The notes below the pieces were generated by a model. The model saw only the letters and a list, made by a program, of their open reading frames with translations, ran no database searches and was not told the DNA's origin. Shown piece by piece: positions 1-52,405 of a stretch of DNA of 52,405 bases. Origin of the DNA: Syntrophomonadaceae bacterium (lineage in GTDB: Bacteria; Bacillota; Dethiobacteria; DTU022). Positions within the stretch are counted from its first letter, which is position 1; each line of letters begins with the position of its first letter. A program made the position numbers and the translations under genes. Location: positions 1 through 52,405 of the forward strand of contig PUKV01000040.1 of NCBI GenBank assembly GCA_003550645.1. Direction: 5' to 3'.

Positions 1-117
1 ACAATAAAATGCTTGAGAATATAGGTATTGATCATTAATAGTCTGTTGATATATTATGCAATATTCGTGCCATACCGGTAAAAGATCCAGGCAGCCCTTA
101 GAGCCCATTATTGCTGA

Positions 118-160
118 ATAAAAAAACAGGCCCGTTCTATTCTACCCGGCACCTGTTTCT
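118..160 (-). terminator. Candidate intrinsic terminator downstream of the sigma-54 activator gene
   Basis: Minus strand reads AAACAGG...(about 21-nt partly self-pairing loop)...CCTGTTTTTTTT. The arms are plus aacagg 125-130 and cctgtt 152-157, followed by a T-run on the minus strand, about 90 nt after the stop at 252. Confidence 0.4.
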
Positions 161-251
161 CATTATTATAATTACAAGGTCAAATAAAGCTTTAAAGCCT
201 TATTATAAGAGGATTAACGAGGCCTTTATCAATATGATAATTATTATCATT

Positions 252-2045
252 TTAAGAAACATTTTCTTCTATTTTTTTTAGCTTTCTATACAGGGTAGCC
301 CGGCTGATACCGAGGGCTGATGCAGCTTTTTCTTTGCCCCAGGTTGAATGGCCATATTTATCAAGGGCAGCTTTGATGGCCTTTTCTTCCAGGGATGATA
401 TATCTTCAATACCAACCTGTTCACTACTGCTGTAATGCCTGGCTATTCTTTCAGGCAGACTGTCTTTACTGATCTGATAATTCGATTCAATGTTTATAGC
501 ATACTCAATTGCATTTTCCAACTCACGGACGTTCCCCGGCCAGGGATAAGCCAGCAAAGCTTCACGGGCTTCTTCCTCGAACCCTTTAATTTTCTTGTTC
601 AGGCGAACCGAATAGTAATCAAGGAAATGGTGCATTAAGAGAATTATGTCATCTTTACGATCTCTTAATCCGGGCAGGGTAAAAGGGATCACATTGATCC
701 GGTAAAATAAATCTTCCCGGAATTTTCTTTCTTTAATCATCTCTTCAAGATCACTATTGGTGGCGGCAATAATCCTTACATCTACATCTCGAAAAGATAC
801 CCCCCCGATCCTGGCAATGCTTTTATTCTCAATGACATGCAGTAACTTCACCTGGAAATCCAGGGGCATATCACCAATCTCATCGAGGAATATTGTGCCC
901 CCATCAGCCAGTTCAAATTTACCGGGCTTGCCTCCTTTGCGAGCGCCTGTAAATGCTCCCTCTTCATAGCCAAACAGTTCAGATTCAAGGAGGGTGGCAG
1001 GAATAGCGGCACAGCTCACCGATACAAAAGGATTTTTCCGGCGCGGGCTCTCCTCATGAATAGCCCGGGCAAAAATACTTTTCCCGGTCCCTGTTTCACC
1101 ACGGATCAGCACTGTAGAATCGGTGGCGGCAATCATTTTCATTTTTTCCTTGATCTCGTTAATTTCAGTGCTGGCACCAATAATCCCGGAGAAAGTACAT
1201 TTTTTATTTCCTTTCATAATCCGGTTAGCCATTTCTTCTACTTCCTCTTTTTTGCGGAATGTAAGAACGGCTCCTGAAACCCGACCATCTTCATACATGG
1301 GAGTAATATTATAAAACAAATAAAGAGTTTTATGGTCCGGCCCACTATAACTGAGTTCATTAACATAATATAACTCGCTATCTGAATTCTCGTGCTCATT
1401 GATAGCATCTTCAACTACAAAGTCGGGGAAAAGCTCATTGATATGATTGCTATTAACCCTGATTTGATCAAGTTGCAACATCTCTTCCGCAGCCCGGTTC
1501 ACACTGGTTATGATTCCCTGGTTGTTAATAGCTATAACCCCTTCATAAATTGAGTTAATGACATCTTTGAACTGGTTCATCAAAGTAGTGATTTTAGATT
1601 CCATTCTTTTTGCGTTGATCGATATCAGGATCAGATTAGACAACTTGCTGAGAAAATCTTGCATTTTTTCATAATGATTAAGCAGCTTGCGGCGGTGCTG
1701 CTCGGTTAAGGCCAGCAAAGAAATGGTACCTATTTTATTATCTTCATATATAATGGGGCGCATCACGAAGGCCAGCACATCGCATCTTTCCGAATACTCA
1801 CATTCTGCACAGCAAACGGCATGGGCAGTATTTTCAACAAAAATGGACTCGTCGCTGCTGGAGGACACCACTTTATGAGTCATGCACCCCTCATCATATA
1901 CAGTCCCTACTTCTTTCTCGAAATAACCGCTGCCGGCAATGACCTCCAGATCACTGCTAAAAATGCCGATCTCAATTTCTACTACCCCCGCAAAAGCTCC
2001 CGCGACTTGCTGTAAAAAGCTTTGAATTCTCTTTAACTCCTTCAA
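252..2045 (-). CDS. Sigma-54-dependent transcriptional activator (enhancer-binding protein): Cys-rich N-terminal sensor, PAS-like region, AAA+ domain, Fis-type HTH
   Basis: 597-aa ORF. Walker A GETGTGKS, GAFTGA-type loop (EGAFTGARKGGKPGKFELADGGTIFLDEIG), FREDLFYRINV, WPGNVRELEN, and C-terminal HTH (AASALGISRATLYRKLKK). Confidence 0.85.
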   Translation of the reverse strand: MKELKRIQSFLQQVAGAFAGVVEIEIGIFSSDLEVIAGSGYFEKEVGTVYDEGCMTHKVVSSSSDESIFVENTAHAVCCAECEYSERCDVLAFVMRPIIYEDNKIGTISLLALTEQHRRKLLNHYEKMQDFLSKLSNLILISINAKRMESKITTLMNQFKDVINSIYEGVIAINNQGIITSVNRAAEEMLQLDQIRVNSNHINELFPDFVVEDAINEHENSDSELYYVNELSYSGPDHKTLYLFYNITPMYEDGRVSGAVLTFRKKEEVEEMANRIMKGNKKCTFSGIIGASTEINEIKEKMKMIAATDSTVLIRGETGTGKSIFARAIHEESPRRKNPFVSVSCAAIPATLLESELFGYEEGAFTGARKGGKPGKFELADGGTIFLDEIGDMPLDFQVKLLHVIENKSIARIGGVSFRDVDVRIIAATNSDLEEMIKERKFREDLFYRINVIPFTLPGLRDRKDDIILLMHHFLDYYSVRLNKKIKGFEEEAREALLAYPWPGNVRELENAIEYAINIESNYQISKDSLPERIARHYSSSEQVGIEDISSLEEKAIKAALDKYGHSTWGKEKAASALGISRATLYRKLKKIEENVS

Positions 2046-2088
2046 AAGAGAGATACCACCCTTTCTACTTTAAGTCATCCGCTTTAGC

Positions 2089-2577
2089 CTAAATATAGAT
2101 AATTTGATTGCCGCAGTGCTTAAGGAACTTCTCAAAGTCTTTAAAGGAAAGGTTTATGGTTGCAGTATTAACATTGGGATGGAAATTGACAGATTCTTGT
2201 TTCTGCAATGAGCGATCAAGTACCAGGGTAACCGCTTTCTTTTCATCATTAATAATTCCAAAAGGTGACACCGCTCCTGTTTCAAGTCCCAGGTGTTCCT
2301 GTAAGCGGCGCTCTGAAGCAAAGCTAAGCTTTCCGGCTGCCAGCTTGGCGGATAAATCCTTTAAGTCTGCAGATTTTGATTGTTCAAGCACTACCAGGAA
2401 ATGACGGTTGCCTTTGTTATTTCTTAAGAATAAGTTCTTGGCATGAGCGCCCTTGATATCTTTCCAGTATTGCTGCGCTTCTTCCACCGTATAAACGGGG
2501 GGGTGCTCATACCGGGTGTATTCAATACCCAGTTCATCCAGGGCAGCATAGACTTTTTGTTCATTTTCTGTAACCAT
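2089..2577 (-). CDS. YbaK/ProX-type aminoacyl-tRNA deacylase (prolyl-tRNA editing) domain protein
   Basis: The ORF runs 2089..2637. I prefer the internal ATG at 2577 (MVTENEQKVYAALDELGIEYTRYEHPPVYTVEE...), which has GAAAGGGGA just upstream. KNLFLRNNKG and AVSPFG match the YbaK-like family as I recall it. Confidence 0.7.
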   Translation of the reverse strand: MVTENEQKVYAALDELGIEYTRYEHPPVYTVEEAQQYWKDIKGAHAKNLFLRNNKGNRHFLVVLEQSKSADLKDLSAKLAAGKLSFASERRLQEHLGLETGAVSPFGIINDEKKAVTLVLDRSLQKQESVNFHPNVNTATINLSFKDFEKFLKHCGNQIIYI

Positions 2578-2654
2578 TTGGCAATCCCCTTTCAAATTAC
2601 ATTGTTTTGTAAGTATTAGAGTTGTGCAAATATGCACTGTATAACCCGGGAGAC

Positions 2655-2675
2655 AAAAAACGAGGCCTGGCCCCT
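2655..2675 (-). terminator. Weak intrinsic terminator or attenuator between the EAL-HDOD gene and the ybaK-like gene
   Basis: Minus strand AAAAGGGGCCAGGCCUCGUUUUUUG: a 4-bp GC-rich stem (one G-U pair), 5-nt loop and U6 tail. Confidence 0.3.
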
Positions 2676-2747
2676 TTTATCAAAGTTTTCTAAATAACCC
2701 CTGACAATGGGGAAAAACTTACAGCAGTTAAGAATAAAGGTACATAA

Positions 2748-2776
2748 ACCTTATCACGGTTCACTTTCGCTGTCAA
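2748..2776 (-). promoter_or_regulatory. Candidate sigmaA promoter for the ybaK-like gene
   Basis: Minus strand TTGACA (2771-2776), 17-nt spacer, TGATAAGGT (extended TG plus TAAGGT at 2748-2753). Confidence 0.3.
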
Positions 2777-2789
2777 ATTAAGAATTTTG

Positions 2790-4001
2790 CTAGTTGCCAG
2801 CCATGTCAGCTAATTCGAGGGATTCAAGGTAGTATGACATTACTTCTACTTCATCGAGATTATACTTTTCAGCGGCTATGGAAAATGCTTTATCCCAGTA
2901 GCCCTGTTCGTAAAGCAGCACCAGTTCGAGTATATCTCTGAAAGGACCGGATTCCCCCATGAGAGCACTTTTTATATCTTCCACCAGAGGAAGTTCCTGC
3001 AAAATAACTTCCATAGGTTGATCCAGGAACGTATCAAGAAGAGAGAATAAACCGGTTAAAAAAAGGTCGGCGCTTCTTTTTTCCATCCCGGTCACCGGCG
3101 CCATTAATTCACAAAACTTACCCCTGGAAACTGCTGTGACAATCAGCTCATCGGGTTTGTCATAACCAACATTGCGTAAAGCAACCAGGGAAGCCCACTT
3201 AGTCATTTCTTTCTGGCCCAGCAAAGCCATGGCCTGGCGTATGGAGTGGATTGGGAAACGAACCGGAAAAGCAATGGAATTAATAAAACGCAGCAGTTTA
3301 TATGAGAGAGCGGGATCCTGCTTGATTAAATATTCCACCTGGTCAAAGTCCATTTCCGGTTTGTTTATTTCCTGCAATAACCGCAAATTTTGCAGCTTAG
3401 TGCTTGGAATCTCTTTTCCTATAATAACTGCCGGCTCGCAGAAGAAAAAGCCCTGGAAAAAGTCATAACCATTTGTCATAGCATCCCCATATTCCTGTAC
3501 AGTTTCCACCTTTTCCGCTATCAACTTTTTCTTGCTGCCCCGAAAATAGTTAACTATCTTTTCCCTTTGCTCTGGATTTGTTTCCTGGTAATCCACTTTA
3601 ATAAAATCGACATAGTCGAGCAGATCAGCATACCTGGATTCATGATCGTAGTCATCCAGGACCAGCACATAACCTTTTTTATTAAGTTTTTTACAGGCTT
3701 TAGATACTTCAGCATCGGCTTCTGTTCCGCCGGTAATTTCTACAGCCACGTAATCCCTGGGGAGGAGAAAAGGAGTTTCATTGATTAACAACTGCCCGGT
3801 AAAATTAATAAAAGCTCTTTTCCTTCGGGTTAGTTTGTCCAGGCCCAGATCCAAAAAACTGTTGGCTATAACCTCTGAGGTAGCCAGGTTGCCGTTAAGT
3901 TCAGTATTGTAATTGTCCACACCCGATCGGTAAAGTAATTCATAAGCATAAACTTTCTGTCTCCTGTCAAAAATCGGCTGCCTGGCCACGTAAATATCCA
4001 C
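2790..4001 (-). CDS. EAL plus HDOD two-domain protein (COG3434, YuxH/PdeH-like c-di-GMP phosphodiesterase)
   Basis: 403 aa with GTG start preceded by AAGGAGG. N-terminus MDIYVARQPIFDRRQKVYAYELLYRSG (ELL variant of EAL). Also AFINFT, AVEITG, LDDYD, IKVD, IAEKVET and FFQGFFF. The C-terminal half (HSIRQAMALLGQKEMTKWASLVAL) is HDOD-like. Confidence 0.85.
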   Translation of the reverse strand: MDIYVARQPIFDRRQKVYAYELLYRSGVDNYNTELNGNLATSEVIANSFLDLGLDKLTRRKRAFINFTGQLLINETPFLLPRDYVAVEITGGTEADAEVSKACKKLNKKGYVLVLDDYDHESRYADLLDYVDFIKVDYQETNPEQREKIVNYFRGSKKKLIAEKVETVQEYGDAMTNGYDFFQGFFFCEPAVIIGKEIPSTKLQNLRLLQEINKPEMDFDQVEYLIKQDPALSYKLLRFINSIAFPVRFPIHSIRQAMALLGQKEMTKWASLVALRNVGYDKPDELIVTAVSRGKFCELMAPVTGMEKRSADLFLTGLFSLLDTFLDQPMEVILQELPLVEDIKSALMGESGPFRDILELVLLYEQGYWDKAFSIAAEKYNLDEVEVMSYYLESLELADMAGN

Positions 4002-4036
4002 TTAAAGAACCTCCTTTGTCAAAACGGACATACTAT

Positions 4037-4162
4037 CACTACAGCTAAACTTATACCTTAAATTAGGGCTCGCCGAGCCACTTAGACAGTTCCTATCGTC
4101 TTTCCTCCGGCTTACGCTGCGCTTCGGGAATCTAGTCTTTTCCCCAAGACAACGCTTAAACC
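4037..4162 (-). repeat. Copy A of a dispersed, conserved intergenic element of about 120 nt, in the 5' region of the EAL-HDOD gene
   Basis: On the minus strand it shares ordered blocks with copies at 46206-46332 and 47807-47930: TTTAAGCG, AGCGCAGCGTA(A/G)GCCG, GTGGCT..GC, CCTAA, GCTGTAGTG. It ends 36 nt upstream of the GTG start at 4001. Confidence 0.6.
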
Positions 4163-4274
4163 CTGCAAACCTCATATACAGTAACATTTCGTTAAGAACT
4201 CAGCAAATCCTTCGTATATCTGCATCCTGAATGTATCAGGAAAAGCTTACACCAGTTTCCCTGTTTTATCCGGT

Positions 4275-4565
4275 CTACTTTCCTTTCCTGGAATCAGCTT
4301 GTATGATGAAAGCGTATATTGCTGCTACTGCTTCATAAAGCTCCTGCGGCACTTCTTCCCCCAGGGGAAGGTTGCCGAGGACTTTAACTAAGGCTTGATC
4401 CTCAACCACAGGGACCTTGTTGTCCCTGGCCAGGTTAATAATCCTTTCGGCAAGCCAGCCTTTTCCACTGGCAGCAATACTGGGGGCCTGCCTGCTAGCA
4501 GGGTCATAGTGTAAGGCCACTGCCCTGCGAATTTGCTCAATTCTTTGCTGGCGTTTATCAACCAT
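4275..4565 (-). CDS. FlhB C-terminal-domain-like protein (YlqH / EscU-YscU-HrcU switch-domain family)
   Basis: 96 aa. AVALHYDP...APSIAASGKGWLAERIINLARDNKVPVVEDQALVKVL...VPQELYEAVAAIYAFI parallels the post-cleavage part of the FlhB encoded at 22142-23221 (IAIALVYREGVDSAPRVVAKGVEVLARKIREIAVENDVAIIENPPVAQML...IPFELYQAVAEIMAMVY). Confidence 0.8.
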   Translation of the reverse strand: MVDKRQQRIEQIRRAVALHYDPASRQAPSIAASGKGWLAERIINLARDNKVPVVEDQALVKVLGNLPLGEEVPQELYEAVAAIYAFIIQADSRKGK

Positions 4566-4582
4566 ATTTCATTTCTCCCATA

Positions 4583-5290
4583 TCAAGCCCTGGTATTAAG
4601 GGTATAGCCGCCCTGGGACAAAGCTTCAGAGGCAGCCAGCTGCAAATTACCGATACTCCAGTGCAGTGGCTTGCCTTTGTCTTCATTTATACTACCGGCT
4701 TCCTCTATTAAGCGTTCTGCTTCATGTTGAAGAGCTTCACCGGCCTCTTTTGACTCCACTACAAACCGGCAGTCCAACTTCTTTCCCCCTGGATAATAAA
4801 AGAAGCGAACCAGGACCAACCCAAAATGCTCAGTATCGATAAAAAGCTCCAACAATGGCTCTGACTCCAACTCTTCTGCCCGCTGCTGGTTACCCCGGGA
4901 ATAAAAACGGAGCAAAGCCGGTGTCTGCCCATCCTGCTTCACACCACCTGGCATGATGCCGAGTAAAAAGGATTCAGAGGATTCTCCGCCGATGGCGGCG
5001 GAATTAAGATCTTTCCCACCGGGAAAGCGGGCCATTATCCTGTAATGGGAGCGGCCCTCTTTCATCCCTTTATATGATAATAACAATGTTTCACCGGGAG
5101 TTACTTCTGCATTTAAAACAGCTGTAAAGGTGCCCCCATCCCAGCGCAAAACAGCTGCTTCCCCCTTTAAAGCGGTTACTTTTGCCACCAGGGATTCGGG
5201 TATGTCAGCCCGGGTTTGAACTGTTTTACCGGAGGTAAGGCGGTTTATGACCGGATCCCGGAAAAGGGCATTTAAGATACTGCTGTCCAC
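4583..5290 (-). CDS. Hypothetical protein with a FliK C-terminal (Flg_hook)-like segment
   Basis: 235-aa ORF packed tightly between neighbouring genes. LLELFIDTEHFGLVLVRFFYYPGGKKLDCRFVVESKEAGEALQHEAERL resembles the FliK C-terminal pattern seen in the fliK of this window (LTLHPPELGEVTVRVFSKQGQLSASILAESSLVREILESSIAEL). The functional call is tentative. Confidence 0.4.
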   Translation of the reverse strand: MDSSILNALFRDPVINRLTSGKTVQTRADIPESLVAKVTALKGEAAVLRWDGGTFTAVLNAEVTPGETLLLSYKGMKEGRSHYRIMARFPGGKDLNSAAIGGESSESFLLGIMPGGVKQDGQTPALLRFYSRGNQQRAEELESEPLLELFIDTEHFGLVLVRFFYYPGGKKLDCRFVVESKEAGEALQHEAERLIEEAGSINEDKGKPLHWSIGNLQLAASEALSQGGYTLNTRA

Positions 5291-5309
5291 AAGCAGGCTC
5301 CTCTCTGCA

Positions 5310-6131
5310 TTAATAAACTGTTATGCCCAAAGTATAAAGCATAGCTGAAACAACCTGGCAATGGTACTGGATCCTTTCTTCAATCTGCATCTGCTCGCAG
5401 GTCTCTATGATAATGCCTTCTGCTCCGGCCATAAGCGCTCCTTTTGCCGCGCTGCCCCTGGCGACTCCCCTGAGAAGGAGGAAATGTTTTTTTTCATTAT
5501 ATATTGACCTGTTTACTGCAGTAAGCAGTTCTTCAACTATATCTAAGGAATCAGCTTTCCTTGGATAGAGGAAAGTCTGGCCCAGGGCCCCGGGTATAAG
5601 GCGTTCACAATACTCTGCTTCGTGAAGATCAATTACCCAGGTCGGCTCGTATTCTATTATCAACTCCATAATAACCGCGCCCATTTCCTCGGCAGGGCCG
5701 CCATTAGAATCACCGGGGAAGACCCGGTTTAAATCCGGCTCCCCGGGAGCATTCCTGGTTCTTTTTTCGATTGCAGGAACATTGGCCCTGGGCAAGACCA
5801 GAAGAGTCCCCCTGTCTACAACCCAGCTTGCGATCTCATCTGCTGCCATGTACCCTGCCGGCTCATCACCGTGAATGCCTCCAATGACCATAACAGTCGG
5901 TCCTTCAACCGGGGAGGAGATTTTATATAAGATGGTCTCCCAGGAACTTCCTTCCATCAGGGCTATTTCAGACCGGGTGATCGTAATTTCCGGCTCCGAA
6001 ACTGTTACCCGCTCGGAATGGACGCCGCTGAATCTACGCAGGGCATCAGGGCCGTCACCGGTAAGGGTTAAAAGCAGGACGGCGGCAGCAAGAAAGTACA
6101 TAATTATAAATGACCTGCGTTTACCAAACAT
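5310..6131 (-). CDS. Secreted zinc peptidase-like protein, succinylglutamate desuccinylase/aspartoacylase (M14-like) family
   Basis: 273 aa. N-terminal signal or anchor (MFGKRRSFIIMYFLAAAVLLLTLTG), GGIHGDEPAG (HxxE zinc motif), PDLNRVFPG and IDLHE. Confidence 0.7.
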   Translation of the reverse strand: MFGKRRSFIIMYFLAAAVLLLTLTGDGPDALRRFSGVHSERVTVSEPEITITRSEIALMEGSSWETILYKISSPVEGPTVMVIGGIHGDEPAGYMAADEIASWVVDRGTLLVLPRANVPAIEKRTRNAPGEPDLNRVFPGDSNGGPAEEMGAVIMELIIEYEPTWVIDLHEAEYCERLIPGALGQTFLYPRKADSLDIVEELLTAVNRSIYNEKKHFLLLRGVARGSAAKGALMAGAEGIIIETCEQMQIEERIQYHCQVVSAMLYTLGITVY

Positions 6132-6178
6132 TTAAACCTCCGGGGCTGTTAAACCTGTTTTTTTAGCCTGATTAAGTG

Positions 6179-6994
6179 TTAACCGGTTTTTTTATATATT
6201 GAAGGAATCAACCTTTCCAGTTTAAAACGTTCAGGCTTATTAATAAATTCGGCACAACCGATAATAAAATAACCCCCCGGATGAATTAAACTGGAAACTT
6301 GTTCTACTATCCACTCCTGGACATCTACCTTGAAATAAATAAAAACATTGCGACATAATACCAGGTGCATTAAACTGATATTGCCATAAATTGAGCCGAG
6401 CAGGTTATGCTTCTTATAAGTAACCGCTTTTTTGTACTCAGCTGCCAGGTAATAATACCCATTTTGCTGGGTAAATGCTTTTTTTAGAATGTCCGGTGGT
6501 ACCTTTTCGAGCTGGTTGGGTGCATATTTAGCTTCCCTGGCCATTTCGAGGGCTTTATCATCAATATCGCTGGCCATTATATCAGCACGCTGCAGGGCTG
6601 AATAGCGGTCAAGGATCAGGGCAATAGAGTAGGGTTCTTCCCCGTGCGAGCACCCCATACTCCAGACATTCAAGTGCTTAAAGCTGTTCAGCAGGTCAGG
6701 TATTGCCTTATCCTGGAGGTAATCATAAATTTTTGAATCCCGGAAAAAAACCGAAGTGTTAATGGTCAGGTAATTATAAAACTTATGCAGCAGATCATCA
6801 TTCACTTTTAAATCATTAAAGAATGAACAAAGGCCTTCATAACCCTCACGATCTATCAGCTGGCCAATCCTTCTCTCCATCTGCCTGTCCTTGTACCTGC
6901 CTAAATCTAGGCCGGTTAACTGGTAAAACTCCTTTTTAAAGCGGATAAAATCCCAGTTTTCATTCAACTGAAGCCCTCTCCTTTCCACATGCAA
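6179..6994 (-). CDS. cheR: Chemotaxis protein methyltransferase CheR
   Basis: 271 aa. TSVFFRD, VWSMGCSHGEEPYSIALIL and LCRNVFIYF motifs, within a che gene context. Confidence 0.9.
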   Translation of the reverse strand: MHVERRGLQLNENWDFIRFKKEFYQLTGLDLGRYKDRQMERRIGQLIDREGYEGLCSFFNDLKVNDDLLHKFYNYLTINTSVFFRDSKIYDYLQDKAIPDLLNSFKHLNVWSMGCSHGEEPYSIALILDRYSALQRADIMASDIDDKALEMAREAKYAPNQLEKVPPDILKKAFTQQNGYYYLAAEYKKAVTYKKHNLLGSIYGNISLMHLVLCRNVFIYFKVDVQEWIVEQVSSLIHPGGYFIIGCAEFINKPERFKLERLIPSIYKKTG

Positions 6995-7015
6995 GGCATA
7001 TTGAAAATGATCAAA

Positions 7016-8083
7016 CTAACGACAAAACATGCGAGCATAACGGTCAATCTCAACGGCCAACCTTTCTACAGAAGCCTGGACATCACACAACCCGTTTTTT
7101 ATCAATGCTGCAGGCATACTGGGTATCAAAGCTGTTGAAGGATCCTGGACTATCACAACCGTATCGTTTTTCTTCTTTTTCAGGCTGGCAGTTCCAGCTG
7201 CACCGTCTTTACCCATTCCGGTCATGATCACTACAACAATCTTTTGTTCACAACCGGCAAGCGATTCCAGCATCACATCTATTGAAGGCCTGACAAAGTT
7301 AACCCTCGGACCGGAATCCAGGTAGACGGCATTTTTTTTGGCTGCCAGGTGATACCCCCCCGGTGCAACCAGGGCCTGCCCTTTTAATAAGGGATCTCCG
7401 TTTGCCGCCTCCTTGACTTTTAATGGAGAAAGCAGATCCAGGCGCTGGGCGAAAGAAAGGGTGAAGCCCGGAGGCATATGCTGGGAGAGCATAACCGCCG
7501 CCGGAAAATCGGGAGGCAGACCTTTGAAAACAGCTTCCAGCGCTTTAGGGCCCCCGGTTGAAGCTCCTATGGCAATAATTAAATCGGCAGTTTCACGACG
7601 GCCTGCATATGAGGCTGCCTGCTGTCCAGCTTTATAGGCCGCCGGCTTTTCAGCTGAAATCAAGTTGACCCTGGCCATGGAGGCAGCAATGATTTTCTGG
7701 GGTAAAACATTTTTGAGCTCTTCCACGGAATCATCCCTGGACACAGAAGCGCTCATCGATGGTTTGGAAATAAAGTCTACCGCCCCGGCATCAAGAGCTT
7801 TTAGCGTGCTTTCACTGCCCACCCTGGTATGACTGCTCAGCATGATGACCGGGAGAGGGGTTTCAGCCACAATGTGCCGCAAAGTTTGAATACCATCCAT
7901 ACGCGGCATCTCAAGATCCATGGTTACGACATCAGGCCGGCATTCTTTTATTTTTTTTAAAGCATCAACTCCATCTTTAGCCGTTGCCGCAACTTCCAGA
8001 TCAGGATGATCACGGATAATATCGCCAATTATACGGCGCATAAAAGCCGAATCTTCAACCACCAGCACTCGCACTCTTTTCAA
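7016..8083 (-). CDS. cheB: Chemotaxis response regulator protein-glutamate methylesterase CheB
   Basis: 355 aa. N-terminal receiver domain (RVLVVEDSAFMRR...DVVTMDLEMPRMDG) and C-terminal methylesterase (IGASTGGPKAL, SQHMPPGFT, GMGKDGA). Its start overlaps the cheD stop by 4 nt. Confidence 0.92.
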   Translation of the reverse strand: MKRVRVLVVEDSAFMRRIIGDIIRDHPDLEVAATAKDGVDALKKIKECRPDVVTMDLEMPRMDGIQTLRHIVAETPLPVIMLSSHTRVGSESTLKALDAGAVDFISKPSMSASVSRDDSVEELKNVLPQKIIAASMARVNLISAEKPAAYKAGQQAASYAGRRETADLIIAIGASTGGPKALEAVFKGLPPDFPAAVMLSQHMPPGFTLSFAQRLDLLSPLKVKEAANGDPLLKGQALVAPGGYHLAAKKNAVYLDSGPRVNFVRPSIDVMLESLAGCEQKIVVVIMTGMGKDGAAGTASLKKKKNDTVVIVQDPSTALIPSMPAALIKNGLCDVQASVERLAVEIDRYARMFCR

Positions 8084-8568
8084 CTCTTCATTGCTCCTTT
8101 ACCTACTGTAGTTATAGTTACTTTACCCGTATCGACAAATAACCGCATCGTCCTGCCACAGTTTCCCCCAACATCTTCACTTTCGATTTTTACTTTTTCT
8201 TCTTTTAATATCGAGCGAACTGCTTCAATATTTTTTTGCCCTACATTGCCAGAATCGTTTTGAAAATTAAACAAGCTTGCGCCACCGGCAAGCTGGGCAA
8301 TGATATTATTTTTTCTGGCTCCTGCGGCAAGCATTTTTTCAATTAAATGAGGTACAGCCGTATCGGCAAACTTGGCCGGGTTGACAGTATTGGCGCTGGG
8401 GCGCGAAAACTTGCTGCTGTCGTTAAGCAAGATATGGGCAAGCCCGCCTACTTTTGAATTCTGATCATATAAAGCAATGCCAATACAGGATCCCAGGCCA
8501 AAAGTGACCAGCACTCCCTCATTTTTAGCTACAGCCATATCGGCAATTTTCACATGGACTGTCTCCAT
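8080..8568 (-). CDS. cheD: Chemoreceptor glutamine deamidase CheD
   Basis: 162 aa. GLGSCIGIALYD and GGLAHILL motifs. Confidence 0.9.
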   Translation of the reverse strand: METVHVKIADMAVAKNEGVLVTFGLGSCIGIALYDQNSKVGGLAHILLNDSSKFSRPSANTVNPAKFADTAVPHLIEKMLAAGARKNNIIAQLAGGASLFNFQNDSGNVGQKNIEAVRSILKEEKVKIESEDVGGNCGRTMRLFVDTGKVTITTVGKGAMKS

Positions 8569-8618
8569 TAAAAACCTCCGTGGTTAACAATGCGTCATCC
8601 AGTTCTGCTCGATAAATA

Positions 8619-8981
8619 CTACCCTTCCAGCTTGGCCAGAGCTTCGGCGATCCGGTCAGGTTGAAATGGCTTCACAACAAAATCTTTAGCCCCGGCATTG
8701 AGGGCTTCGATAACCAGGCTTTTTTGCCCCATGGCGCTGACAACTACTACTGTAGCTGTGGGATCAAAACTCATAATTTCCTTAATAGCCGTTATCCCAT
8801 CCATGTTAGGCATGGTAATGTCCATGGTTACGAGCGACGGTTTAAGCTCTTTATATAAATCGACCCCTTTTTGACCATCCTCGCCTTCACCCACTACCTC
8901 ATAGCCATTTTTCTCAAGCATGCTTTTTAAAGTCATTCTCATAAAAGCGGTATCATCGACTACCAGCACTGTTTTACTCAA
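8619..8981 (-). CDS. cheY: Chemotaxis response regulator CheY
   Basis: Receiver domain (VLVVDDTAFMR, LVTMDITMPNMDG, VVKPF). The ORF extends to 8999, but AAGGGAGGG lies 6 nt before a TTG at 8981, so I prefer 8981. The start is uncertain. Confidence 0.88.
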   Translation of the reverse strand: MSKTVLVVDDTAFMRMTLKSMLEKNGYEVVGEGEDGQKGVDLYKELKPSLVTMDITMPNMDGITAIKEIMSFDPTATVVVVSAMGQKSLVIEALNAGAKDFVVKPFQPDRIAEALAKLEG

Positions 8982-11133
8982 TGTAATCCCTCCCTTCACT
9001 TAAAAGGCCGGCAACATCGATTATAAGTGTTACGCTGCCGTCGCCAAGTATTGTCGCCCCGGCGATACCCTTCAATCCCCTGATCAGCTCACCAAGGGAT
9101 TTTATCATGATTTCCTGCTGGCCAATCAAGTCATCAACGATAAATCCAGCCCTGCGCCCGGCTGCTTCTACAATTACCACAGAATATTCATCCTCAGAAA
9201 GCCCGCCGTTTCCAAACCCCAGCAGGTCGCTCAGGGTATGTAGCGGAATCACTTCCCCTCTCAGGTTAACCACCGGATTACCGCGAATAGTTTTTATTTC
9301 CCGGCGATCCAGGTAAACGTTTTCCCGGATCACTTCTACCGGTATAGCATAAAGTTGATTAGATGATTTGACCAGCAGCGTGGTGATAATGGCCAGTGTA
9401 AGGGGCAAACGCATTTCAAAGCGGGTCATGACCCCAATTTCACTGGATACTTCCACCGTTCCATGCAGGGCTTCAATACTGTTTCTGACCGCATCCATGC
9501 CCACCCCCCGGCCGGAAACATCGGTCACCTGTTCCGATGTACTGAACCCGCTAAAAAAAATCAGGCCGACCAGGTCATCATCACTTAGCTGGCCAAATTC
9601 CTCTTCAGTGATTAGCCCCTTTTGGACGGCACTCCGCCCGACTTTTTTAGGATCGATCCCCCCGCCATCATCTTCTACAGTGATTACAACCTGGTTCCCT
9701 TCGTGACAGGCTTTCAAGTAGATTGCTCCTTCGGGCTTTTTGCCTTTCTTGACCCTGTCTTCAGGGGATTCAATTCCATGATCAAAAGCATTGCGCAGTA
9801 AATGAACCAGCGGATCCGATAGCCGGTTAATAATGGATCGGTCAAGCTCGGTTTCTTCCCCGCTGATATGAAGCTGCACTTTTTTCCCTTTCTCCCGGCA
9901 TAAATCGCGGACCATCCTGGGAAAACGCCCGAAAACCTGCTCTATCGGGACCATCCGCAACTCCATGGCTGTACCCTGTAAATTAGTAATGGATCTTTTC
10001 AGCTGATCGATGGTAGTGTCCAGTTCCTCATTAAAACCGTGCCCAATTTCAGAAATCCTGGTTCTTGCCACCACCATTTCGCCTACCAGGTTTACCAGGT
10101 CATCCAGTTTCTGCGTTTCCACCCTGACCATTTTATCGACCGCCCTGGTCACCTGCCGGCCGGGCTCTTCTTCCAAAGAAACCTGACTTTCAGGTTTTTC
10201 TTCAACCTGCACCTGTTCCCCGGTTTGCTTCTGCAATCCGTCGCTTCCTGCTTCACCATCTGGATTGTCAGAGATTTTTTCCACATCCAGGCAGGATGGA
10301 TTTCCTCTTTCCGGGCTTTCCTCAAGTTCGGCAGCCTTTTTCCCCGCAGTCTCTTCTTCCTGGCCAGCTGCTTCTCTGCCCGCTTCCTCCCAGGGCAATA
10401 TTATCACTTTATCTACATCAGTAATTTGCAGTACTTTATCTTGAACTTCTTCGGAGTTATTGTTTTGTGGCACAAAAAGAACCTGGAAATCAAAGTCGAA
10501 TTGCTCATCCTCCAGCTCCTGCTGAGTTGGAACCGAAGCTATAACTTCTCCGCATTCTTCCAGCGCTTTAAAAACCATGTAAATACGGACCGATTTCATT
10601 AAAACATCTTCTTTAAAAATTACATGGACCAGGCAGGGATGTTCCCCCCTTTCAAAGGCCTGACGCAGGATTTCTTGATCCATAACCCCGAGCTGGAATG
10701 AAGTCTTTGCCTGTTCTTCTTCATTTTGCTCCACTATAGCTTCTGTATCTTCACTATCGCGAGTTTTTTCCATTTCAGCCATTAATCTTTCCCATTTTCC
10801 CTGGTCTTCGGGACTGGACTCCTCCGGATGCTCCAGTGATTCCTGGAGCAGATCAACAGCTTCAAAAATCAGATCAATTACTGCAGGGCTGGGTTCCCGT
10901 TCGAAAGTCTTGAAGTCTTCCATGAAATTTTCCAGGCCGTGAGCTATGCTGGTTACATGCTGGTAACCCATTGTCCCGGCCATACCTTTCAAGCTGTGGA
11001 CTGCCCGGAATGCTTCTTTAAGCTGTTCACTATCCCGGGGGTTTTCTTCCAGTTTAAGCAAGCACTGGTTCAAAACCTGCATGTATTCCCCGGCTTCGGC
11101 TTGAAAAAGCTCTGCATATTGTCTGACATCCAT
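8974..11133 (-). CDS. cheA: Chemotaxis histidine kinase CheA, with a long acidic linker
   Basis: 719 aa. Hpt (AFRAVHSLKGMAGTMGY), dimerisation and HATPase domains (LVHLLRNAFDHGIE, DDGGGID, GRGVGMDAV), and a C-terminal CheW-like domain. Confidence 0.93.
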   Translation of the reverse strand: MDVRQYAELFQAEAGEYMQVLNQCLLKLEENPRDSEQLKEAFRAVHSLKGMAGTMGYQHVTSIAHGLENFMEDFKTFEREPSPAVIDLIFEAVDLLQESLEHPEESSPEDQGKWERLMAEMEKTRDSEDTEAIVEQNEEEQAKTSFQLGVMDQEILRQAFERGEHPCLVHVIFKEDVLMKSVRIYMVFKALEECGEVIASVPTQQELEDEQFDFDFQVLFVPQNNNSEEVQDKVLQITDVDKVIILPWEEAGREAAGQEEETAGKKAAELEESPERGNPSCLDVEKISDNPDGEAGSDGLQKQTGEQVQVEEKPESQVSLEEEPGRQVTRAVDKMVRVETQKLDDLVNLVGEMVVARTRISEIGHGFNEELDTTIDQLKRSITNLQGTAMELRMVPIEQVFGRFPRMVRDLCREKGKKVQLHISGEETELDRSIINRLSDPLVHLLRNAFDHGIESPEDRVKKGKKPEGAIYLKACHEGNQVVITVEDDGGGIDPKKVGRSAVQKGLITEEEFGQLSDDDLVGLIFFSGFSTSEQVTDVSGRGVGMDAVRNSIEALHGTVEVSSEIGVMTRFEMRLPLTLAIITTLLVKSSNQLYAIPVEVIRENVYLDRREIKTIRGNPVVNLRGEVIPLHTLSDLLGFGNGGLSEDEYSVVIVEAAGRRAGFIVDDLIGQQEIMIKSLGELIRGLKGIAGATILGDGSVTLIIDVAGLLSEGRDYIE

Positions 11134-11165
11134 ATCAATGACCTCCCTGCGGATAAACCGGTATT

Positions 11166-12923
11166 TTAAAGATCGTAGCTTTCTATTACATCTTCAAATT
11201 GTATTTCAGTTATTCTTATACCAAGCTGATCGTTGATCATCACCACCTCACCCCTGGCCAATAGCTTGTTGTTGGCCATCAATTCAACCGGATCATGCAC
11301 ATTGCAGTCCAGTTCGACTATTCCGCCTTTATCCAGTGCAAACAGTTTGCCCAGCGGCACCCTTGTAGTCCCCAGCACAACTTCAATATCCATCGGTATG
11401 TCTTTGACCAGTTCCAGCTTCTGCAGGTCTATTTCAGGCTCCGGGACTTTTTGCGCAGCAGTGGGCCTGGAAGCACTTTCTTGCTTACTTGCAGTAGTCT
11501 CAACGGTCGCTTCTTCCCGCCCGTCAACATATTCAACCTCCGGCAAAATTTCCTCCACACCGGGAGTTTGTTCCGGTCCTGGATCGGGGGCCGGGTCAGC
11601 TTGCCCGTGCAGGAGATCTCCGGCCATTATTTTTGCAAAATCTACCGGTATAACCTGGATCATAACGCTGTCAATAAGATCCTCCACCCGGATGGAGAAC
11701 TCGACATGGACTACCTCATCGTTTATGTCGAGCCCATAGATTTGTGAACGTTCATTGGATAAATCGATTTGCTCCAGCTTTGGAGGGGTTATATCTATGG
11801 GGCGTTGAAACAGTTCCGACATTGACGTCGCCATCGATCCCATCATCTGGTTCATTGCTTCCTGGACGGCGCTGATTTCAATCTCGTTTAAAGGACCTTC
11901 TTTTCCTTCCGGCGATTCCCCCATCATCAGGGCGGCAATTATCAGGGCATCCTGCTCCTTGATGATCAGAACATTGCTTCCTTCCAGGCCGGAGGTATAC
12001 TTCACTTCCACCATAAGACAGGGCAGGGGATACTCTTCCTGTATCTCCCGGACTTTACGTACATCCAGAGAAGGGGTAGTAATATCAACAACTTTGTTCA
12101 ATAATGTAGAGAGGGCTGTTGCTGAAGCACCCAGTGATATGTTACCCACTTCTCCGATGGTATCTTTCTCCAATTCACTTAGTTGTGCTTTATAAGCCGG
12201 GGTTTCTTCAGTATTGATTATAACCGTCTCTACATCATTACCCAGCTCGTCTTCATGCTCTTGATTGGAACCGGGTTCAGAAACCGCCTCTGGCCCGGAG
12301 TCACCGTCCTCCGGTACAGAGGCTGTTTCTGGTTCGCCTGTCAAAAGCTGGGCAGCCATTTTTTTGGCAAACTCAAGGGGTATTACCTGGACCATTATAC
12401 TGTCAATTATATCTTCCACTTTCATTGTAAACTGAACATGGACTACTTGATTGTTGGTATTAAAAGGCGGAACTTCAGGCTCTTCTTCAGAAAAATTTAT
12501 CAGTTCAATCCTGGGTGTGGTTATTTCTATAGTCCTTTGAAATAGTTCCGACATCGAGGTGGCCATTGAACCCATCATCTGGTTCATTGCCTCCTGGACA
12601 GCGCTCAATTCAATCTCGTTTAAAGGCCCTTCCTTGCCTTCCGGTGATTCCCCCATCATCAAGGCGGCAATTATCAGGGCATCCTGCTCCTTGATCAGGA
12701 GCATATTGCTTCCTTCCAGGCCCGATATATACTCCACTTCGACCAGGAGGCAGGGTATGGGATACTTTCGGCTTATCTCGCTGCTCTCAAGCACTGCAAG
12801 GCGTGGTGTAGTTATATCAACCATTTTATCCAGAATGGTTGATAAGGCCGTAGCAGAAGCACCCAGGGATATATTCCCTACTTCGGCTATGGTGTCTTTT
12901 TCCAGTAAACTGAGCTCTTCCAA
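11166..12923 (-). CDS. fliY: Flagellar motor switch phosphatase FliY with a duplicated CheC-like domain and a C-terminal FliN/SpoA domain
   Basis: 585 aa. Two CheC-like modules (aa 4-196 and 248-441), each with two D/S-x3-E-x2-N-x22-P motifs. The C-terminal SpoA domain is DIEVVLGTTRVPLGKLFALDKGGIVELD...ARGEVVMINDQLGIRITEI. Confidence 0.85.
   Translation of the reverse strand: MEELSLLEKDTIAEVGNISLGASATALSTILDKMVDITTPRLAVLESSEISRKYPIPCLLVEVEYISGLEGSNMLLIKEQDALIIAALMMGESPEGKEGPLNEIELSAVQEAMNQMMGSMATSMSELFQRTIEITTPRIELINFSEEEPEVPPFNTNNQVVHVQFTMKVEDIIDSIMVQVIPLEFAKKMAAQLLTGEPETASVPEDGDSGPEAVSEPGSNQEHEDELGNDVETVIINTEETPAYKAQLSELEKDTIGEVGNISLGASATALSTLLNKVVDITTPSLDVRKVREIQEEYPLPCLMVEVKYTSGLEGSNVLIIKEQDALIIAALMMGESPEGKEGPLNEIEISAVQEAMNQMMGSMATSMSELFQRPIDITPPKLEQIDLSNERSQIYGLDINDEVVHVEFSIRVEDLIDSVMIQVIPVDFAKIMAGDLLHGQADPAPDPGPEQTPGVEEILPEVEYVDGREEATVETTASKQESASRPTAAQKVPEPEIDLQKLELVKDIPMDIEVVLGTTRVPLGKLFALDKGGIVELDCNVHDPVELMANNKLLARGEVVMINDQLGIRITEIQFEDVIESYDL
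11601..12914 (-). repeat. In-frame tandem duplication inside fliY (two units, offset 732 nt / 244 aa)
   Basis: The units lie at about 12336-12914 and 11601-12182. Both contain the identical stretches IKEQDALIIAALMMGESPEGKEGPLNEIE and SAVQEAMNQMMGSMATSMSELFQR. Nucleotide similarity is visible by eye (for example 11820-12000 versus 12545-12730). Confidence 0.85.
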
Positions 12924-12934
12924 ATTACCCCTCC

Positions 12935-13288
12935 TCAGCGCAGGTTTTCTATTCTCTCTTTAGGATGAATGATATTTTTTAAGCGTACACCAAAGGTTTC
13001 GCCAACCGTTATCACTTCGCCCTCAGCAAACGACTTGCCGTTAACAACCAGCTCAACCGGGTCGTCAATCAATTTATCCAGTTCGATTACCGTGCCAACA
13101 GTAAGGTTTAAGAGTTGACCAATTGTTTTCCGGGCCTCGCCGAGGCGCACGGAAACTTCAAGTGGAAAATCCAGCACCAGCTTAAGTTTTAAGTCCATTT
13201 TCAGCTCTTCTTCACGACTTGAATCTTCGTTTAAAAGAGCATTCATTTCTTCTTCGGATAAGATGTTTCGGCTATCCATAGTTATCAC
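12935..13288 (-). CDS. fliN: Flagellar motor switch protein FliN (SpoA domain) with an N-terminal LSxxExxALL-type peptide
   Basis: 117 aa. LSEEEMNALLNE at the N-terminus; SpoA core LEVSVRLGEARKTIGQLLNLTVGTVIELDK...NGKSFAEGEVITVGETFGVRLKNI. The start overlaps the end of fliM. Confidence 0.8.
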   Translation of the reverse strand: MITMDSRNILSEEEMNALLNEDSSREEELKMDLKLKLVLDFPLEVSVRLGEARKTIGQLLNLTVGTVIELDKLIDDPVELVVNGKSFAEGEVITVGETFGVRLKNIIHPKERIENLR

Positions 13289-14291
13289 TCGCTTTGTCTT
13301 TTTCTTCAGTTACCCGTTCCACTATTTTTACGGCCAGCCGTTTACCCCTGGTCCCGGGTTGGACTTTAAAAAGTGGTTTATCTTCCACCAGCATTTCCAA
13401 ATGTTCTCCACTCTGCCTCTTCAGGGGCAGCACATCCCCTTCCTGGAGCTGTAAAAAATCATCAAGGGTAATTCTTGCCTTACCCAGCACCGCTTTTACT
13501 TCCGCTTCCGGGGCCTGCAGACATCTATCGATGTCCCCGGGTTTATTTTGGGAAGCCGACTGCTGGAACTGGTTGAACCAGTGCTGGGCAGTCAGGCTGG
13601 ATAAGACATGCTCAAGACCCATGAACGGAAAACAGAGATTAATAAAACCCTGGACATTCTGAACACTGGCGGAAAAAGTAACCAGGGCTACTGTTTCACT
13701 GGAAGCAATAACCTGGTTAAACTGGGGGTTGGTGTCCATGCTTTCAATCTGGGGGTCAAGCTGAACAATGCCTTTCCAGGCATAACTAAGGTTATCCAGG
13801 AACTTTTCATTGATCTGTCTCATAACAGATATTTCTATCTCGGTCAACTCCCTGATTTTCCCGGGCTGCCTGCCTTCACCCCCGAACAGGAGGTCGATGA
13901 TGGTAAATACAAAATTGGGGTTAGTTTCCAGCATAGCCACGCCCATGTCTTTCGACATGTTAAATATCGTCATCAGAGTGGGGACAGGAAGTGAAAAAAC
14001 GAACTCTTCATATGATACCTGGGCTACGGAAACCACCTGCAGTTTAACCGGGACTCTTAAAAAAGATGTCAAAAAGTTACCCATGATCCGGGCATAATTC
14101 TCATGGATAATCTGGAGGGTCCTGATCTGTTCCTTCGAAAATTTGGTCGGCCTCCGAAAATCATAAGAACTATATTCCTCGGTAACTTCATCGGTTTCTT
14201 CCTCTAAGTTACCACTGGATATGGCATTGATCAGGGAATCAATTTCAGATTGGGTCAATGCGTCTTTTGACAATTTTTCACCTCCCCACAA
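13272..14291 (-). CDS. fliM: Flagellar motor switch protein FliM
   Basis: 339 aa. N-terminal CheY-P binding motif LTQSEIDSLINAI, FRRPTKFSKEQIRTLQIIHENYAR, and a C-terminal SpoA-like region. Confidence 0.92.
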   Translation of the reverse strand: MWGGEKLSKDALTQSEIDSLINAISSGNLEEETDEVTEEYSSYDFRRPTKFSKEQIRTLQIIHENYARIMGNFLTSFLRVPVKLQVVSVAQVSYEEFVFSLPVPTLMTIFNMSKDMGVAMLETNPNFVFTIIDLLFGGEGRQPGKIRELTEIEISVMRQINEKFLDNLSYAWKGIVQLDPQIESMDTNPQFNQVIASSETVALVTFSASVQNVQGFINLCFPFMGLEHVLSSLTAQHWFNQFQQSASQNKPGDIDRCLQAPEAEVKAVLGKARITLDDFLQLQEGDVLPLKRQSGEHLEMLVEDKPLFKVQPGTRGKRLAVKIVERVTEEKDKASDNYG

Positions 14292-14312
14292 TCATACTGG
14301 CCCAAATAAATC

Positions 14313-15098
14313 CTAACCTCTTACCAGCAGGGTAAGCGCCTTAAGTTCATCTGCCGTTATCATGCTCCTGGTATTGCCCTGGAGCGCTCGCTGGCTGGCG
14401 ATCAGGTGAACCATTTCCATGGCCAGGTCAACATTGGAGCCTTCCAAATGGTACTGGCGCAATGTACCTAAACCATTTGTCCCCGGCAGCCCCTGTTCGG
14501 GTTCTCCGGAGGCTTCAGTAACTTCAAAAAGGCCGGCACTGTCCTTGGATAACCCTCCCCGGTTGACAAATGTATATAATTCAATTTCTCCCAGTTCTAC
14601 CATTACTCCTGCTTCATTTTCCCCGCTTACCTGCCCGTTGGGGCCGACAATTACGGTATTGATCATAATGCCGTCCAGGTCAAAATCAACGTCCAGATGT
14701 TCTCCACGATCGGTTACGATATTTCCACCTTCATCTACGTAAAATGCCCCCCGGCGGGTATAAGCCTCGGTGCCGTCCTCCCTGATAATCCTGAAAAACC
14801 CATCACCTTCAATCGCCAGGTCCAGTGAACGTTCCGTCTGCTGAAGCGGTCCCTGGTCAAAAAAGCGGGTTACCGGGTACATATGGGTTCCCTTTCCTCT
14901 TATTGGAGCCAGTCCTCCAGGCAGAGGATCAACAGCATACCTTTTATCCTGCAAATCGGAATAGAGCAGTTCAGTAAACGAGACTTCCGACTTTTTATAG
15001 CCATGAGTATTGACATTGGCCAGGTTATCGGCAATTTGCTGCAGCGACCGCTGATAAGCGGCGATACCGGAATAAGCATTGAAAAATGATCGTCCCAT
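14313..15098 (-). CDS. flgG: Flagellar basal-body rod protein FlgG
   Basis: 261 aa. N-terminal IADNLANVNTHGYKK and C-terminal SNVDLAMEMVHLIASQRALQGNTRSI-type motif. Confidence 0.85.
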   Translation of the reverse strand: MGRSFFNAYSGIAAYQRSLQQIADNLANVNTHGYKKSEVSFTELLYSDLQDKRYAVDPLPGGLAPIRGKGTHMYPVTRFFDQGPLQQTERSLDLAIEGDGFFRIIREDGTEAYTRRGAFYVDEGGNIVTDRGEHLDVDFDLDGIMINTVIVGPNGQVSGENEAGVMVELGEIELYTFVNRGGLSKDSAGLFEVTEASGEPEQGLPGTNGLGTLRQYHLEGSNVDLAMEMVHLIASQRALQGNTRSMITADELKALTLLVRG

Positions 15099-15133
15099 TA
15101 GATCTCACCTCTCTCATTATCGGCAATAATAAA

Positions 15134-15904
15134 TCAGACTGAAGATCCAACCTCATTGGCAGCTTTGTCCAGCAGTTGATCGTAAGTGATCATGATTTTC
15201 TGGGCCGCCTCGTAGGTGCGCCTTACCTTCATTAACTGGGCCATTTCCCGGGGCAAGTTGGCATTCGATCCTTCCAAAAAGCCGGATATTAATTCAAAAT
15301 CTTCCTCGTCTTCTGCGGCATCGGTAGCGAAATAGTTGTTGCCGACTTTTTCCATCCCGGCATCGGGGCCAAAAGCGGCAATATCCAGCTGGCCGGCATC
15401 CTGTGTTTCACCATTTTCATCTAGATAGTATAAAGTGCCATCCCGCCTGGTGTATACTTCATCAGTAGGGACATTGATCGGACCCCCTACCCCCTGCACA
15501 GGATATCCATCAGCTGTAACCAGGGTCCCATCCGCATCGAGCATAAAGCGGCCATTCCTGGTATACAAGATCCCTTCTTCCCCCTCTACCTGGAAAAAGC
15601 CGTTTCCGACGATGGCAAAGTCCAGGTGGCGCTCGGTGACCTCCAGAGGGCCCTGGGCAAATGATGTTACCGTTTCCTGGGTAGCTACATTATGGGCTTT
15701 AGAACCCAGGGGGTGCAGGGCTCCAACCCGGCCGGCATCTTTTTCCGGGCGAAGTTCATAAATCATCCATTCGGCAAAACTGGTTTCCACTCCCTGGTCC
15801 CTTTTAAATCCGGCACTCCTGAGGTTGGCCAGGTTATTACTTATCACCTGCAGCTGGGCCTGCTGAACCAGCATGGCTCCTTCGGAAAGGTATAATCCGC
15901 GCAT
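15134..15904 (-). CDS. Flagellar basal-body rod protein, FlgF/FlgG family
   Basis: 256 aa. ISNNLANLRSAGFKRD and C-terminal SNANLPREMAQLMKVRRTYEAAQKI. Confidence 0.8.
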   Translation of the reverse strand: MRGLYLSEGAMLVQQAQLQVISNNLANLRSAGFKRDQGVETSFAEWMIYELRPEKDAGRVGALHPLGSKAHNVATQETVTSFAQGPLEVTERHLDFAIVGNGFFQVEGEEGILYTRNGRFMLDADGTLVTADGYPVQGVGGPINVPTDEVYTRRDGTLYYLDENGETQDAGQLDIAAFGPDAGMEKVGNNYFATDAAEDEEDFELISGFLEGSNANLPREMAQLMKVRRTYEAAQKIMITYDQLLDKAANEVGSSV

Positions 15905-15934
15905 ATACTTTAACTCCTCTCTTTAAACTCATCC

Positions 15935-16417
15935 TCACCTGGCCGTTTTTTTGATCAACCGCCCGGTTATATTTTCCTGCATGGAAATGATCAACTCAAT
16001 TTCACCTTTGCCCAACCGGGTCCGGGAAGCGATTTCCGCTACCTGGCACCCTTCATTCCACAGCTGTAAAACCTGGTTTCGATCGATAGCCCGTTCAGGC
16101 GAACGAATCTGCCTGACCACGTTACTTAATTGCCGATCCTTTTTTTTGGTCGGATCAGGCTCAGGATTGGGGCCTTCTTTTTCTTCAGCAACCGGCTTCA
16201 ATTTCTCAATTCCTTCCACTTCCGGCTTTTCCAGTTCAGCAACTTTCTTTTCCATTAACTCCAGCCGCTTTTTTAATACTGTCAGGCTGCCCAGTTGACC
16301 GTTGGCGGCAAGTTCTTTGTGCATCAGCTTTTGGAACACCGGCACATCGCTAAACTGGCGCTGCCAGAACCAGCTTACAGCTACACCCAGTAAAAATCCA
16401 ATTATTAAGTAACCCAT
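15935..16417 (-). CDS. Single-pass membrane protein with a coiled coil and a C-terminal HTH-like segment (function unknown; positional analogue of B. subtilis swrB)
   Basis: The ORF extends to 16495 and would overlap fliA. The ATG at 16417 is preceded by GGGGAGGTG and gives MGYLIIGFLLGVAVSWFW (TM helix). A coiled coil follows (LKKRLELMEKKVAELEK), and the C-terminus reads LWNEGCQVAEIASRTRLGKGEIELI. Confidence 0.5.
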   Translation of the reverse strand: MGYLIIGFLLGVAVSWFWQRQFSDVPVFQKLMHKELAANGQLGSLTVLKKRLELMEKKVAELEKPEVEGIEKLKPVAEEKEGPNPEPDPTKKKDRQLSNVVRQIRSPERAIDRNQVLQLWNEGCQVAEIASRTRLGKGEIELIISMQENITGRLIKKTAR

Positions 16418-16457
16418 GCAGCACCTCCCCGGTGGCAACATATATCCTGCTTGTTCA

Positions 16458-17225
16458 TTAAATACCACCTGTCTCCGGATCAGCCAGGATCTCACGCAGC
16501 CTTTCTACAGCCCGGGCATGCAGCTGGGAAATCCTGGCCGCTGATACCTTCATCAATTCGGCAATCTCCTTTTTGGTCAACTCCTCGTAATAGAACAGCG
16601 AAAGCATCAATCTTTCCCTGGATGGCAGCTTATCCAGGGCTGCAGCCAGCCTCTCAATCTGTTCTTTATCGGTTAAAACTTCCTCGGGGGTTTGCTCTGG
16701 AGATGCAATTACCCCTTCCAGCTTAAGGCTTTCTTCCCCATCAGAGGAAAGAATTACTTTTTCCAGGGAAACAACAGTCATCAGGTTATAATTTGCCCAG
16801 ACCTGTTCAACCGTTGAAGGAGACCAGCCAAGTGCTGAAGCAACTTCTTCCCGTTCAGGCTCCCGGTTCAAGGCCTGCCGCAGTTTTTCTTCAGCCTCAT
16901 GCACCTGGCGAAACTGGTTAAAGAAAGACCTCGGTGCAGGGCTGCTTCTGCGTATTTCATCAATCATGGCCCCTTTGATCCGCCAGGTGGCGTAAGTGGA
17001 AAACTGAACTCCCCGGCTGCTCTCATACCTTTCCCAGGCTTCAATCAAGCCAATTATACCGCTGCCCACCAGGTCTTCCTCGTCCAGGGACGGAGGCAGG
17101 GCAATGCTGAGTTTTCCGGCAAGTTTTTTGATCAGGGGCATGTACCTGGTTATGGCCTCTTCCCTGCTGATACCTTGATCTTGCTCCTCGTAAATTTTTT
17201 TTGCATTACGCTGCAGCATGTTCAC
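16458..17225 (-). CDS. fliA: Flagellar sigma factor sigma-28 (FliA/SigD/WhiG family)
   Basis: 255 aa. Region 2 (DLVGSGIIGLIEAWERYE...FSTYATWRIKGAMIDEIR) and region 4 (LSLFYYEELTKKEIAELMKVSAARISQLHARAV). Confidence 0.9.
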   Translation of the reverse strand: MNMLQRNAKKIYEEQDQGISREEAITRYMPLIKKLAGKLSIALPPSLDEEDLVGSGIIGLIEAWERYESSRGVQFSTYATWRIKGAMIDEIRRSSPAPRSFFNQFRQVHEAEEKLRQALNREPEREEVASALGWSPSTVEQVWANYNLMTVVSLEKVILSSDGEESLKLEGVIASPEQTPEEVLTDKEQIERLAAALDKLPSRERLMLSLFYYEELTKKEIAELMKVSAARISQLHARAVERLREILADPETGGI

Positions 17226-17229
17226 CCCT

Positions 17230-18015
17230 TTAGACCTCCCTTTCCAACTTGTTGCGCATTAATGTGAATAAATAACTGATGATCTGTTCCTGGATCTCTG
17301 GATCGATGTTCATAAAACTTACCCCGGCCCGGTACCTTTTCCAGCCCCCAATATTTAGGGGCGCCACCCTTACCACTTTTCCCTCCAGCAACAGTAATTG
17401 CTGTTTGCCTTTTTCACCGATATAGGTTGTAATCAGGAGCCGGTCATACCTGGCTAATGGTTCAAGGCTGACCATTCTCAACCCACCGCCCGACATATCC
17501 AGGGAAAAAGCCGGTTTAATGGGGGCCGCAGCTTCCAGCTCTTTCAGGTAATCCCTCATCCATATTGGATCTTCCCAGAAATCCTTGGACTGGAGCATGG
17601 TTTCCGGAAATATACCGTTAACCGGTTTTAATTCATCCCAGCGCCAGTAATGAAGATCCTGGTGGCAGGGGACCCGGACATGGCCGCGCCGCTGATGGCG
17701 ATGGGCAGTATGAGGGCGCTTAACCAGATACCTGGTTACGGATCCCTCTTTTTTGGCTCCAACAACCCGGGAAGTAAAAAAGTAAACGGCGTCCTCTTTA
17801 TTCAGGTAAAACTGCCAGCTGCTGTGGTCTGGCATCTCCAGGGTTTTTCCTCCTGAAAGAGGCTCACTGATCATCATCTCCTCTTTATCCAGGTCGAGAA
17901 CTTTAGCCGTGTAATATTCTTGTTCCGGCTCATGGTAAACCTGAAGCCGATCCTCCACCCCCAGCTTTTTAAACATGTCCGCTGCAGTCCTCCTCTTCCA
18001 GTAAAAACTAATCAT
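17230..18015 (-). CDS. PilZ-domain protein, YcgR/MotI-like candidate flagellar brake (c-di-GMP receptor)
   Basis: 261 aa. RRxxxR motif (QRRGHVRV) and DxSxxG motif (LDMSGGGLRM). It lies between flhG and fliA, as in many Firmicute flagellar loci. Confidence 0.8.
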   Translation of the reverse strand: MISFYWKRRTAADMFKKLGVEDRLQVYHEPEQEYYTAKVLDLDKEEMMISEPLSGGKTLEMPDHSSWQFYLNKEDAVYFFTSRVVGAKKEGSVTRYLVKRPHTAHRHQRRGHVRVPCHQDLHYWRWDELKPVNGIFPETMLQSKDFWEDPIWMRDYLKELEAAAPIKPAFSLDMSGGGLRMVSLEPLARYDRLLITTYIGEKGKQQLLLLEGKVVRVAPLNIGGWKRYRAGVSFMNIDPEIQEQIISYLFTLMRNKLEREV

Positions 18016-18920
18016 TGTTTTCTCAGCCGGTCTATAAAACCGGCAATTCCCCTTGTCGATGGCATTTCAGCTTCCCCATTTGCAGCTATACGCCAGGCAA
18101 TTCTGCTCAAAGCTGTAGAGGCGGCACTATTGGGGTGGCTGATTACAAAAGGGCAAAAATTATGAACAGCACTGCTTACCACCGGATCATAGCGTACATC
18201 ACCCAGGTAATTCAGCTCCATGGCAGGCAGGTAGTTTTCCACAACCCGGTGCAGTCCGTTGTATATTTTTTGCCCCTGGCTTACACCCCGGGTCAGGTTA
18301 ACTACCACATGGCTTTTTTTCTTATAGCCCCTCTCAGAAATCACTTTCAGCATACTGTAAGCATCAGTGAGGGCTGTAGGCTCAGGGGTAGTGACCAGGA
18401 TAAAATCATCCGCAGCGCCGACAAAGCTAACCACATTACGTGATATACCGGCCGAAGTATCTATTAATATAAAATCGCCCTCTTCTTCAAGTTCTCCGAA
18501 CTGCTCCAGCAGGGTTGTCCTTTTAACCCGGTCCAGGTTGGCCAGGTCAAAAAGGCCGCTGCCCCCGGGAACAATTTTCAGGTCCAGCGGACCCTTGATT
18601 ATGATCTCCTGCAAATTTTTCGATCCATTTACTACATCGGCCAGGTTATATTTGGGAACAGTGTTGATCATTACATCAATATTGGCCAGACCCAGGTCGG
18701 CATCAATAATAACCACCCGGCAGCCAATCCTGGTTAGCGCCAGGCCCAGGTTTACAACAAGGCTGGTTTTCCCTACACCACCCTTGCCGCTGGCCACAGT
18801 AAACACCCGTGCATGCCTGCCTGAATCCCGGAAACCCGGAAGGCTATTTTCCCTTTCCCTGGCCTGGAAGGTGGCTCTTAGTTTTTCTGCCTGGTCTGTC
18901 ATAATCATCCTGTCCTCCAT
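18012..18920 (-). CDS. flhG: Flagellar number regulator FlhG (MinD/ParA-type ATPase, YlxH/FleN)
   Basis: 302 aa. Deviant Walker A SGKGGVGKTS and DADLGLAN; directly downstream of flhF. Confidence 0.88.
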   Translation of the reverse strand: MEDRMIMTDQAEKLRATFQARERENSLPGFRDSGRHARVFTVASGKGGVGKTSLVVNLGLALTRIGCRVVIIDADLGLANIDVMINTVPKYNLADVVNGSKNLQEIIIKGPLDLKIVPGGSGLFDLANLDRVKRTTLLEQFGELEEEGDFILIDTSAGISRNVVSFVGAADDFILVTTPEPTALTDAYSMLKVISERGYKKKSHVVVNLTRGVSQGQKIYNGLHRVVENYLPAMELNYLGDVRYDPVVSSAVHNFCPFVISHPNSAASTALSRIAWRIAANGEAEMPSTRGIAGFIDRLRKQ

Positions 18921-20020
18921 AATAAACCGGCTACATCAAGTTCGGAAGCAAGCTTTAAATCTTCCGGCACACGCTGGCCATCAGCAAGGTAAACCAGGGG
19001 CATCCTGGTATAATAAGAGCTGTTCATGACCGTACCGTAGGCATTGGTTTCATCAAGCTTGGTAACAACCAGCCGGTTATATTTCAACTTTTTAAAGCTT
19101 TCAGCAATGTAACTCACATCCTGCCTGCGCGTAGTAGCGCTGATAACCAGGTGGATATCGGCAGGCAAAAGCATGTCAATATAAGATACTAAATCTTCAA
19201 GCTGATCTTTATTGCCCGTTGAGCGCCCGGCAGTATCTACCAGGATCCTGTCGCATTCCTCCAGGCGCATCATCACTTTAAATAAATCCTGGGGCGCCAT
19301 AACCACTTCAAGGGGCAGCTCCATGATTTCCGAATAAGCCCGCAGTTGATCAACAGCTCCAATCCTGTAATGATCGATGGTGATTAAACCAACCTTTTCA
19401 TTATCCTGCAGTGACAGGCGGGCGGCCAGCTTGGCCAGGGTCGTGGTTTTTCCGACTCCCGTAGGTCCTATGAACACCTGGGTCCTGGAATTACAGCCGT
19501 TAGTGCAAATAATCTTGCCGGCTGCTTTTTCCTTAAGGATATCAGCCATTTTCGCATGGCTCATCCGGCCGGGACCGGCGGCATCGGATTCGGCTTCTAC
19601 AAAGATTTCTTCCAGCAGGGCCGGATCAAGGTCATGGTGCTCGAGGTATGTCCGCCAGTAAGCGGAGCTTTTTTTCCTGGTAACTGTTTTTTCTTTTCCT
19701 TCATCCTGGTCATTTACAGTTGCCACCGCCGATAACTCCATGACCTTGCTTTTTAGGCTTTCCAGTTCTTCAGTTAAAACGGACATTTCTTTATCCTTCT
19801 CGATAAATCTTTGGAGCATAGCCCCGTTATTAAGCGATGCGTCTTTAGGTTTAGTATCCACGGCAGCAATAATTTCCATCTGCCTGGGAGTGAAGAATCC
19901 GCGTATTCCCCTACGCCTAACCCGGCGGCTGTGAAGAATTACCGCATCCCGGCCCAGGTCTTTTTTTACCCTGACCAGCCCTTCTTTCATGTCTGAGGCA
20001 AGATATTTCCTAATCTTCAT
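18905..20020 (-). CDS. flhF: Flagellar biosynthesis SRP-type GTPase FlhF
   Basis: 371 aa. GPTGVGKTTTLAKLAA, DTAGRS and TKLDET motifs. Confidence 0.9.
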   Translation of the reverse strand: MKIRKYLASDMKEGLVRVKKDLGRDAVILHSRRVRRRGIRGFFTPRQMEIIAAVDTKPKDASLNNGAMLQRFIEKDKEMSVLTEELESLKSKVMELSAVATVNDQDEGKEKTVTRKKSSAYWRTYLEHHDLDPALLEEIFVEAESDAAGPGRMSHAKMADILKEKAAGKIICTNGCNSRTQVFIGPTGVGKTTTLAKLAARLSLQDNEKVGLITIDHYRIGAVDQLRAYSEIMELPLEVVMAPQDLFKVMMRLEECDRILVDTAGRSTGNKDQLEDLVSYIDMLLPADIHLVISATTRRQDVSYIAESFKKLKYNRLVVTKLDETNAYGTVMNSSYYTRMPLVYLADGQRVPEDLKLASELDVAGLLWRTG

Positions 20021-22109
20021 TTTCCTTGATCACTCCCACTGCTTCTACTTTAACTTCCGGCAAAACCTCATTGATAGAAAGCACTGCCGGGGGCAGGTGA
20101 AATCGCTCCAACAAACGTTTGAGGGGCAAACGGACTGACGGCGAAGTTAATATGTTCGCGCTCAAACCTTTCTGGGTGAGGTTGTCTACTACCCGGCCAA
20201 TCCCGTCAACCAGGTTCTGGGTAACCGTTGGATCCATAACCGGAAAGCTGCCCTGCTTGGTTGTTTGCACAGACTCGGCAATTTTCTTTTCAAGCTTCGG
20301 ATCGATGGTAATCACCTGCATCCTGCCGTCACCACTTACATGCTGCGCGGTTATTGTCCGCCGTAAAGCCTGCCGGACCGCTTCAGTCAGGGTATCTATA
20401 TCCCTGGTTGCCCGGCCCTGGTCGGCCAATTCTTCCAGGATTGTAACCATATCATGTAGAGGGACCTTTTCCCTGAGCAGGTTTTGCAAAACTTTTTGAA
20501 TCTCACCAATAGACATAATATCGGAAGTCACTTCTTCAACAACAGCCTGGTTGGTTTCTTTCAATGATTCAAGCATTTCTTTAACAGCCTGGCGATCTAA
20601 AAGCTCATGGGCATGACTCTTAATCATTTCACTTAAATGGGTAATCAAGACCGTCGAAGCATCAACTACCGTACAACCCATGGCTTCAGCTCCCGGTTTA
20701 AGCTCTTCAGAAATCCAAACAGCCGGCAGGTTAAAAGTCGGCTCCTGGGTTTCTATACCGTCCAGGTCTTCAGGCAGCTCCCCTTCCGGGTTCAGGGCCA
20801 GGAACAGTCCCGGCCGGACCTGTCCGCGCGCTATCTCATTTCCTTTCAGCTTAAAGCGGTACTCAAACGGACCCAGCTGCAGGTTATCCCGCATCCGGAT
20901 CGGCTGAATGATAATACCCAGTTCATTAACCGCCCTTTTGCGGGCAGCAGTAATCCTTTCCAGCAGGTTGCCACCCCGGGATTCATCCGTCAATTCCACC
21001 AGGTTATAGCCAATTTCAATTTCGAGCAGCTCCACCCTCAAAAGAGAGCGAAAATCTTCCGGTTCGGCCTGGATTTCCGCAGCCTCACTTTCCGCCACAG
21101 CCCTTTCATCCACCTCAACTTGCTTTTTATCCCTGAACAGGACATATGAAAGGACTCCACCTGCAGCAGCAAGCAGGAAAAATGGCAGGGGTGGCAGGCC
21201 GGGGACCAGGCCCAGAGAAAAGAGCAAAACTGAAGCCAGCATGATTACTTTTGGAAAAGCAACCAGCTGTGCGCTCATTTCCTCACCAAAAGAAGCTTCA
21301 GCAGTAGAGCGGGTGACCAGCATACCGGCCGAAGTAGAAATAAGCAGGGCCGGAATCTGGGCCACCAGGCCATCACCTACGGTAAGAATGGTGAAAACAG
21401 ATGCCGCTTCTTCAACGGACATGCCCAGCTGCAGGGCACCGATGCCAAGTCCGCCCAGTATATTGATCAGCACGATAACTATCCCGGCAATCGCATCACC
21501 GCGGACAAACTTGCTGGCACCATCCATAGATCCATAGAAGTCCGCTTCTTTCTGCATCTCCTTACGTTTATTGCGAGCTGTTTCTTCATCAATCAGGCCG
21601 GCGTTGAAGTCGGCATCAATACTCATCTGCTTGCCGGGCAGGGCATCCAGGGTAAAGCGGGCCGCCACTTCGGCTACCCTCCCGGCACCGTTGGTGATTA
21701 CTACAAACTGGACCACAGTGATAATGACAAATACAACCATTCCGACTACGTAATTGCCGGCGACCACAAATTGCCCGAAGGCCTGAATTACCGCCCCGGC
21801 ATTGGCTTCTGAAAGGATCAACCGGGTGGATGAAATATTCAGAGCCAGGCGGAACAGGGTGGCCGTCAGTAAAACCGATGGAAAAATATTCAACTCCCTG
21901 GTATCACTGGAAAAAAGGGTAACCAGGAGCACTACCAGGGCAAAGGCGATGTTGAGAGTAAGCAAAATATCCAGCATCCAGGGCGATATGGGAATGATAA
22001 TAATTACTACCATGGCGATAAAAGCGGCAGCAGCCACAACATCAGAATTGCCCCGGAATAACCTGGCTAAAGAGTTGAAAGATATTTGATTTTGATTGGT
22101 TGCCGCCAT
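20010..22109 (-). CDS. flhA: Flagellar type III export apparatus protein FlhA
   Basis: 699 aa. N-terminal TM domain (ILLTLNIAFALVVLL, SVLLTATLFRLALNISSTRLIL), FVRGDAIAG, and a large cytoplasmic C-terminal domain. Confidence 0.95.
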   Translation of the reverse strand: MAATNQNQISFNSLARLFRGNSDVVAAAAFIAMVVIIIIPISPWMLDILLTLNIAFALVVLLVTLFSSDTRELNIFPSVLLTATLFRLALNISSTRLILSEANAGAVIQAFGQFVVAGNYVVGMVVFVIITVVQFVVITNGAGRVAEVAARFTLDALPGKQMSIDADFNAGLIDEETARNKRKEMQKEADFYGSMDGASKFVRGDAIAGIVIVLINILGGLGIGALQLGMSVEEAASVFTILTVGDGLVAQIPALLISTSAGMLVTRSTAEASFGEEMSAQLVAFPKVIMLASVLLFSLGLVPGLPPLPFFLLAAAGGVLSYVLFRDKKQVEVDERAVAESEAAEIQAEPEDFRSLLRVELLEIEIGYNLVELTDESRGGNLLERITAARKRAVNELGIIIQPIRMRDNLQLGPFEYRFKLKGNEIARGQVRPGLFLALNPEGELPEDLDGIETQEPTFNLPAVWISEELKPGAEAMGCTVVDASTVLITHLSEMIKSHAHELLDRQAVKEMLESLKETNQAVVEEVTSDIMSIGEIQKVLQNLLREKVPLHDMVTILEELADQGRATRDIDTLTEAVRQALRRTITAQHVSGDGRMQVITIDPKLEKKIAESVQTTKQGSFPVMDPTVTQNLVDGIGRVVDNLTQKGLSANILTSPSVRLPLKRLLERFHLPPAVLSINEVLPEVKVEAVGVIKENED

Positions 22110-22141
22110 ATTTTTTCAGACCTCTCTGTCTACATTGTCTT

Positions 22142-23221
22142 TTAAATTATGCTTCTCTTTTCCCGCATCCTGTATACCATTGCCATAATCTCTGCTACCG
22201 CCTGGTAAAGCTCAAAAGGAATTTCTTCCCCGATCTCGGTCTCTTTCCAGAGCATTTGCGCAACCGGAGGGTTTTCTATGATAGCAACATCATTCTCTAC
22301 TGCAATCTCCCTGATTTTACGGGCTAAAACTTCCACTCCCTTGGCCACGACCCGCGGAGCAGAATCCACTCCTTCCCGGTAAACCAGGGCAATCGCTATT
22401 TCAGTTGGGTTGGTAATCACCACATCAGCGCCAGGGACATCCTGCATCATCCTTTCCCGGTCCAGCTGGCGCTGTTTTTCTTTTAACTTGGCCCTAACCA
22501 GCGGGTCACCCTCGAGGTGCTTATGCTCGTCTTTTATCTCTTTACGGCTCATTTTAAGGCTGGTTTTGTATTCATACCGTTGAAATAAATAATCCATGAA
22601 AGCCAGGAAAAGGAACACCACTCCAACCAGGATCCCCAAAAGGGTCATCGTATTCCAAAACACCTGTAAGCTGACAGCTGCGCCCTGGTTGACCAGGAGC
22701 AATAATACATCCAAACGGCTCCTGACAAAGAAAAAGGCTACAGAGCTAATGATCACTATTTTTAAAATCGCTTTAACCATCTCAAACATGGCTTTCTTGG
22801 ACACAATCTTTTTCAAACCTTCCAGGGGATTGAGCCGGTTTAACTGGGGCGCCATCTGCTGGGTCGAAGTTAAAAATCCGACCTGGACCAGGTTGGATGC
22901 AACCCCCAGGATCAAGGCTACAGCGAAAACCGGTGCCATAATGGTAAAGTAACGCATCACCGCTTCCCACATTACCGCCCCGGTATTGTTAAAAGTGAGG
23001 GGCAAAGCAAGCTGGTCACCAATAAATAGTTTTAGAACTTCTTCGATGCCCCTGAATGCTACGGCACTGAATATGAAAAAAAGAATCATCACACCAAGAA
23101 TATTGATTGCCGAGTTAAGCTCCATGCTTTTAAAAACCTGCCCTTTACGGCGCGCTTCTCTCAATCGATGCGGCGTTGGTTCTTCGGTTTTATCTCCACT
23201 TTCCTGAAAGAAAAAGAGCAA
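22142..23221 (-). CDS. flhB: Flagellar type III export switch protein FlhB
   Basis: 359 aa. N-terminal EKTEEPTPHRLREARRKGQV, four TM segments, and the autocleavage region VVITNPTEIAIAL (NPTE where NPTH is canonical). Confidence 0.93.
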   Translation of the reverse strand: MLFFFQESGDKTEEPTPHRLREARRKGQVFKSMELNSAINILGVMILFFIFSAVAFRGIEEVLKLFIGDQLALPLTFNNTGAVMWEAVMRYFTIMAPVFAVALILGVASNLVQVGFLTSTQQMAPQLNRLNPLEGLKKIVSKKAMFEMVKAILKIVIISSVAFFFVRSRLDVLLLLVNQGAAVSLQVFWNTMTLLGILVGVVFLFLAFMDYLFQRYEYKTSLKMSRKEIKDEHKHLEGDPLVRAKLKEKQRQLDRERMMQDVPGADVVITNPTEIAIALVYREGVDSAPRVVAKGVEVLARKIREIAVENDVAIIENPPVAQMLWKETEIGEEIPFELYQAVAEIMAMVYRMREKRSII

Positions 23222-23225
23222 GTTC

Positions 23226-24005
23226 TCACCACCCCTGCATAAACTGCATTAAAGATTGGGTAAAATCTCCGATCAGGCCTTCCCAAACAGTACCAAATAC
23301 GGGTAAAAGCATGGCCAGAAGCAGCATGGAAAAAGTAATCTTCAAAGGCAAACCCAGGATGAATACATGAACCTGCGGCACTGTTTTTGCTATCAAGCCC
23401 AGGGCAATATCAAGGATCATAAGAATAATAATAATCGGGGCCACCAGCTTAAAAGCCAGGGCAAACATGTCCGCAAACAGCCTGATTACACCAGCCACTC
23501 CTGCCTGTTCCATGAAAGGGCCCTCAATGGGAATGATGATATAACTGTCGGCCAGGGCCTGCAGAAAATAGTGATGACCGTTCAGGGTCAGGAAAAATGC
23601 CAGGGCCAGCAGGTAGTAAAAATTGCCCATAAAGGTGACCTGGCTGCCAAACTGCGGATCAAATACACCCGAAAGCATGAGACCGGCTTTTAAATCGGCC
23701 ATTTGACCGGCATTTAAAAAAATTGAAAACATCAGGGTCACCAGGTAGCCGAGAGCCAGCCCGGTTAAAACTTCTTTTCCCAGGAACAGAACCATTTCCA
23801 GGGGTCCCCTGAAATCAAGATCAGGCCTACCCTCCATGGATAAAAATATTAAAAGAGCGATAACCAGGGACAGCCAGATCCTGAGGACCATAGGTATCCC
23901 ATGGTAGTTGAAAAAAGGAAAGAGGAATACAATACCCATCAGCCGGGCCCAGATGAATAAGTAAACCAACCAGTTTTCCAGTTCTAATGGAAAAAACTCT
24001 CCCAA
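23226..24005 (-). CDS. fliR: Flagellar export apparatus protein FliR
   Basis: 259-aa polytopic membrane protein with a TTG start preceded by GGACGGGAG, in the fliPQR context. Confidence 0.9.
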   Translation of the reverse strand: MGEFFPLELENWLVYLFIWARLMGIVFLFPFFNYHGIPMVLRIWLSLVIALLIFLSMEGRPDLDFRGPLEMVLFLGKEVLTGLALGYLVTLMFSIFLNAGQMADLKAGLMLSGVFDPQFGSQVTFMGNFYYLLALAFFLTLNGHHYFLQALADSYIIIPIEGPFMEQAGVAGVIRLFADMFALAFKLVAPIIIILMILDIALGLIAKTVPQVHVFILGLPLKITFSMLLLAMLLPVFGTVWEGLIGDFTQSLMQFMQGW

Positions 24006-24149
24006 GACAGTGCTCCCGTCCGCCGCCTGTTGTGATCTTTATAAGGCCGGCTTGAATAATATTTTTACCGCGCAAAAAAAGCTTCTGTTTCATTTCAGTC
24101 AATTAAACAACAGCATGATATAACTTGTGGACAAATGTTTTCCTTTCAA

Positions 24150-24422
24150 TCAAAGCAATACCAGGCCTTCACTCCACAGCTGAATGGTAAACCGGACCAC
24201 ATTGCTGAAAACCCAGCCGCCAAATATCATTACCGCCAGTAAAACAGCAACAATTTTAGGCACAAAAGCCAGGGTTGGCTCCTGGATCTGGGTGGTGGCC
24301 TGGAGAATACTTACAGTCAGGCCGACCGCAAGCCCTGAGCCAATTATTGGAGCCACCATAAGTAAAATAATTACTATCGCCTGTTGAACAATATTTAACA
24401 AACCATCTGGCGTCATCAGCAC
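24150..24422 (-). CDS. fliQ: Flagellar export apparatus protein FliQ
   Basis: 90 aa with two TM helices (SILQATTQIQEPTLAFVPKI). Confidence 0.9.
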   Translation of the reverse strand: MLMTPDGLLNIVQQAIVIILLMVAPIIGSGLAVGLTVSILQATTQIQEPTLAFVPKIVAVLLAVMIFGGWVFSNVVRFTIQLWSEGLVLL

Positions 24423-24430
24423 AAACTCCT

Positions 24431-25219
24431 TTAATTAAAACTTTCCAGCAGTGAGCTTACCACCAGGTGCCAACCGTCGACCAGGATAAAAAGCAAAAGC
24501 TTAAACGGCATGGACACGATAACCGGTGGCAGCATAAACATACCCATCGACATCAAGGTACTGGCCACCACCATGTCAATAATCAAAAAAGGCACATAAA
24601 GCATAAATCCCATTTGAAAAGCTGTTTTCAACTCGCTGATCACAAATGCAGGCACCAGCACAAACAGGGGTACATCTTCCTGGGTTTCCGGGGCCTCAAT
24701 ATCAGCCATGTTGACAAATAGGGCCAGGTCTTTTTCCCTGGTATGATAAAACATGAATTCCTTCAACGGCTCCGCCCCAACTTCCAGCGCTGTTTCTTGC
24801 TCAATTTCACCGTCAAGGTAGGGCTGAACAGCGGTTTCATTAATAACACTGATAGTGGGCTGCATGACAAAAAAAGTTAGAAACAAGGCCAGGCCAATTA
24901 AAACCTGGTTGGGTGGAATCTGCTGGGTAGCCATGGCGTTACGTGTAAAAGAGAGCACTATGACGATCCTGGTGAAGGAGGTCATCAAAACTACAAAGGC
25001 CGGGGCCAGGGTAAGCAAAGCCATGACCAGCAGCAGCTGCAAAAATCCGACCAGGCTTTCGGGGTCTTCTTCTCCTTCTCCCCCGATTTGCAGTTCTACC
25101 TGGGGTATTTCCAGCGGCTGGGCATGCACTTCTGCCGGGCATATTAAGAGCAGCCCAACAGATAGTATTACCAGCACTATTAAACCTTTTTTTGCAGCCA
25201 GATCCATTAAACCATCCAC
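24431..25219 (-). CDS. fliP: Flagellar export apparatus protein FliP
   Basis: 262 aa with a signal peptide. LTLAPAFVVLMTSFTRIVIVLSFTRNAMATQQIPPNQVLIGLALFLTFFVM and ELKTAFQMGF. Confidence 0.93.
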   Translation of the reverse strand: MDGLMDLAAKKGLIVLVILSVGLLLICPAEVHAQPLEIPQVELQIGGEGEEDPESLVGFLQLLLVMALLTLAPAFVVLMTSFTRIVIVLSFTRNAMATQQIPPNQVLIGLALFLTFFVMQPTISVINETAVQPYLDGEIEQETALEVGAEPLKEFMFYHTREKDLALFVNMADIEAPETQEDVPLFVLVPAFVISELKTAFQMGFMLYVPFLIIDMVVASTLMSMGMFMLPPVIVSMPFKLLLFILVDGWHLVVSSLLESFN

Positions 25220-25228
25220 TCAGCGCCC

Positions 25229-25585
25229 TTAACGAGTGCTGCCTTTCTTAAAATTATCCATTATTTTAGAAAACGGCGTTTTCAAATCAACGGTCCGGGA
25301 AGCAAGGTTATCTTCAACATACTGCAGGTCTTTCCAATCAAAGGTTTTAAGCAGGGTAACGCTTCCCTGCGCAGTCCCAACCAGGTAGATCTCTTTACCC
25401 ACCTGGATCAGGCTGACAGAACTGTTGCTTTTATGATCCAGGGGCACCCGCTCCAAAACTTTCATATATCCACCGTTAATTCCCCTGTAAACAGAACGCA
25501 GTCCATAACGAATGGCCAGGTAAGCCAGCACCACGATTAAGATTAAAAAAAACATTGATTGCAGCAGTAATCCGTATCCACCCAT
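25229..25585 (-). CDS. fliO: Flagellar biosynthesis protein FliO/FliZ
   Basis: 118 aa with a single N-terminal TM helix, immediately upstream of fliP. Confidence 0.6.
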   Translation of the reverse strand: MGGYGLLLQSMFFLILIVVLAYLAIRYGLRSVYRGINGGYMKVLERVPLDHKSNSSVSLIQVGKEIYLVGTAQGSVTLLKTFDWKDLQYVEDNLASRTVDLKTPFSKIMDNFKKGSTR

Positions 25586-25587
25586 AT

Positions 25588-25995
25588 TTAACCCTCTTTT
25601 CCGGAGCCGGAATCATTTTCATTGTCTTCCTCACCAACAAGCTCGGTGATTCGAACCCCAAAACGATCATTAATTACTACTATCTCACCATGCGCAAAAG
25701 GCATTTCATTAACCAGGATAATTACCTTCTCATCAGCCACCCGGTTCAACTTGAGCACAGAGCCTTCTTCAAGGTTGATCAAATCACGTACTTTTAGCGT
25801 TACTTTTCCCAATTCTGCGCTAATATTAAGGTTCACCCCGTGGAACTCAGGGGCTATACCCCTTCTAAGCGATACCGGTCCGCTGTCTGACAGCGGTTGA
25901 AAAACCACCTTCTTAATCACCGGTTGACCTTGATCATCAAAATGATCATTCCCAGAAAAAGGTTTTTGCTCTTCCCAATAGCTGCTTGACATCAA
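25588..25995 (-). CDS. Second FliN-like SpoA-domain protein, located between fliL and fliO
   Basis: 135 aa. SpoA core LNISAELGKVTLKVRDLINLEEGSVLKLNRVADEKVIILVNEMPFAHGEIVVINDRFGVRITELV. Confidence 0.75.
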   Translation of the reverse strand: MMSSSYWEEQKPFSGNDHFDDQGQPVIKKVVFQPLSDSGPVSLRRGIAPEFHGVNLNISAELGKVTLKVRDLINLEEGSVLKLNRVADEKVIILVNEMPFAHGEIVVINDRFGVRITELVGEEDNENDSGSGKEG

Positions 25996-26008
25996 AAAAC
26001 TCCTTTAC

Positions 26009-26515
26009 TTACTGAAAGATGAACTCTTTATAATAGATTGCTTTCACTTCACCCGATTCCAGGCGATCATTCAGCATTTCTATAAGCTCTGCTTCTAAGT
26101 CTTTCATGCCACCAGGCTCTTCAAGATCATCAATATATTTGCTGCGTAGAATCGAAATCATTTCAGATCGAAGCTCGGGTTCTCTTTCCTCTATTTCCCT
26201 GGTTAAACCCCTGTCATCATAAGCCAGATCGAAAGTAGTCCTCAAAAACCTTCTTGTCCCTGAATCAGCCAGGTTAACCTGGAACTCTGCCATTGAATAG
26301 CTGTAGCGCGGCAAAGCTTCCGCCTCTTCACCATCCACATGTCCCAAAAAAGGTATTTCGTCGCCCAGGAAGAAATATGCCGCTGCCCCACCTATAAGCA
26401 GGAGAGGAACAAAGATTAATAATATTTTTAACAAGGGGCGTTTCTTTTTCCCTTTGCCTTCATCTTGACCTGAACCAGGCTTTTTTTCTTCTTTATCCTT
26501 TACTGCCAATTGCAA
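26009..26515 (-). CDS. fliL: Flagellar basal body-associated protein FliL
   Basis: 168 aa. Lys-rich N-terminus, one TM helix, and FQVNLADSG..RFLRTTFDLAYDD, typical of FliL. Confidence 0.8.
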   Translation of the reverse strand: MQLAVKDKEEKKPGSGQDEGKGKKKRPLLKILLIFVPLLLIGGAAAYFFLGDEIPFLGHVDGEEAEALPRYSYSMAEFQVNLADSGTRRFLRTTFDLAYDDRGLTREIEEREPELRSEMISILRSKYIDDLEEPGGMKDLEAELIEMLNDRLESGEVKAIYYKEFIFQ

Positions 26516-26529
26516 TCCACCTCCTGCAA

Positions 26530-27321
26530 CTAGTAAGCTTCGCGGAAGCTGTCCGCATCATGTATGGATATAACAATGGTAACGCGGCGGTTTTTGGCTC
26601 TTCCCTCCGGAGTTTCATTCGATTCCAGGGGTTGGAATTCACCGTAACCGGTTGCTGTTAAGCTGTGGGGATCAAGCCCCTGTTCTTCTGCCAGGTAACG
26701 GGTTACCCTTACCGACCTGATTACAGACAGTTCCCAGTTAGTTGGAAATTCAGGAACATTCATCGGCAGGTTACAGGTATGCCCCTCAATGATTAGATTG
26801 CGGTCAAGGCGCCTGAATAATTCAGAAAACTTGTCCAGCATCTGCCGGGCTTCCGGGATCAAATCAGCTTTAGCCCTTTCGAAAAAAATATAGTCCGGCA
26901 GCTCCATAACCACTCCCCGTTCATCCAAACCCAGCTCCACTTCTCCTTCCAGGCCCATCTGATCAAGAAAAGCCTCCACTTCTTCCATAACTTCTTCGGC
27001 TTCGCGGACTTGTTCCATTAAAGCAGCTTCAGAAAATACACCCTCCTCGTGGCTCAGGGCTTCGCCTGTAGGTTCATAAGGATCAGGGGTTTGATCCATA
27101 ATCCCTGTATCGCCCAGGAATGACGTCTGGATGGAAATAATCACGGTCTGGAATCGTTCAATATCTATTACCGAAATGGAATAAAGTAATATGAAAAAGG
27201 TCAATAACAGGGTAACCATGTCGGAATAAGTCGTCATCCAGTGCGGGCTTCCCTGCGGCCCCTGCCCTTTTTTACCGCGCTGCCGCCCGGTTGTTGTTCG
27301 GTTATGGTTTGCACTAGGCAT
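26530..27321 (-). CDS. motB: Flagellar stator protein MotB (OmpA-like peptidoglycan-binding C-terminus)
   Basis: 263 aa. WMTTYSDMVTLLLTFFILL plug/TM region and NWELSVIRSVRVTRYL...GYGEFQPL...AKNRRV. Overlaps motA by 8 nt. Confidence 0.88.
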   Translation of the reverse strand: MPSANHNRTTTGRQRGKKGQGPQGSPHWMTTYSDMVTLLLTFFILLYSISVIDIERFQTVIISIQTSFLGDTGIMDQTPDPYEPTGEALSHEEGVFSEAALMEQVREAEEVMEEVEAFLDQMGLEGEVELGLDERGVVMELPDYIFFERAKADLIPEARQMLDKFSELFRRLDRNLIIEGHTCNLPMNVPEFPTNWELSVIRSVRVTRYLAEEQGLDPHSLTATGYGEFQPLESNETPEGRAKNRRVTIVISIHDADSFREAY

Positions 27322-28135
27322 CGATCAGCATATCCTCCTCTTCATCCGGGCTTTCCTTGCCTTTTTCCAGCAGTCTCTTTTCCTGCGGTGAAAAGTATGA
27401 CTTAATCTGTTCTTGCAGCAAACGCGGGTTGATCCCGCTTTGCAGGGCCAGCAGGGCCTCAATGATGATTTCCTTCATTCGCACTTCTTCTTCGCTGTAA
27501 ATAGCCAGCTTACCGGCTACAGGGTTAAAAACCAGGTTGGCCAATAGCACGCCATAAAATGTAGTAAGCAGGGCTACGGCCATGCCTGGCCCGATGGCAC
27601 TGGGATCATCAAGTTCAGAAAGCATCATCACCAGGCCGATCAGGGTTCCAATCATGCCAAATGAGGGGGACATCGCTCCCCAGGTCCGGAACAGGTTTTG
27701 TCCCAGATCATGACGGTTCTCTAGTGAGGACAGCTCGGCATTCAAGATTTGGCGGATATTGTCCGGTTCAAAACCGTCGATCACCATCTGCAGACCATTG
27801 CGGAAAAATGGATCTTCGATTTCATCCAGTTCATCCTCCAGGACAAGCAAGCCTTCCCGCCGTGCTTTCTGGGCCAGGTTTAAAAACCGGGCGTGCAAAT
27901 CGAGAATCGACTCATCTTTTTGTAAAAAAACTTTTTTTGTGACCTGGAAAACCGTTTTCATTTCATCAACGCGGAAATTAACCATCAACGCTCCCATGGA
28001 ACCACCTATGGTAATCATCAACCCGGCCGGGTTCCAGAAAGCATTCAGGTCCCCATCCTGGACCATAATGCCTGATACAACCAGGCTGAAGCCAAGCAGG
28101 ACCCCCACGACTGTCATAATGTCAAATTTCTTCAT
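27314..28135 (-). CDS. motA: Flagellar stator protein MotA
   Basis: 273 aa, MotA/TolQ/ExbB family (SFGMIGTLIGLVMML, MAVALLTTFYGVLLANLVFNPVAGKL). Confidence 0.9.
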   Translation of the reverse strand: MKKFDIMTVVGVLLGFSLVVSGIMVQDGDLNAFWNPAGLMITIGGSMGALMVNFRVDEMKTVFQVTKKVFLQKDESILDLHARFLNLAQKARREGLLVLEDELDEIEDPFFRNGLQMVIDGFEPDNIRQILNAELSSLENRHDLGQNLFRTWGAMSPSFGMIGTLIGLVMMLSELDDPSAIGPGMAVALLTTFYGVLLANLVFNPVAGKLAIYSEEEVRMKEIIIEALLALQSGINPRLLQEQIKSYFSPQEKRLLEKGKESPDEEEDMLIDA

Positions 28136-28170
28136 GGCTATGGCTACCTCTCCGCATTTTTAGCCCGGCA

Positions 28171-28202
28171 GGGCCGGCCTGGGTTATATAACGGGCCGGC
28201 CC
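28171..28202 (-). other. Very stable GC-only hairpin in the flgE-motA intergenic spacer
   Basis: GGGCCGGCCTG (28171-28181) pairs with CGGGCCGGCCC (28192-28202): 11 bp including one G-U, with the 10-nt loop GGTTATATAA. Neither strand has a U-tract after it. Confidence 0.55.
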
Positions 28203-28216
28203 AGCCGTTAAACTGG

Positions 28217-29800
28217 TTACCGTTTCATGTTCACTACTTCAGTAAGCACTTCATCGGATGTGGTCACTACCCGGGTATTGGCCTGAAAAGCGCGGCTGGT
28301 AGTAATCAACTCGGTAAACTCATAAGCTAGATCCGTATTTGAAAGCTCCAGGGCCGAGGACTGCAGGAGCCCCCTTCCTTCGGTACCGGGCGCTCCAACC
28401 TGGGCATCTCCTGAATTGATAGTTTCACTGAACAAATTGCCACCCTCTTTCTGCAGGCCCTCCGGGTTGGAAAAAGTAGCGATGGATAGCTGCCCAAATT
28501 CCTGATTCATCCCGTTGGTGTAGGTACCGGTTACTACTCCGGCCCGGTCAATATCAAAAGCAGCCAGAGCTCCGGCTTCATAACCGTCCTGCTCGCGAAC
28601 CAGGAGGTTATTGGTTCCGGCCAGCTGGGTGGCAGCACTAAAATCGGGAGCTACATCAACCTGGGCCGCATCCCCGGGAGGATCAAAGACCAGGCTGGGT
28701 ATAACTGAATTATCTTCATCAAATCCCCCGTTTTCATCAAAAACAAGGGTTCCCGTGTCTCCGTCCAAAACATCAATGATGTTTCCATCAGCATCGGAAA
28801 CCGTCAGTTCATACTGCCATTGATTGTGACCAACAGGGGTAAACGTGTAATCGACATCGTAACGGCGCCCGAGTGAATCATGGACATAGTAGGGGAAACT
28901 ATATGCTTCGGCGACTTCATCACTGCCATCAACAGTTTCCGGGGCATCGCCAAAAAGAACAGCAACATCATCGCCGCCTACCGTTACAGTGGAATCTGCC
29001 CCCAAACTACCTGAAGTTATAACCAGGAAACCGTCGTCATCGAAAGAGGCCGTGGCACCAGCCAGGCCGTCCCATTCACTTAAGTCATCACCATCTGGAT
29101 CTTCACCATCATTGATGGCAACAAGGAGCTCGTCCTGGTCATTAATGTCATCCATCTCATCAGCAGTAAGTTCCATTTCCTGAACAGCCCCACCATCGAT
29201 GGTAAATTCAATGGTTATTGCTTGATTTAAAGCAGCGATTGCAGCATCATCAAGAGCTATCGCCCCGTTTACGCTGCCGGAAGTAGCTTCATAGTAGGAC
29301 CCTGCATCAAGGTTGCCGGCAAAGCGCATGTTTTCCGTAGCCTGGGCTACCATATTGTCATCTACGGGAATATTGATCGGGGTTCCATCAATACCGATAA
29401 CCCTTAAACCGTTATCATTAACCAGGTTGCCCTGCCGGTCCAGTCCAAATGAACCGTCACGGGTGTAATATTCCATCTGGCCGTCGGTAACAACAAAGTA
29501 GCCCTCTCCTTCAATGGCCAGGTCGGTAACCCGGTCGGTTGAGGTGATCGCTCCCTGGGTATGAATATCGGTAATGGAGGAGACTCTCATGCCCAGGCCA
29601 ACCTGGGAAGGGTTAATCCCGCCCCGGTCTTCCATCGGACCGGTAGCGCCCTGGATGGTCTGGCTGATCAGGTCTTCAAAACGAGCCTGGGATTTCTTAA
29701 AACCAACAGTGTTAACATTGGCAATGTTGTTGCCTACTACATCGAGTTTTTGCTGGTGGCCCCTGAGGCCGGTAACAGCAGCACTCATCGATCTAATCAT
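28217..29800 (-). CDS. flgE: Flagellar hook protein FlgE (with an acidic central insertion)
   Basis: 527 aa. N-terminal MIRSMSAAVTGLRGHQQKLDVVGNNIANVNTVGFKKS and C-terminal SNTDLAYEFTELITTSRAFQANTRVVTTSDEVL. Confidence 0.92.
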   Translation of the reverse strand: MIRSMSAAVTGLRGHQQKLDVVGNNIANVNTVGFKKSQARFEDLISQTIQGATGPMEDRGGINPSQVGLGMRVSSITDIHTQGAITSTDRVTDLAIEGEGYFVVTDGQMEYYTRDGSFGLDRQGNLVNDNGLRVIGIDGTPINIPVDDNMVAQATENMRFAGNLDAGSYYEATSGSVNGAIALDDAAIAALNQAITIEFTIDGGAVQEMELTADEMDDINDQDELLVAINDGEDPDGDDLSEWDGLAGATASFDDDGFLVITSGSLGADSTVTVGGDDVAVLFGDAPETVDGSDEVAEAYSFPYYVHDSLGRRYDVDYTFTPVGHNQWQYELTVSDADGNIIDVLDGDTGTLVFDENGGFDEDNSVIPSLVFDPPGDAAQVDVAPDFSAATQLAGTNNLLVREQDGYEAGALAAFDIDRAGVVTGTYTNGMNQEFGQLSIATFSNPEGLQKEGGNLFSETINSGDAQVGAPGTEGRGLLQSSALELSNTDLAYEFTELITTSRAFQANTRVVTTSDEVLTEVVNMKR

Positions 29801-29908
29801 TACAAAAACCTCCTTCAGCCCTCTTCGGGCTTATTATGGTTGAAGCGGCGCGGCGTCCTGCGTCGGTCAATCGGCAGAACAAGGCTTCCTCAAAAGGAGG
29901 TCCGGCCT

Positions 29909-30307
29909 TTACTTTAAAATACCCGCGCTGTCAATACCTGTAAAAACCTGCTCCTGCTCATCAGATCCATCAACCGCCGTTATTATAGTCCGGTTGGTCA
30001 CGCTGGCCAGCAGCGCTACATCACCAAACATCAGCAAAGAGGAACGGGCTCCTTTTTCCTTCACTTTATCCATTGCCTGCTCTATCCTGTGCATGTCTTC
30101 TTCACCCAGCTCAATTTTGCGACTTTCTATGCGTTCCCTGGCATGGGCGGAAAAAACTACTTCTCGCTTTTCCTGCATTTGGTCAAGAAACTGGTGAAAA
30201 GATACGCTGTTTTTATCTTGCTCCTGCTTTTTTACGCCGCCCTTACCCGTTTGCGGTTTTAAATCAGGATCGGTAGGCTTGATATGCGGCCCTGTTTTAT
30301 CAACCAT
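29909..30307 (-). CDS. Small flagellar operon protein found between flgD and flgE in Firmicutes (TIGR02530-like, function unknown)
   Basis: 132 aa. FSAHARERIESRKIELGEEDMHRIEQAMDKVKEKGARSSLLMFGDVALLASVTNRTIITAVD. Overlaps the flgD stop by 8 nt. Confidence 0.6.
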   Translation of the reverse strand: MVDKTGPHIKPTDPDLKPQTGKGGVKKQEQDKNSVSFHQFLDQMQEKREVVFSAHARERIESRKIELGEEDMHRIEQAMDKVKEKGARSSLLMFGDVALLASVTNRTIITAVDGSDEQEQVFTGIDSAGILK

Positions 30308-30734
30308 TTTCAGTTCCGCCTCCCCTGGCCCGGATCAGCGCGCTGAGTGGATAATCATTCTCACCGACCGTTAGATATGGCCCCGCACTGCGGAATTCCA
30401 CCGCGCTGACTATCCCACTAACGCTCTCATCTCCGGAGCCTGCTACTTCTACTTCCTGGTTCAACAAACCCAGGGCATGCTGCTTATCCAGGGATTCTGA
30501 CTGCTTTTCCACAGTCTGCTGCAGGCTAACTACCTGCTCGAGCAGGGTGAACATCGTTAACTGGGTAATCATGTCCCCCGTATCCTGGGTTTCAGACAGG
30601 GGATCCTGGTAGCGCAGCTGGGTAACCAGAAGCTGCAGGAATAAATCACTGTCAAATTCCTGCCCCGGCATCTTTCCGGCCGGTGAACTGCCGGCTGTGG
30701 ATGCTGCCTGGTTAATCCCCGTTATATCGGTCAT
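30300..30734 (-). CDS. flgD: Flagellar hook capping/assembly protein FlgD
   Basis: 144 aa with the FLQLLVTQLRYQDPL motif. Confidence 0.85.
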   Translation of the reverse strand: MTDITGINQAASTAGSSPAGKMPGQEFDSDLFLQLLVTQLRYQDPLSETQDTGDMITQLTMFTLLEQVVSLQQTVEKQSESLDKQHALGLLNQEVEVAGSGDESVSGIVSAVEFRSAGPYLTVGENDYPLSALIRARGGGTENG

Positions 30735-30749
30735 TAAACAATCCCTCCC

Positions 30750-32240
30750 TTAAGCCCAGTAATCAATCCCGCTGTTAGGTCTGGTAACTGCTGCATCGAT
30801 CGGGTCTTGTTCACTTTCTGCAGTCGAAAAACCTTCACCCTGGGATTCACCAGGATTACCATTCCGGCCAAAATTTCCTGCACCGGAACGATCCGAACCG
30901 GCAGAATGATTTCCTGCATTCGCACCATCCTGCTGTTCGAATTGAATGCTGACAAAGTTCATCCTCTGCCTCAGCTCAGCAATGCTGCTTTCCAGGATTT
31001 CCCTGACCAGTGAGGATTCTGCCAGGATTGACGCGGAAAGCTGGCCTTGCTTGGAAAAAACCCGGACTGTAACTTCACCCAGTTCAGGCGGATGCAGGGT
31101 CAGGCGCATCTCTGCCGGGTTAGACCCGGTTTCACGAAAATAGGTTAACCGCCCTTCGAGCTGCTGGATTATACTTTCACGCATACTTTCCAGCTGGGGA
31201 GGCAGTACCTTTTCTCCCGGGAATGGATTTGCATCCTGAACAAAACCCTGTTGGAAAACACCCTCCTGCCCGGCCATCTGCGGAGGCGGAACGGTTTTTG
31301 CCTGCTGGACTGCGCTTTTATCTGCCTTTGCATTAGCTGATTGCTTCATAGTCCCGGCACTGCCGCCTTCCATATCAGCCCCTGTCGAAAAAGACTCAGC
31401 AGCATATTTCAGCGGGCTGCCATCAAGGTTGAGTCCGCCCTTCCCGGAAGCATCACCTTTACCGGAATTAGCAATCTTCTGATTGGCGGCAAGATTATTC
31501 TTTGAATCACCGGAACTGCGCAACCTGGCCCATTCAGGAACCCTGGAGTCAAGCGGAGACCGGTCCGTTTCTGCAGCAAACCAGGTTTTGCGCTCTGAAC
31601 TAGCCTCTAAGCCTTTACTGCTGCTTTCATTAGCTTTTTCTCCACCGCCGGACTTAATAAACTCCTTAAGATTGCCGGTATCCTGCGCGCTTCTTTTCCC
31701 GGGTTCACCTTCCAGGATTTCCTGCACAAAAGCGGGTTTTGATTTAGACGTGTCGCTGTTTTTTGGTCCTGCCCTGTTTTCTCCCCCGATGAGGCCTTCC
31801 TTGTTCAGGGCTGCTTTTAAATCCGAATTTTTAAAGCCTTCCCGAAATATCTCCGGGTTTTCCTTGTTGAAAAGCTCATTTGCCACTTTCAGCAGGTCGC
31901 TCTTTTGCTCCACGCTTCCAGGATCTGCAGCGGTTGAAACTAACTTTTCAATTAACGAATGCAGACCTTCAGATAACGAATGCAGACCTTCAGACTCGAA
32001 ATGATTAGCCAATTGCTGCAGCTGCAGAGCAATATCCATACGGTTTTCCTCAGCAATGCTCCGCTTTGTCAGGAGCAGTTCTTCAATTCCCGGGGGCATT
32101 TCCCTGTTATTAGCCTCCAGGGTTTCTTGCAGAACCGCATCGAAAGACACATCCGGCGGATCTTTGAATGTGCCTACCTGCCCGACGATAAGCTTATCAA
32201 GCTGCTCCAAAAATGCCATTTCCACTTTCAAGTTAATCAC
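30750..32240 (-). CDS. fliK: Flagellar hook-length control protein FliK
   Basis: 496-aa ORF, low complexity, with a C-terminal Flg_hook-like segment (EMRLTLHPPELGEVTVRVFSKQGQLSASILAESSLVREILESSIAELRQRM). The real start is probably the TTG at 32231, 8 nt after GGAGG, rather than the GTG at 32240. Confidence 0.8.
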   Translation of the reverse strand: MINLKVEMAFLEQLDKLIVGQVGTFKDPPDVSFDAVLQETLEANNREMPPGIEELLLTKRSIAEENRMDIALQLQQLANHFESEGLHSLSEGLHSLIEKLVSTAADPGSVEQKSDLLKVANELFNKENPEIFREGFKNSDLKAALNKEGLIGGENRAGPKNSDTSKSKPAFVQEILEGEPGKRSAQDTGNLKEFIKSGGGEKANESSSKGLEASSERKTWFAAETDRSPLDSRVPEWARLRSSGDSKNNLAANQKIANSGKGDASGKGGLNLDGSPLKYAAESFSTGADMEGGSAGTMKQSANAKADKSAVQQAKTVPPPQMAGQEGVFQQGFVQDANPFPGEKVLPPQLESMRESIIQQLEGRLTYFRETGSNPAEMRLTLHPPELGEVTVRVFSKQGQLSASILAESSLVREILESSIAELRQRMNFVSIQFEQQDGANAGNHSAGSDRSGAGNFGRNGNPGESQGEGFSTAESEQDPIDAAVTRPNSGIDYWA

Positions 32241-32682
32241 CTCCTTTCCTGAAATATGAGTTTATTACCAGTTCATCGATTAATTTCTGTTCGTTTATTT
32301 TTTCCTGCCTCAGGTGCTCCACACTGGCCTTGCTCTTTAATATTTCCAGCATCCTTTTTTTACGCCAGCACTGTTTTGCCACTTCACGTTGTTCTTCAAC
32401 CTGCGTTTTTTTCTTTCTGTACTGCTCGGCCTGCCGGTCGAGAAGGCCTTCCAGATGCCTGTTGTATTCCTGGGTAACCTGCAGGTTAGGCAGTTCAATA
32501 TCTGCTTCTACCTGTTTTTGCCACCAGTCAAGCAGGTATTCTTCTTTTTTTTTCAAACCGCTTAATTTCGCTGTTTCTTTTTCCAGCGCCATTTTTCGCA
32601 TACCCAGTTCCCTGATTGCTTCTTCTTCCTGCATATTTCGGAAACCCAGTAAGCGCTGCAGCCTGAAGTTATAAGATTTCAT
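32233..32682 (-). CDS. fliJ: Flagellar export chaperone/stalk protein FliJ
   Basis: 149-aa all-helical protein starting FRLQRLLGFRNMQEEEA, located directly after fliI. Confidence 0.75.
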   Translation of the reverse strand: MKSYNFRLQRLLGFRNMQEEEAIRELGMRKMALEKETAKLSGLKKKEEYLLDWWQKQVEADIELPNLQVTQEYNRHLEGLLDRQAEQYRKKKTQVEEQREVAKQCWRKKRMLEILKSKASVEHLRQEKINEQKLIDELVINSYFRKGGD

Positions 32683-32745
32683 AATGCCTATCCTTTCCAG
32701 TACTTTTTCAGCGGCATCAGTAATAGCCTTGCTCTAAATCAAGCC

Positions 32746-34071
32746 TTAACTAACCACATTCTGTAACAGTTCCAGGGTGTTTCCCAGGCTGTAGTATTCA
32801 TCGGGATCCTGGCGCAAAAATTTTAGCAGTTCAGGGCGCTTTTGTATGGCCCGGTCTATTTCCGGTTGTGAGCCTGCCACGTAGGCGCCGATATTGATCA
32901 AGTCCTCCATCGATTCATATTTTGCCAGCAGCTTCCTGGATTCAGCAGCCAGTTCATTATGCTTTTCTCCAATCAGGTTCAACATGAGCCGGCTGTTGCT
33001 ATTTAAAACATCTACTGCCGGGAACTGATTCTGGGAAGCTATTTTTCGGCTTAAAACAATGTGGCCATCCAGGATGCTGCGCACAGCATCAGTAATCGGC
33101 TCCGTAAAATCATCGCCGTCAACCAGCACATTGTAAAACCCGGTAATGCTTCCCCTGCTTGCAGTTCCTGAACGCTCCAGGAAACGGGCTATAAGGGCAA
33201 AAACAGAAGGTGTGTAACCTTTAGTAGAAGGCGGTTCTCCCACGGCCAGGCCAATTTCCCGCTGGGCCATGCAAAAACGGGTTACTGAATCCATCATAAA
33301 AATCACTTTTTTGCCGCAATCCCTGAAATATTCGGCGATGCTGATAGCTACCATTGCCCCCATTACTCTTTCCAGGGCAGGACGGTCGGATGTAGAAACC
33401 ACTACTATTGATCTTTTTAAGCCTTCTTCACCTAAGTCCCGGCGAATAAAATCGCCCACTTCCCGGCCGCGTTCACCAATTAAGGCAATCACATTAACAT
33501 CCGAATCGCTGTGCCGGGCGATCATGCCAAGCAGGGTGCTTTTACCAACCCCGCTACCTGAAAATATTCCGACTCTCTGCCCTTCACCGCAGGTAAGCAG
33601 GCTGTCTATAGCCTTGACCCCCGTGGCCAATATATTATTAATAGGCTTTCTTTCCATCGGGTTGGGCGGGCTGTTGTTAACCTGGTATTCCCAGCCCTCA
33701 TCTGCGTTAAGCGGCGCCTCCCCACTGTCCAGCACATAACCCAGACCGTCTAAAACCCGACCCTTCAACTTTTCACTTACCCGGAGGGAAAAACTTTTAC
33801 CAGTCGGCTCGACCACACAGCCCGGAGCGATCCCCTTCAAATCACCAAGCGGCATCAGCAGGCAGCAGTTTTCTCGAAAACCGACTACTTCGGCCACAAA
33901 CTCAGCCCCAGAATTGGAGCGGATATGACAAATCTCACCGATGAAAGGCCGGATTCCGCTAACCTCGATGACCAGGCCAATAACCTGGCGTACCTTGCCT
34001 TTAACCCGCCCTCCTGCTACAGCAGTAAGGCTCGAGAGGTATTTTACATTAGATGCTTTAGTGCCGCTCAT
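32746..34071 (-). CDS. fliI: Flagellum-specific ATPase FliI
   Basis: Walker A GSGVGKSTLLGMIAR and Walker B VIFMMDSVTR. The ORF extends to 34119, but the ATG at 34071 (MSGTKAS) follows GAGGAAGGA and overlaps the fliH stop. Confidence 0.93.
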   Translation of the reverse strand: MSGTKASNVKYLSSLTAVAGGRVKGKVRQVIGLVIEVSGIRPFIGEICHIRSNSGAEFVAEVVGFRENCCLLMPLGDLKGIAPGCVVEPTGKSFSLRVSEKLKGRVLDGLGYVLDSGEAPLNADEGWEYQVNNSPPNPMERKPINNILATGVKAIDSLLTCGEGQRVGIFSGSGVGKSTLLGMIARHSDSDVNVIALIGERGREVGDFIRRDLGEEGLKRSIVVVSTSDRPALERVMGAMVAISIAEYFRDCGKKVIFMMDSVTRFCMAQREIGLAVGEPPSTKGYTPSVFALIARFLERSGTASRGSITGFYNVLVDGDDFTEPITDAVRSILDGHIVLSRKIASQNQFPAVDVLNSNSRLMLNLIGEKHNELAAESRKLLAKYESMEDLINIGAYVAGSQPEIDRAIQKRPELLKFLRQDPDEYYSLGNTLELLQNVVS

Positions 34072-34966
34072 AAGCAGATCCTTCCTCTTCATAAAGTCCG
34101 GCTTCGTCCTGACGGGCAATGTTTAACAACAATTCTTCGAGCTGTGTTTTTTCTTCATCGATAATATATTCCGCAACCCCCATCTCCGACTCCACCCGGC
34201 AGCTGCCCCTGGGGATTTTTTCATCGGCAATGATGTCCAGTTTGATGATTTCTTTAAAATCTTCCTTCAAACTACCTCGATATTTGAGGCAAGCCTCAAG
34301 ATCCGATGGATTGACATAAAGCTCTACCTGTTCGCCTCCATCAAGTATATTCATTGTTTCCTGGACAACACCGGTTATCGCTTCAGGATCGAGCTCCAAC
34401 TGCTTGCATACCAACCTTTCAGCCACTGCAACGGAAAGTTCTACAATCTTGTTTTCTGATGCAGCCACTATATCCTTCGCTTTTCTACGGGCATCACTAA
34501 GGATTTGCTGTGCTTCTTTTAGCCCGACTTCCGCTTCTGCCCGCGTAGCCCGGATTTCTTTTTCGGCTCTGCCTTTACCCTCTTCATACCCTTTCTTAAT
34601 ATACTGTTCCTTCTTCTCTTCCAGTATGGCCTGGGCAATTTCTTCAGGGTCCCTGTTGTCGCCATTATGATCGCTGTGCACATGATCGGGATCGTCATAG
34701 TCTTGATCCCCGGCCTGCTGCTTTTGAGCGTTATCATTACTACTACCGGGCCCGGCCGGGTTTTCTTCTTTTGGCCAAAAAGCGATTTCTTCATTCTCGG
34801 ATTCACGCTCAGTGCACTGGTATTCCTGCAACCCAGGTGCAGCATCATTTGTTAAGCCATATTCTTCAGGACCCTGGACGCTGCCGTTTCCGGCAAAATA
34901 TGAACAGGATCCCTCAATATATGGTTGCTTGTATACTTTTTTAGGCGATAATGGCATCGTCGCCAC
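34058..34966 (-). CDS. fliH: Flagellar assembly protein FliH, with a long acidic/His-rich N-terminal extension
   Basis: 302-aa ORF between fliG and fliI. Central E/K-rich helix (EEKKEQYIKKGYEEGKGRAEKEIRATRAEAE) and a FliH-like C-terminal domain. Start is ambiguous (GTG at 34966 or ATG at 34957). Confidence 0.78.
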   Translation of the reverse strand: MATMPLSPKKVYKQPYIEGSCSYFAGNGSVQGPEEYGLTNDAAPGLQEYQCTERESENEEIAFWPKEENPAGPGSSNDNAQKQQAGDQDYDDPDHVHSDHNGDNRDPEEIAQAILEEKKEQYIKKGYEEGKGRAEKEIRATRAEAEVGLKEAQQILSDARRKAKDIVAASENKIVELSVAVAERLVCKQLELDPEAITGVVQETMNILDGGEQVELYVNPSDLEACLKYRGSLKEDFKEIIKLDIIADEKIPRGSCRVESEMGVAEYIIDEEKTQLEELLLNIARQDEAGLYEEEGSAYERH

Positions 34967-35954
34967 CCCTGGAAATAATTATTTCTCCACTCTCATCAAG
35001 GCGCCTGATTACAGCTACCACCCGCTGCTGGGCTTCTTCAACCTCACGCAGGCGGACCGGCCCCATGAATTCCATGTTTTCCTCCAGTATTTCACCGGCA
35101 CGCTTGGAAATATTCTTGAAAATCCGGCTTTTGACTTCATCACTGGCCCCTTTAAGGGCCATGGCAATATCGTTGTTGTCAAGATCCCTGATAATCCTCT
35201 GGATGGAAGCGTCATCAAGGTTCACGATATCGTCAAAGATAAACATCTGCTGCCTGATTTCTTCTGCCAGTTCAGCATCCTCCTTTTCCAATTCTTCCAG
35301 GATTAATTTTTCAGTGCCCCGATCAACATTGTTTAAAATTTCAACCACGGAACTGATGCCCCCCGCAGAGGTAAAATCCTGCTGGAATATTGTCGAAAGG
35401 CGTTCCTGCATGACGCTCTCTACACCCTTGATAATCTGGGGTGAAGTCCTTTCCATTACCGCTATCCGGCGTGCGATGTCGCTTTGAATTTCCTGCGGCA
35501 GTTCAGAAAGGACCATCGCCGACTGATCGGAATCAAGGTAAGAAAGAATAAATGCAATGGTCTGGGGATGTTCCTGGCTGATCATATTAACCAGCTGCTT
35601 GGTGTCGGCATTGCGCACGAATGTAAAAGGTTTAACCTTGCTCGACTCCTTGAGCCTTTTCATAAGGTCGCCGGCCTTCTGAGGGCCCAGGGTCCGTTCA
35701 AGGATCTCCTTGGCATAATCATAACCGCCGTTAACCATATACTGCTGGGCTTCATGAATCGCGGAAAACTCATTTAAAATATCATCCAGGCTTTCCCTCT
35801 CCACCCTGGTGGTATTGGCAATTTCCATGCTGATTTTTTCTATTTCTGCCTCGTTAAAATGTTTCAAGATACCGGCTGAAAGATTTGGCCCCAACGCCAG
35901 CAGAAATACGGCAATCTTTCTCAGTCCCGAGATATTTTGCCTTGGTGCAACCAT
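34941..35954 (-). CDS. fliG: Flagellar motor switch protein FliG
   Basis: 337 aa. KIAVFLLALG, LSELPQEIQSDIARRIAVM, MFIFDDIVNLDD and EVEEAQQRVV. Confidence 0.95.
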   Translation of the reverse strand: MVAPRQNISGLRKIAVFLLALGPNLSAGILKHFNEAEIEKISMEIANTTRVERESLDDILNEFSAIHEAQQYMVNGGYDYAKEILERTLGPQKAGDLMKRLKESSKVKPFTFVRNADTKQLVNMISQEHPQTIAFILSYLDSDQSAMVLSELPQEIQSDIARRIAVMERTSPQIIKGVESVMQERLSTIFQQDFTSAGGISSVVEILNNVDRGTEKLILEELEKEDAELAEEIRQQMFIFDDIVNLDDASIQRIIRDLDNNDIAMALKGASDEVKSRIFKNISKRAGEILEENMEFMGPVRLREVEEAQQRVVAVIRRLDESGEIIISRGGDDAIIA

Positions 35955-35962
35955 GTTATCAC

Positions 35963-37558
35963 TTACTCCTCCGCCAACCAGGTTTTCAACAGGTTAGCCA
36001 CACTCTCCGGTTCTTCTTTAGCCATATCACGGATAAGTTTGGCTTTGCGTTCAGCTTCACTTTTTTCACCTTCATCCATTTCTTCCTGGACCCTTGTGTC
36101 AAGCTGATCTTCCAGGGATAAGGGATCCGTTTCATATTCCTCTTCTTCACGTCTCCGCCTTGCCCGGGCCCGCAAAATAAAGAATAATACCAGTAATAGA
36201 ACCAGGACTGCAGCAGCGGCAATAATGACCCATAACAGCGGAATTGGCGCTTCATCGGGAGGAATTACAGGCTCTGGTTCTATGATTGCTTCAGCATCAA
36301 AGGGGATCATCTGAACGCTGACTTCATCACCACGGGCCTCATTTATACCGATAGCGGAAGTTACAAGCTCCGTAACCTGCTCCGCCATAAATGGATCATT
36401 GCCATCAGCATCAATGATAACGGCAGTAGAGAGATTGGTAACCTGCCCGGGGGCTGTTTCTACATACTCCCTGGTTTCGCCGACTTCATAGTTTACAATT
36501 TCTTCCCTGTGTTCATGAATTGAATCTCCACCGCCGCCCAGGACTGCCGCCTGCCCGGGCACATTGGGTTCACCAACCTCCTCGGCCGGAGGGGCGATGT
36601 TTTCTGAATATTCCTCGATAAGATGGGTAGAACGCGGTACAGGTTCATTCTCATAAGTCACATTTGTTTGTTCGCGCAGGTCAAAATCCAGGTCGGCCGA
36701 AACCATGGCTACAGCCCGACCCGGTCCGTAAACCTGTTCCAGGATTGACCTGAGCCGGCGTTCAAGTTCAGTTTCAAACTGGCGCTGTAACAGGTATTGT
36801 TCCTCTACCGCATTGGATCTAGAATAATCTTCTATGGCGGCAAAGGCATCATAAAGGACATTGCCTTTGGCATCGACAATATTTACATTCTCCGGCTTCA
36901 AGCCTTCTACACTGCCGGCAACCAGGCTCAATATTCCCCTCACCTGGCTATCGTCCAGGGTAGTTAACGGGCTGAGCCGTAAAAAAACCGATGCTGAAGG
37001 CTCTTCTCTTTCCCTGATAAAAAGGCCTTCATCCGTAATAACCAGGTGAACTCGCGCCTGTTCAACGGCATCAATACTGCTTATCGTCCGTCTCAATTCT
37101 TCTTCAAGGGCAATCTGCCACTGCGCCCTGCGCTCAAAGTCGCTGGCTACAAGAGCGCCCTCCTCAAATAGATCAAAACCAATTCCCTGTGAATATAAAT
37201 CCGGAGATAACGTAATCCGAAGGCGATCGCGCTGATCGGGAGGTACCAGGATCGTTGTTCCGTCATCTGCCAGTTCATAAGGAACATTCCTTTCATCCAG
37301 GGCAGCGGTAATTTCCCTGGCCTGGGCCGGATCAAGGCGGTTAAATAATATTTCATTCTGAGGAGCATAGAAGGGGGTTACAATAAAATACAGCAAAAGG
37401 ATAAGGGCCAGCCCACCAATGGCTATAATCCCGTAGCGGGCAGGGGGGCGTAGATTGCTCCACATCCCCTTCAGGCTGCCACTGTCCTGTTCTTTCGTTG
37501 CCTCTAATTTACTTTCTTCATGGTGATAATCCTGATGCAGGGTGTCTTCGTCAGCCAT
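35963..37558 (-). CDS. fliF: Flagellar MS-ring protein FliF
   Basis: 531 aa. N-terminal TM helix, LFNRLDPAQAREITAALDERNVPYEL, a second TM helix near the C-terminus, and an acidic FliG-binding tail. Confidence 0.93.
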   Translation of the reverse strand: MADEDTLHQDYHHEESKLEATKEQDSGSLKGMWSNLRPPARYGIIAIGGLALILLLYFIVTPFYAPQNEILFNRLDPAQAREITAALDERNVPYELADDGTTILVPPDQRDRLRITLSPDLYSQGIGFDLFEEGALVASDFERRAQWQIALEEELRRTISSIDAVEQARVHLVITDEGLFIREREEPSASVFLRLSPLTTLDDSQVRGILSLVAGSVEGLKPENVNIVDAKGNVLYDAFAAIEDYSRSNAVEEQYLLQRQFETELERRLRSILEQVYGPGRAVAMVSADLDFDLREQTNVTYENEPVPRSTHLIEEYSENIAPPAEEVGEPNVPGQAAVLGGGGDSIHEHREEIVNYEVGETREYVETAPGQVTNLSTAVIIDADGNDPFMAEQVTELVTSAIGINEARGDEVSVQMIPFDAEAIIEPEPVIPPDEAPIPLLWVIIAAAAVLVLLLVLFFILRARARRRREEEEYETDPLSLEDQLDTRVQEEMDEGEKSEAERKAKLIRDMAKEEPESVANLLKTWLAEE

Positions 37559-37599
37559 ATTACACCTCTGTTATTATTCCCTTTTTTTGGTGGCTATAT

Positions 37600-37902
37600 T
37601 TAAATCTGCATTCTTGATATTTCCTGGTAAGCATCGAGCACTTTATTGACTACCTGCCCTGTAAGCTGCAAGCTTAACCTTGCTTCTTCTGTCTTAATCA
37701 AGACCTGGTGAATACTTTCGATATCTCCGGTCAACATTTCCTCAGTTGCCTGATCCGCCTCAAATTGCAGCCTGTTTACATCTCCCAACACATCCATGAG
37801 AGTATCGGCAAAACTTAAAGCTTCTTCTTCCTGCTTTTGCCCCTGCCTGACAAAATTTTGATCAATAAATGGAGCCTGGTTAAGATTAGTCTTTTCTAGC
37901 AC
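37600..37902 (-). CDS. fliE: Flagellar hook-basal body complex protein FliE
   Basis: 100 aa. FADTLMDVLGDVNRLQFEADQ...IHQVLIKTEEARLSLQL. Confidence 0.88.
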   Translation of the reverse strand: MLEKTNLNQAPFIDQNFVRQGQKQEEEALSFADTLMDVLGDVNRLQFEADQATEEMLTGDIESIHQVLIKTEEARLSLQLTGQVVNKVLDAYQEISRMQI

Positions 37903-37915
37903 CGGTTATCCCTCC

Positions 37916-38383
37916 TTAGCGCCCTATTTCCAGTGCTTTGACGTAAATGTTCTTGGCAGTCTGGATTGCAGTAGCATTAGCCTCATAAGAGCGCTGCGCG
38001 GTAATCATGTCGGTCATTTCTTTGGCCAACTCAACATTAGGGTAGAGGACATATCCGTCTTCCTGGGCATCCGGGTGTTCAGGATCGAAAACAAGCATGG
38101 GCTCCCGGTCATCGGCAATAATCCGATCAACCCGCACCCCCTTACTCTGCATGGAAGCGGCAACCTGCCGGCTGGGCACGAAGGGCTCAATAATTCTGCG
38201 CCTGCCCTGCTCCCTGGCCCGGTGCAGATCTTCAGCAAAAGCAACCGTCCTGCGCCTGTACGGACCACCTTCTACTGTCCTGGTCGTATTCATGTTGGCG
38301 ATATTGCCGGCGATCGCGTCCAGCCTGGTTTTTTCAGCAGTTAGCGCAGAACCAGAGATGCGAAACTCAGGAAAGATGCTCAC
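37916..38383 (-). CDS. flgC: Flagellar basal-body rod protein FlgC
   Basis: 155 aa. SGSALTAEKTRLDAIAGNIANMNTTR and MTDMITAQRSYEANATAIQ. Confidence 0.93.
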   Translation of the reverse strand: MSIFPEFRISGSALTAEKTRLDAIAGNIANMNTTRTVEGGPYRRRTVAFAEDLHRAREQGRRRIIEPFVPSRQVAASMQSKGVRVDRIIADDREPMLVFDPEHPDAQEDGYVLYPNVELAKEMTDMITAQRSYEANATAIQTAKNIYVKALEIGR

Positions 38384-38385
38384 AT

Positions 38386-38790
38386 TTAACGCCTCCCTTC
38401 GTTAATTACAAAACGCCAGTTATCAAAACGGGTATTAAGCTGCTGTGTATATGAATTATAGCGGAGCTGGTTGCTGACCATATTAAGCATTTCGCGCTCC
38501 AGATCCACGTTGCTGCCATCTATGCGCCGGATAGAAGAAGTATCTTTCTTTATCTCCGGCTGAACTTCCGGTGCCGGTGCCCGGGGAAAATGTTTTTCAT
38601 GTGTCCGGGTCAAGGGTGAATCAAGCTGCTTTTTAGCCTTAAGCAGCTGGCCTTCAAATGAAACATCACTGCGTTGAAAGCCGGGCGTATTCAGGTTAGC
38701 CAGGTTATTGGCCGTTACCTGTTGACGCAGTGTTGCTGCACCCAGACCTTCTATTAAACCTTTCATGGTCCCGTCGCGAAAAAGTGACAT
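38386..38790 (-). CDS. flgB: Flagellar basal-body rod protein FlgB
   Basis: 134 aa. QQVTANNLANLNTPGFQRSDVSF and DLEREMLNMVSNQLRYN. Confidence 0.9.
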   Translation of the reverse strand: MSLFRDGTMKGLIEGLGAATLRQQVTANNLANLNTPGFQRSDVSFEGQLLKAKKQLDSPLTRTHEKHFPRAPAPEVQPEIKKDTSSIRRIDGSNVDLEREMLNMVSNQLRYNSYTQQLNTRFDNWRFVINEGRR

Positions 38791-38813
38791 TTTCTCACCT
38801 CGTTCAGTGTAGA

Positions 38814-38849
38814 CAAAAATATAAGAGACCGCCGGGTTGACGGTCTCTT
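38814..38849 (-). terminator. Intrinsic terminator forming the expression platform of the flgB-leader riboswitch
   Basis: Minus strand AAGAGACCG-UCAACCCGG-CGGUCUCUU followed by AUAUUUUUG: a perfect 9-bp stem at 38823-38831 / 38841-38849. It lies 24 nt upstream of the flgB start. Confidence 0.75.
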
Positions 38850-38887
38850 AATAGTAATCAAGAGGGGTGACCTCTTTAAACTTTATA

Positions 38888-38969
38888 GAGACTGGCAACC
38901 TGGCTATCCGGTCAACCGGATCCATGGTTTTGCGTCCCCATATCACTATGGGTTTGCCTTTAGCAGTCC
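38888..38969 (-). ncRNA. c-di-GMP-I (GEMM-I) riboswitch aptamer
   Basis: The minus-strand RNA is GGACUGCUAAAGGCAAACCCAUAGUGAUAUGGGGACGCAAAACCAUGGAUCCGGUUGACCGGAUAGCCAGGUUGCCAGUCUC. P1 is GACUG/CAGUC. GGCAAACC precedes the hairpin CCAUA-GUGA(GNRA)-UAUGG. GACGCAAA follows. The second helix is AACC(A)UGG...CCAGGUU with inner stem AUCCGG-UUGA-CCGGAU. This matches the architecture and conserved nucleotides of the Vc2-type aptamer as I recall them. Confidence 0.85.
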
Positions 38970-39001
38970 TTACGGGCATTACATTTATGTTACGTAAACC
39001 A

Positions 39002-39031
39002 ATTATAGCAGGGCCTTAATTAAAAGGTCAA
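39002..39031 (-). promoter_or_regulatory. SigmaA-type promoter with extended -10, driving the riboswitch and flgB operon
   Basis: Minus strand TTGACC (39026-39031), 18-nt spacer, TGCTATAAT (39002-39010). It is preceded by an A/T-rich UP-like tract (AAAAAAAATTTAAATTAATTTAAATTT). Confidence 0.65.
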
Positions 39032-39393
39032 GGGATTTTTTAGATAATCTTCATATTTGTTAAAAAAATTTGCCTGGATTTTGATATTTCGCTATTTAAT
39101 TAACAATTCCTGCATAAATTTAAATTAATTTAAATTTTTTTTGAAACTACCTAACCTATTGCCCTTTTTTTATGATCAGCGAAACCACAAACCTATGGAG
39201 ATGGTTTGAACATCTTTAAGACATAGCTAACAGGCCAAAAGAGAGACGGTGGAATCGTCACCTGTGATTTATAATGTGATTATAGAGGGAACAGAATAAA
39301 TGAATCGTTCCGTAAGAGTAGTTGTAGCGGCTTAAGCGGCTTAGTAACTGAATTAATAAAGAACTATGGTCAAATTGCTTTACAAGTCCTGCC

Positions 39394-39819
39394 TTAGCAC
39401 TTTTTCTTTATATATATTTCTTCCCGGCCCTCGCTTGCCCCGAAGGGGTGATAAGCTTTTAAAGTCCTCCTTCCGGCAGACATTATAGTTATAGCCTCTC
39501 CTGTATTGTCTTTTTCTTTTACCAGCAACTTGCAATTATGAGTCCTGTGTTTGCAAGCCAATTCTAATAACTGCAGCAGTTGCCTTGATTGCTCCGCGGA
39601 AACCTCTTCCCGGGAAGGAAAACAACTTTTTAACTCCTCTAAAAGCTGCTCCTGTTCGTATCCAATCTTTTTTAGTTCGTCCAAGTCATTAGATTCAATT
39701 GCAGCTCGTTCTTCCCTGGAACCCTTGATCAAACAGTTCAATATGACCAGCACCTGGCAATAATTATCGGGCCTGTCCTGCAGGCGTTGTTCGTCAGACC
39801 TGTTCCTGTTTTGAACCAT
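39394..39819 (-). CDS. Hypothetical helical protein, FlgN-like (possible flagellar chaperone)
   Basis: 141-aa ORF directly after fliW. EERAAIESNDLDELKKIGYEQEQLLEELK resembles the FlgN-family N-terminal pattern. The functional call is weak. Confidence 0.35.
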   Translation of the reverse strand: MVQNRNRSDEQRLQDRPDNYCQVLVILNCLIKGSREERAAIESNDLDELKKIGYEQEQLLEELKSCFPSREEVSAEQSRQLLQLLELACKHRTHNCKLLVKEKDNTGEAITIMSAGRRTLKAYHPFGASEGREEIYIKKKC

Positions 39820-39842
39820 TCTTACAACTCCCGGTATATATT

Positions 39843-40274
39843 TTAATTCTCAGGACCTTGTAGTGTTTCAAGAGGCACTCTCATGTCTTCACAGCGGTGG
39901 GGCACAATTAATTGCTTGCCCCTTTTTTGAACTACGTTAACCAGGATGGGAGCAGCCAGGTTAGTATAAAGGCTTTTATCTTCCACCGTAACTGTTGTAA
40001 AAACAACCAGGTCCTGCTCTTTTTTTAACATCAAATCACGGCGATCGGCCCTCTGTAAATCAACATGATAACCCGGGAAAAAGGGCATCGGGTCAACCAG
40101 GATCATGCCTAAAGAAGGTTCTTCGGCAGCTATTAACATAGCAAACAACCTGTTTCCAGGGACAGGTTCAATCAAGAAACGGCGGTATAATTCCAACCCC
40201 GGGATACCCCTGGGAAAAATAAATTCAACTACTTTACGCTGGCTTGCTTCCACGGCAGTTTGTTGTGCTGACAT
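39843..40274 (-). CDS. fliW: Flagellar assembly factor FliW
   Basis: 143 aa. FIFPRGIPGLE...RFLI, DPMPFFPGY and NLAAPILVN motifs. Confidence 0.88.
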   Translation of the reverse strand: MSAQQTAVEASQRKVVEFIFPRGIPGLELYRRFLIEPVPGNRLFAMLIAAEEPSLGMILVDPMPFFPGYHVDLQRADRRDLMLKKEQDLVVFTTVTVEDKSLYTNLAAPILVNVVQKRGKQLIVPHRCEDMRVPLETLQGPEN

Positions 40275-40298
40275 GGCATGACCTCCTATTGTTCTTGG

Positions 40299-41933
40299 TT
40301 AGCGCATATAATCAACAAGGGTTGGCTGCAGCATCTTTTGAGCTGTAGCAAGGGCGGCCCGGTAGGCATTTTCCTGCATCGTAAATTCAGTTATTACATA
40401 GGCCAGGTCAATGTCTTCAATTTTGGATCGCACTTCCTGCAGGAACAGGTTTTCACTGAACAACGTGGTTTCCATCGCTTCAAGGCGGTTTGAGCGGGCT
40501 CCAACTTCAGCCAGCTGTTCAAGCAAGTGTTCGATAGATTGATCCATTTTTTCAAGGGCACTTCCACCGAGCGCTTCCCGGTCGTTATCGATCAGGGCAT
40601 TAAAAACATCAAAAACAGCTTCGAATGCTTCCTGGTCTTCACCAAAAGCCTTCATCCCGCTTAAATTCATAATCATTTGCTGATGAGGGCTGATCTCCTG
40701 GATCCGCTCTTTATCATCGCCATAATAAACGGGGAACCCTTTTCCGTCATAAGAAAATGTTAAAGCCGGATTGCCTTCCTCTAACCCTTCAAAATCTTCA
40801 TAAGACAACCTCAGCAGACCATCGTACACTTTCCCCTTATCAGGAGAACGGTCAAAGGTATTGAGGCTGTGAAATCTTAGCTCCTGCTGTTCTACATTAT
40901 CAAGCGTTTCTTCATTAAATATATACATCAGTTCCGACTGATCATCCCGGAACTGCCCTGCTATTTTTAAATGATCATAATCATCACCATCTTCCCTGGA
41001 AGGGGTGATGTTAAAAACGGTCTTATCCCCGGTTTTGATTCCCTCGGTCGAAACATCGAGTTCCTCCAGGCCCTCCAGGGTAAAATTAATATCGCCAATA
41101 GTTACCGGCTGGGAATCATCTCCTCCATAGGTGACAGTGAAATCTCCATCATGTTTTTCGTAATCTCCTTCAAGACTGTACTGGTGGGAAGAAAACCGGT
41201 ATTCCACTTCACCGGTTTCTTTGTTTACCCCTGTCACTTCCAACAACAGGGAAGCACTGTAATGATCCGATTCTATTACTCCCATTTCACCGGTTCCAAA
41301 TATACTGCCGGTATTACCCTGCAGGAATTGCTGGGTTACCGCCGCTTCAGCCATCTCACCGGCTCCGGCTGCCCTGGTCTGGGTCATTGCATAATCTCCG
41401 TTTTGCAGCCTGTCAGCTTCCACCCGGTGATCTTCATCTAATATGATGCCGCTGTCTTCCTGGACATTTACTTTATAGATATTTTCCCGAATAAATGGTT
41501 TGGACAAAGTCTGGTGACCTCCGAACATATGCAGGCCGTTGGATTCTTTATTCCCTATACCGATAAGATGATCAATAAATTCCAACACTTCAGGAGCAAT
41601 CGCCCTCCTGTCTTCCGCAGTAAGGCTTTCATTAGCCCCGTAAATACAAAGCTCCCTGATTCTCTGCAATACATCCAGCCCGTTCTGGAGACCATTTTCT
41701 GTATTCTCCAGCCACCCTTTAGATTGATTCATGTTGAGCCGAAACTGCTCATTACGGTCGATGGAAGAAGAATAACTCATAACCCTCCCTACTCCGACAG
41801 GATCCTGGGAAGGCCTGGTAAATTTTTTGCCTGTTGAAAGCTGGTTCCCATATAACTCAAGCCTTCGAAGGCTGTTTTGCAGGTTAGTATTAATTGTATC
41901 GGCTATCATGCGGTGATTTATTCTCATAACCAA
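40299..41933 (-). CDS. flgL: Flagellar hook-associated protein 3 FlgL (long form with a large central insertion)
   Basis: 544 aa. Flagellin-type N-terminus MRINHRMIADTINTNLQNSLRRLELYGNQLSTGKKFTRPSQDPVG and C-terminal DLAYVITEFTMQENAYRAALATAQKMLQPTLVDYM. Confidence 0.85.
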   Translation of the reverse strand: MVMRINHRMIADTINTNLQNSLRRLELYGNQLSTGKKFTRPSQDPVGVGRVMSYSSSIDRNEQFRLNMNQSKGWLENTENGLQNGLDVLQRIRELCIYGANESLTAEDRRAIAPEVLEFIDHLIGIGNKESNGLHMFGGHQTLSKPFIRENIYKVNVQEDSGIILDEDHRVEADRLQNGDYAMTQTRAAGAGEMAEAAVTQQFLQGNTGSIFGTGEMGVIESDHYSASLLLEVTGVNKETGEVEYRFSSHQYSLEGDYEKHDGDFTVTYGGDDSQPVTIGDINFTLEGLEELDVSTEGIKTGDKTVFNITPSREDGDDYDHLKIAGQFRDDQSELMYIFNEETLDNVEQQELRFHSLNTFDRSPDKGKVYDGLLRLSYEDFEGLEEGNPALTFSYDGKGFPVYYGDDKERIQEISPHQQMIMNLSGMKAFGEDQEAFEAVFDVFNALIDNDREALGGSALEKMDQSIEHLLEQLAEVGARSNRLEAMETTLFSENLFLQEVRSKIEDIDLAYVITEFTMQENAYRAALATAQKMLQPTLVDYMR

Positions 41934-41943
41934 GCCTCCTTAA

Positions 41944-43341
41944 TTAACGGCCTAGCTCCGTAAAAAGCACGGTCAGCATATCATCTACCGTGTTAAGATA
42001 GCGTGCTGCTGCATGCCAGGCATGCTGGAACTGGGTCATATTCAACATTTCTTCATCCAGGTTCACCCCGGAAACCGATCGATGCATTTCTATAATCTGA
42101 GCCTCGGTTCGTTTAAAGGTTTCTGCCATTCTTTCGCTTTCCTGGGCTTGCACTCCCATTGAAGTAACCATACCCCGGTAATACTCCATAATTGAGCTGC
42201 CATGGAGACGGTCAGCCTCACGATGGTCGCGCAGGCGGGCAATCTCTAAAGCTGTTTCTCCATTTCCCGGTTCACCGGGCTCAGATGAAGCAGAAATATT
42301 AGAACTGTCTTCCATTATGGCATCTGCTACCCGGAACTGCATTGAAGCTGGGGTATCACCTTCGAGGGGGGCGAAAAAATCTAAGGCAACATTATCAGTA
42401 TGGTCTAAGCCGTATCCCGCCCTGTGCAAGTCGTTCACTTCATTTACCAGGGTAGTGACAACATTATCAAGGCTGTTTTGGATATCCGGTATATCAATAT
42501 TAATGGCATCAAGAAGACCGTTAATACGCCCTGCATTGAAGTTAAGAGGCAATCCGCGGTGACTGGATACCTGCAGGTGCCCTTCTTCGCCGGCCTGGGC
42601 TTCAAGGTGAAAGGCCCTGTTTTCCTGGACCAGAAGCTGTCCACCTGAGAAGATATCTACTGCCCCGCTCCCCTTACGATGAACCTGGATATCTACCAGC
42701 TCGGCCAGCTCTTCTAGAGCCAGGTCAAGATGATCGTGCAATTCGTTTGATTTTTGCTGCAGAGCATCAACAAAACGCAGTTTGTCGTTGATCTCGCTTA
42801 TTTCATCAAGGATGCGGTTTACCTCGTCCACCCGCATCTCCAGCTCATCCTGCTTATCGATGCGGATGTCCTGCAACCTCAAGTAGACATCCTGGACTGA
42901 CTGGGTCAATGTTACTGCATGTTCACGAAGACCGGCGCGTATCGACGCTTCTTCGGGCGAAGAACTTAATTCCTGCCAGGAATCAAAAAACTCACTTAAA
43001 TACTTATTGATCCCATAATCATCAGGCTCCATAAAAATAGCTTCTGCTGTTTTATAGGTTTCCTGGCGCATATCCCAGTAGGCCTTGTGGGATGCTGTAT
43101 TAATCATCTGCGAATGATAGAACGCACTGTGCATTCTCTCTACGTTTGATACCCGAACTCCCTGACCGGGGGCCATCGAGGTACCGGCTACAATCGGGTG
43201 CTCAACCGATTCAAGGTTGGCCCGCTGACGGCTGTACCCGGGAGTGTTGGCATTGGCAACATTCTGACCACTTACCTCCATGCCTTTATGCTGAGCCCTT
43301 AAAGCCTTACGGCCAATTTCAAACGAACCAAATAGGGACAT
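41944..43341 (-). CDS. flgK: Flagellar hook-associated protein 1 FlgK
   Basis: SLFGSFEIGRKALRAQHKGMEVSGQNVANANTPGYSRQ and C-terminal EEMLNMTQFQHAWHAAARYL. The ORF extends to 43368, but the ATG at 43341 follows AAAGGAG with 8-nt spacing. Confidence 0.9.
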   Translation of the reverse strand: MSLFGSFEIGRKALRAQHKGMEVSGQNVANANTPGYSRQRANLESVEHPIVAGTSMAPGQGVRVSNVERMHSAFYHSQMINTASHKAYWDMRQETYKTAEAIFMEPDDYGINKYLSEFFDSWQELSSSPEEASIRAGLREHAVTLTQSVQDVYLRLQDIRIDKQDELEMRVDEVNRILDEISEINDKLRFVDALQQKSNELHDHLDLALEELAELVDIQVHRKGSGAVDIFSGGQLLVQENRAFHLEAQAGEEGHLQVSSHRGLPLNFNAGRINGLLDAINIDIPDIQNSLDNVVTTLVNEVNDLHRAGYGLDHTDNVALDFFAPLEGDTPASMQFRVADAIMEDSSNISASSEPGEPGNGETALEIARLRDHREADRLHGSSIMEYYRGMVTSMGVQAQESERMAETFKRTEAQIIEMHRSVSGVNLDEEMLNMTQFQHAWHAAARYLNTVDDMLTVLFTELGR

Positions 43342-43367
43342 TTCAATTCTCCTTTTACTATCCGTCA

Positions 43368-43853
43368 TCAGCAGTTGCGGTCAATTCGCTTGGAAGGCTT
43401 TTCCTCCCCTTTACTCAACCTGCCTTTTTGATCGTAATAAGTTGTTCTTGATTCCAGGACTCCCTGTTGAAGTTCCCTTGTAAACCTGATCCTTTCATTC
43501 AAAAGGACCTGGTTAACCTCATGGATAGCCCTGATTTCTTTTAATACTTCCTGCAGTTTCGCCAGTTTCTTAAGTAGTTCCGGCTGGCTGCTCTTAGCTA
43601 TCCTTGTTTTGATAAAATTTTGCACACCTGTCCCGCTTGGAATGAGGGCTTTTCTTCTTTTTTCCAGGCTGTTGATTTCTTCCTGGATTTCCAACCGTTC
43701 CTGCTCCGACTCAAGTATAGCCCGGTGGTTGTTCAGCACAAGCTGTTCACGCAGGGCTTCCTCCGACTCAAGCATTATTTTAAAAAGCCTGATTCCTTCT
43801 CTCAATATATCTTCGAGCAGCATTGCTCTTTTTTTGTAAGAAGGCCCACTCAT
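43368..43853 (-). CDS. flgN: FlgN-family flagellar chaperone
   Basis: 161-aa helical protein between flgM and flgK, with an FlgN-like pattern (LLEDILREGIRLFKIMLESEEALREQLVLNNHRAILESEQERLEI). Confidence 0.7.
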   Translation of the reverse strand: MSGPSYKKRAMLLEDILREGIRLFKIMLESEEALREQLVLNNHRAILESEQERLEIQEEINSLEKRRKALIPSGTGVQNFIKTRIAKSSQPELLKKLAKLQEVLKEIRAIHEVNQVLLNERIRFTRELQQGVLESRTTYYDQKGRLSKGEEKPSKRIDRNC

Positions 43854-43878
43854 GGCTTGCCTTCCTTTCTGACTGGTC

Positions 43879-44166
43879 CTAAATCTTACCCATAAACTTC
43901 AGCATCGCTTCAGCCAGTTTTTCACTGTCAACATGGTATTCGCCTTTTTCAATCTTATCGGCCAGGCTTTTTAACTTGGCGGCCCTTTCAGGGCGGGCTT
44001 CTTCATCAAGCCGCTCCGCTTCCTGTTTTAAACCTGTGATCAACTGGGAAAGCTCTTTACGGTCCTCAGGTTTAGATACCGTTTTTTGAGAACCACCTGA
44101 AGGTTTACCGGGCTCTTCGGTCAGAATACGGTTAATTAATTGTAGATAATTTGAACTTATTCTCAC
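43879..44166 (-). CDS. flgM: Anti-sigma-28 factor FlgM
   Basis: 95 aa with GTG start. C-terminal KLKSLADKIEKGEYHVDSEKLAEAMLKF is typical of FlgM. Confidence 0.85.
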   Translation of the reverse strand: MRISSNYLQLINRILTEEPGKPSGGSQKTVSKPEDRKELSQLITGLKQEAERLDEEARPERAAKLKSLADKIEKGEYHVDSEKLAEAMLKFMGKI

Positions 44167-44303
44167 CTTTGATCCCTTCTTTCTTGTAAGTAATAACTAT
44201 CGACTATAAACTGGTGAAAAGCTTTCATATTAAAGATTTCGCCTTTCACTATTTATAATCGTCAATTACATAAAAATGTTAAGGGGTAAAACTAAAAAGG
44301 GGA

Positions 44304-46109
44304 TTATTTTTCCCAGGGGAGAATTTTTACTTCAAATTCTTGCTGATCAAGGATTAAACGGACATTATTCATATTTTGCTCACAGCGGTATTCCGTTGCC
44401 CCAAACTTGATTCTAATATTTTCATAAACACTGCCCAGGTGAACCCGGCTCTTGTAGGTCACATGGATCTGCCCTTGTTCTGATCCGGCCCGGGGAGAAC
44501 CCGCTTCACCTATAAACACATCTCCCCCGGCTTTAATTATGCCACCGCGGAATAAACGGGCCACCCTGACTTCCCCACCGCAGCTCATGCTAGAATTATA
44601 TACACCGGCCCCGGTAATGATGATGTTGCCCGTTGATATGAGGATGCTGTTTTGAACATAAGGAACAGTAATATCGGCTTTGTCCAACCTTTGTTCACGC
44701 CCCTGCTTTAAGCGTTCCAGTTTATCCAGGATTTCACGCAATATGGGCCGATTCAGCGATTGGCTGTATTGAAAATCGGTAAAATTGGGGGCGATATCGT
44801 TAATTGATCGGGCCAGGTTTTCAGGAAGCGATCGCCCGGCCTCTTTTATAGTTTTCATTAAGGAACTGGCATATTCGGGTAGTTCGGCAAACTTGCTCTG
44901 AAGCAAAGAACGAACCACGGCAGCTTCCATCTGATCGGTGTGTTTGCCTCTTTTTTCGAGTGCTTTGGTTACTTCATCGGAAGCATCCAGGGCGCTGGCA
45001 ACACTCTCCGTCATTTTATCCAGGGTTGAATAAATATCCTGCAAAAGCATGTTGACCCAGCCAGCCTGGACTTTACATTTGATGCAATTGCCTTTTAATA
45101 ATACGTTCCCCCCGGCCAATATTTCCGCGCCCGAAGTATTTTCACCTATTTCAATATCTCCATCAGCAGAAACCTTCATCCCTTCAGTGATTTCGCCCTG
45201 AGCTTTAAAATGACCCCTGAAGTCAATGTTGCCGCTTTTGATATCAACATCACCTTTATGGGTATAGACATTATCAACCCTAAAACTGTGGACACGGCCT
45301 TTTTTATATAAAGGAACTCCGGTACGGGTGGCCAAAACCTGCTTCTGATCACTGCTGATCTCGGTACCGCTGTCGCAATTGACTTCTGCAGCTGCTACAG
45401 GATCCGGGTAAATCTCGCGGCCAGTCACACTCATGCCTGTTTTACCGGGTTGCGGGGGATGGATGTAGGCGATTATATCGCCGCTTTTCACCTGGACTAT
45501 CTCATAACGCTTTCTAAAATCAACCTGACTTTCCTGCTCATCATAAGTAACTGTTTTCTTTCCCCCTTTAAAAAGGGGCTCAACCCCGCCATTCTCGCCC
45601 TGCCTGGCCGGCTCTCCTGCTGCTACCGTGTACCAGCTCCCGCCATCTTCAAGCATTTGCTCCACTGCGTTCATATTAATACCAAAGATAATACCTTCTT
45701 TTTTTAGGGCCTCAAGTGCATCGTCAATATGCAGTGATTTATAGCTTTCCTCACACAGGACCCCTTCTACAACCAGGTCTTCAGTGTATGGATGATCTTC
45801 AACCCGGTAGATCTTTTTAAGACCGGGAATCCAGCGGGCAGTAACTTTTAACTGATCAGCAGAAATTTTTATCTCGAACCGGTCGGGGACGATCTCTTCT
45901 TCAACTTTAATAACAGCATTGTCTCCCGGGAAAACTTCACTTTTATTTGATATTTCCTGGTCGTTTATAAAAACCTTAACCCCCCTGCCGGGACGAATAG
46001 TTGCCCCTTCAATCCCATCTTCAGGACCGGTGATAACAACCTTGCCCTGATCCAGGGCCAGCAGTACCTTTTCTTTAGAGACGTTTTTGCTGTTGTCTTG
46101 AGGTCTCAT
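44304..46109 (-). CDS. fapA: FapA-family (DUF342) flagellar assembly protein A-like protein
   Basis: 601 aa. The central beta-helix-like repeats (IKSGNIDFRGHFKAQGEITEGMKVSADGDIEIGENTSGAEILAGGNVLLKGNCIKCKVQAG) and overall length match DUF342 proteins. Confidence 0.78.
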   Translation of the reverse strand: MRPQDNSKNVSKEKVLLALDQGKVVITGPEDGIEGATIRPGRGVKVFINDQEISNKSEVFPGDNAVIKVEEEIVPDRFEIKISADQLKVTARWIPGLKKIYRVEDHPYTEDLVVEGVLCEESYKSLHIDDALEALKKEGIIFGINMNAVEQMLEDGGSWYTVAAGEPARQGENGGVEPLFKGGKKTVTYDEQESQVDFRKRYEIVQVKSGDIIAYIHPPQPGKTGMSVTGREIYPDPVAAAEVNCDSGTEISSDQKQVLATRTGVPLYKKGRVHSFRVDNVYTHKGDVDIKSGNIDFRGHFKAQGEITEGMKVSADGDIEIGENTSGAEILAGGNVLLKGNCIKCKVQAGWVNMLLQDIYSTLDKMTESVASALDASDEVTKALEKRGKHTDQMEAAVVRSLLQSKFAELPEYASSLMKTIKEAGRSLPENLARSINDIAPNFTDFQYSQSLNRPILREILDKLERLKQGREQRLDKADITVPYVQNSILISTGNIIITGAGVYNSSMSCGGEVRVARLFRGGIIKAGGDVFIGEAGSPRAGSEQGQIHVTYKSRVHLGSVYENIRIKFGATEYRCEQNMNNVRLILDQQEFEVKILPWEK

Positions 46110-46164
46110 ATCATATCCCCCGCAAGTTTAGATTAAACATCCTGCTTGACGTCACGACTGTTAT

Positions 46165-46173
46165 ATTATAACA
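46165..46173 (-). promoter_or_regulatory. Extended -10 element (TGTTATAAT) upstream of fapA
   Basis: The minus strand reads GGTGTTATAATATAAC, 56 nt upstream of the fapA ATG. The -35 is poor (TTCGCT). Confidence 0.4.
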
Positions 46174-46205
46174 CCTTCTGGTAGCATAGCGAACTTATCG
46201 CTTAT

Positions 46206-46332
46206 GTCGTGAATTAGTTTTTGCAGTTTTTGCTAAGCTATGAAGATAGATTTGTCATCTTCTCTTCGTCCTGAGCTGCGCTATGAAAATATCGAAAAGT
46301 CTCCATACCGCCGCTTAAAACCTACGCTGTAG
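46206..46332 (-). repeat. Copy B of the dispersed intergenic element (between comFB-like and fapA)
   Basis: Minus strand TTTTAAGCGGCGGTATGGAGACTTTTCGA...AGCGCAGCTCAGGACGAAG...hairpin GAAGAT-GACAAATCT-ATCTTC...ATAGCTTAGC...CTAATTCACGAC. The same block order as copies A and C. Confidence 0.6.
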
Positions 46333-46343
46333 TAAAGTAACTT

Positions 46344-46604
46344 TTAGTGACGCGGTTTTTTTTGAACCAGTTTTACGGCATCAAGGACTATGGCTAAAAC
46401 ATCCAGGTCCTTTTGCATAGCCAGTAAATCAGCGCGGCCGTATGATTCACCTTTACTTGAAACTACGTATCGCGGAGGAATTTTATTCAGGGCAATAGCA
46501 CTAATATCGAGACGGCATTGCTGGCAGGTGCAAAAGTCGTGGTGCTTCTTGATGTCCTCAATAGTATTGGACACTACATCTTCAATCAAGTTTTTTAATT
46601 CCAT
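46344..46604 (-). CDS. ComFB-family protein
   Basis: MELKNLIEDVVSNTIEDIKKHHDFCTCQQCRLDISAIALNKIPPRYVVS matches the ComFB fold signature (CxC..C cluster). The ATG at 46604 follows AAGGGAG. The ORF also permits starts at 46637 or 46640, overlapping the HD-GYP stop. Confidence 0.78.
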   Translation of the reverse strand: MELKNLIEDVVSNTIEDIKKHHDFCTCQQCRLDISAIALNKIPPRYVVSSKGESYGRADLLAMQKDLDVLAIVLDAVKLVQKKPRH

Positions 46605-46636
46605 CAGGTTCCATCTCCCTTTTTTGGTTAAATACA

Positions 46637-47758
46637 TCAAGAAGAAGGATTTCGTAACAGCCGTTCCGGAAGCTCATGTTCTTCATAAACCCGCTCCACT
46701 GTGACGTTTAGGGTAGTAAGTAAATCAATTTCATAGCACTCAACCGGAGAAAAACTTTCTTTTTCTGCTATGACCCTGACCCGGGGTCTGGTTGGATAAC
46801 CGCTGGTATTATGGACTACCACCCCGACGTAACCATTATCAAGGCTAATTATAGTACCAACCGGGTACGCGGCGATATGATGATAAAAAGTTTGCATGAC
46901 CTGCATATCATACCCCTCGCACTCTTCCTCCATGATTTCCATGGCCTGGTGGGGCTTAAAACCCTGCCGGTAAGGGCGATCTGAAACCAGGGCGTCATAA
47001 ACATCGGCAACTGCACATATTTTGGGATAGCGTTCAATTTCATCTCCATGCAATCCCTGCGGATAACCTTTACCGTTTATCCTTTCGTGGTGCTTATAAA
47101 TAATTGCTAAAGATGGCCCATTAAAAAAATGCCTCCCTTTTACAAGTTCAAGACCGTAAAGTGGATGTTTTTCAATCTCCAACCGCTCTTCTTCCAGCAA
47201 ACGGCCAGGTTTATTTAATATGCTTAAAGGAACTACAACCTTACCTAAATCATGCAAAAAAGCGCCTATCCCCATATGTTTTAGCTCTGTTCTATTCATT
47301 CCCAGGGAAATCCCGGTCATAATCGATAAAACAGCCACATTTACTGAATGCGAAAAAGTGTAGTCATCAGTGTACCTTATATCGGATAAATTGACCGTTA
47401 AATTCTCATTACCTAGCAGCTGGTTAATAATATCATCAAGTATATCTGTCAATTCCTGCCTGGCCGTCACCAGTTTTGACAGCTTCGGGCGTTGATATTC
47501 TTTTAAAGCGGTCAGGGTAGAACGGACCATGTTAATAGCCTTTTCCCTAGTTTCTTCGAGAATGACATCTTCCACCATAACATCGGGAATTAAATCATCG
47601 TGAATGTAAACCGCCCTGACATTGAGTTTTTTCAATTTCTGTATATAATCCATCTCCAGCTGAACCCCGACATTCAAAAGGGGGGCACCGCTGTTGCTGG
47701 CTACTTTTTTCGCAACTTCCATCCCCGGACGCAAAGCCCAGACAGGTACCAACCGCAT
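46637..47758 (-). CDS. HD-GYP domain c-di-GMP phosphodiesterase
   Basis: 373 aa. HSVNVA, GAFLHDLGK, HHERINGKGYPQGL (HD-GYP signature) and DVYDALVSDRPYR. Confidence 0.88.
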   Translation of the reverse strand: MRLVPVWALRPGMEVAKKVASNSGAPLLNVGVQLEMDYIQKLKKLNVRAVYIHDDLIPDVMVEDVILEETREKAINMVRSTLTALKEYQRPKLSKLVTARQELTDILDDIINQLLGNENLTVNLSDIRYTDDYTFSHSVNVAVLSIMTGISLGMNRTELKHMGIGAFLHDLGKVVVPLSILNKPGRLLEEERLEIEKHPLYGLELVKGRHFFNGPSLAIIYKHHERINGKGYPQGLHGDEIERYPKICAVADVYDALVSDRPYRQGFKPHQAMEIMEEECEGYDMQVMQTFYHHIAAYPVGTIISLDNGYVGVVVHNTSGYPTRPRVRVIAEKESFSPVECYEIDLLTTLNVTVERVYEEHELPERLLRNPSS

Positions 47759-47806
47759 TTAACCTGATCAACTCCCAGGATTATATACTTTAATAGATCT
47801 TAATAA

Positions 47807-47930
47807 CACTACAGTGAAGCTGCGGTCGTGACTTAGGGTTAGCTAAGCCACGGGGAAAGTTCCATTCGCTTCCCTTCGGCCTACGCTGCGCTGCAGGATG
47901 CTCGAAATGTCTCCATGGCGCCGCTTTAAT
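47807..47930 (-). repeat. Copy C of the dispersed intergenic element (5' region of the HD-GYP gene)
   Basis: Minus strand TTAAAGCGGCGCCATGGAGACATTTCGAGCATCCTGCAGCGCAGCGTAGGCCGAAGGGAAGCGAATGGAACTTTCCCCGTGGCTTAGCTAACCCTAAGTCACGACCGCAGCTTCACTGTAGTG. It ends 49 nt upstream of the ATG at 47758. Confidence 0.6.
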
Positions 47931-47955
47931 ATTAATCCATTCACTGCTACTAATA

Positions 47956-47981
47956 AAATCGGCATATCAACTGATAATTTA
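47956..47981 (-). promoter_or_regulatory. Candidate sigma-28 (FliA/SigD) promoter upstream of element copy C and the HD-GYP gene
   Basis: Minus strand TAAA (47978-47981), 14-nt spacer, GCCGATTT (47956-47963), compared with the consensus TAAA-N15-GCCGATAA. Confidence 0.4.
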
Positions 47982-48115
47982 ACAGCTGCAACAGAATAAA
48001 CCTGCTTTATAATACAATGAATCCACAGCGGAAGCCTGCAGCTGAACCACTGATATTAACCGAGATTAACCGTCACCAGGCTAATACACAGTACGGCTGA
48101 TAAGAAATTAAATTT

Positions 48116-49648
48116 TTAAATTTGTTCTTCTTCAAGCTTAATGGGGCCCAGGCCCAATAACCAAAATCCATTTTTTGCCCTACCATTTTCAGGAACCAGT
48201 CTTCCATAACCAAACCGGCTCCCTAATAACCATTTTCCGGTAAAACGTTCACCGGAGGCCGGGTTACAGGTGCCGTAACCATGGCGCAGTCCTCTCCACC
48301 ACCGCCCCCGGTATGTACTTCCATCCGGCCAGGTCCTGACACCCCAACCCTGAAATTTGTCAAATGCAAATTCGCCCTCGTATGTTCCTTTACCTGCAAA
48401 TATACAGTATCCGTAGCCATGCATCATCCCGGCATTCCAGCTGCCGCGCCAGCTAGAACCACCCTCCTTTTCCAGGCAACCTTCGCCATGATATAAATTG
48501 TTTTTAAAATAACCTTCATAATAATCTCCGTTTGGGTAACGATACAGGCCAAACCCTTCGATCAAGTCTTCCCGCCAATCTCCCCTGTACTCAGAACCAT
48601 CTTTCCAGACCATAACACCTTGCCCGTGCTTTTTACCATTTTTAAAATCCCCTCTATATTTAGCCCCATTCTTATAATTAACTGCACCCTGCCCATTAGG
48701 TCGGGCATTTTCCAGTTCGCCGCTGTAAAATGAGCCATCTGGAAAAAAGTAAGTGCCACCCTCCTGTGCCGCACCTTCTATAAAAGTTCCAACAAATCGA
48801 GATCCATCCCGATAATGAATAGTTCCTTTTCCATGAGGCCGGTTCTTTTTACAATCCCCCTTATATTTTGAACCGTCAGGATATAAACATTTTCCGCTTC
48901 CACTGTTTCTTCCATGTTCAAAAAAGCCTCTGAATTGTGTGCCATCGGCAAAGAAAACAGTACCTTTGCCGTGAGGCAAACCGTCTTTCAACCTGCCTTT
49001 GTACAAGGCATTTTCTGGAAAATAAAAATGACCTTTATCTGCAAACTGTCCTTGCTTAAAATAACCTGCATATTTAGATCCATTAGCGAAATAATAAATT
49101 CCACGACCGTCCAGGCGGTTACCCCGCCACTGCCCTTCGTACCTGCGGCCATCGGGCCATATTTGAGTCCCGGTTCCATCCCGCAGGTCCTCAAACCACT
49201 GACCTTTATAACTTTTTCCGTTAGGCCAGATCATTTTACCTTCCCCATGTCGGTAAGCATTTCTCCACTCACCAATATATTTTCTTCCATCAGGCCAGGT
49301 AAAAGTACCGTGCCCTTCATATAAGCCGTTTACGAATTCGCCTTCGTATTTTTCACCACCAGGCCAGTAATAAGTTCCCAGGCCATGCATCTGGTCATTT
49401 TTCCATTCTCCAACATATTTCCGCCAATCGGCAAACAGGTACGTACCCCGGCCGTGCATCTTGTCCTCTTTCCAGTGCCCCTCGTACTTATCCCCATTGG
49501 ACCATACAAATGTTCCTTCACCGTGGAACAGGCCGTTTTTCCACTCGCCACTGTACCTGCTGCCATCCGGCCAGATAACGGTACCGCGGCCATGCGGCTT
49601 TTTATTTAATAATTCTCCCTTATATTCTCCATTTCCGGCCAGTTTCAT
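48116..49648 (-). CDS. MORN-repeat protein (21 uninterrupted 23-aa repeats)
   Basis: 510 aa. A Y-x-G-x-(W/F)-x-x-x-x-x-x-G-x-G pattern repeats every 23 residues from YKGELLNKKPHGRGTVIWPDGSR to FTGKWLLGSRFGYGRLVPENGRA. I see no signal peptide or TM segment. Confidence 0.85.
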   Translation of the reverse strand: MKLAGNGEYKGELLNKKPHGRGTVIWPDGSRYSGEWKNGLFHGEGTFVWSNGDKYEGHWKEDKMHGRGTYLFADWRKYVGEWKNDQMHGLGTYYWPGGEKYEGEFVNGLYEGHGTFTWPDGRKYIGEWRNAYRHGEGKMIWPNGKSYKGQWFEDLRDGTGTQIWPDGRRYEGQWRGNRLDGRGIYYFANGSKYAGYFKQGQFADKGHFYFPENALYKGRLKDGLPHGKGTVFFADGTQFRGFFEHGRNSGSGKCLYPDGSKYKGDCKKNRPHGKGTIHYRDGSRFVGTFIEGAAQEGGTYFFPDGSFYSGELENARPNGQGAVNYKNGAKYRGDFKNGKKHGQGVMVWKDGSEYRGDWREDLIEGFGLYRYPNGDYYEGYFKNNLYHGEGCLEKEGGSSWRGSWNAGMMHGYGYCIFAGKGTYEGEFAFDKFQGWGVRTWPDGSTYRGRWWRGLRHGYGTCNPASGERFTGKWLLGSRFGYGRLVPENGRAKNGFWLLGLGPIKLEEEQI

Positions 49649-49789
49649 AAAATTTTACAGTCCCTCACTTATTATAACTACTCAGGCATAACCCGCCATG
49701 CCACACGAACCGTCCTCACGGCGCCGCTGGTGATTCATATATTTCTTCAGAAAGTTATCTTTTTCCTTCATCACGAAGCTGCAGAATTG

Positions 49790-50551
49790 CTATCCGGCCG
49801 TTACATCAGGTAATTCCCGGCCCTTTTTCTTGCGCCAGGAGAGGTAAACCATAAAGATCCCCAGTTCGTACAAAAGCATCAGGGGAATTGCCATTAATAC
49901 CTGGGAAAATATATCAGGTGGAGTGAGGATTGAAGCAAATATGATGATTATCAGCAGGGCAAATTTTCGGTTCTTCCTTAAAAATGTAGTCGAAATCAAA
50001 CCGATACTGCCCAGGAACCAAAATAAGACCGGCATCTGAAACACCAGGCCAAATGAAAGCATAAAAGAAGTTGTAAATGACAGGTAACGGGCAATACTGA
50101 AACTGGGCACAAGGTCGGCTCCAGAAAAACCTACAAAAAAGTTTAAGGCAAAAGGCAGGACAACGAAATAGGCAAATGAAAGTCCCATGGCGAAAAGAAG
50201 GTACATAACAAAGGTCAGCAGGATTGCAGAGCGGCGCGGTTTGCCGGTTGCGGTGATTGCCAGGGCCAATAACTGGTACAAAATCAGTGGCAAAGTAACA
50301 ATGCCGCTGGTAACAAATGCCAGGCGCAGGTTGGCCAGGAGTGCTTCAGAAGGTGTCAGGAAAATTAGCTGAAGATCAAGGCCTCCTTCCTCAAGCCCCG
50401 CATAGGCCATATCGGCAGGCATTAACAGGATATACCTGACTTGATCACTGAATGTGAAACTGATTATAGCAAAAAGAAAAACTGCCCCCGCAATAATCAT
50501 CAGGCGTATGCGCAGCTCTTCAAAAAGACGGATTAACTTTTCTCTTTCCAT
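49790..50551 (-). CDS. tatC: Twin-arginine translocase subunit TatC
   Basis: 253 aa with six predicted TM helices. The N-terminal LFEELRIRLMIIAGAVFLFAII resembles the TatC HLxELRxRL motif. Confidence 0.8.
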   Translation of the reverse strand: MEREKLIRLFEELRIRLMIIAGAVFLFAIISFTFSDQVRYILLMPADMAYAGLEEGGLDLQLIFLTPSEALLANLRLAFVTSGIVTLPLILYQLLALAITATGKPRRSAILLTFVMYLLFAMGLSFAYFVVLPFALNFFVGFSGADLVPSFSIARYLSFTTSFMLSFGLVFQMPVLFWFLGSIGLISTTFLRKNRKFALLIIIIFASILTPPDIFSQVLMAIPLMLLYELGIFMVYLSWRKKKGRELPDVTAG

Positions 50552-50583
50552 GACACTCTTATGTAAGCTTCCTCTCGATTTTT

Positions 50584-51393
50584 TTAGTCAAAATACAGGT
50601 CTTCTTCGACATCCTCTTCACTCTGCAGGTAATTGAGGTAATTATGAGCTTCCGCGTATATCCAGCTGTCTTCCGGTTCATCTTCCAGGATCTCTTCAAG
50701 CACAGATTTGGCTGTAGCTTGATCACCAAGGTATTCTCCCAATAAAAAAGTGTAATACAGGTGTTCTTCATTGTCGGCAGTACCTTCTACGACCTTGCTT
50801 TCCAGGTACCCAAAAAGCCATTCAACCTCTTCCTGGTAGAGTTCTTCCCTGTCTTCAGTATCAAGCAGGGTAATCAAGGAGAGGTGAACCATTGGATCCG
50901 GATCTTCGCGCAGCATATCCTGCAGGTCACTTATTTCTTCTGTTATTTCAGCTTCTTCTATTCCCTGTTCTTTATAATGGTTGACCAACTCCAGGCGAAA
51001 CTGCGGGTTATCCGGCTCAATTTCAACCAGGGTCTGGTAAATAGAAAGCAGTCTTTCCTCGTATTCTTCAACAACTTCCATGTCATCAAAGTACATCTGC
51101 TTAATCAGGCTTAAATAACGGTAATTTTCAGCCAGTTCCTGGAGTACCGCTGGACTGGGGTCATGTTCATCTATGTGTTCTTCCAGGCGCTCTACCTCTC
51201 CTTTGTAATGAGCCAGGTAGTCTTCCGGTTCTGGGTCGGCCTGCTGGTTCATAACGGCACCATCTCCACCCAGCGCATGGCCAAGATAACCTCCCACCAC
51301 AGAAGCTAACATGCCAAAAGCCAGGACAGCAGCCACAACAGCCGCCCAGCGTTGTCTTTTTAAGTCTCTTGGTCTTTCAGTCTTTTTAGCCAC
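50584..51393 (-). CDS. Hypothetical single-pass membrane protein with an extremely acidic helical-repeat domain
   Basis: 269 aa with GTG start after GGAGG. Basic N-terminus, then a TM helix (WAAVVAAVLAFGMLASVVGGYL), followed by a domain rich in E/D and Y/L. Confidence 0.5.
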   Translation of the reverse strand: MAKKTERPRDLKRQRWAAVVAAVLAFGMLASVVGGYLGHALGGDGAVMNQQADPEPEDYLAHYKGEVERLEEHIDEHDPSPAVLQELAENYRYLSLIKQMYFDDMEVVEEYEERLLSIYQTLVEIEPDNPQFRLELVNHYKEQGIEEAEITEEISDLQDMLREDPDPMVHLSLITLLDTEDREELYQEEVEWLFGYLESKVVEGTADNEEHLYYTFLLGEYLGDQATAKSVLEEILEDEPEDSWIYAEAHNYLNYLQSEEDVEEDLYFD

Positions 51394-51463
51394 TCTTTAT
51401 AACCTCCGGATTAGATATTACAAAATTCTTTTTAAAGTTTTACTTCCACTCAATAACGGGGTT

Positions 51464-52174
51464 TCAATCCAGTTTGACCAGCAAACGCCCGCAGTTTTCA
51501 CAATACACCATTGCACTCGGATTGTAAAGATGGCCTCTATGCGCTGAAGATATAAAAACCCGGCAGCCGCCGCAGATATCATCAACAACCCTGGCTAAAG
51601 CTTTTCCCTGGTGCTTTTCAGCCAGGCTTTGATATTTATCCAGGTACTTTTGATCTATTTTTCCTGCCAGTTCTCCTCTCCGGGCCTGCATTTCTTCAAG
51701 GTCCTGATTTAAATCGCTTAATTTATCTTGAAGTTGTTTTTCCTTCTTATTCAAATCTTCCCGGGCCTGGTTAATTTGTTTCTCAATATCGTTAAGCTCT
51801 GATTCCAGGCTTTCAATTGATTCCATCAAGTTTAGCATTTTATCTTCCAACTTAACTCTATCCCCGGCAAGCAAATCAACTTTGCGCTGCATCTGCTCCA
51901 GTTCTTTAACACTGGTTACTTTACCCCCGTACATACTGTCTTTTAGTTCATTAATGTGTTCAACAATAGTTTGCTCTTCTAATTCCATTTGCTTTAATTG
52001 TTTGCGATCTGATTTTAACTGGTCCGCTTTTTCAGAAAAATCATCTTCCAGGTTCTCCAGGTACTCTTTTGCTTCATGGACTCCACTTAAACCGGGAGCT
52101 TCTTCAATTTTTGATTGCAGATCACTTATGGAGAGGTCAAGTTCCTGTAATTTCCATAACAGCTGCAGTTGCAA
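51464..52174 (-). CDS. Coiled-coil protein with a C-terminal C4 zinc ribbon (COG1579 family)
   Basis: 236 aa with TTG start after GAGAGGAG. A long coiled coil followed by CGGCRVFIS...VYCENCGRLLV. Confidence 0.75.
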   Translation of the reverse strand: MQLQLLWKLQELDLSISDLQSKIEEAPGLSGVHEAKEYLENLEDDFSEKADQLKSDRKQLKQMELEEQTIVEHINELKDSMYGGKVTSVKELEQMQRKVDLLAGDRVKLEDKMLNLMESIESLESELNDIEKQINQAREDLNKKEKQLQDKLSDLNQDLEEMQARRGELAGKIDQKYLDKYQSLAEKHQGKALARVVDDICGGCRVFISSAHRGHLYNPSAMVYCENCGRLLVKLD

Positions 52175-52198
52175 GCTTAAACACTCCTCTCGGGTATT

Positions 52199-52229
52199 AA
52201 AAAGGGTAGGTGTAAACCTACCCTGAAAA
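52199..52229 (-). terminator. Intrinsic terminator after the Nif3-like gene
   Basis: Minus strand GGGTAGG-TTTACA-CCTACCC followed by TTTTT: a perfect 7-bp stem at 52204-52210 / 52217-52223. Confidence 0.6.
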
Positions 52230-52231
52230 AG

Positions 52232-52405
52232 CTATTTCCAGCCCGGTGAAACCTTCGTTTGCAAGCAAACCCCGGTTCCAAAATCGTCTCTCTTCAATCG
52301 TTCATCCAGGTAAGCCCGGATATATGCCACTCCCGGCCACTCGGTAGCATCATGGCCGGCATCAACAAGTGCCAATCCGTAAGATTGGGCCAGTTTTAAA
52401 TCATG
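52232..52405 (-). CDS. Nif3-family dinuclear metal-centre protein, C-terminal fragment (5' end lies beyond the window)
   Basis: The open frame from the window edge translates as HDLKLAQSYGLALVDAGHDATEWPGVAYIRAYLDERL...GWK with a stop at 52232. The DAGH.ATE motif is characteristic of the Nif3/YqfO C-terminus. Confidence 0.7.
   Translation of the reverse strand, partial: HDLKLAQSYGLALVDAGHDATEWPGVAYIRAYLDERLKRDDFGTGVCLQTKVSPGWK

What the first reader, a model, noticed from the sequence alone, without database searches (positions are those of the whole stretch)
11601..12914. Recent in-frame tandem duplication gives FliY two complete CheC-like phosphatase domains (four active-site motifs)
- FliY here is 585 aa. 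As I recall, characterised FliY proteins are roughly 340-380 aa.
- Residues 4-196 and 248-441 are near-copies, offset by 244 aa (732 nt).
- Identical runs of 29 and 24 residues occur in both (IKEQDALIIAALMMGESPEGKEGPLNEIE and SAVQEAMNQMMGSMATSMSELFQR). Nucleotide similarity is obvious, so the duplication is evolutionarily young.
- Each unit retains both D/S-x3-E-x2-N-x22-P CheY-P phosphatase motifs: DTIAEVGN...P40 and SAVQEAMN...P137 in unit 1, with equivalents in unit 2. The protein therefore carries four putative active sites.
- The linker between units is acidic and low complexity.
- The N-terminal CheY-binding LSxxEIDALL peptide usual in FliY is missing. A similar peptide sits instead on the separate FliN encoded just upstream.
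- No stand-alone cheC or cheX gene is present in the window.
Basis: partly seen in the sequence, partly recalled or inferred. Interest (0 to 1): 0.62.

Follow-up and report, generated by a model that had tools for sequence, protein, structure and literature searches.

The report
Old two-domain FliY motor phosphatase
The flagellar switch protein FliY here does carry two complete CheC-type phosphatase domains, but the doubling is an old, conserved trait of a whole clade of soda/salt-lake Firmicutes that also lacks the separate cheC gene next to cheD, not a recent event or an assembly error.

Summary
fliY (11166-12923, minus strand, 585 aa) holds two full CheC-type domains offset by 732 nt. All four D/S-x3-E-x2-N-x22-P motifs are intact, and a FliN-type C-terminal domain follows.

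The interpretation "recent duplication" is not supported.
- About 40 orthologues at 55-83% identity share the architecture.
- Unit 1 groups with unit 1 and unit 2 with unit 2 of relatives; the window's own units never pair.
- Synonymous sites between the units are saturated, except in a central tract of about 150 nt (dS 0.46). That tract looks like a later intragenic gene conversion on top of strongly conserved residues.
- Both units are under strong purifying selection (dN/dS 0.06-0.09).
- An independent assembly tiles the region at even depth, so this is not an artefact.

Context:
- The CheY-binding LSxxEIDALL peptide sits on a separate 117-aa FliN.
- The stand-alone cheC that lies beside cheD in 9 of 9 outgroup loci is missing in 9 of 9 clade loci.
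- Multi-CheC FliY proteins (2-3 units) arose repeatedly in Bacillota, including the Bacillus cereus group, and I found no paper describing them.

Most likely function: a C-ring-tethered CheY-P phosphatase with doubled catalytic modules. This is a new variant of a known kind, of moderate interest.

The parts
11166..12923 (-). fliY coding sequence, 585 aa: CheC unit 1, linker, CheC unit 2, linker, FliN-type C-terminal domain
   Evidence: ORF. Pfam CheC x4 plus FliMN_C. NCBIfam FliY equivalog NF005995 at 568.8 bits against a cut-off of 218. RBS GGAGGGG before the TTG start.
12324..12923 (-). CheC-type unit 1 (aa 1-200)
   Evidence: Unit HMM match 1-200. AF2 pLDDT about 85-90 with a full CheC alpha/beta fold. 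dN/dS 0.089 against the closest orthologue.
12192..12323 (-). Acidic disordered inter-unit linker (aa 201-244; the disordered stretch runs about 197-247)
   Evidence: pLDDT about 28. Length and sequence vary among orthologues. dN/dS 0.43.
11592..12191 (-). CheC-type unit 2 (aa 245-444)
   Evidence: Unit HMM match 245-444. Best PDB sequence match 4hyn, T. maritima FliY, E 1e-37 over aa 251-433. For the whole model, Foldseek's top hit is 4hyn with TM 0.88 and rmsd 2.0 A (the output does not say which unit aligned). dN/dS 0.060.
11430..11591 (-). Second disordered linker (aa 445-498)
   Evidence: pLDDT below 50 for 441-510. Poorly conserved. dN/dS 0.43.
11166..11429 (-). FliN-type C-terminal domain (aa 499-585) plus stop codon
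   Evidence: Pfam FliMN_C 505-574. PDB 1o6a, 1yab, 8umd and 5xrw. dN/dS 0.036.
12804..12896 (-). Active-site motif 1 of unit 1: D10-x3-E14-x2-N17-x22-P40
   Evidence: Read from the sequence. E14, N17 and P40 are invariant in 25 orthologues.
12513..12605 (-). Active-site motif 2 of unit 1: S107-x3-E111-x2-N114-x22-P137
   Evidence: N114 is nearly invariant; it is T in 2 of the 40 clade unit-1 sequences.
12072..12164 (-). Active-site motif 1 of unit 2: D254-x3-E258-x2-N261-x22-P284
11781..11873 (-). Active-site motif 2 of unit 2: S351-x3-E355-x2-N358-x22-P381
12588..12743 (-). Central low-dS tract in unit 1 (unit codons 61-112); probable gene-conversion partner of 11856-12011
   Evidence: Synonymous differences 10/45 here against 45/85 in the flanks, Fisher p=0.0008. 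Paralogue dS 0.46 against 2.3 or saturated in the flanks, and against 1.1 for the same tract in relatives. Longest identical run 33 nt.
11856..12011 (-). Central low-dS tract in unit 2 (aa 305-356)
   Evidence: Same as above.
12935..13288 (-). fliN-1 (117 aa): short FliN with an N-terminal CheY-P/FlhG-binding-type peptide. It holds the module that canonical FliY carries at its own N-terminus.
   Evidence: Pfam FliMN_C. LSEEEMNALL at aa 10-19. Such a gene precedes all 11 multi-unit fliY genes and none of 73 canonical single-unit fliY genes.
13232..13261 (-). LSEEEMNALL peptide of FliN-1 (aa 10-19)
   Evidence: Compare LSQ[DE]EIDALL on canonical FliY in 73 of 73 loci.
13272..14291 (-). fliM (339 aa) with its own LTQSEIDSLI peptide
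   Evidence: Pfam FliM plus FliMN_C; N-terminus read.
8569..8618 (-). 50-nt cheY-cheD spacer: the position where relatives outside the clade carry a stand-alone cheC
   Evidence: cheY 8619-8999 and cheD 8080-8568. cheC lies directly upstream of cheD in 9 of 9 non-clade loci and in 0 of 9 clade loci.
8080..8568 (-). cheD (162 aa), retained without an adjacent cheC
   Evidence: Pfam CheD. NCBIfam's top match is a CheD model at 182.7 bits, below its 251-bit cut-off.

Best explanation
fliY in this window encodes a flagellar C-ring protein. Its CheC-like CheY-P phosphatase domain was duplicated in frame and in tandem in the common ancestor of a whole clade of haloalkaliphilic Bacillota. MAGs of this clade are labelled Dethiobacteria or 'Syntrophomonadaceae' and come from soda or salt lakes.

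Shown:
- Both copies are complete CheC folds, joined by a disordered acidic linker of about 50 residues.
- Both keep both catalytic motifs, so there are four sites.
- Both evolve under purifying selection about as strong as that on the FliN-type anchoring domain.
- In the window's own lineage the middle 150 nt or so of the two copies were probably homogenised later by intragenic gene conversion. That is why they look young.

Inferred mechanism:
- The C-terminal FliN domain anchors the protein in the C-ring beside FliM and the short FliN.
- CheY-P is captured by the LSxxE(I/M)(D/N)ALL peptides on FliM and on the separate 117-aa FliN.
- The two flexibly tethered CheC modules dephosphorylate it on the spot. 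This gives twice the catalytic sites per rotor subunit of an ordinary FliY.
- The doubling sits on the same stem branch as the loss of the stand-alone cheC next to cheD. The extra unit may therefore compensate for lost soluble CheC phosphatase capacity.
For: Architecture and repeat.

Fold:
- AF2 gives two well-folded CheC domains plus FliN_C with disordered linkers.
- Foldseek top hit is T. maritima FliY 4hyn, TM 0.88, rmsd 2.0 A. The sequence hit to 4hyn is 1e-37.
- The FliY equivalog is passed.

Age:
- About 40 two-unit orthologues at 55-83% identity.
- Bootstrap: Q_u1+P0002_u1 100%, Q_u2+P0002_u2 96%, u1{P1-4} 76%, u2{P1-4} 95%, Q_u1+Q_u2 0%.
- The clade's u1+u2 are monophyletic against single-unit relatives at 96%.
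- Nucleotide quartets in the flanks, window vs L001: 66 orthology, 8 concerted, 7 cross.
- Paralogue dS is 1.4 overall and saturated in the flanks.

Selection: dN/dS 0.089 and 0.060 for the units, 0.036 for FliN_C, 0.43 for the linkers. The motifs are invariant or nearly so.

Origin of the extra unit: both units score about 250 bits on a FliY-unit HMM and about 40 bits on a stand-alone-CheC HMM, and both are equidistant from single-unit FliY.

Conversion tract.

Not an artefact: independent Logan contigs lie at even 54-57x depth, and one contig (11934-12692) spans the inter-unit junction.

Context:
- FliN carries the peptide.
- cheC is absent in 9 of 9 clade loci and present in 9 of 9 others.

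Background: FliY is the main CheY-P phosphatase and CheC has about 6% of its activity (PMC3513319).
Against: - No biochemical data exist for any multi-unit FliY. Catalytic competence of all four sites is inferred only from motif conservation.
- Strict monophyly of all 28 unit-1 or all 28 unit-2 sequences is weakly supported (1% and 17%). The deepest part of the clade could therefore hide extra conversions or more than one event.
- The link between the duplication and cheC loss is a single co-occurrence on one branch. Other lineages with 2-3-unit FliY keep cheC (L007-L010, L086).
- cheC could still lie elsewhere in these genomes, because only contig-level data were available (one search is weak negative evidence).
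- The conversion tract is supported by dS and Fisher tests, but a run-length permutation test was not significant (p about 0.1).
Confidence: 0.78

Rival explanations
1. Recent, lineage-specific tandem duplication: the second unit arose shortly before the sampled genome.
For: Stretches of 29 and 24 identical residues, a 33-nt identical run, and 88% nucleotide identity in the central 156 nt.
Against: - The same two-unit architecture is found in about 40 orthologues down to 55% identity.
- Units group by position, not by genome.
- Synonymous sites in the flanks are saturated.
- The identical residues are nearly invariant across all orthologues in both units.
Confidence: 0.02
2. Assembly artefact: a repeat expanded or mis-joined by the assembler.
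For: Tandem repeats are a classic source of mis-assembly. Logan contigs break at the most similar blocks.
Against: - The copies are only about 72% identical at nucleotide level, with a longest identical run of 33 nt.
- The independent assembly tiles the region at uniform 54-57x, with a contig crossing the junction and no joints in run X1.
- Dozens of independent assemblies give the same 546-597-aa protein.
Confidence: 0.01
3. Domain capture: the extra unit is the lost stand-alone cheC, fused into fliY.
For: cheC is missing exactly in the clade that has the extra unit.
Against: - Both units are FliY-type, at about 250 bits on a FliY-unit HMM against about 40 bits on a stand-alone-CheC HMM.
- They are each other's closest relatives and equidistant from single-unit FliY.
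Confidence: 0.02
4. Subfunctionalised units: one CheC unit is no longer primarily a phosphatase. It would act as the CheD-binding partner (taking over CheC's adaptation role) or as a structural FliM-like spacer in the C-ring.
For: - cheD is kept without an adjacent cheC in 9 of 9 clade loci.
- In B. subtilis the key role of CheC is CheD binding, not catalysis (PMC3513319).
- Unit-specific conserved differences exist in aa 41-56 and 131-160.
- The CheC fold equals the FliM middle-domain fold.
Against: - Both units keep all catalytic residues and evolve at equal rates.
- Neither unit shows any gain in similarity to stand-alone CheC: 43-46 bits against 53 bits for single-unit FliY.
- From memory, unverified here: T. 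maritima FliY was reported not to be stimulated by CheD.
Confidence: 0.13
5. The duplication is much older than the clade, and whole-unit concerted evolution keeps the copies similar.
For: - There is a signal of conversion in the central tract.
- Units within one protein are slightly more similar than units across proteins (0.639 against 0.623).
- Strict U1/U2 monophyly is weakly supported.
Against: - Flanks show clear orthology patterns, 66 against 8.
- Single-unit relatives with the same split fliN-fliY layout form the sister group.
- The excess within-protein similarity is tiny.
Confidence: 0.06

Closest known systems
Canonical FliY of Bacillus subtilis / Thermotoga maritima (PDB 4hyn middle domain)
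   Same: - CheC-like middle-domain fold (TM 0.88, 42% identity).
- Two D/S-x3-E-x2-N-x22-P sites per domain.
- FliN-type C-terminal domain.
- Gene placed beside fliM in the flagellar/che operon.
- Passes NCBIfam FliY equivalog NF005995.
   Different: - Two CheC domains instead of one: 585 aa against ORFs of 366-430 codons.
- No N-terminal LSQxEIDALL peptide, which 73 of 73 canonical loci have.
- A separate short FliN carries that peptide.
Single-unit FliY of sister Dethiobacteria lineages (e.g. P0083, locus L084)
   Same: Same split layout, fliM then fliN (117 aa, with peptide) then fliY without peptide then cheA then cheY. About 50-55% identity. It is the sister group to both units.
   Different: One CheC unit (335 aa), and a stand-alone cheC (199 aa) between cheY and cheD.
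Bacillus cereus-group 'flagellar motor switch protein' (Bc1629, 'CheC/FliN'; NCBIfam NF005275 / PRK06782, 516 positions)
   Same: Two CheC units plus FliN_C and no EIDAL peptide. The window protein aligns end to end with the model, aa 4-574 on positions 7-515.
   Different: - The score is below the family cut-off, 453 against 681 bits.
- Units are only 35-42% identical to the window's, but about 50% identical to each other. This points to an independent, older duplication.
- The gene neighbourhood differs: motAB, cheY, cheA, then fliY.
Three-unit FliY proteins (760-863 aa; P0042-P0053, locus L007)
   Same: Multi-CheC FliY with FliN_C, no N-terminal peptide, and an upstream peptide-bearing FliN.
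   Different: - Three units.
- The first unit is highly divergent (24-34% identity), and its second site has usually lost the Asn (G/S).
- cheC is retained next to cheD in the one three-unit locus examined, L007.
Stand-alone CheC (class I, CheD partner; PDB 1xkr, 2f9z) and Halobacterium salinarum CheC3
   Same: Same fold and motifs. CheC3 is reported to consist of two CheC domains and to bind CheD (PMC3579733).
   Different: These are soluble, lack a FliN domain and are encoded next to cheD. The window's units score about 40 bits on a stand-alone-CheC HMM.

Membership tests
FliY (C-ring member of the CheC/FliY/CheX phosphatase family) | CheC-like alpha/beta middle-domain fold | tested here: met
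   Pfam CheC x4. 4hyn at E 1e-37. Foldseek TM 0.88, rmsd 2.0 A. Present twice.
FliY (C-ring member of the CheC/FliY/CheX phosphatase family) | Two D/S-x3-E-x2-N-x22-P active-site motifs per CheC domain | tested here: met
   All four motifs are intact and conserved across 25 aligned orthologues.
FliY (C-ring member of the CheC/FliY/CheX phosphatase family) | C-terminal FliN-type (SpoA) domain for C-ring assembly | tested here: met
   Pfam FliMN_C 505-574. PDB FliN and FliY C-domains. dN/dS 0.036.
FliY (C-ring member of the CheC/FliY/CheX phosphatase family) | N-terminal CheY-P-binding peptide LSQxEIDALL on the same polypeptide | tested here: not met
   Absent. Only 12 open codons lie upstream. 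The peptide is on the separate FliN-1. 73 of 73 canonical FliY proteins have it.
FliY (C-ring member of the CheC/FliY/CheX phosphatase family) | Curated sequence model (NCBIfam NF005995 equivalog) above cut-off | tested here: met
   568.8 bits against a cut-off of 218, in two stretches.
FliY (C-ring member of the CheC/FliY/CheX phosphatase family) | CheY-P phosphatase activity and localisation in the flagellar switch | not testable with these tools
   Inferred from motifs, the FliN domain and the operon position next to fliM.
Bacillus cereus-type two-unit switch protein (NCBIfam NF005275 / PRK06782) | Score above the curated cut-off of the 516-position model | tested here: not met
   453.1 bits against a cut-off of 681, though aligned end to end. 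The units are closer within each lineage than between lineages. Same architecture, independent origin.
Stand-alone CheC (class I, CheD partner) | Protein of about 200 aa without a FliN domain, encoded next to cheD, with CheC-specific sequence | tested here: not met
   Units score about 40 bits on an HMM built from 9 stand-alone CheC sequences, against about 250 bits on the FliY-unit HMM. There is no cheC beside cheD in the window.
Stand-alone CheC (class I, CheD partner) | Binding to and activation by CheD | not testable with these tools
   No multimer prediction or assay was available.

The most novel reading that the evidence does not exclude
In this clade the motor-bound FliY has absorbed the role of the lost soluble CheC. 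One of its two CheC units would bind CheD in a CheY-P-dependent way. The CheC/CheD adaptation feedback would then run through the flagellar C-ring itself rather than through a cytoplasmic protein. More broadly, copy number of the CheC module in FliY (1, 2 or 3 units, gained repeatedly in Bacillota) would be an undescribed evolutionary dial for CheY-P lifetime at the motor.
Probability: 0.12. Interest if true: 0.65.

Novelty: new variant of a known kind. Interest (0 to 1): 0.4.

Why it matters
FliY is the main CheY-P phosphatase of Bacillus-type chemotaxis, and it acts at the motor. A conserved form with two full catalytic domains (four sites) has three further features. The CheY-docking peptide has moved to a separate FliN. 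No stand-alone cheC lies beside cheD. Similar forms arose independently in several lineages, including the well-studied Bacillus cereus group.

Together these show that the stoichiometry of phosphatase modules in the C-ring is evolutionarily adjustable. This gives a natural series of 1-, 2- and 3-unit proteins for testing two questions: how signal-termination rate at the motor is tuned, and whether CheD can be regulated without soluble CheC.

It does not overturn any concept. It is an architectural variant of a known protein, and sequence databases already hold it. I found no description of it in the literature I could search.

Tried and rejected
- Tandem Repeats Finder did not report the 732-nt repeat, because its longest period is 500. 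The repeat finder did report it.
- The first bootstrap with Biopython NJ timed out and was replaced by a numpy NJ.
- Strict monophyly of all unit-1 or all unit-2 sequences across 28 non-redundant orthologues is weak, 1% and 17%. I therefore rely on the well-supported shallower nodes and on nucleotide quartets.
- A run-length permutation test for the conversion tract was not significant (p about 0.1). All-site quartet counts are confounded by unit-specific amino-acid changes, so they were redone on synonymous-only sites, where counts are small.
- The comparison with the nearest single-unit protein is confounded by truncated fragments of two-unit proteins. It was not used to count independent duplication events.
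- Fusion of cheC into fliY was considered and rejected.
- The literature was searched for any description of two-CheC FliY and none was found. Muff & Ordal 2008 and Sircar et al. 2013 are not held, so statements about T. maritima FliY and CheD rest on memory.
- The CheC homologue search found no clade-type CheC and no hit on the clade's large contigs. That search is word-seeded and lists only 120 hits, so this is weak negative evidence.
Full report
**1.

The ORF 11166-12923 on the minus strand encodes 585 aa from a TTG start. A GGAGGGG ribosome-binding site lies 5 nt upstream, directly after the fliN stop codon. Only 12 open codons precede the start, and they hold no CheY-binding motif.

The repeat finder reports two direct-repeat blocks with exactly 732-nt spacing: 300 nt at 81% identity and 101 nt at 74%.

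Pfam finds four CheC stretches and a C-terminal FliMN_C domain. The NCBIfam FliY equivalog is passed at 568.8 bits against a cut-off of 218. All four D/S-x3-E-x2-N-x22-P motifs are intact.

An AlphaFold2 model built on 25 orthologues shows:
- two separately folded CheC-type domains (pLDDT about 85-90);
- a folded FliN domain;
- two disordered linkers, 197-245 and 441-510.

The best solved relative is the T. maritima FliY middle domain, 4hyn. The sequence match is E 1e-37, and Foldseek gives TM 0.88 and rmsd 2.0 A.

**2. It is not an assembly artefact**

The two copies are only about 72% identical at nucleotide level over 200 codons, and the longest identical run is 33 nt.

A public run from a salt-lake metagenome (X1) holds 94% of the sampled words of the region. 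Its independent Logan contigs tile 10900-13300 at an even depth of 54-57x. One contig (11934-12692) crosses the junction between the units, and there are no joints in that run.

About 40 proteins of 546-597 aa from other assemblies have the same layout.

**3. The duplication is old, not recent**

The closest homologues, at 83% down to 55% identity, all have two units in the same positions.

In bootstrapped neighbour-joining trees of the units:
- the window's unit 1 groups with unit 1 of P0002 in 100% of replicates, and unit 2 with unit 2 in 96%;
- the unit-1 and unit-2 groups of the four closest lineages get 76% and 95%;
- the window's two units never pair, 0 of 500;
- all unit 1 plus unit 2 sequences of the clade are monophyletic against single-unit relatives in 96% of replicates.

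This points to one duplication on the clade's stem. Strict separation of all 28 unit-1 from all 28 unit-2 sequences is poorly supported, so the deepest nodes are not resolved.

At nucleotide level, quartet patterns in the flanks of the unit favour orthology for window vs L001: 66 orthology, 8 concerted, 7 cross. dS between the window's two units is 1.44 overall, and 2.3 or saturated in the flanks. dS between the window and its closest relative is already 0.55-1.35.

Both units are equally conserved, with mean pairwise identity 0.66 and 0.67. Both are equally distant from single-unit FliY, at 0.545 and 0.543.

dN/dS against the closest orthologue is 0.089 for unit 1, 0.060 for unit 2, 0.036 for FliN_C and 0.43 for the linkers. 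Both copies are therefore maintained by selection.

**4. Why it looked young**

The central block (unit codons about 61-130) is almost invariant at protein level in both units of all orthologues. The amino-acid identity there therefore reflects constraint.

In addition, codons 61-112 of the window show unusually few synonymous differences between the units:
- 10 of 45 there against 45 of 85 in the flanks, Fisher p=0.0008;
- dS 0.46 there, against 1.1 for the same tract in L001 and L004, and lower than the orthologue dS between window and L001;
- synonymous-only quartets in that tract give 0-1 orthology against 4-9 concerted patterns when the window is compared with L002-L006.

I read this as a later intragenic gene conversion of about 150 nt in the window's lineage. 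The support is moderate, because counts are small and a run-length permutation test gave p about 0.1.

**5. Origin of the extra unit**

Both units score about 250 bits on an HMM of canonical FliY units, and only about 40 bits on an HMM of nine stand-alone CheC proteins. The second unit is therefore a copy of FliY's own domain, not a captured cheC.

**6. Context**

The gene order on the minus strand is:

flhB-flhA-flhF-flhG-pilZ(ycgR-like)-sigD-DUF6115-flgF/G-fliM-fliN1-fliY-cheA-cheY-cheD-cheB-cheR

Two features accompany the double FliY.

(a) The docking peptide sits on FliN.
- In 73 of 73 loci with a canonical single-unit FliY, the LSQxEIDALL peptide is on FliY and no small fliN precedes it.
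- In 11 of 11 loci with a multi-unit FliY, including the window, FliY lacks the peptide, and a small upstream FliN carries LS(Q/E)xE(I/M)(D/N/E)AL(L/I).
- Over all proteins sampled, 101 of 104 multi-unit proteins lack the peptide. The exceptions are P0060, P0109 and P0129.
- The single-unit sister lineage (L084) already has the split fliN-fliY layout, so the split predates the duplication.
- The FliN-1 C-domain and the FliY C-domain are about equally similar to canonical FliY C-domains, at 41-49% and 39-46%. This fits an ancestral fliY gene duplication followed by reciprocal module loss. That step is inference.

(b) cheC is missing.
- A stand-alone cheC lies immediately upstream of cheD in 9 of 9 non-clade loci that reach cheD: L007-L013, L084 and L086.
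- It is absent in 9 of 9 clade loci: the window, L001-L004, L006, L088, L089 and L091.
- In the window only 50 nt separate cheY from cheD.
- A homologue search with the sister lineage's CheC found 13 hits at 65-99% identity and then nothing above 46%. No hit lies on a contig with the length of any clade fliY contig. This is weak negative evidence.
- No CheC- or CheX-type ORF other than fliY exists in the 52-kb window.

**7. Wider distribution**

A scan of 1.84 billion representative proteins with unit 1 gave 348 hits at E<=1e-30. Among the top 150 representatives, about 33 have two or more units and 6 have three.

Unit-to-unit identity within a protein ranges from about 24% to about 80%, and one further representative shows a distance of 0.19 between its units. 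In several lineages the units of one protein are each other's nearest relatives (P0051, P0057, P0061, P0063, P0066, P0121 and the B. cereus group). The duplication has therefore happened repeatedly and at different times.

The Bacillus cereus-group protein (Bc1629, annotated 'CheC/FliN', 545-554 aa) has two units. NCBIfam holds a 516-position model for that type, NF005275/PRK06782. The window protein aligns with it end to end but below the cut-off, 453 against 681 bits.

Three-unit proteins have a divergent first unit whose second site has usually lost the Asn.

I found no paper describing FliY with two CheC domains. A 2026 paper states that little is known about B. cereus chemotaxis proteins (PMC12848376). 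H. salinarum CheC3 is reported to have two CheC domains and to bind CheD (PMC3579733).

**8. How it most likely works**

Shown:
- two intact CheC folds with four conserved motifs;
- a FliN anchoring domain;
- flexible linkers;
- purifying selection on all folded parts;
- a docking-type peptide on FliM and on FliN-1.

Inferred: the FliN domain places the protein in the C-ring with FliM and the short FliN. H. pylori FliN-FliY heterodimers (5xrw) are sequence-matched. CheY-P docks on the FliM and FliN-1 peptides. The two tethered CheC modules hydrolyse it at its site of action, doubling the active sites per subunit.

In B. subtilis, FliY is the main phosphatase. CheC has about 6% of FliY's activity and acts mainly through CheD (PMC3513319). 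The clade keeps cheD but has no cheC beside it. Either CheD works alone here, or a FliY unit has taken over CheD binding. The sequence data give no positive sign of the latter, so I rate it at about 0.12.

**9. Verdict**

The architecture, the four sites, the missing peptide and the absence of cheC are right. The young age is wrong.

This is a new variant of a known kind: a conserved, selected, recurrent multi-CheC FliY architecture. It exists in databases, including the B. cereus group, but has not been characterised as far as I could find. Interest is moderate, 0.4.

Noticed in passing
window 25588-25995 (-): A second small FliN-type gene (135 aa, FliMN_C) lies between fliL and fliO. It has no EIDAL-type peptide and is only 34% identical to FliN-1. 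The window therefore encodes four FliN-domain proteins: FliM, FliN-1, FliN-2 and FliY.
   Followed up: partly
window 8569-8618 (cheY-cheD spacer); loci L001-L004, L006, L088, L089, L091 against L007-L013, L084, L086: The stand-alone cheC found directly upstream of cheD in 9 of 9 outgroup loci is absent in 9 of 9 loci of the two-unit clade, while cheD is kept.
   Followed up: yes
window 13232-13261 (-) and loci L001-L091: The LSxxE(I/M)(D/N)ALL docking peptide sits on a separate short FliN in every multi-unit fliY locus (11 of 11), and on FliY itself in every canonical single-unit locus (73 of 73). Three of 104 multi-unit proteins (P0060, P0109, P0129) keep it.
   Followed up: yes
window 11856-12011 and 12588-12743: The central tract of the repeat has a paralogue dS of 0.46, against saturated flanks. 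This is a probable intragenic gene conversion that happened after the split from the closest relative.
   Followed up: yes
L007 5962-8580; proteins P0042-P0053: Three-unit FliY proteins (760-863 aa). The first unit is highly divergent and has usually lost the Asn of its second active-site motif.
   Followed up: partly
proteins P0121, P0066, P0061, P0051, P0063, P0057; locus L086: Other lineages carry younger, independent FliY duplications. Units are 72-80% identical (P0051, P0057, P0061, P0063, P0066), and P0121 has a distance of 0.19 between its units. L086 comes from the same metagenome as L002 and still keeps cheC.
   Followed up: partly
L085 5001-6638 (Bacillus cereus group): The B. cereus-group FliY (545-554 aa; Bc1629, annotated 'CheC/FliN') is a two-unit protein in a different neighbourhood (motAB-cheY-cheA-fliY). 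NCBIfam model NF005275/PRK06782 covers this type.
   Followed up: partly
window 8974-8999: As listed, the cheA and cheY ORFs overlap by 26 nt. The orthologous loci show similar overlaps.
   Followed up: no
window 2790-4001, 17230-18015, 46637-47758: Genes of c-di-GMP-related type flank the flagellar cluster: an EAL(partial)-HDOD protein, a YcgR-like PilZ protein next to flhG, and an HD (HD_5) domain protein.
   Followed up: no
window 48116-49648 (-): A 510-aa protein made of 11 MORN repeats, next to tatC.
   Followed up: no
window 4583-5290 (-) and 39394-39819 (-): Two ORFs (235 and 141 aa) have no Pfam match. A hit-less gene of 234-237 aa occupies the same position after the AstE/AspA-like gene in L001-L003, L088 and L089.
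   Followed up: no

Follow-up and report, generated by a model that had tools for sequence, protein, structure and literature searches.

Flagellar gene block and layout of the flgB leader

The window, by which we mean the whole 52,405-nt stretch of DNA that was analysed (52 kb), carries on its minus strand a co-directional block of flagella and chemotaxis genes that begins with flgB and runs, with small gaps, from 38790 to about 4275 (~34.5 kb). The first part of the block reads flgB, flgC, fliE, fliF, fliG, fliH, fliI, fliJ, fliK, and flgD, followed by a small flagellar ORF, flgE, motA, motB, fliL, and a FliN-like gene; then come fliO, fliP, fliQ, fliR, flhB, flhA, flhF, and flhG, and after these genes for a PilZNR-PilZ protein, a σ70-family factor in the σD position, a DUF6115 protein, and two rod genes. 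The last part consists of fliM, fliN, a CheC-FliN fusion, cheA, a receiver protein, cheD, cheB, and cheR. Inside the ~34.5-kb block we found no minus-strand hairpin comparable to the terminator of the leader; terminator-like matches, all of them short stems, numbered 35 and 31, slightly more than the 24.3 and 23.5 expected from shuffles, and the first to fall between genes is at 2674-2662. Given the lack of a comparable internal hairpin, it is plausible that the block forms one long transcription unit, within which internal promoters are possible. An initial annotation of this DNA had spoken of a >30-kb flgB operon: the co-directional block agrees with it in extent, and a single operon is what we hold to be plausible. 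That annotation had also held that the riboswitch, together with the PilZ, HD-GYP, and EAL-HDOD genes, makes c-di-GMP the master input for the locus; the genes are present with their motifs (Table 1), but "master input" overstates the data.

The source organism is an uncultured salt-lake member of the Bacillota, Syntrophomonadaceae-like. A single Logan contig, of a salt-lake metagenome from 2012, carries the exact FlgB protein, and the sequence was present in two 2012 salt-lake DNA metagenomes only and in no RNA run.

Table 1. Features of the flgB leader and c-di-GMP-related genes in the window
Feature	Position	Strand	Description
-35 box TTGACC	39026..39031	-	flgB-operon promoter; consensus scan
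Extended -10 element TGcTATAAT	39002..39010	-	TATAAT = 39007-39002; consensus scan
c-di-GMP-I (GEMM-I) aptamer	38889..38969	-	Rfam match, key nucleotides, covariation
Antiterminator 5' strand GGUUGCCAGUCUCU	38887..38900	-	Aptamer P2-3' strand, C92, and P1-3' strand
Small hairpin AAGAGG-UCACC-CCUCUU	38860..38876	-	Apex of antiterminator hairpin; persists in terminator state
Intrinsic terminator stem-loop	38822..38850	-	12 bp, 5-nt loop, -18.4 kcal/mol
Antiterminator 3' strand AGAGACCGUCAACC	38835..38848	-	Terminator 5' arm and loop
U-tract UAUUUUUGU	38813..38821	-	Directly 3' of terminator stem
flgB ribosome-binding site GAGGUG	38796..38801	-	5 nt before ATG at 38790; outside switch
flgB	38386..38790	-	Pfam Flg_bb_rod; first gene of co-directional flagella/chemotaxis block
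YcgR-like PilZ protein	17230-18015	-	RxxxR (RHQRR, residue 106) and DxSxxG (DMSGGG, residue 173)
HD_5 protein, upstream of leader	46637-47758		HD, HHE, and GYP motifs
EAL-HDOD protein	2790-4001		ELL and DDYD instead of EAL and DDFG

A minus-strand gap of 603 nt separates the flgB ATG (38790) from a small ORF (39394-39819), and the regulatory unit occupies its flgB-side end. The promoter found there by consensus scan matches the consensus hexamers at 11 of 12 positions and has the TG of an extended -10 element. Its spacer is 18 nt with the TG included; the initial annotation had given TTGACC, TATAAT, and the 18-nt spacer correctly and was slightly off in writing N18-TGC-TATAAT, as the 18 nt already include the TGC. 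TTGACC, a spacing of exactly 18 nt, and TG-n-TATAAT (TATACT once) lie 5' of the aptamer in all 12 of the closest relatives, with the spacer sequence varying freely and the hexamers fixed, and this phylogenetic footprint supports reading the flgB-leader promoter as σA-type. A search of the intergenic gap for a σD-type promoter (TAAA-N14-16-GCCGATAA, allowing ≤1 and ≤2 mismatches) returned none, and no inverted repeats suited to an invertible "flagellar switch" were found in 38780-39400. Judging from the usual 7-nt distance to the -10 element, transcription probably starts near A38995, which would make the leader ~205 nt long. A leader of 220 nt folds 4.5 SD better than its dinucleotide shuffles (z = -4.5), and this, together with compensatory changes in aptamer and terminator across relatives, points to more RNA structure than chance would give.

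Aptamer structure and predicted ligand contacts

When the whole window was scanned with 4227 Rfam models, the sole match reported above gathering score lay at 38967-38890 on the minus strand (65.7 bits, E = 2e-13); for other RNA families, a permissive scan of 38700-39450 (to E 10) gave chance-level matches only. P1 of the aptamer is formed by GGACUG (38969-38964) with CAGUCU (38894-38889), the first helix is capped by a GUGA tetraloop (38946-38943), and the second helix carries a bulged A. A GEMM-I aptamer with a GNRA-capped helix and a bulged-A second helix had been proposed from the letters alone, and the Rfam match, canonical contacts, and covariation in all helices bear this out. In Vc2 numbering, the predicted ligand contacts are G20 (38958), A47 (38931), and C92 (38895), the canonical G-A-C triad. 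In Vc2 itself, G20 pairs with Gα (Watson-Crick/Hoogsteen), C92 forms a Watson-Crick pair with Gβ, and the backbone phosphate of A47 bonds the 2'-hydroxyl of Gα (PMC5888326); the three residues and a universally conserved interhelical pair are also given in PMC4744006. The interhelical pair C44-G83 corresponds here to C38934-G38904 and is kept in 20 of the 21 aptamers compared, as are GNNA loops (20/21). The clade has deletions in place of the CUAA/uAu receptor bulges of the RF01051 consensus; in the RF01051 alignments its second helix (P2) is short and free of receptor bulges, and the affinity of this receptor-less aptamer may be unlike that of textbook examples.

The alignment of 21 aptamers fits the GEMM-I structure closely, with 94.9% of cells paired and double changes in 12 of 25 pairs. 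None of 500 shuffles reaches any of five covariation measures, and sliding the 3' partners by 1 to 3 columns lowers pairing to 27 to 45%. Together these comparisons of sequences are strong evidence for a conserved structured RNA. Two ORFs of 43 and 50 aa that overlap the aptamer were rejected as genes, their conservation pattern being that of RNA helices. RNAfold alone did not recover the native aptamer as the minimum free energy (MFE) structure, a miss that is usual where tertiary contacts hold an aptamer.

Terminator and competing antiterminator

The terminator stem is a perfect 10-bp inverted repeat, extendable to 12 bp, and the U-run behind it ends at 38815, 24 nt before the flgB ATG. A perfect-repeat terminator with a U-tract at this distance from flgB had been called initially, as had the small hairpin, and both are in place. 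Termination here is predicted to release a leader RNA of ~180 nt. In 19 of 20 relatives, a stable hairpin with a T-rich tract behind it is found 22 to 64 nt ahead of flgB, and most relatives fold a small hairpin at the equivalent apical position. Across the 13 leaders that could be aligned over the terminator, its helix is 84% paired with double changes in 5 pairs; for example, the window has A-U and C-G where other leaders carry G-C and A-U.

The 3' side of the aptamer is complementary to this terminator. Positions 38900-38887 pair with 38848-38835 at 12 of 14 positions, in a duplex of -16.1 kcal/mol (z = -4.6) that none of 500 shuffles equals. An antiterminator had been proposed earlier from the pairing of GUCUCU with AGAGAC; the two segments do pair (38892-38887 with 38848-38843), but as one portion of the 12/14 helix, which also takes in the P2-3' strand and C92 and is continued by an inner helix around the small hairpin. 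With the terminator 3' arm blocked or untranscribed, the unconstrained fold is the antiterminator helix, with a second helix continuing it inward and the small hairpin as its cap, and in prefix folds the antiterminator forms once 38842-38834 has been transcribed. In silico, the aptamer and antiterminator pairings are mutually exclusive. For the full leader (38995-38812), the computed energies are -61.8 kcal/mol with the aptamer forced and the terminator formed, -59.4 kcal/mol with the antiterminator forced, and -63.9 kcal/mol for the unconstrained MFE; such near-isoenergetic states fit a transcriptional riboswitch under kinetic control, whose choice of fold would be tipped by ligand binding.

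The same competition is predicted in the relatives, where the aptamer sequence GGYUGCC pairs with the terminator 5' arm in 19 of 20 cases when the terminator 3' arm is withheld. In most of them the 5' arm contains GGCAGCC and the 3' arm repeats the aptamer's GGCUGCC. The window and its nearest relative (L002) have instead the terminator arm AGAGACCG, with the loops CAACC and CAAAC, respectively; in these two the predicted terminator register is shifted relative to the antiterminator, with the logic kept. Their inner antiterminator helix shows a compensatory change (UAA:UUA in the window versus CAA:UUG in L002), and the loop pairing GGUUG:CAACC is weaker in L002 (CAAAC; duplex p = 0.07). A metagenome pattern search requiring GAGAGACCG, the L002 form of the terminator, returned only a near-duplicate of L002 (L081). 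The antiterminator core lies beyond covariation analysis because its 5' strand is invariant aptamer sequence and because the register of the window and L002 is unlike that of the other relatives.

Distribution among relatives

A scan of a genome collection with a FlgB alignment yielded 79 loci, 40 of which were scanned with Rfam. The closest are from uncultured Syntrophomonadaceae and Bacillota metagenome-assembled genomes (FlgB identity, 57 to 88%), with Dethiobacteria and others further out. An aptamer of clan CL00126 lies on the flgB strand, 60 to 150 nt upstream of flgB, in 20 of the 40 related loci scanned, including 16 of the 17 closest. The arrangement of a riboswitch before flgB, of the type of Cd1 in Clostridioides difficile, thus reaches beyond that species into a distant environmental clade. 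The 20 leaders, with unlike terminator sequences and a common competing-strand design, are suited to the study of how expression platforms drift under a retained logic. For this uncultured salt-lake lineage of Bacillota, the regulatory entry point of the flagella/chemotaxis block is now marked, and the main value of the result is in annotation: the leader is a further case of a well-known riboswitch arrangement, with no sign of a new mechanism.

Predicted mechanism of the switch

We read the leader as a canonical class I c-di-GMP riboswitch, an OFF switch by transcription termination that stands at the head of a Bacillus-type fla/che block, and put the probability of this reading at about 0.85; within it, we infer the identity of the ligand and the in vivo direction of the switch. 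The OFF arrangement follows from the strand that competes for the terminator 5' arm, which is the aptamer's own P2-3'/P1-3' side, so that a ligand-stabilized P1 and P2 would leave the terminator free to form. The initial annotation had reached the same OFF reading, which in silico holds up on the mutually exclusive folds and on the fact that relatives keep promoter, aptamer, and terminator alike ahead of flgB.

In the sequence of events that we propose, RNA polymerase would start at the σA-type promoter (~38995) and make the aptamer (38969-38889) first. At low c-di-GMP, P1 and the lower part of P2 would be unlocked, and the emerging segment 38848-38835 would pair with 38900-38887, giving a long antiterminator hairpin that has the small hairpin as its tip. 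The 3' arm of the terminator (38833-38822) would then have nothing to pair with, and transcription would read through into flgB and later genes, among them the σD gene and the gene for the YcgR-like PilZ brake. At high c-di-GMP, ligand clamped by G20, A47, and C92 would stabilize P1 and P2 and keep the terminator 5' arm free, the 12-bp terminator would form, and a leader RNA of ~180 nt would be released.

The position of the brake gene allows a further, rather speculative extension. Because its gene lies within the operon shut off by the riboswitch, the PilZ brake would be made only at low c-di-GMP, and it could be activated post-translationally as a rise in c-di-GMP cuts flagellar synthesis. 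Such a brake would be pre-loaded, and a short-P2 aptamer with a threshold unlike that of the PilZ protein would produce two ordered thresholds. We consider this scheme possible but doubtful.

Rfam label and competing interpretations

The choice of Rfam family bears directly on the presumed ligand. A match to the c-di-GMP-I model had been anticipated at this place, and the one match reported above gathering score does lie there, but its top label is RF03167 (c-di-GMP-I-GGC; 65.7 bits, gathering score 59) and not RF01051. A second member of clan CL00126 also clears the gathering score set for it at this position and is hidden by clan competition; the nearly identical L002 aptamer, taken as a proxy for the window's, scores 63.4 bits on RF01051 (gathering score 35). 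We located the diagnostic GGC position by comparing the consensus lines of the two families, which differ at one binding-site position, equivalent to A47 of Vc2 (RF01051, GACGC-A-AAgCc; RF03167, GACGC-G-AAgCc). We take the "GGC" in the family name to stand for positions 20/47/92, a usage that reportedly goes back to Weinberg et al. 2017. The window reads GACGC-A-AA, with the cmscan match line blank at the 38931 column. RF03167 ranks above RF01051 for the window and 12 relatives because the clade's short P2, free of receptor bulges, makes RF01051 pay for deletions; the label flips among near-identical leaders that all have A47, which indicates that helix length, and not the binding site, decides it. 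We conclude from these alignments that the "GGC" label is best regarded as a scoring artefact and the RNA as a canonical c-di-GMP-I aptamer. Clan competition is thus an annotation pitfall here, as it gives the window and 12 relatives a specificity label despite their canonical diagnostic nucleotide.

That the aptamer is nevertheless a specificity variant for a ligand other than c-di-GMP (of the c-di-GMP-I-GGC or the c-AMP-GMP/GEMM-Ib type) would accord with the RF03167 ranking and with the short P2 of the clade, but we think it very improbable, as the window and all 21 aligned aptamers have A, not G, at the position that separates the models, and the label is unstable among A47 leaders. For the c-AMP-GMP type, A20 is said, in work by Kellenberger 2015 and Nelson 2015, to be the signature of GEMM-Ib riboswitches; the leader has kept G at this position (38958). 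Riboswitches of this class that respond to c-AMP-GMP do exist (PMC7266159). It is also hard to see the element as a c-di-GMP-binding ON switch, or as one acting on translation instead of termination. Some class I c-di-GMP riboswitches activate expression, one of twelve in C. difficile being induced (PMC3649979), and expression platforms can be misjudged by thermodynamic models; against this, the competing strand is the aptamer's P2-3'/P1-3' side, whose stabilization frees the terminator, the ribosome-binding site (38801-38796) lies 20 nt past the terminator stem and takes part in neither alternative fold, and the flgB precedent is an OFF switch (PMC6366702). We give as little credence to the idea that the hairpin and U-tract are a constitutive attenuator, or the aptamer a decaying relic, with its complementarity to the terminator incidental. 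Binding-site positions have drifted in two loci within the group (L014 and L011), but relatives with FlgB proteins only 50 to 60% identical still share the aptamer, its key nucleotides, the terminator, and the complementarity between aptamer and terminator, and the helices are kept by compensatory changes. Structure and complementarity retained over such divergence argue for purifying selection on the RNA structure, and we retain the canonical OFF switch as the preferred reading.

Comparison with known systems

RF03167 (c-di-GMP-I-GGC), the family with the best covariance-model score, has a short second helix in common with the aptamer described here. Where that model has its conserved G, at the equivalent of A47, the leader (38931) and all relatives carry A, so the feature that gives the family its name is absent. 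The Vc2 aptamer of Vibrio cholerae has the same two-helix GEMM-I fold, with a GNRA tetraloop on the first helix, G20/A47/C92, and the C44-G83 pair (PMC5888326, PMC4744006). The leader differs from Vc2 in its short second helix, which has none of the receptor bulges of the Rfam consensus, and in an expression platform that is a Gram-positive-style terminator/antiterminator.

The closest known counterpart is Cd1 (Cdi1_3), the σA-driven c-di-GMP OFF switch upstream of C. difficile flgB, which yields a 160-nt terminated RNA (PMC6366702, PMC5386303, PMC3649979). Its terminated product is dose dependent in vitro, the 160-nt RNA is seen on northern blots, and raised c-di-GMP lowers flgB expression and motility in C. 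difficile (PMC6366702, PMC3649979, PMC5386303). We compared the two systems through published descriptions of Cd1 and not by aligning both RNAs, and on that basis several dimensions differ. The terminated leader is 160 nt in C. difficile versus ~180 nt predicted here, and the whole leader is 496 to 498 nt there whereas we estimate ~205 nt; the terminator lies 338 nt from flgB in C. difficile but 24 nt from it here. The C. difficile leader contains a 154-bp invertible flagellar switch, whereas flanking inverted repeats were not found in ours. The gene block spans 23 kb in C. difficile and ~35 kb here, che genes included, and the hosts contrast as well, a pathogen on the one hand and an uncultured, Syntrophomonadaceae-like salt-lake Bacillota on the other. 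In both, the early flagellar operon begins with flgB and also encodes σD, and the flgB 5' leader carries a class I aptamer behind a σA-type promoter, followed 3' by an intrinsic terminator with OFF logic, predicted in silico in our case. The likeness to Cd1 that the initial annotation had suggested is well founded in this respect, since the predicted regulatory logic of the leader matches that published for Cd1.

Family assignment and placement of flgB-leader aptamers

Clan competition in Rfam placed the aptamer of the window (38890-38967) and those of 12 related loci, all of them canonical aptamers with A47, in the variant family RF03167 (c-di-GMP-I-GGC, whose consensus has G at the equivalent position), because their short P2 suits that model better than RF01051 (c-di-GMP-I); automated annotation would therefore mislabel all of these loci. 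Position also differs among relatives. The strong aptamer (72.6 bits) of L028, a related locus scanned with Rfam, lies within the flagellar gene string and not 5' of flgB: it is 3' of the third small ORF after flgB, a putative fliE by position alone, and ∼40 nt further 3' begins an ORF for a membrane protein, placed where fliF would be expected. The predicted entry point of c-di-GMP control varies with lineage.

Candidate specificity variants

Two flgB-leader aptamers depart from the canonical ligand contacts (Vc2 numbering). Comparison of the aptamers showed that L014 carries A at the G20 position, the signature of c-AMP-GMP-sensing GEMM-Ib, together with G instead of C at interhelical position 44; its Rfam score is only 44.8 bits. 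A change of specificity in an aptamer that controls flagella, decay of the aptamer and an error in the MAG could each account for the sequence of L014. In L011, the G20 position is C and the G-C pair 22-37 of the first helix is swapped, while the aptamer is otherwise canonical (62.2 bits); like L014, it may be an altered-specificity candidate.

Features in the window and aptamers of related loci (L positions are within the locus)
Feature	Position	Strand	Context
EAL-HDOD protein gene	2790-4001	minus	EAL profile match, C-terminal half only
Stand-alone 96-aa ORF	4275-4565	minus	distal end of che genes
Perfect 22-nt AT palindrome, AAATTTAAATT/AATTTAAATTT	39116-39137		85-105 nt 5' of -35 box; inverted-repeat search
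141-aa ORF	39394-39819	minus	after fliW
ComFB-domain protein gene	46344-46640	minus	directly 3' of HD-GYP gene, 5' of FapA-like gene and flgM
510-aa protein, 11 MORN repeats	48116-49648	minus	adjoins HD-GYP and flagellar late-gene cluster
c-di-GMP-I-type aptamer	L011:2001-2077		flgB leader, 5' of flgB; uncultured Syntrophomonadaceae MAG
c-di-GMP-I-type aptamer	L014:2325-2403		flgB leader, 5' of flgB; Bacillota MAG AS09scLD_241
c-di-GMP-I aptamer	L028:3667-3756		Dethiobacteria MAG

Neighboring genes and upstream DNA

Recent reports describe ComFB proteins as receptors for cyclic dinucleotides; if they do bind such ligands, the ComFB gene would be one more c-di-GMP link in the locus. In the EAL-HDOD protein, the EAL motif reads ELL and the DDFG motif reads DDYD; the protein may be a degenerate EAL of the sensor type and not an active phosphodiesterase. 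The FlhB match of the 96-aa ORF is limited to the C-terminal part (Bac_export_2 positions 262-335).

Upstream of the flgB promoter, the AT palindrome could be a site for a regulator or belong to a region resembling an UP element. The tract around it is very AT rich. Further upstream, the sole profile match of the 141-aa ORF is to FlgN and is subthreshold (21.9 bits against a cutoff of 30.5); the ORF occupies the position after fliW that in Bacillus is taken by csrA.
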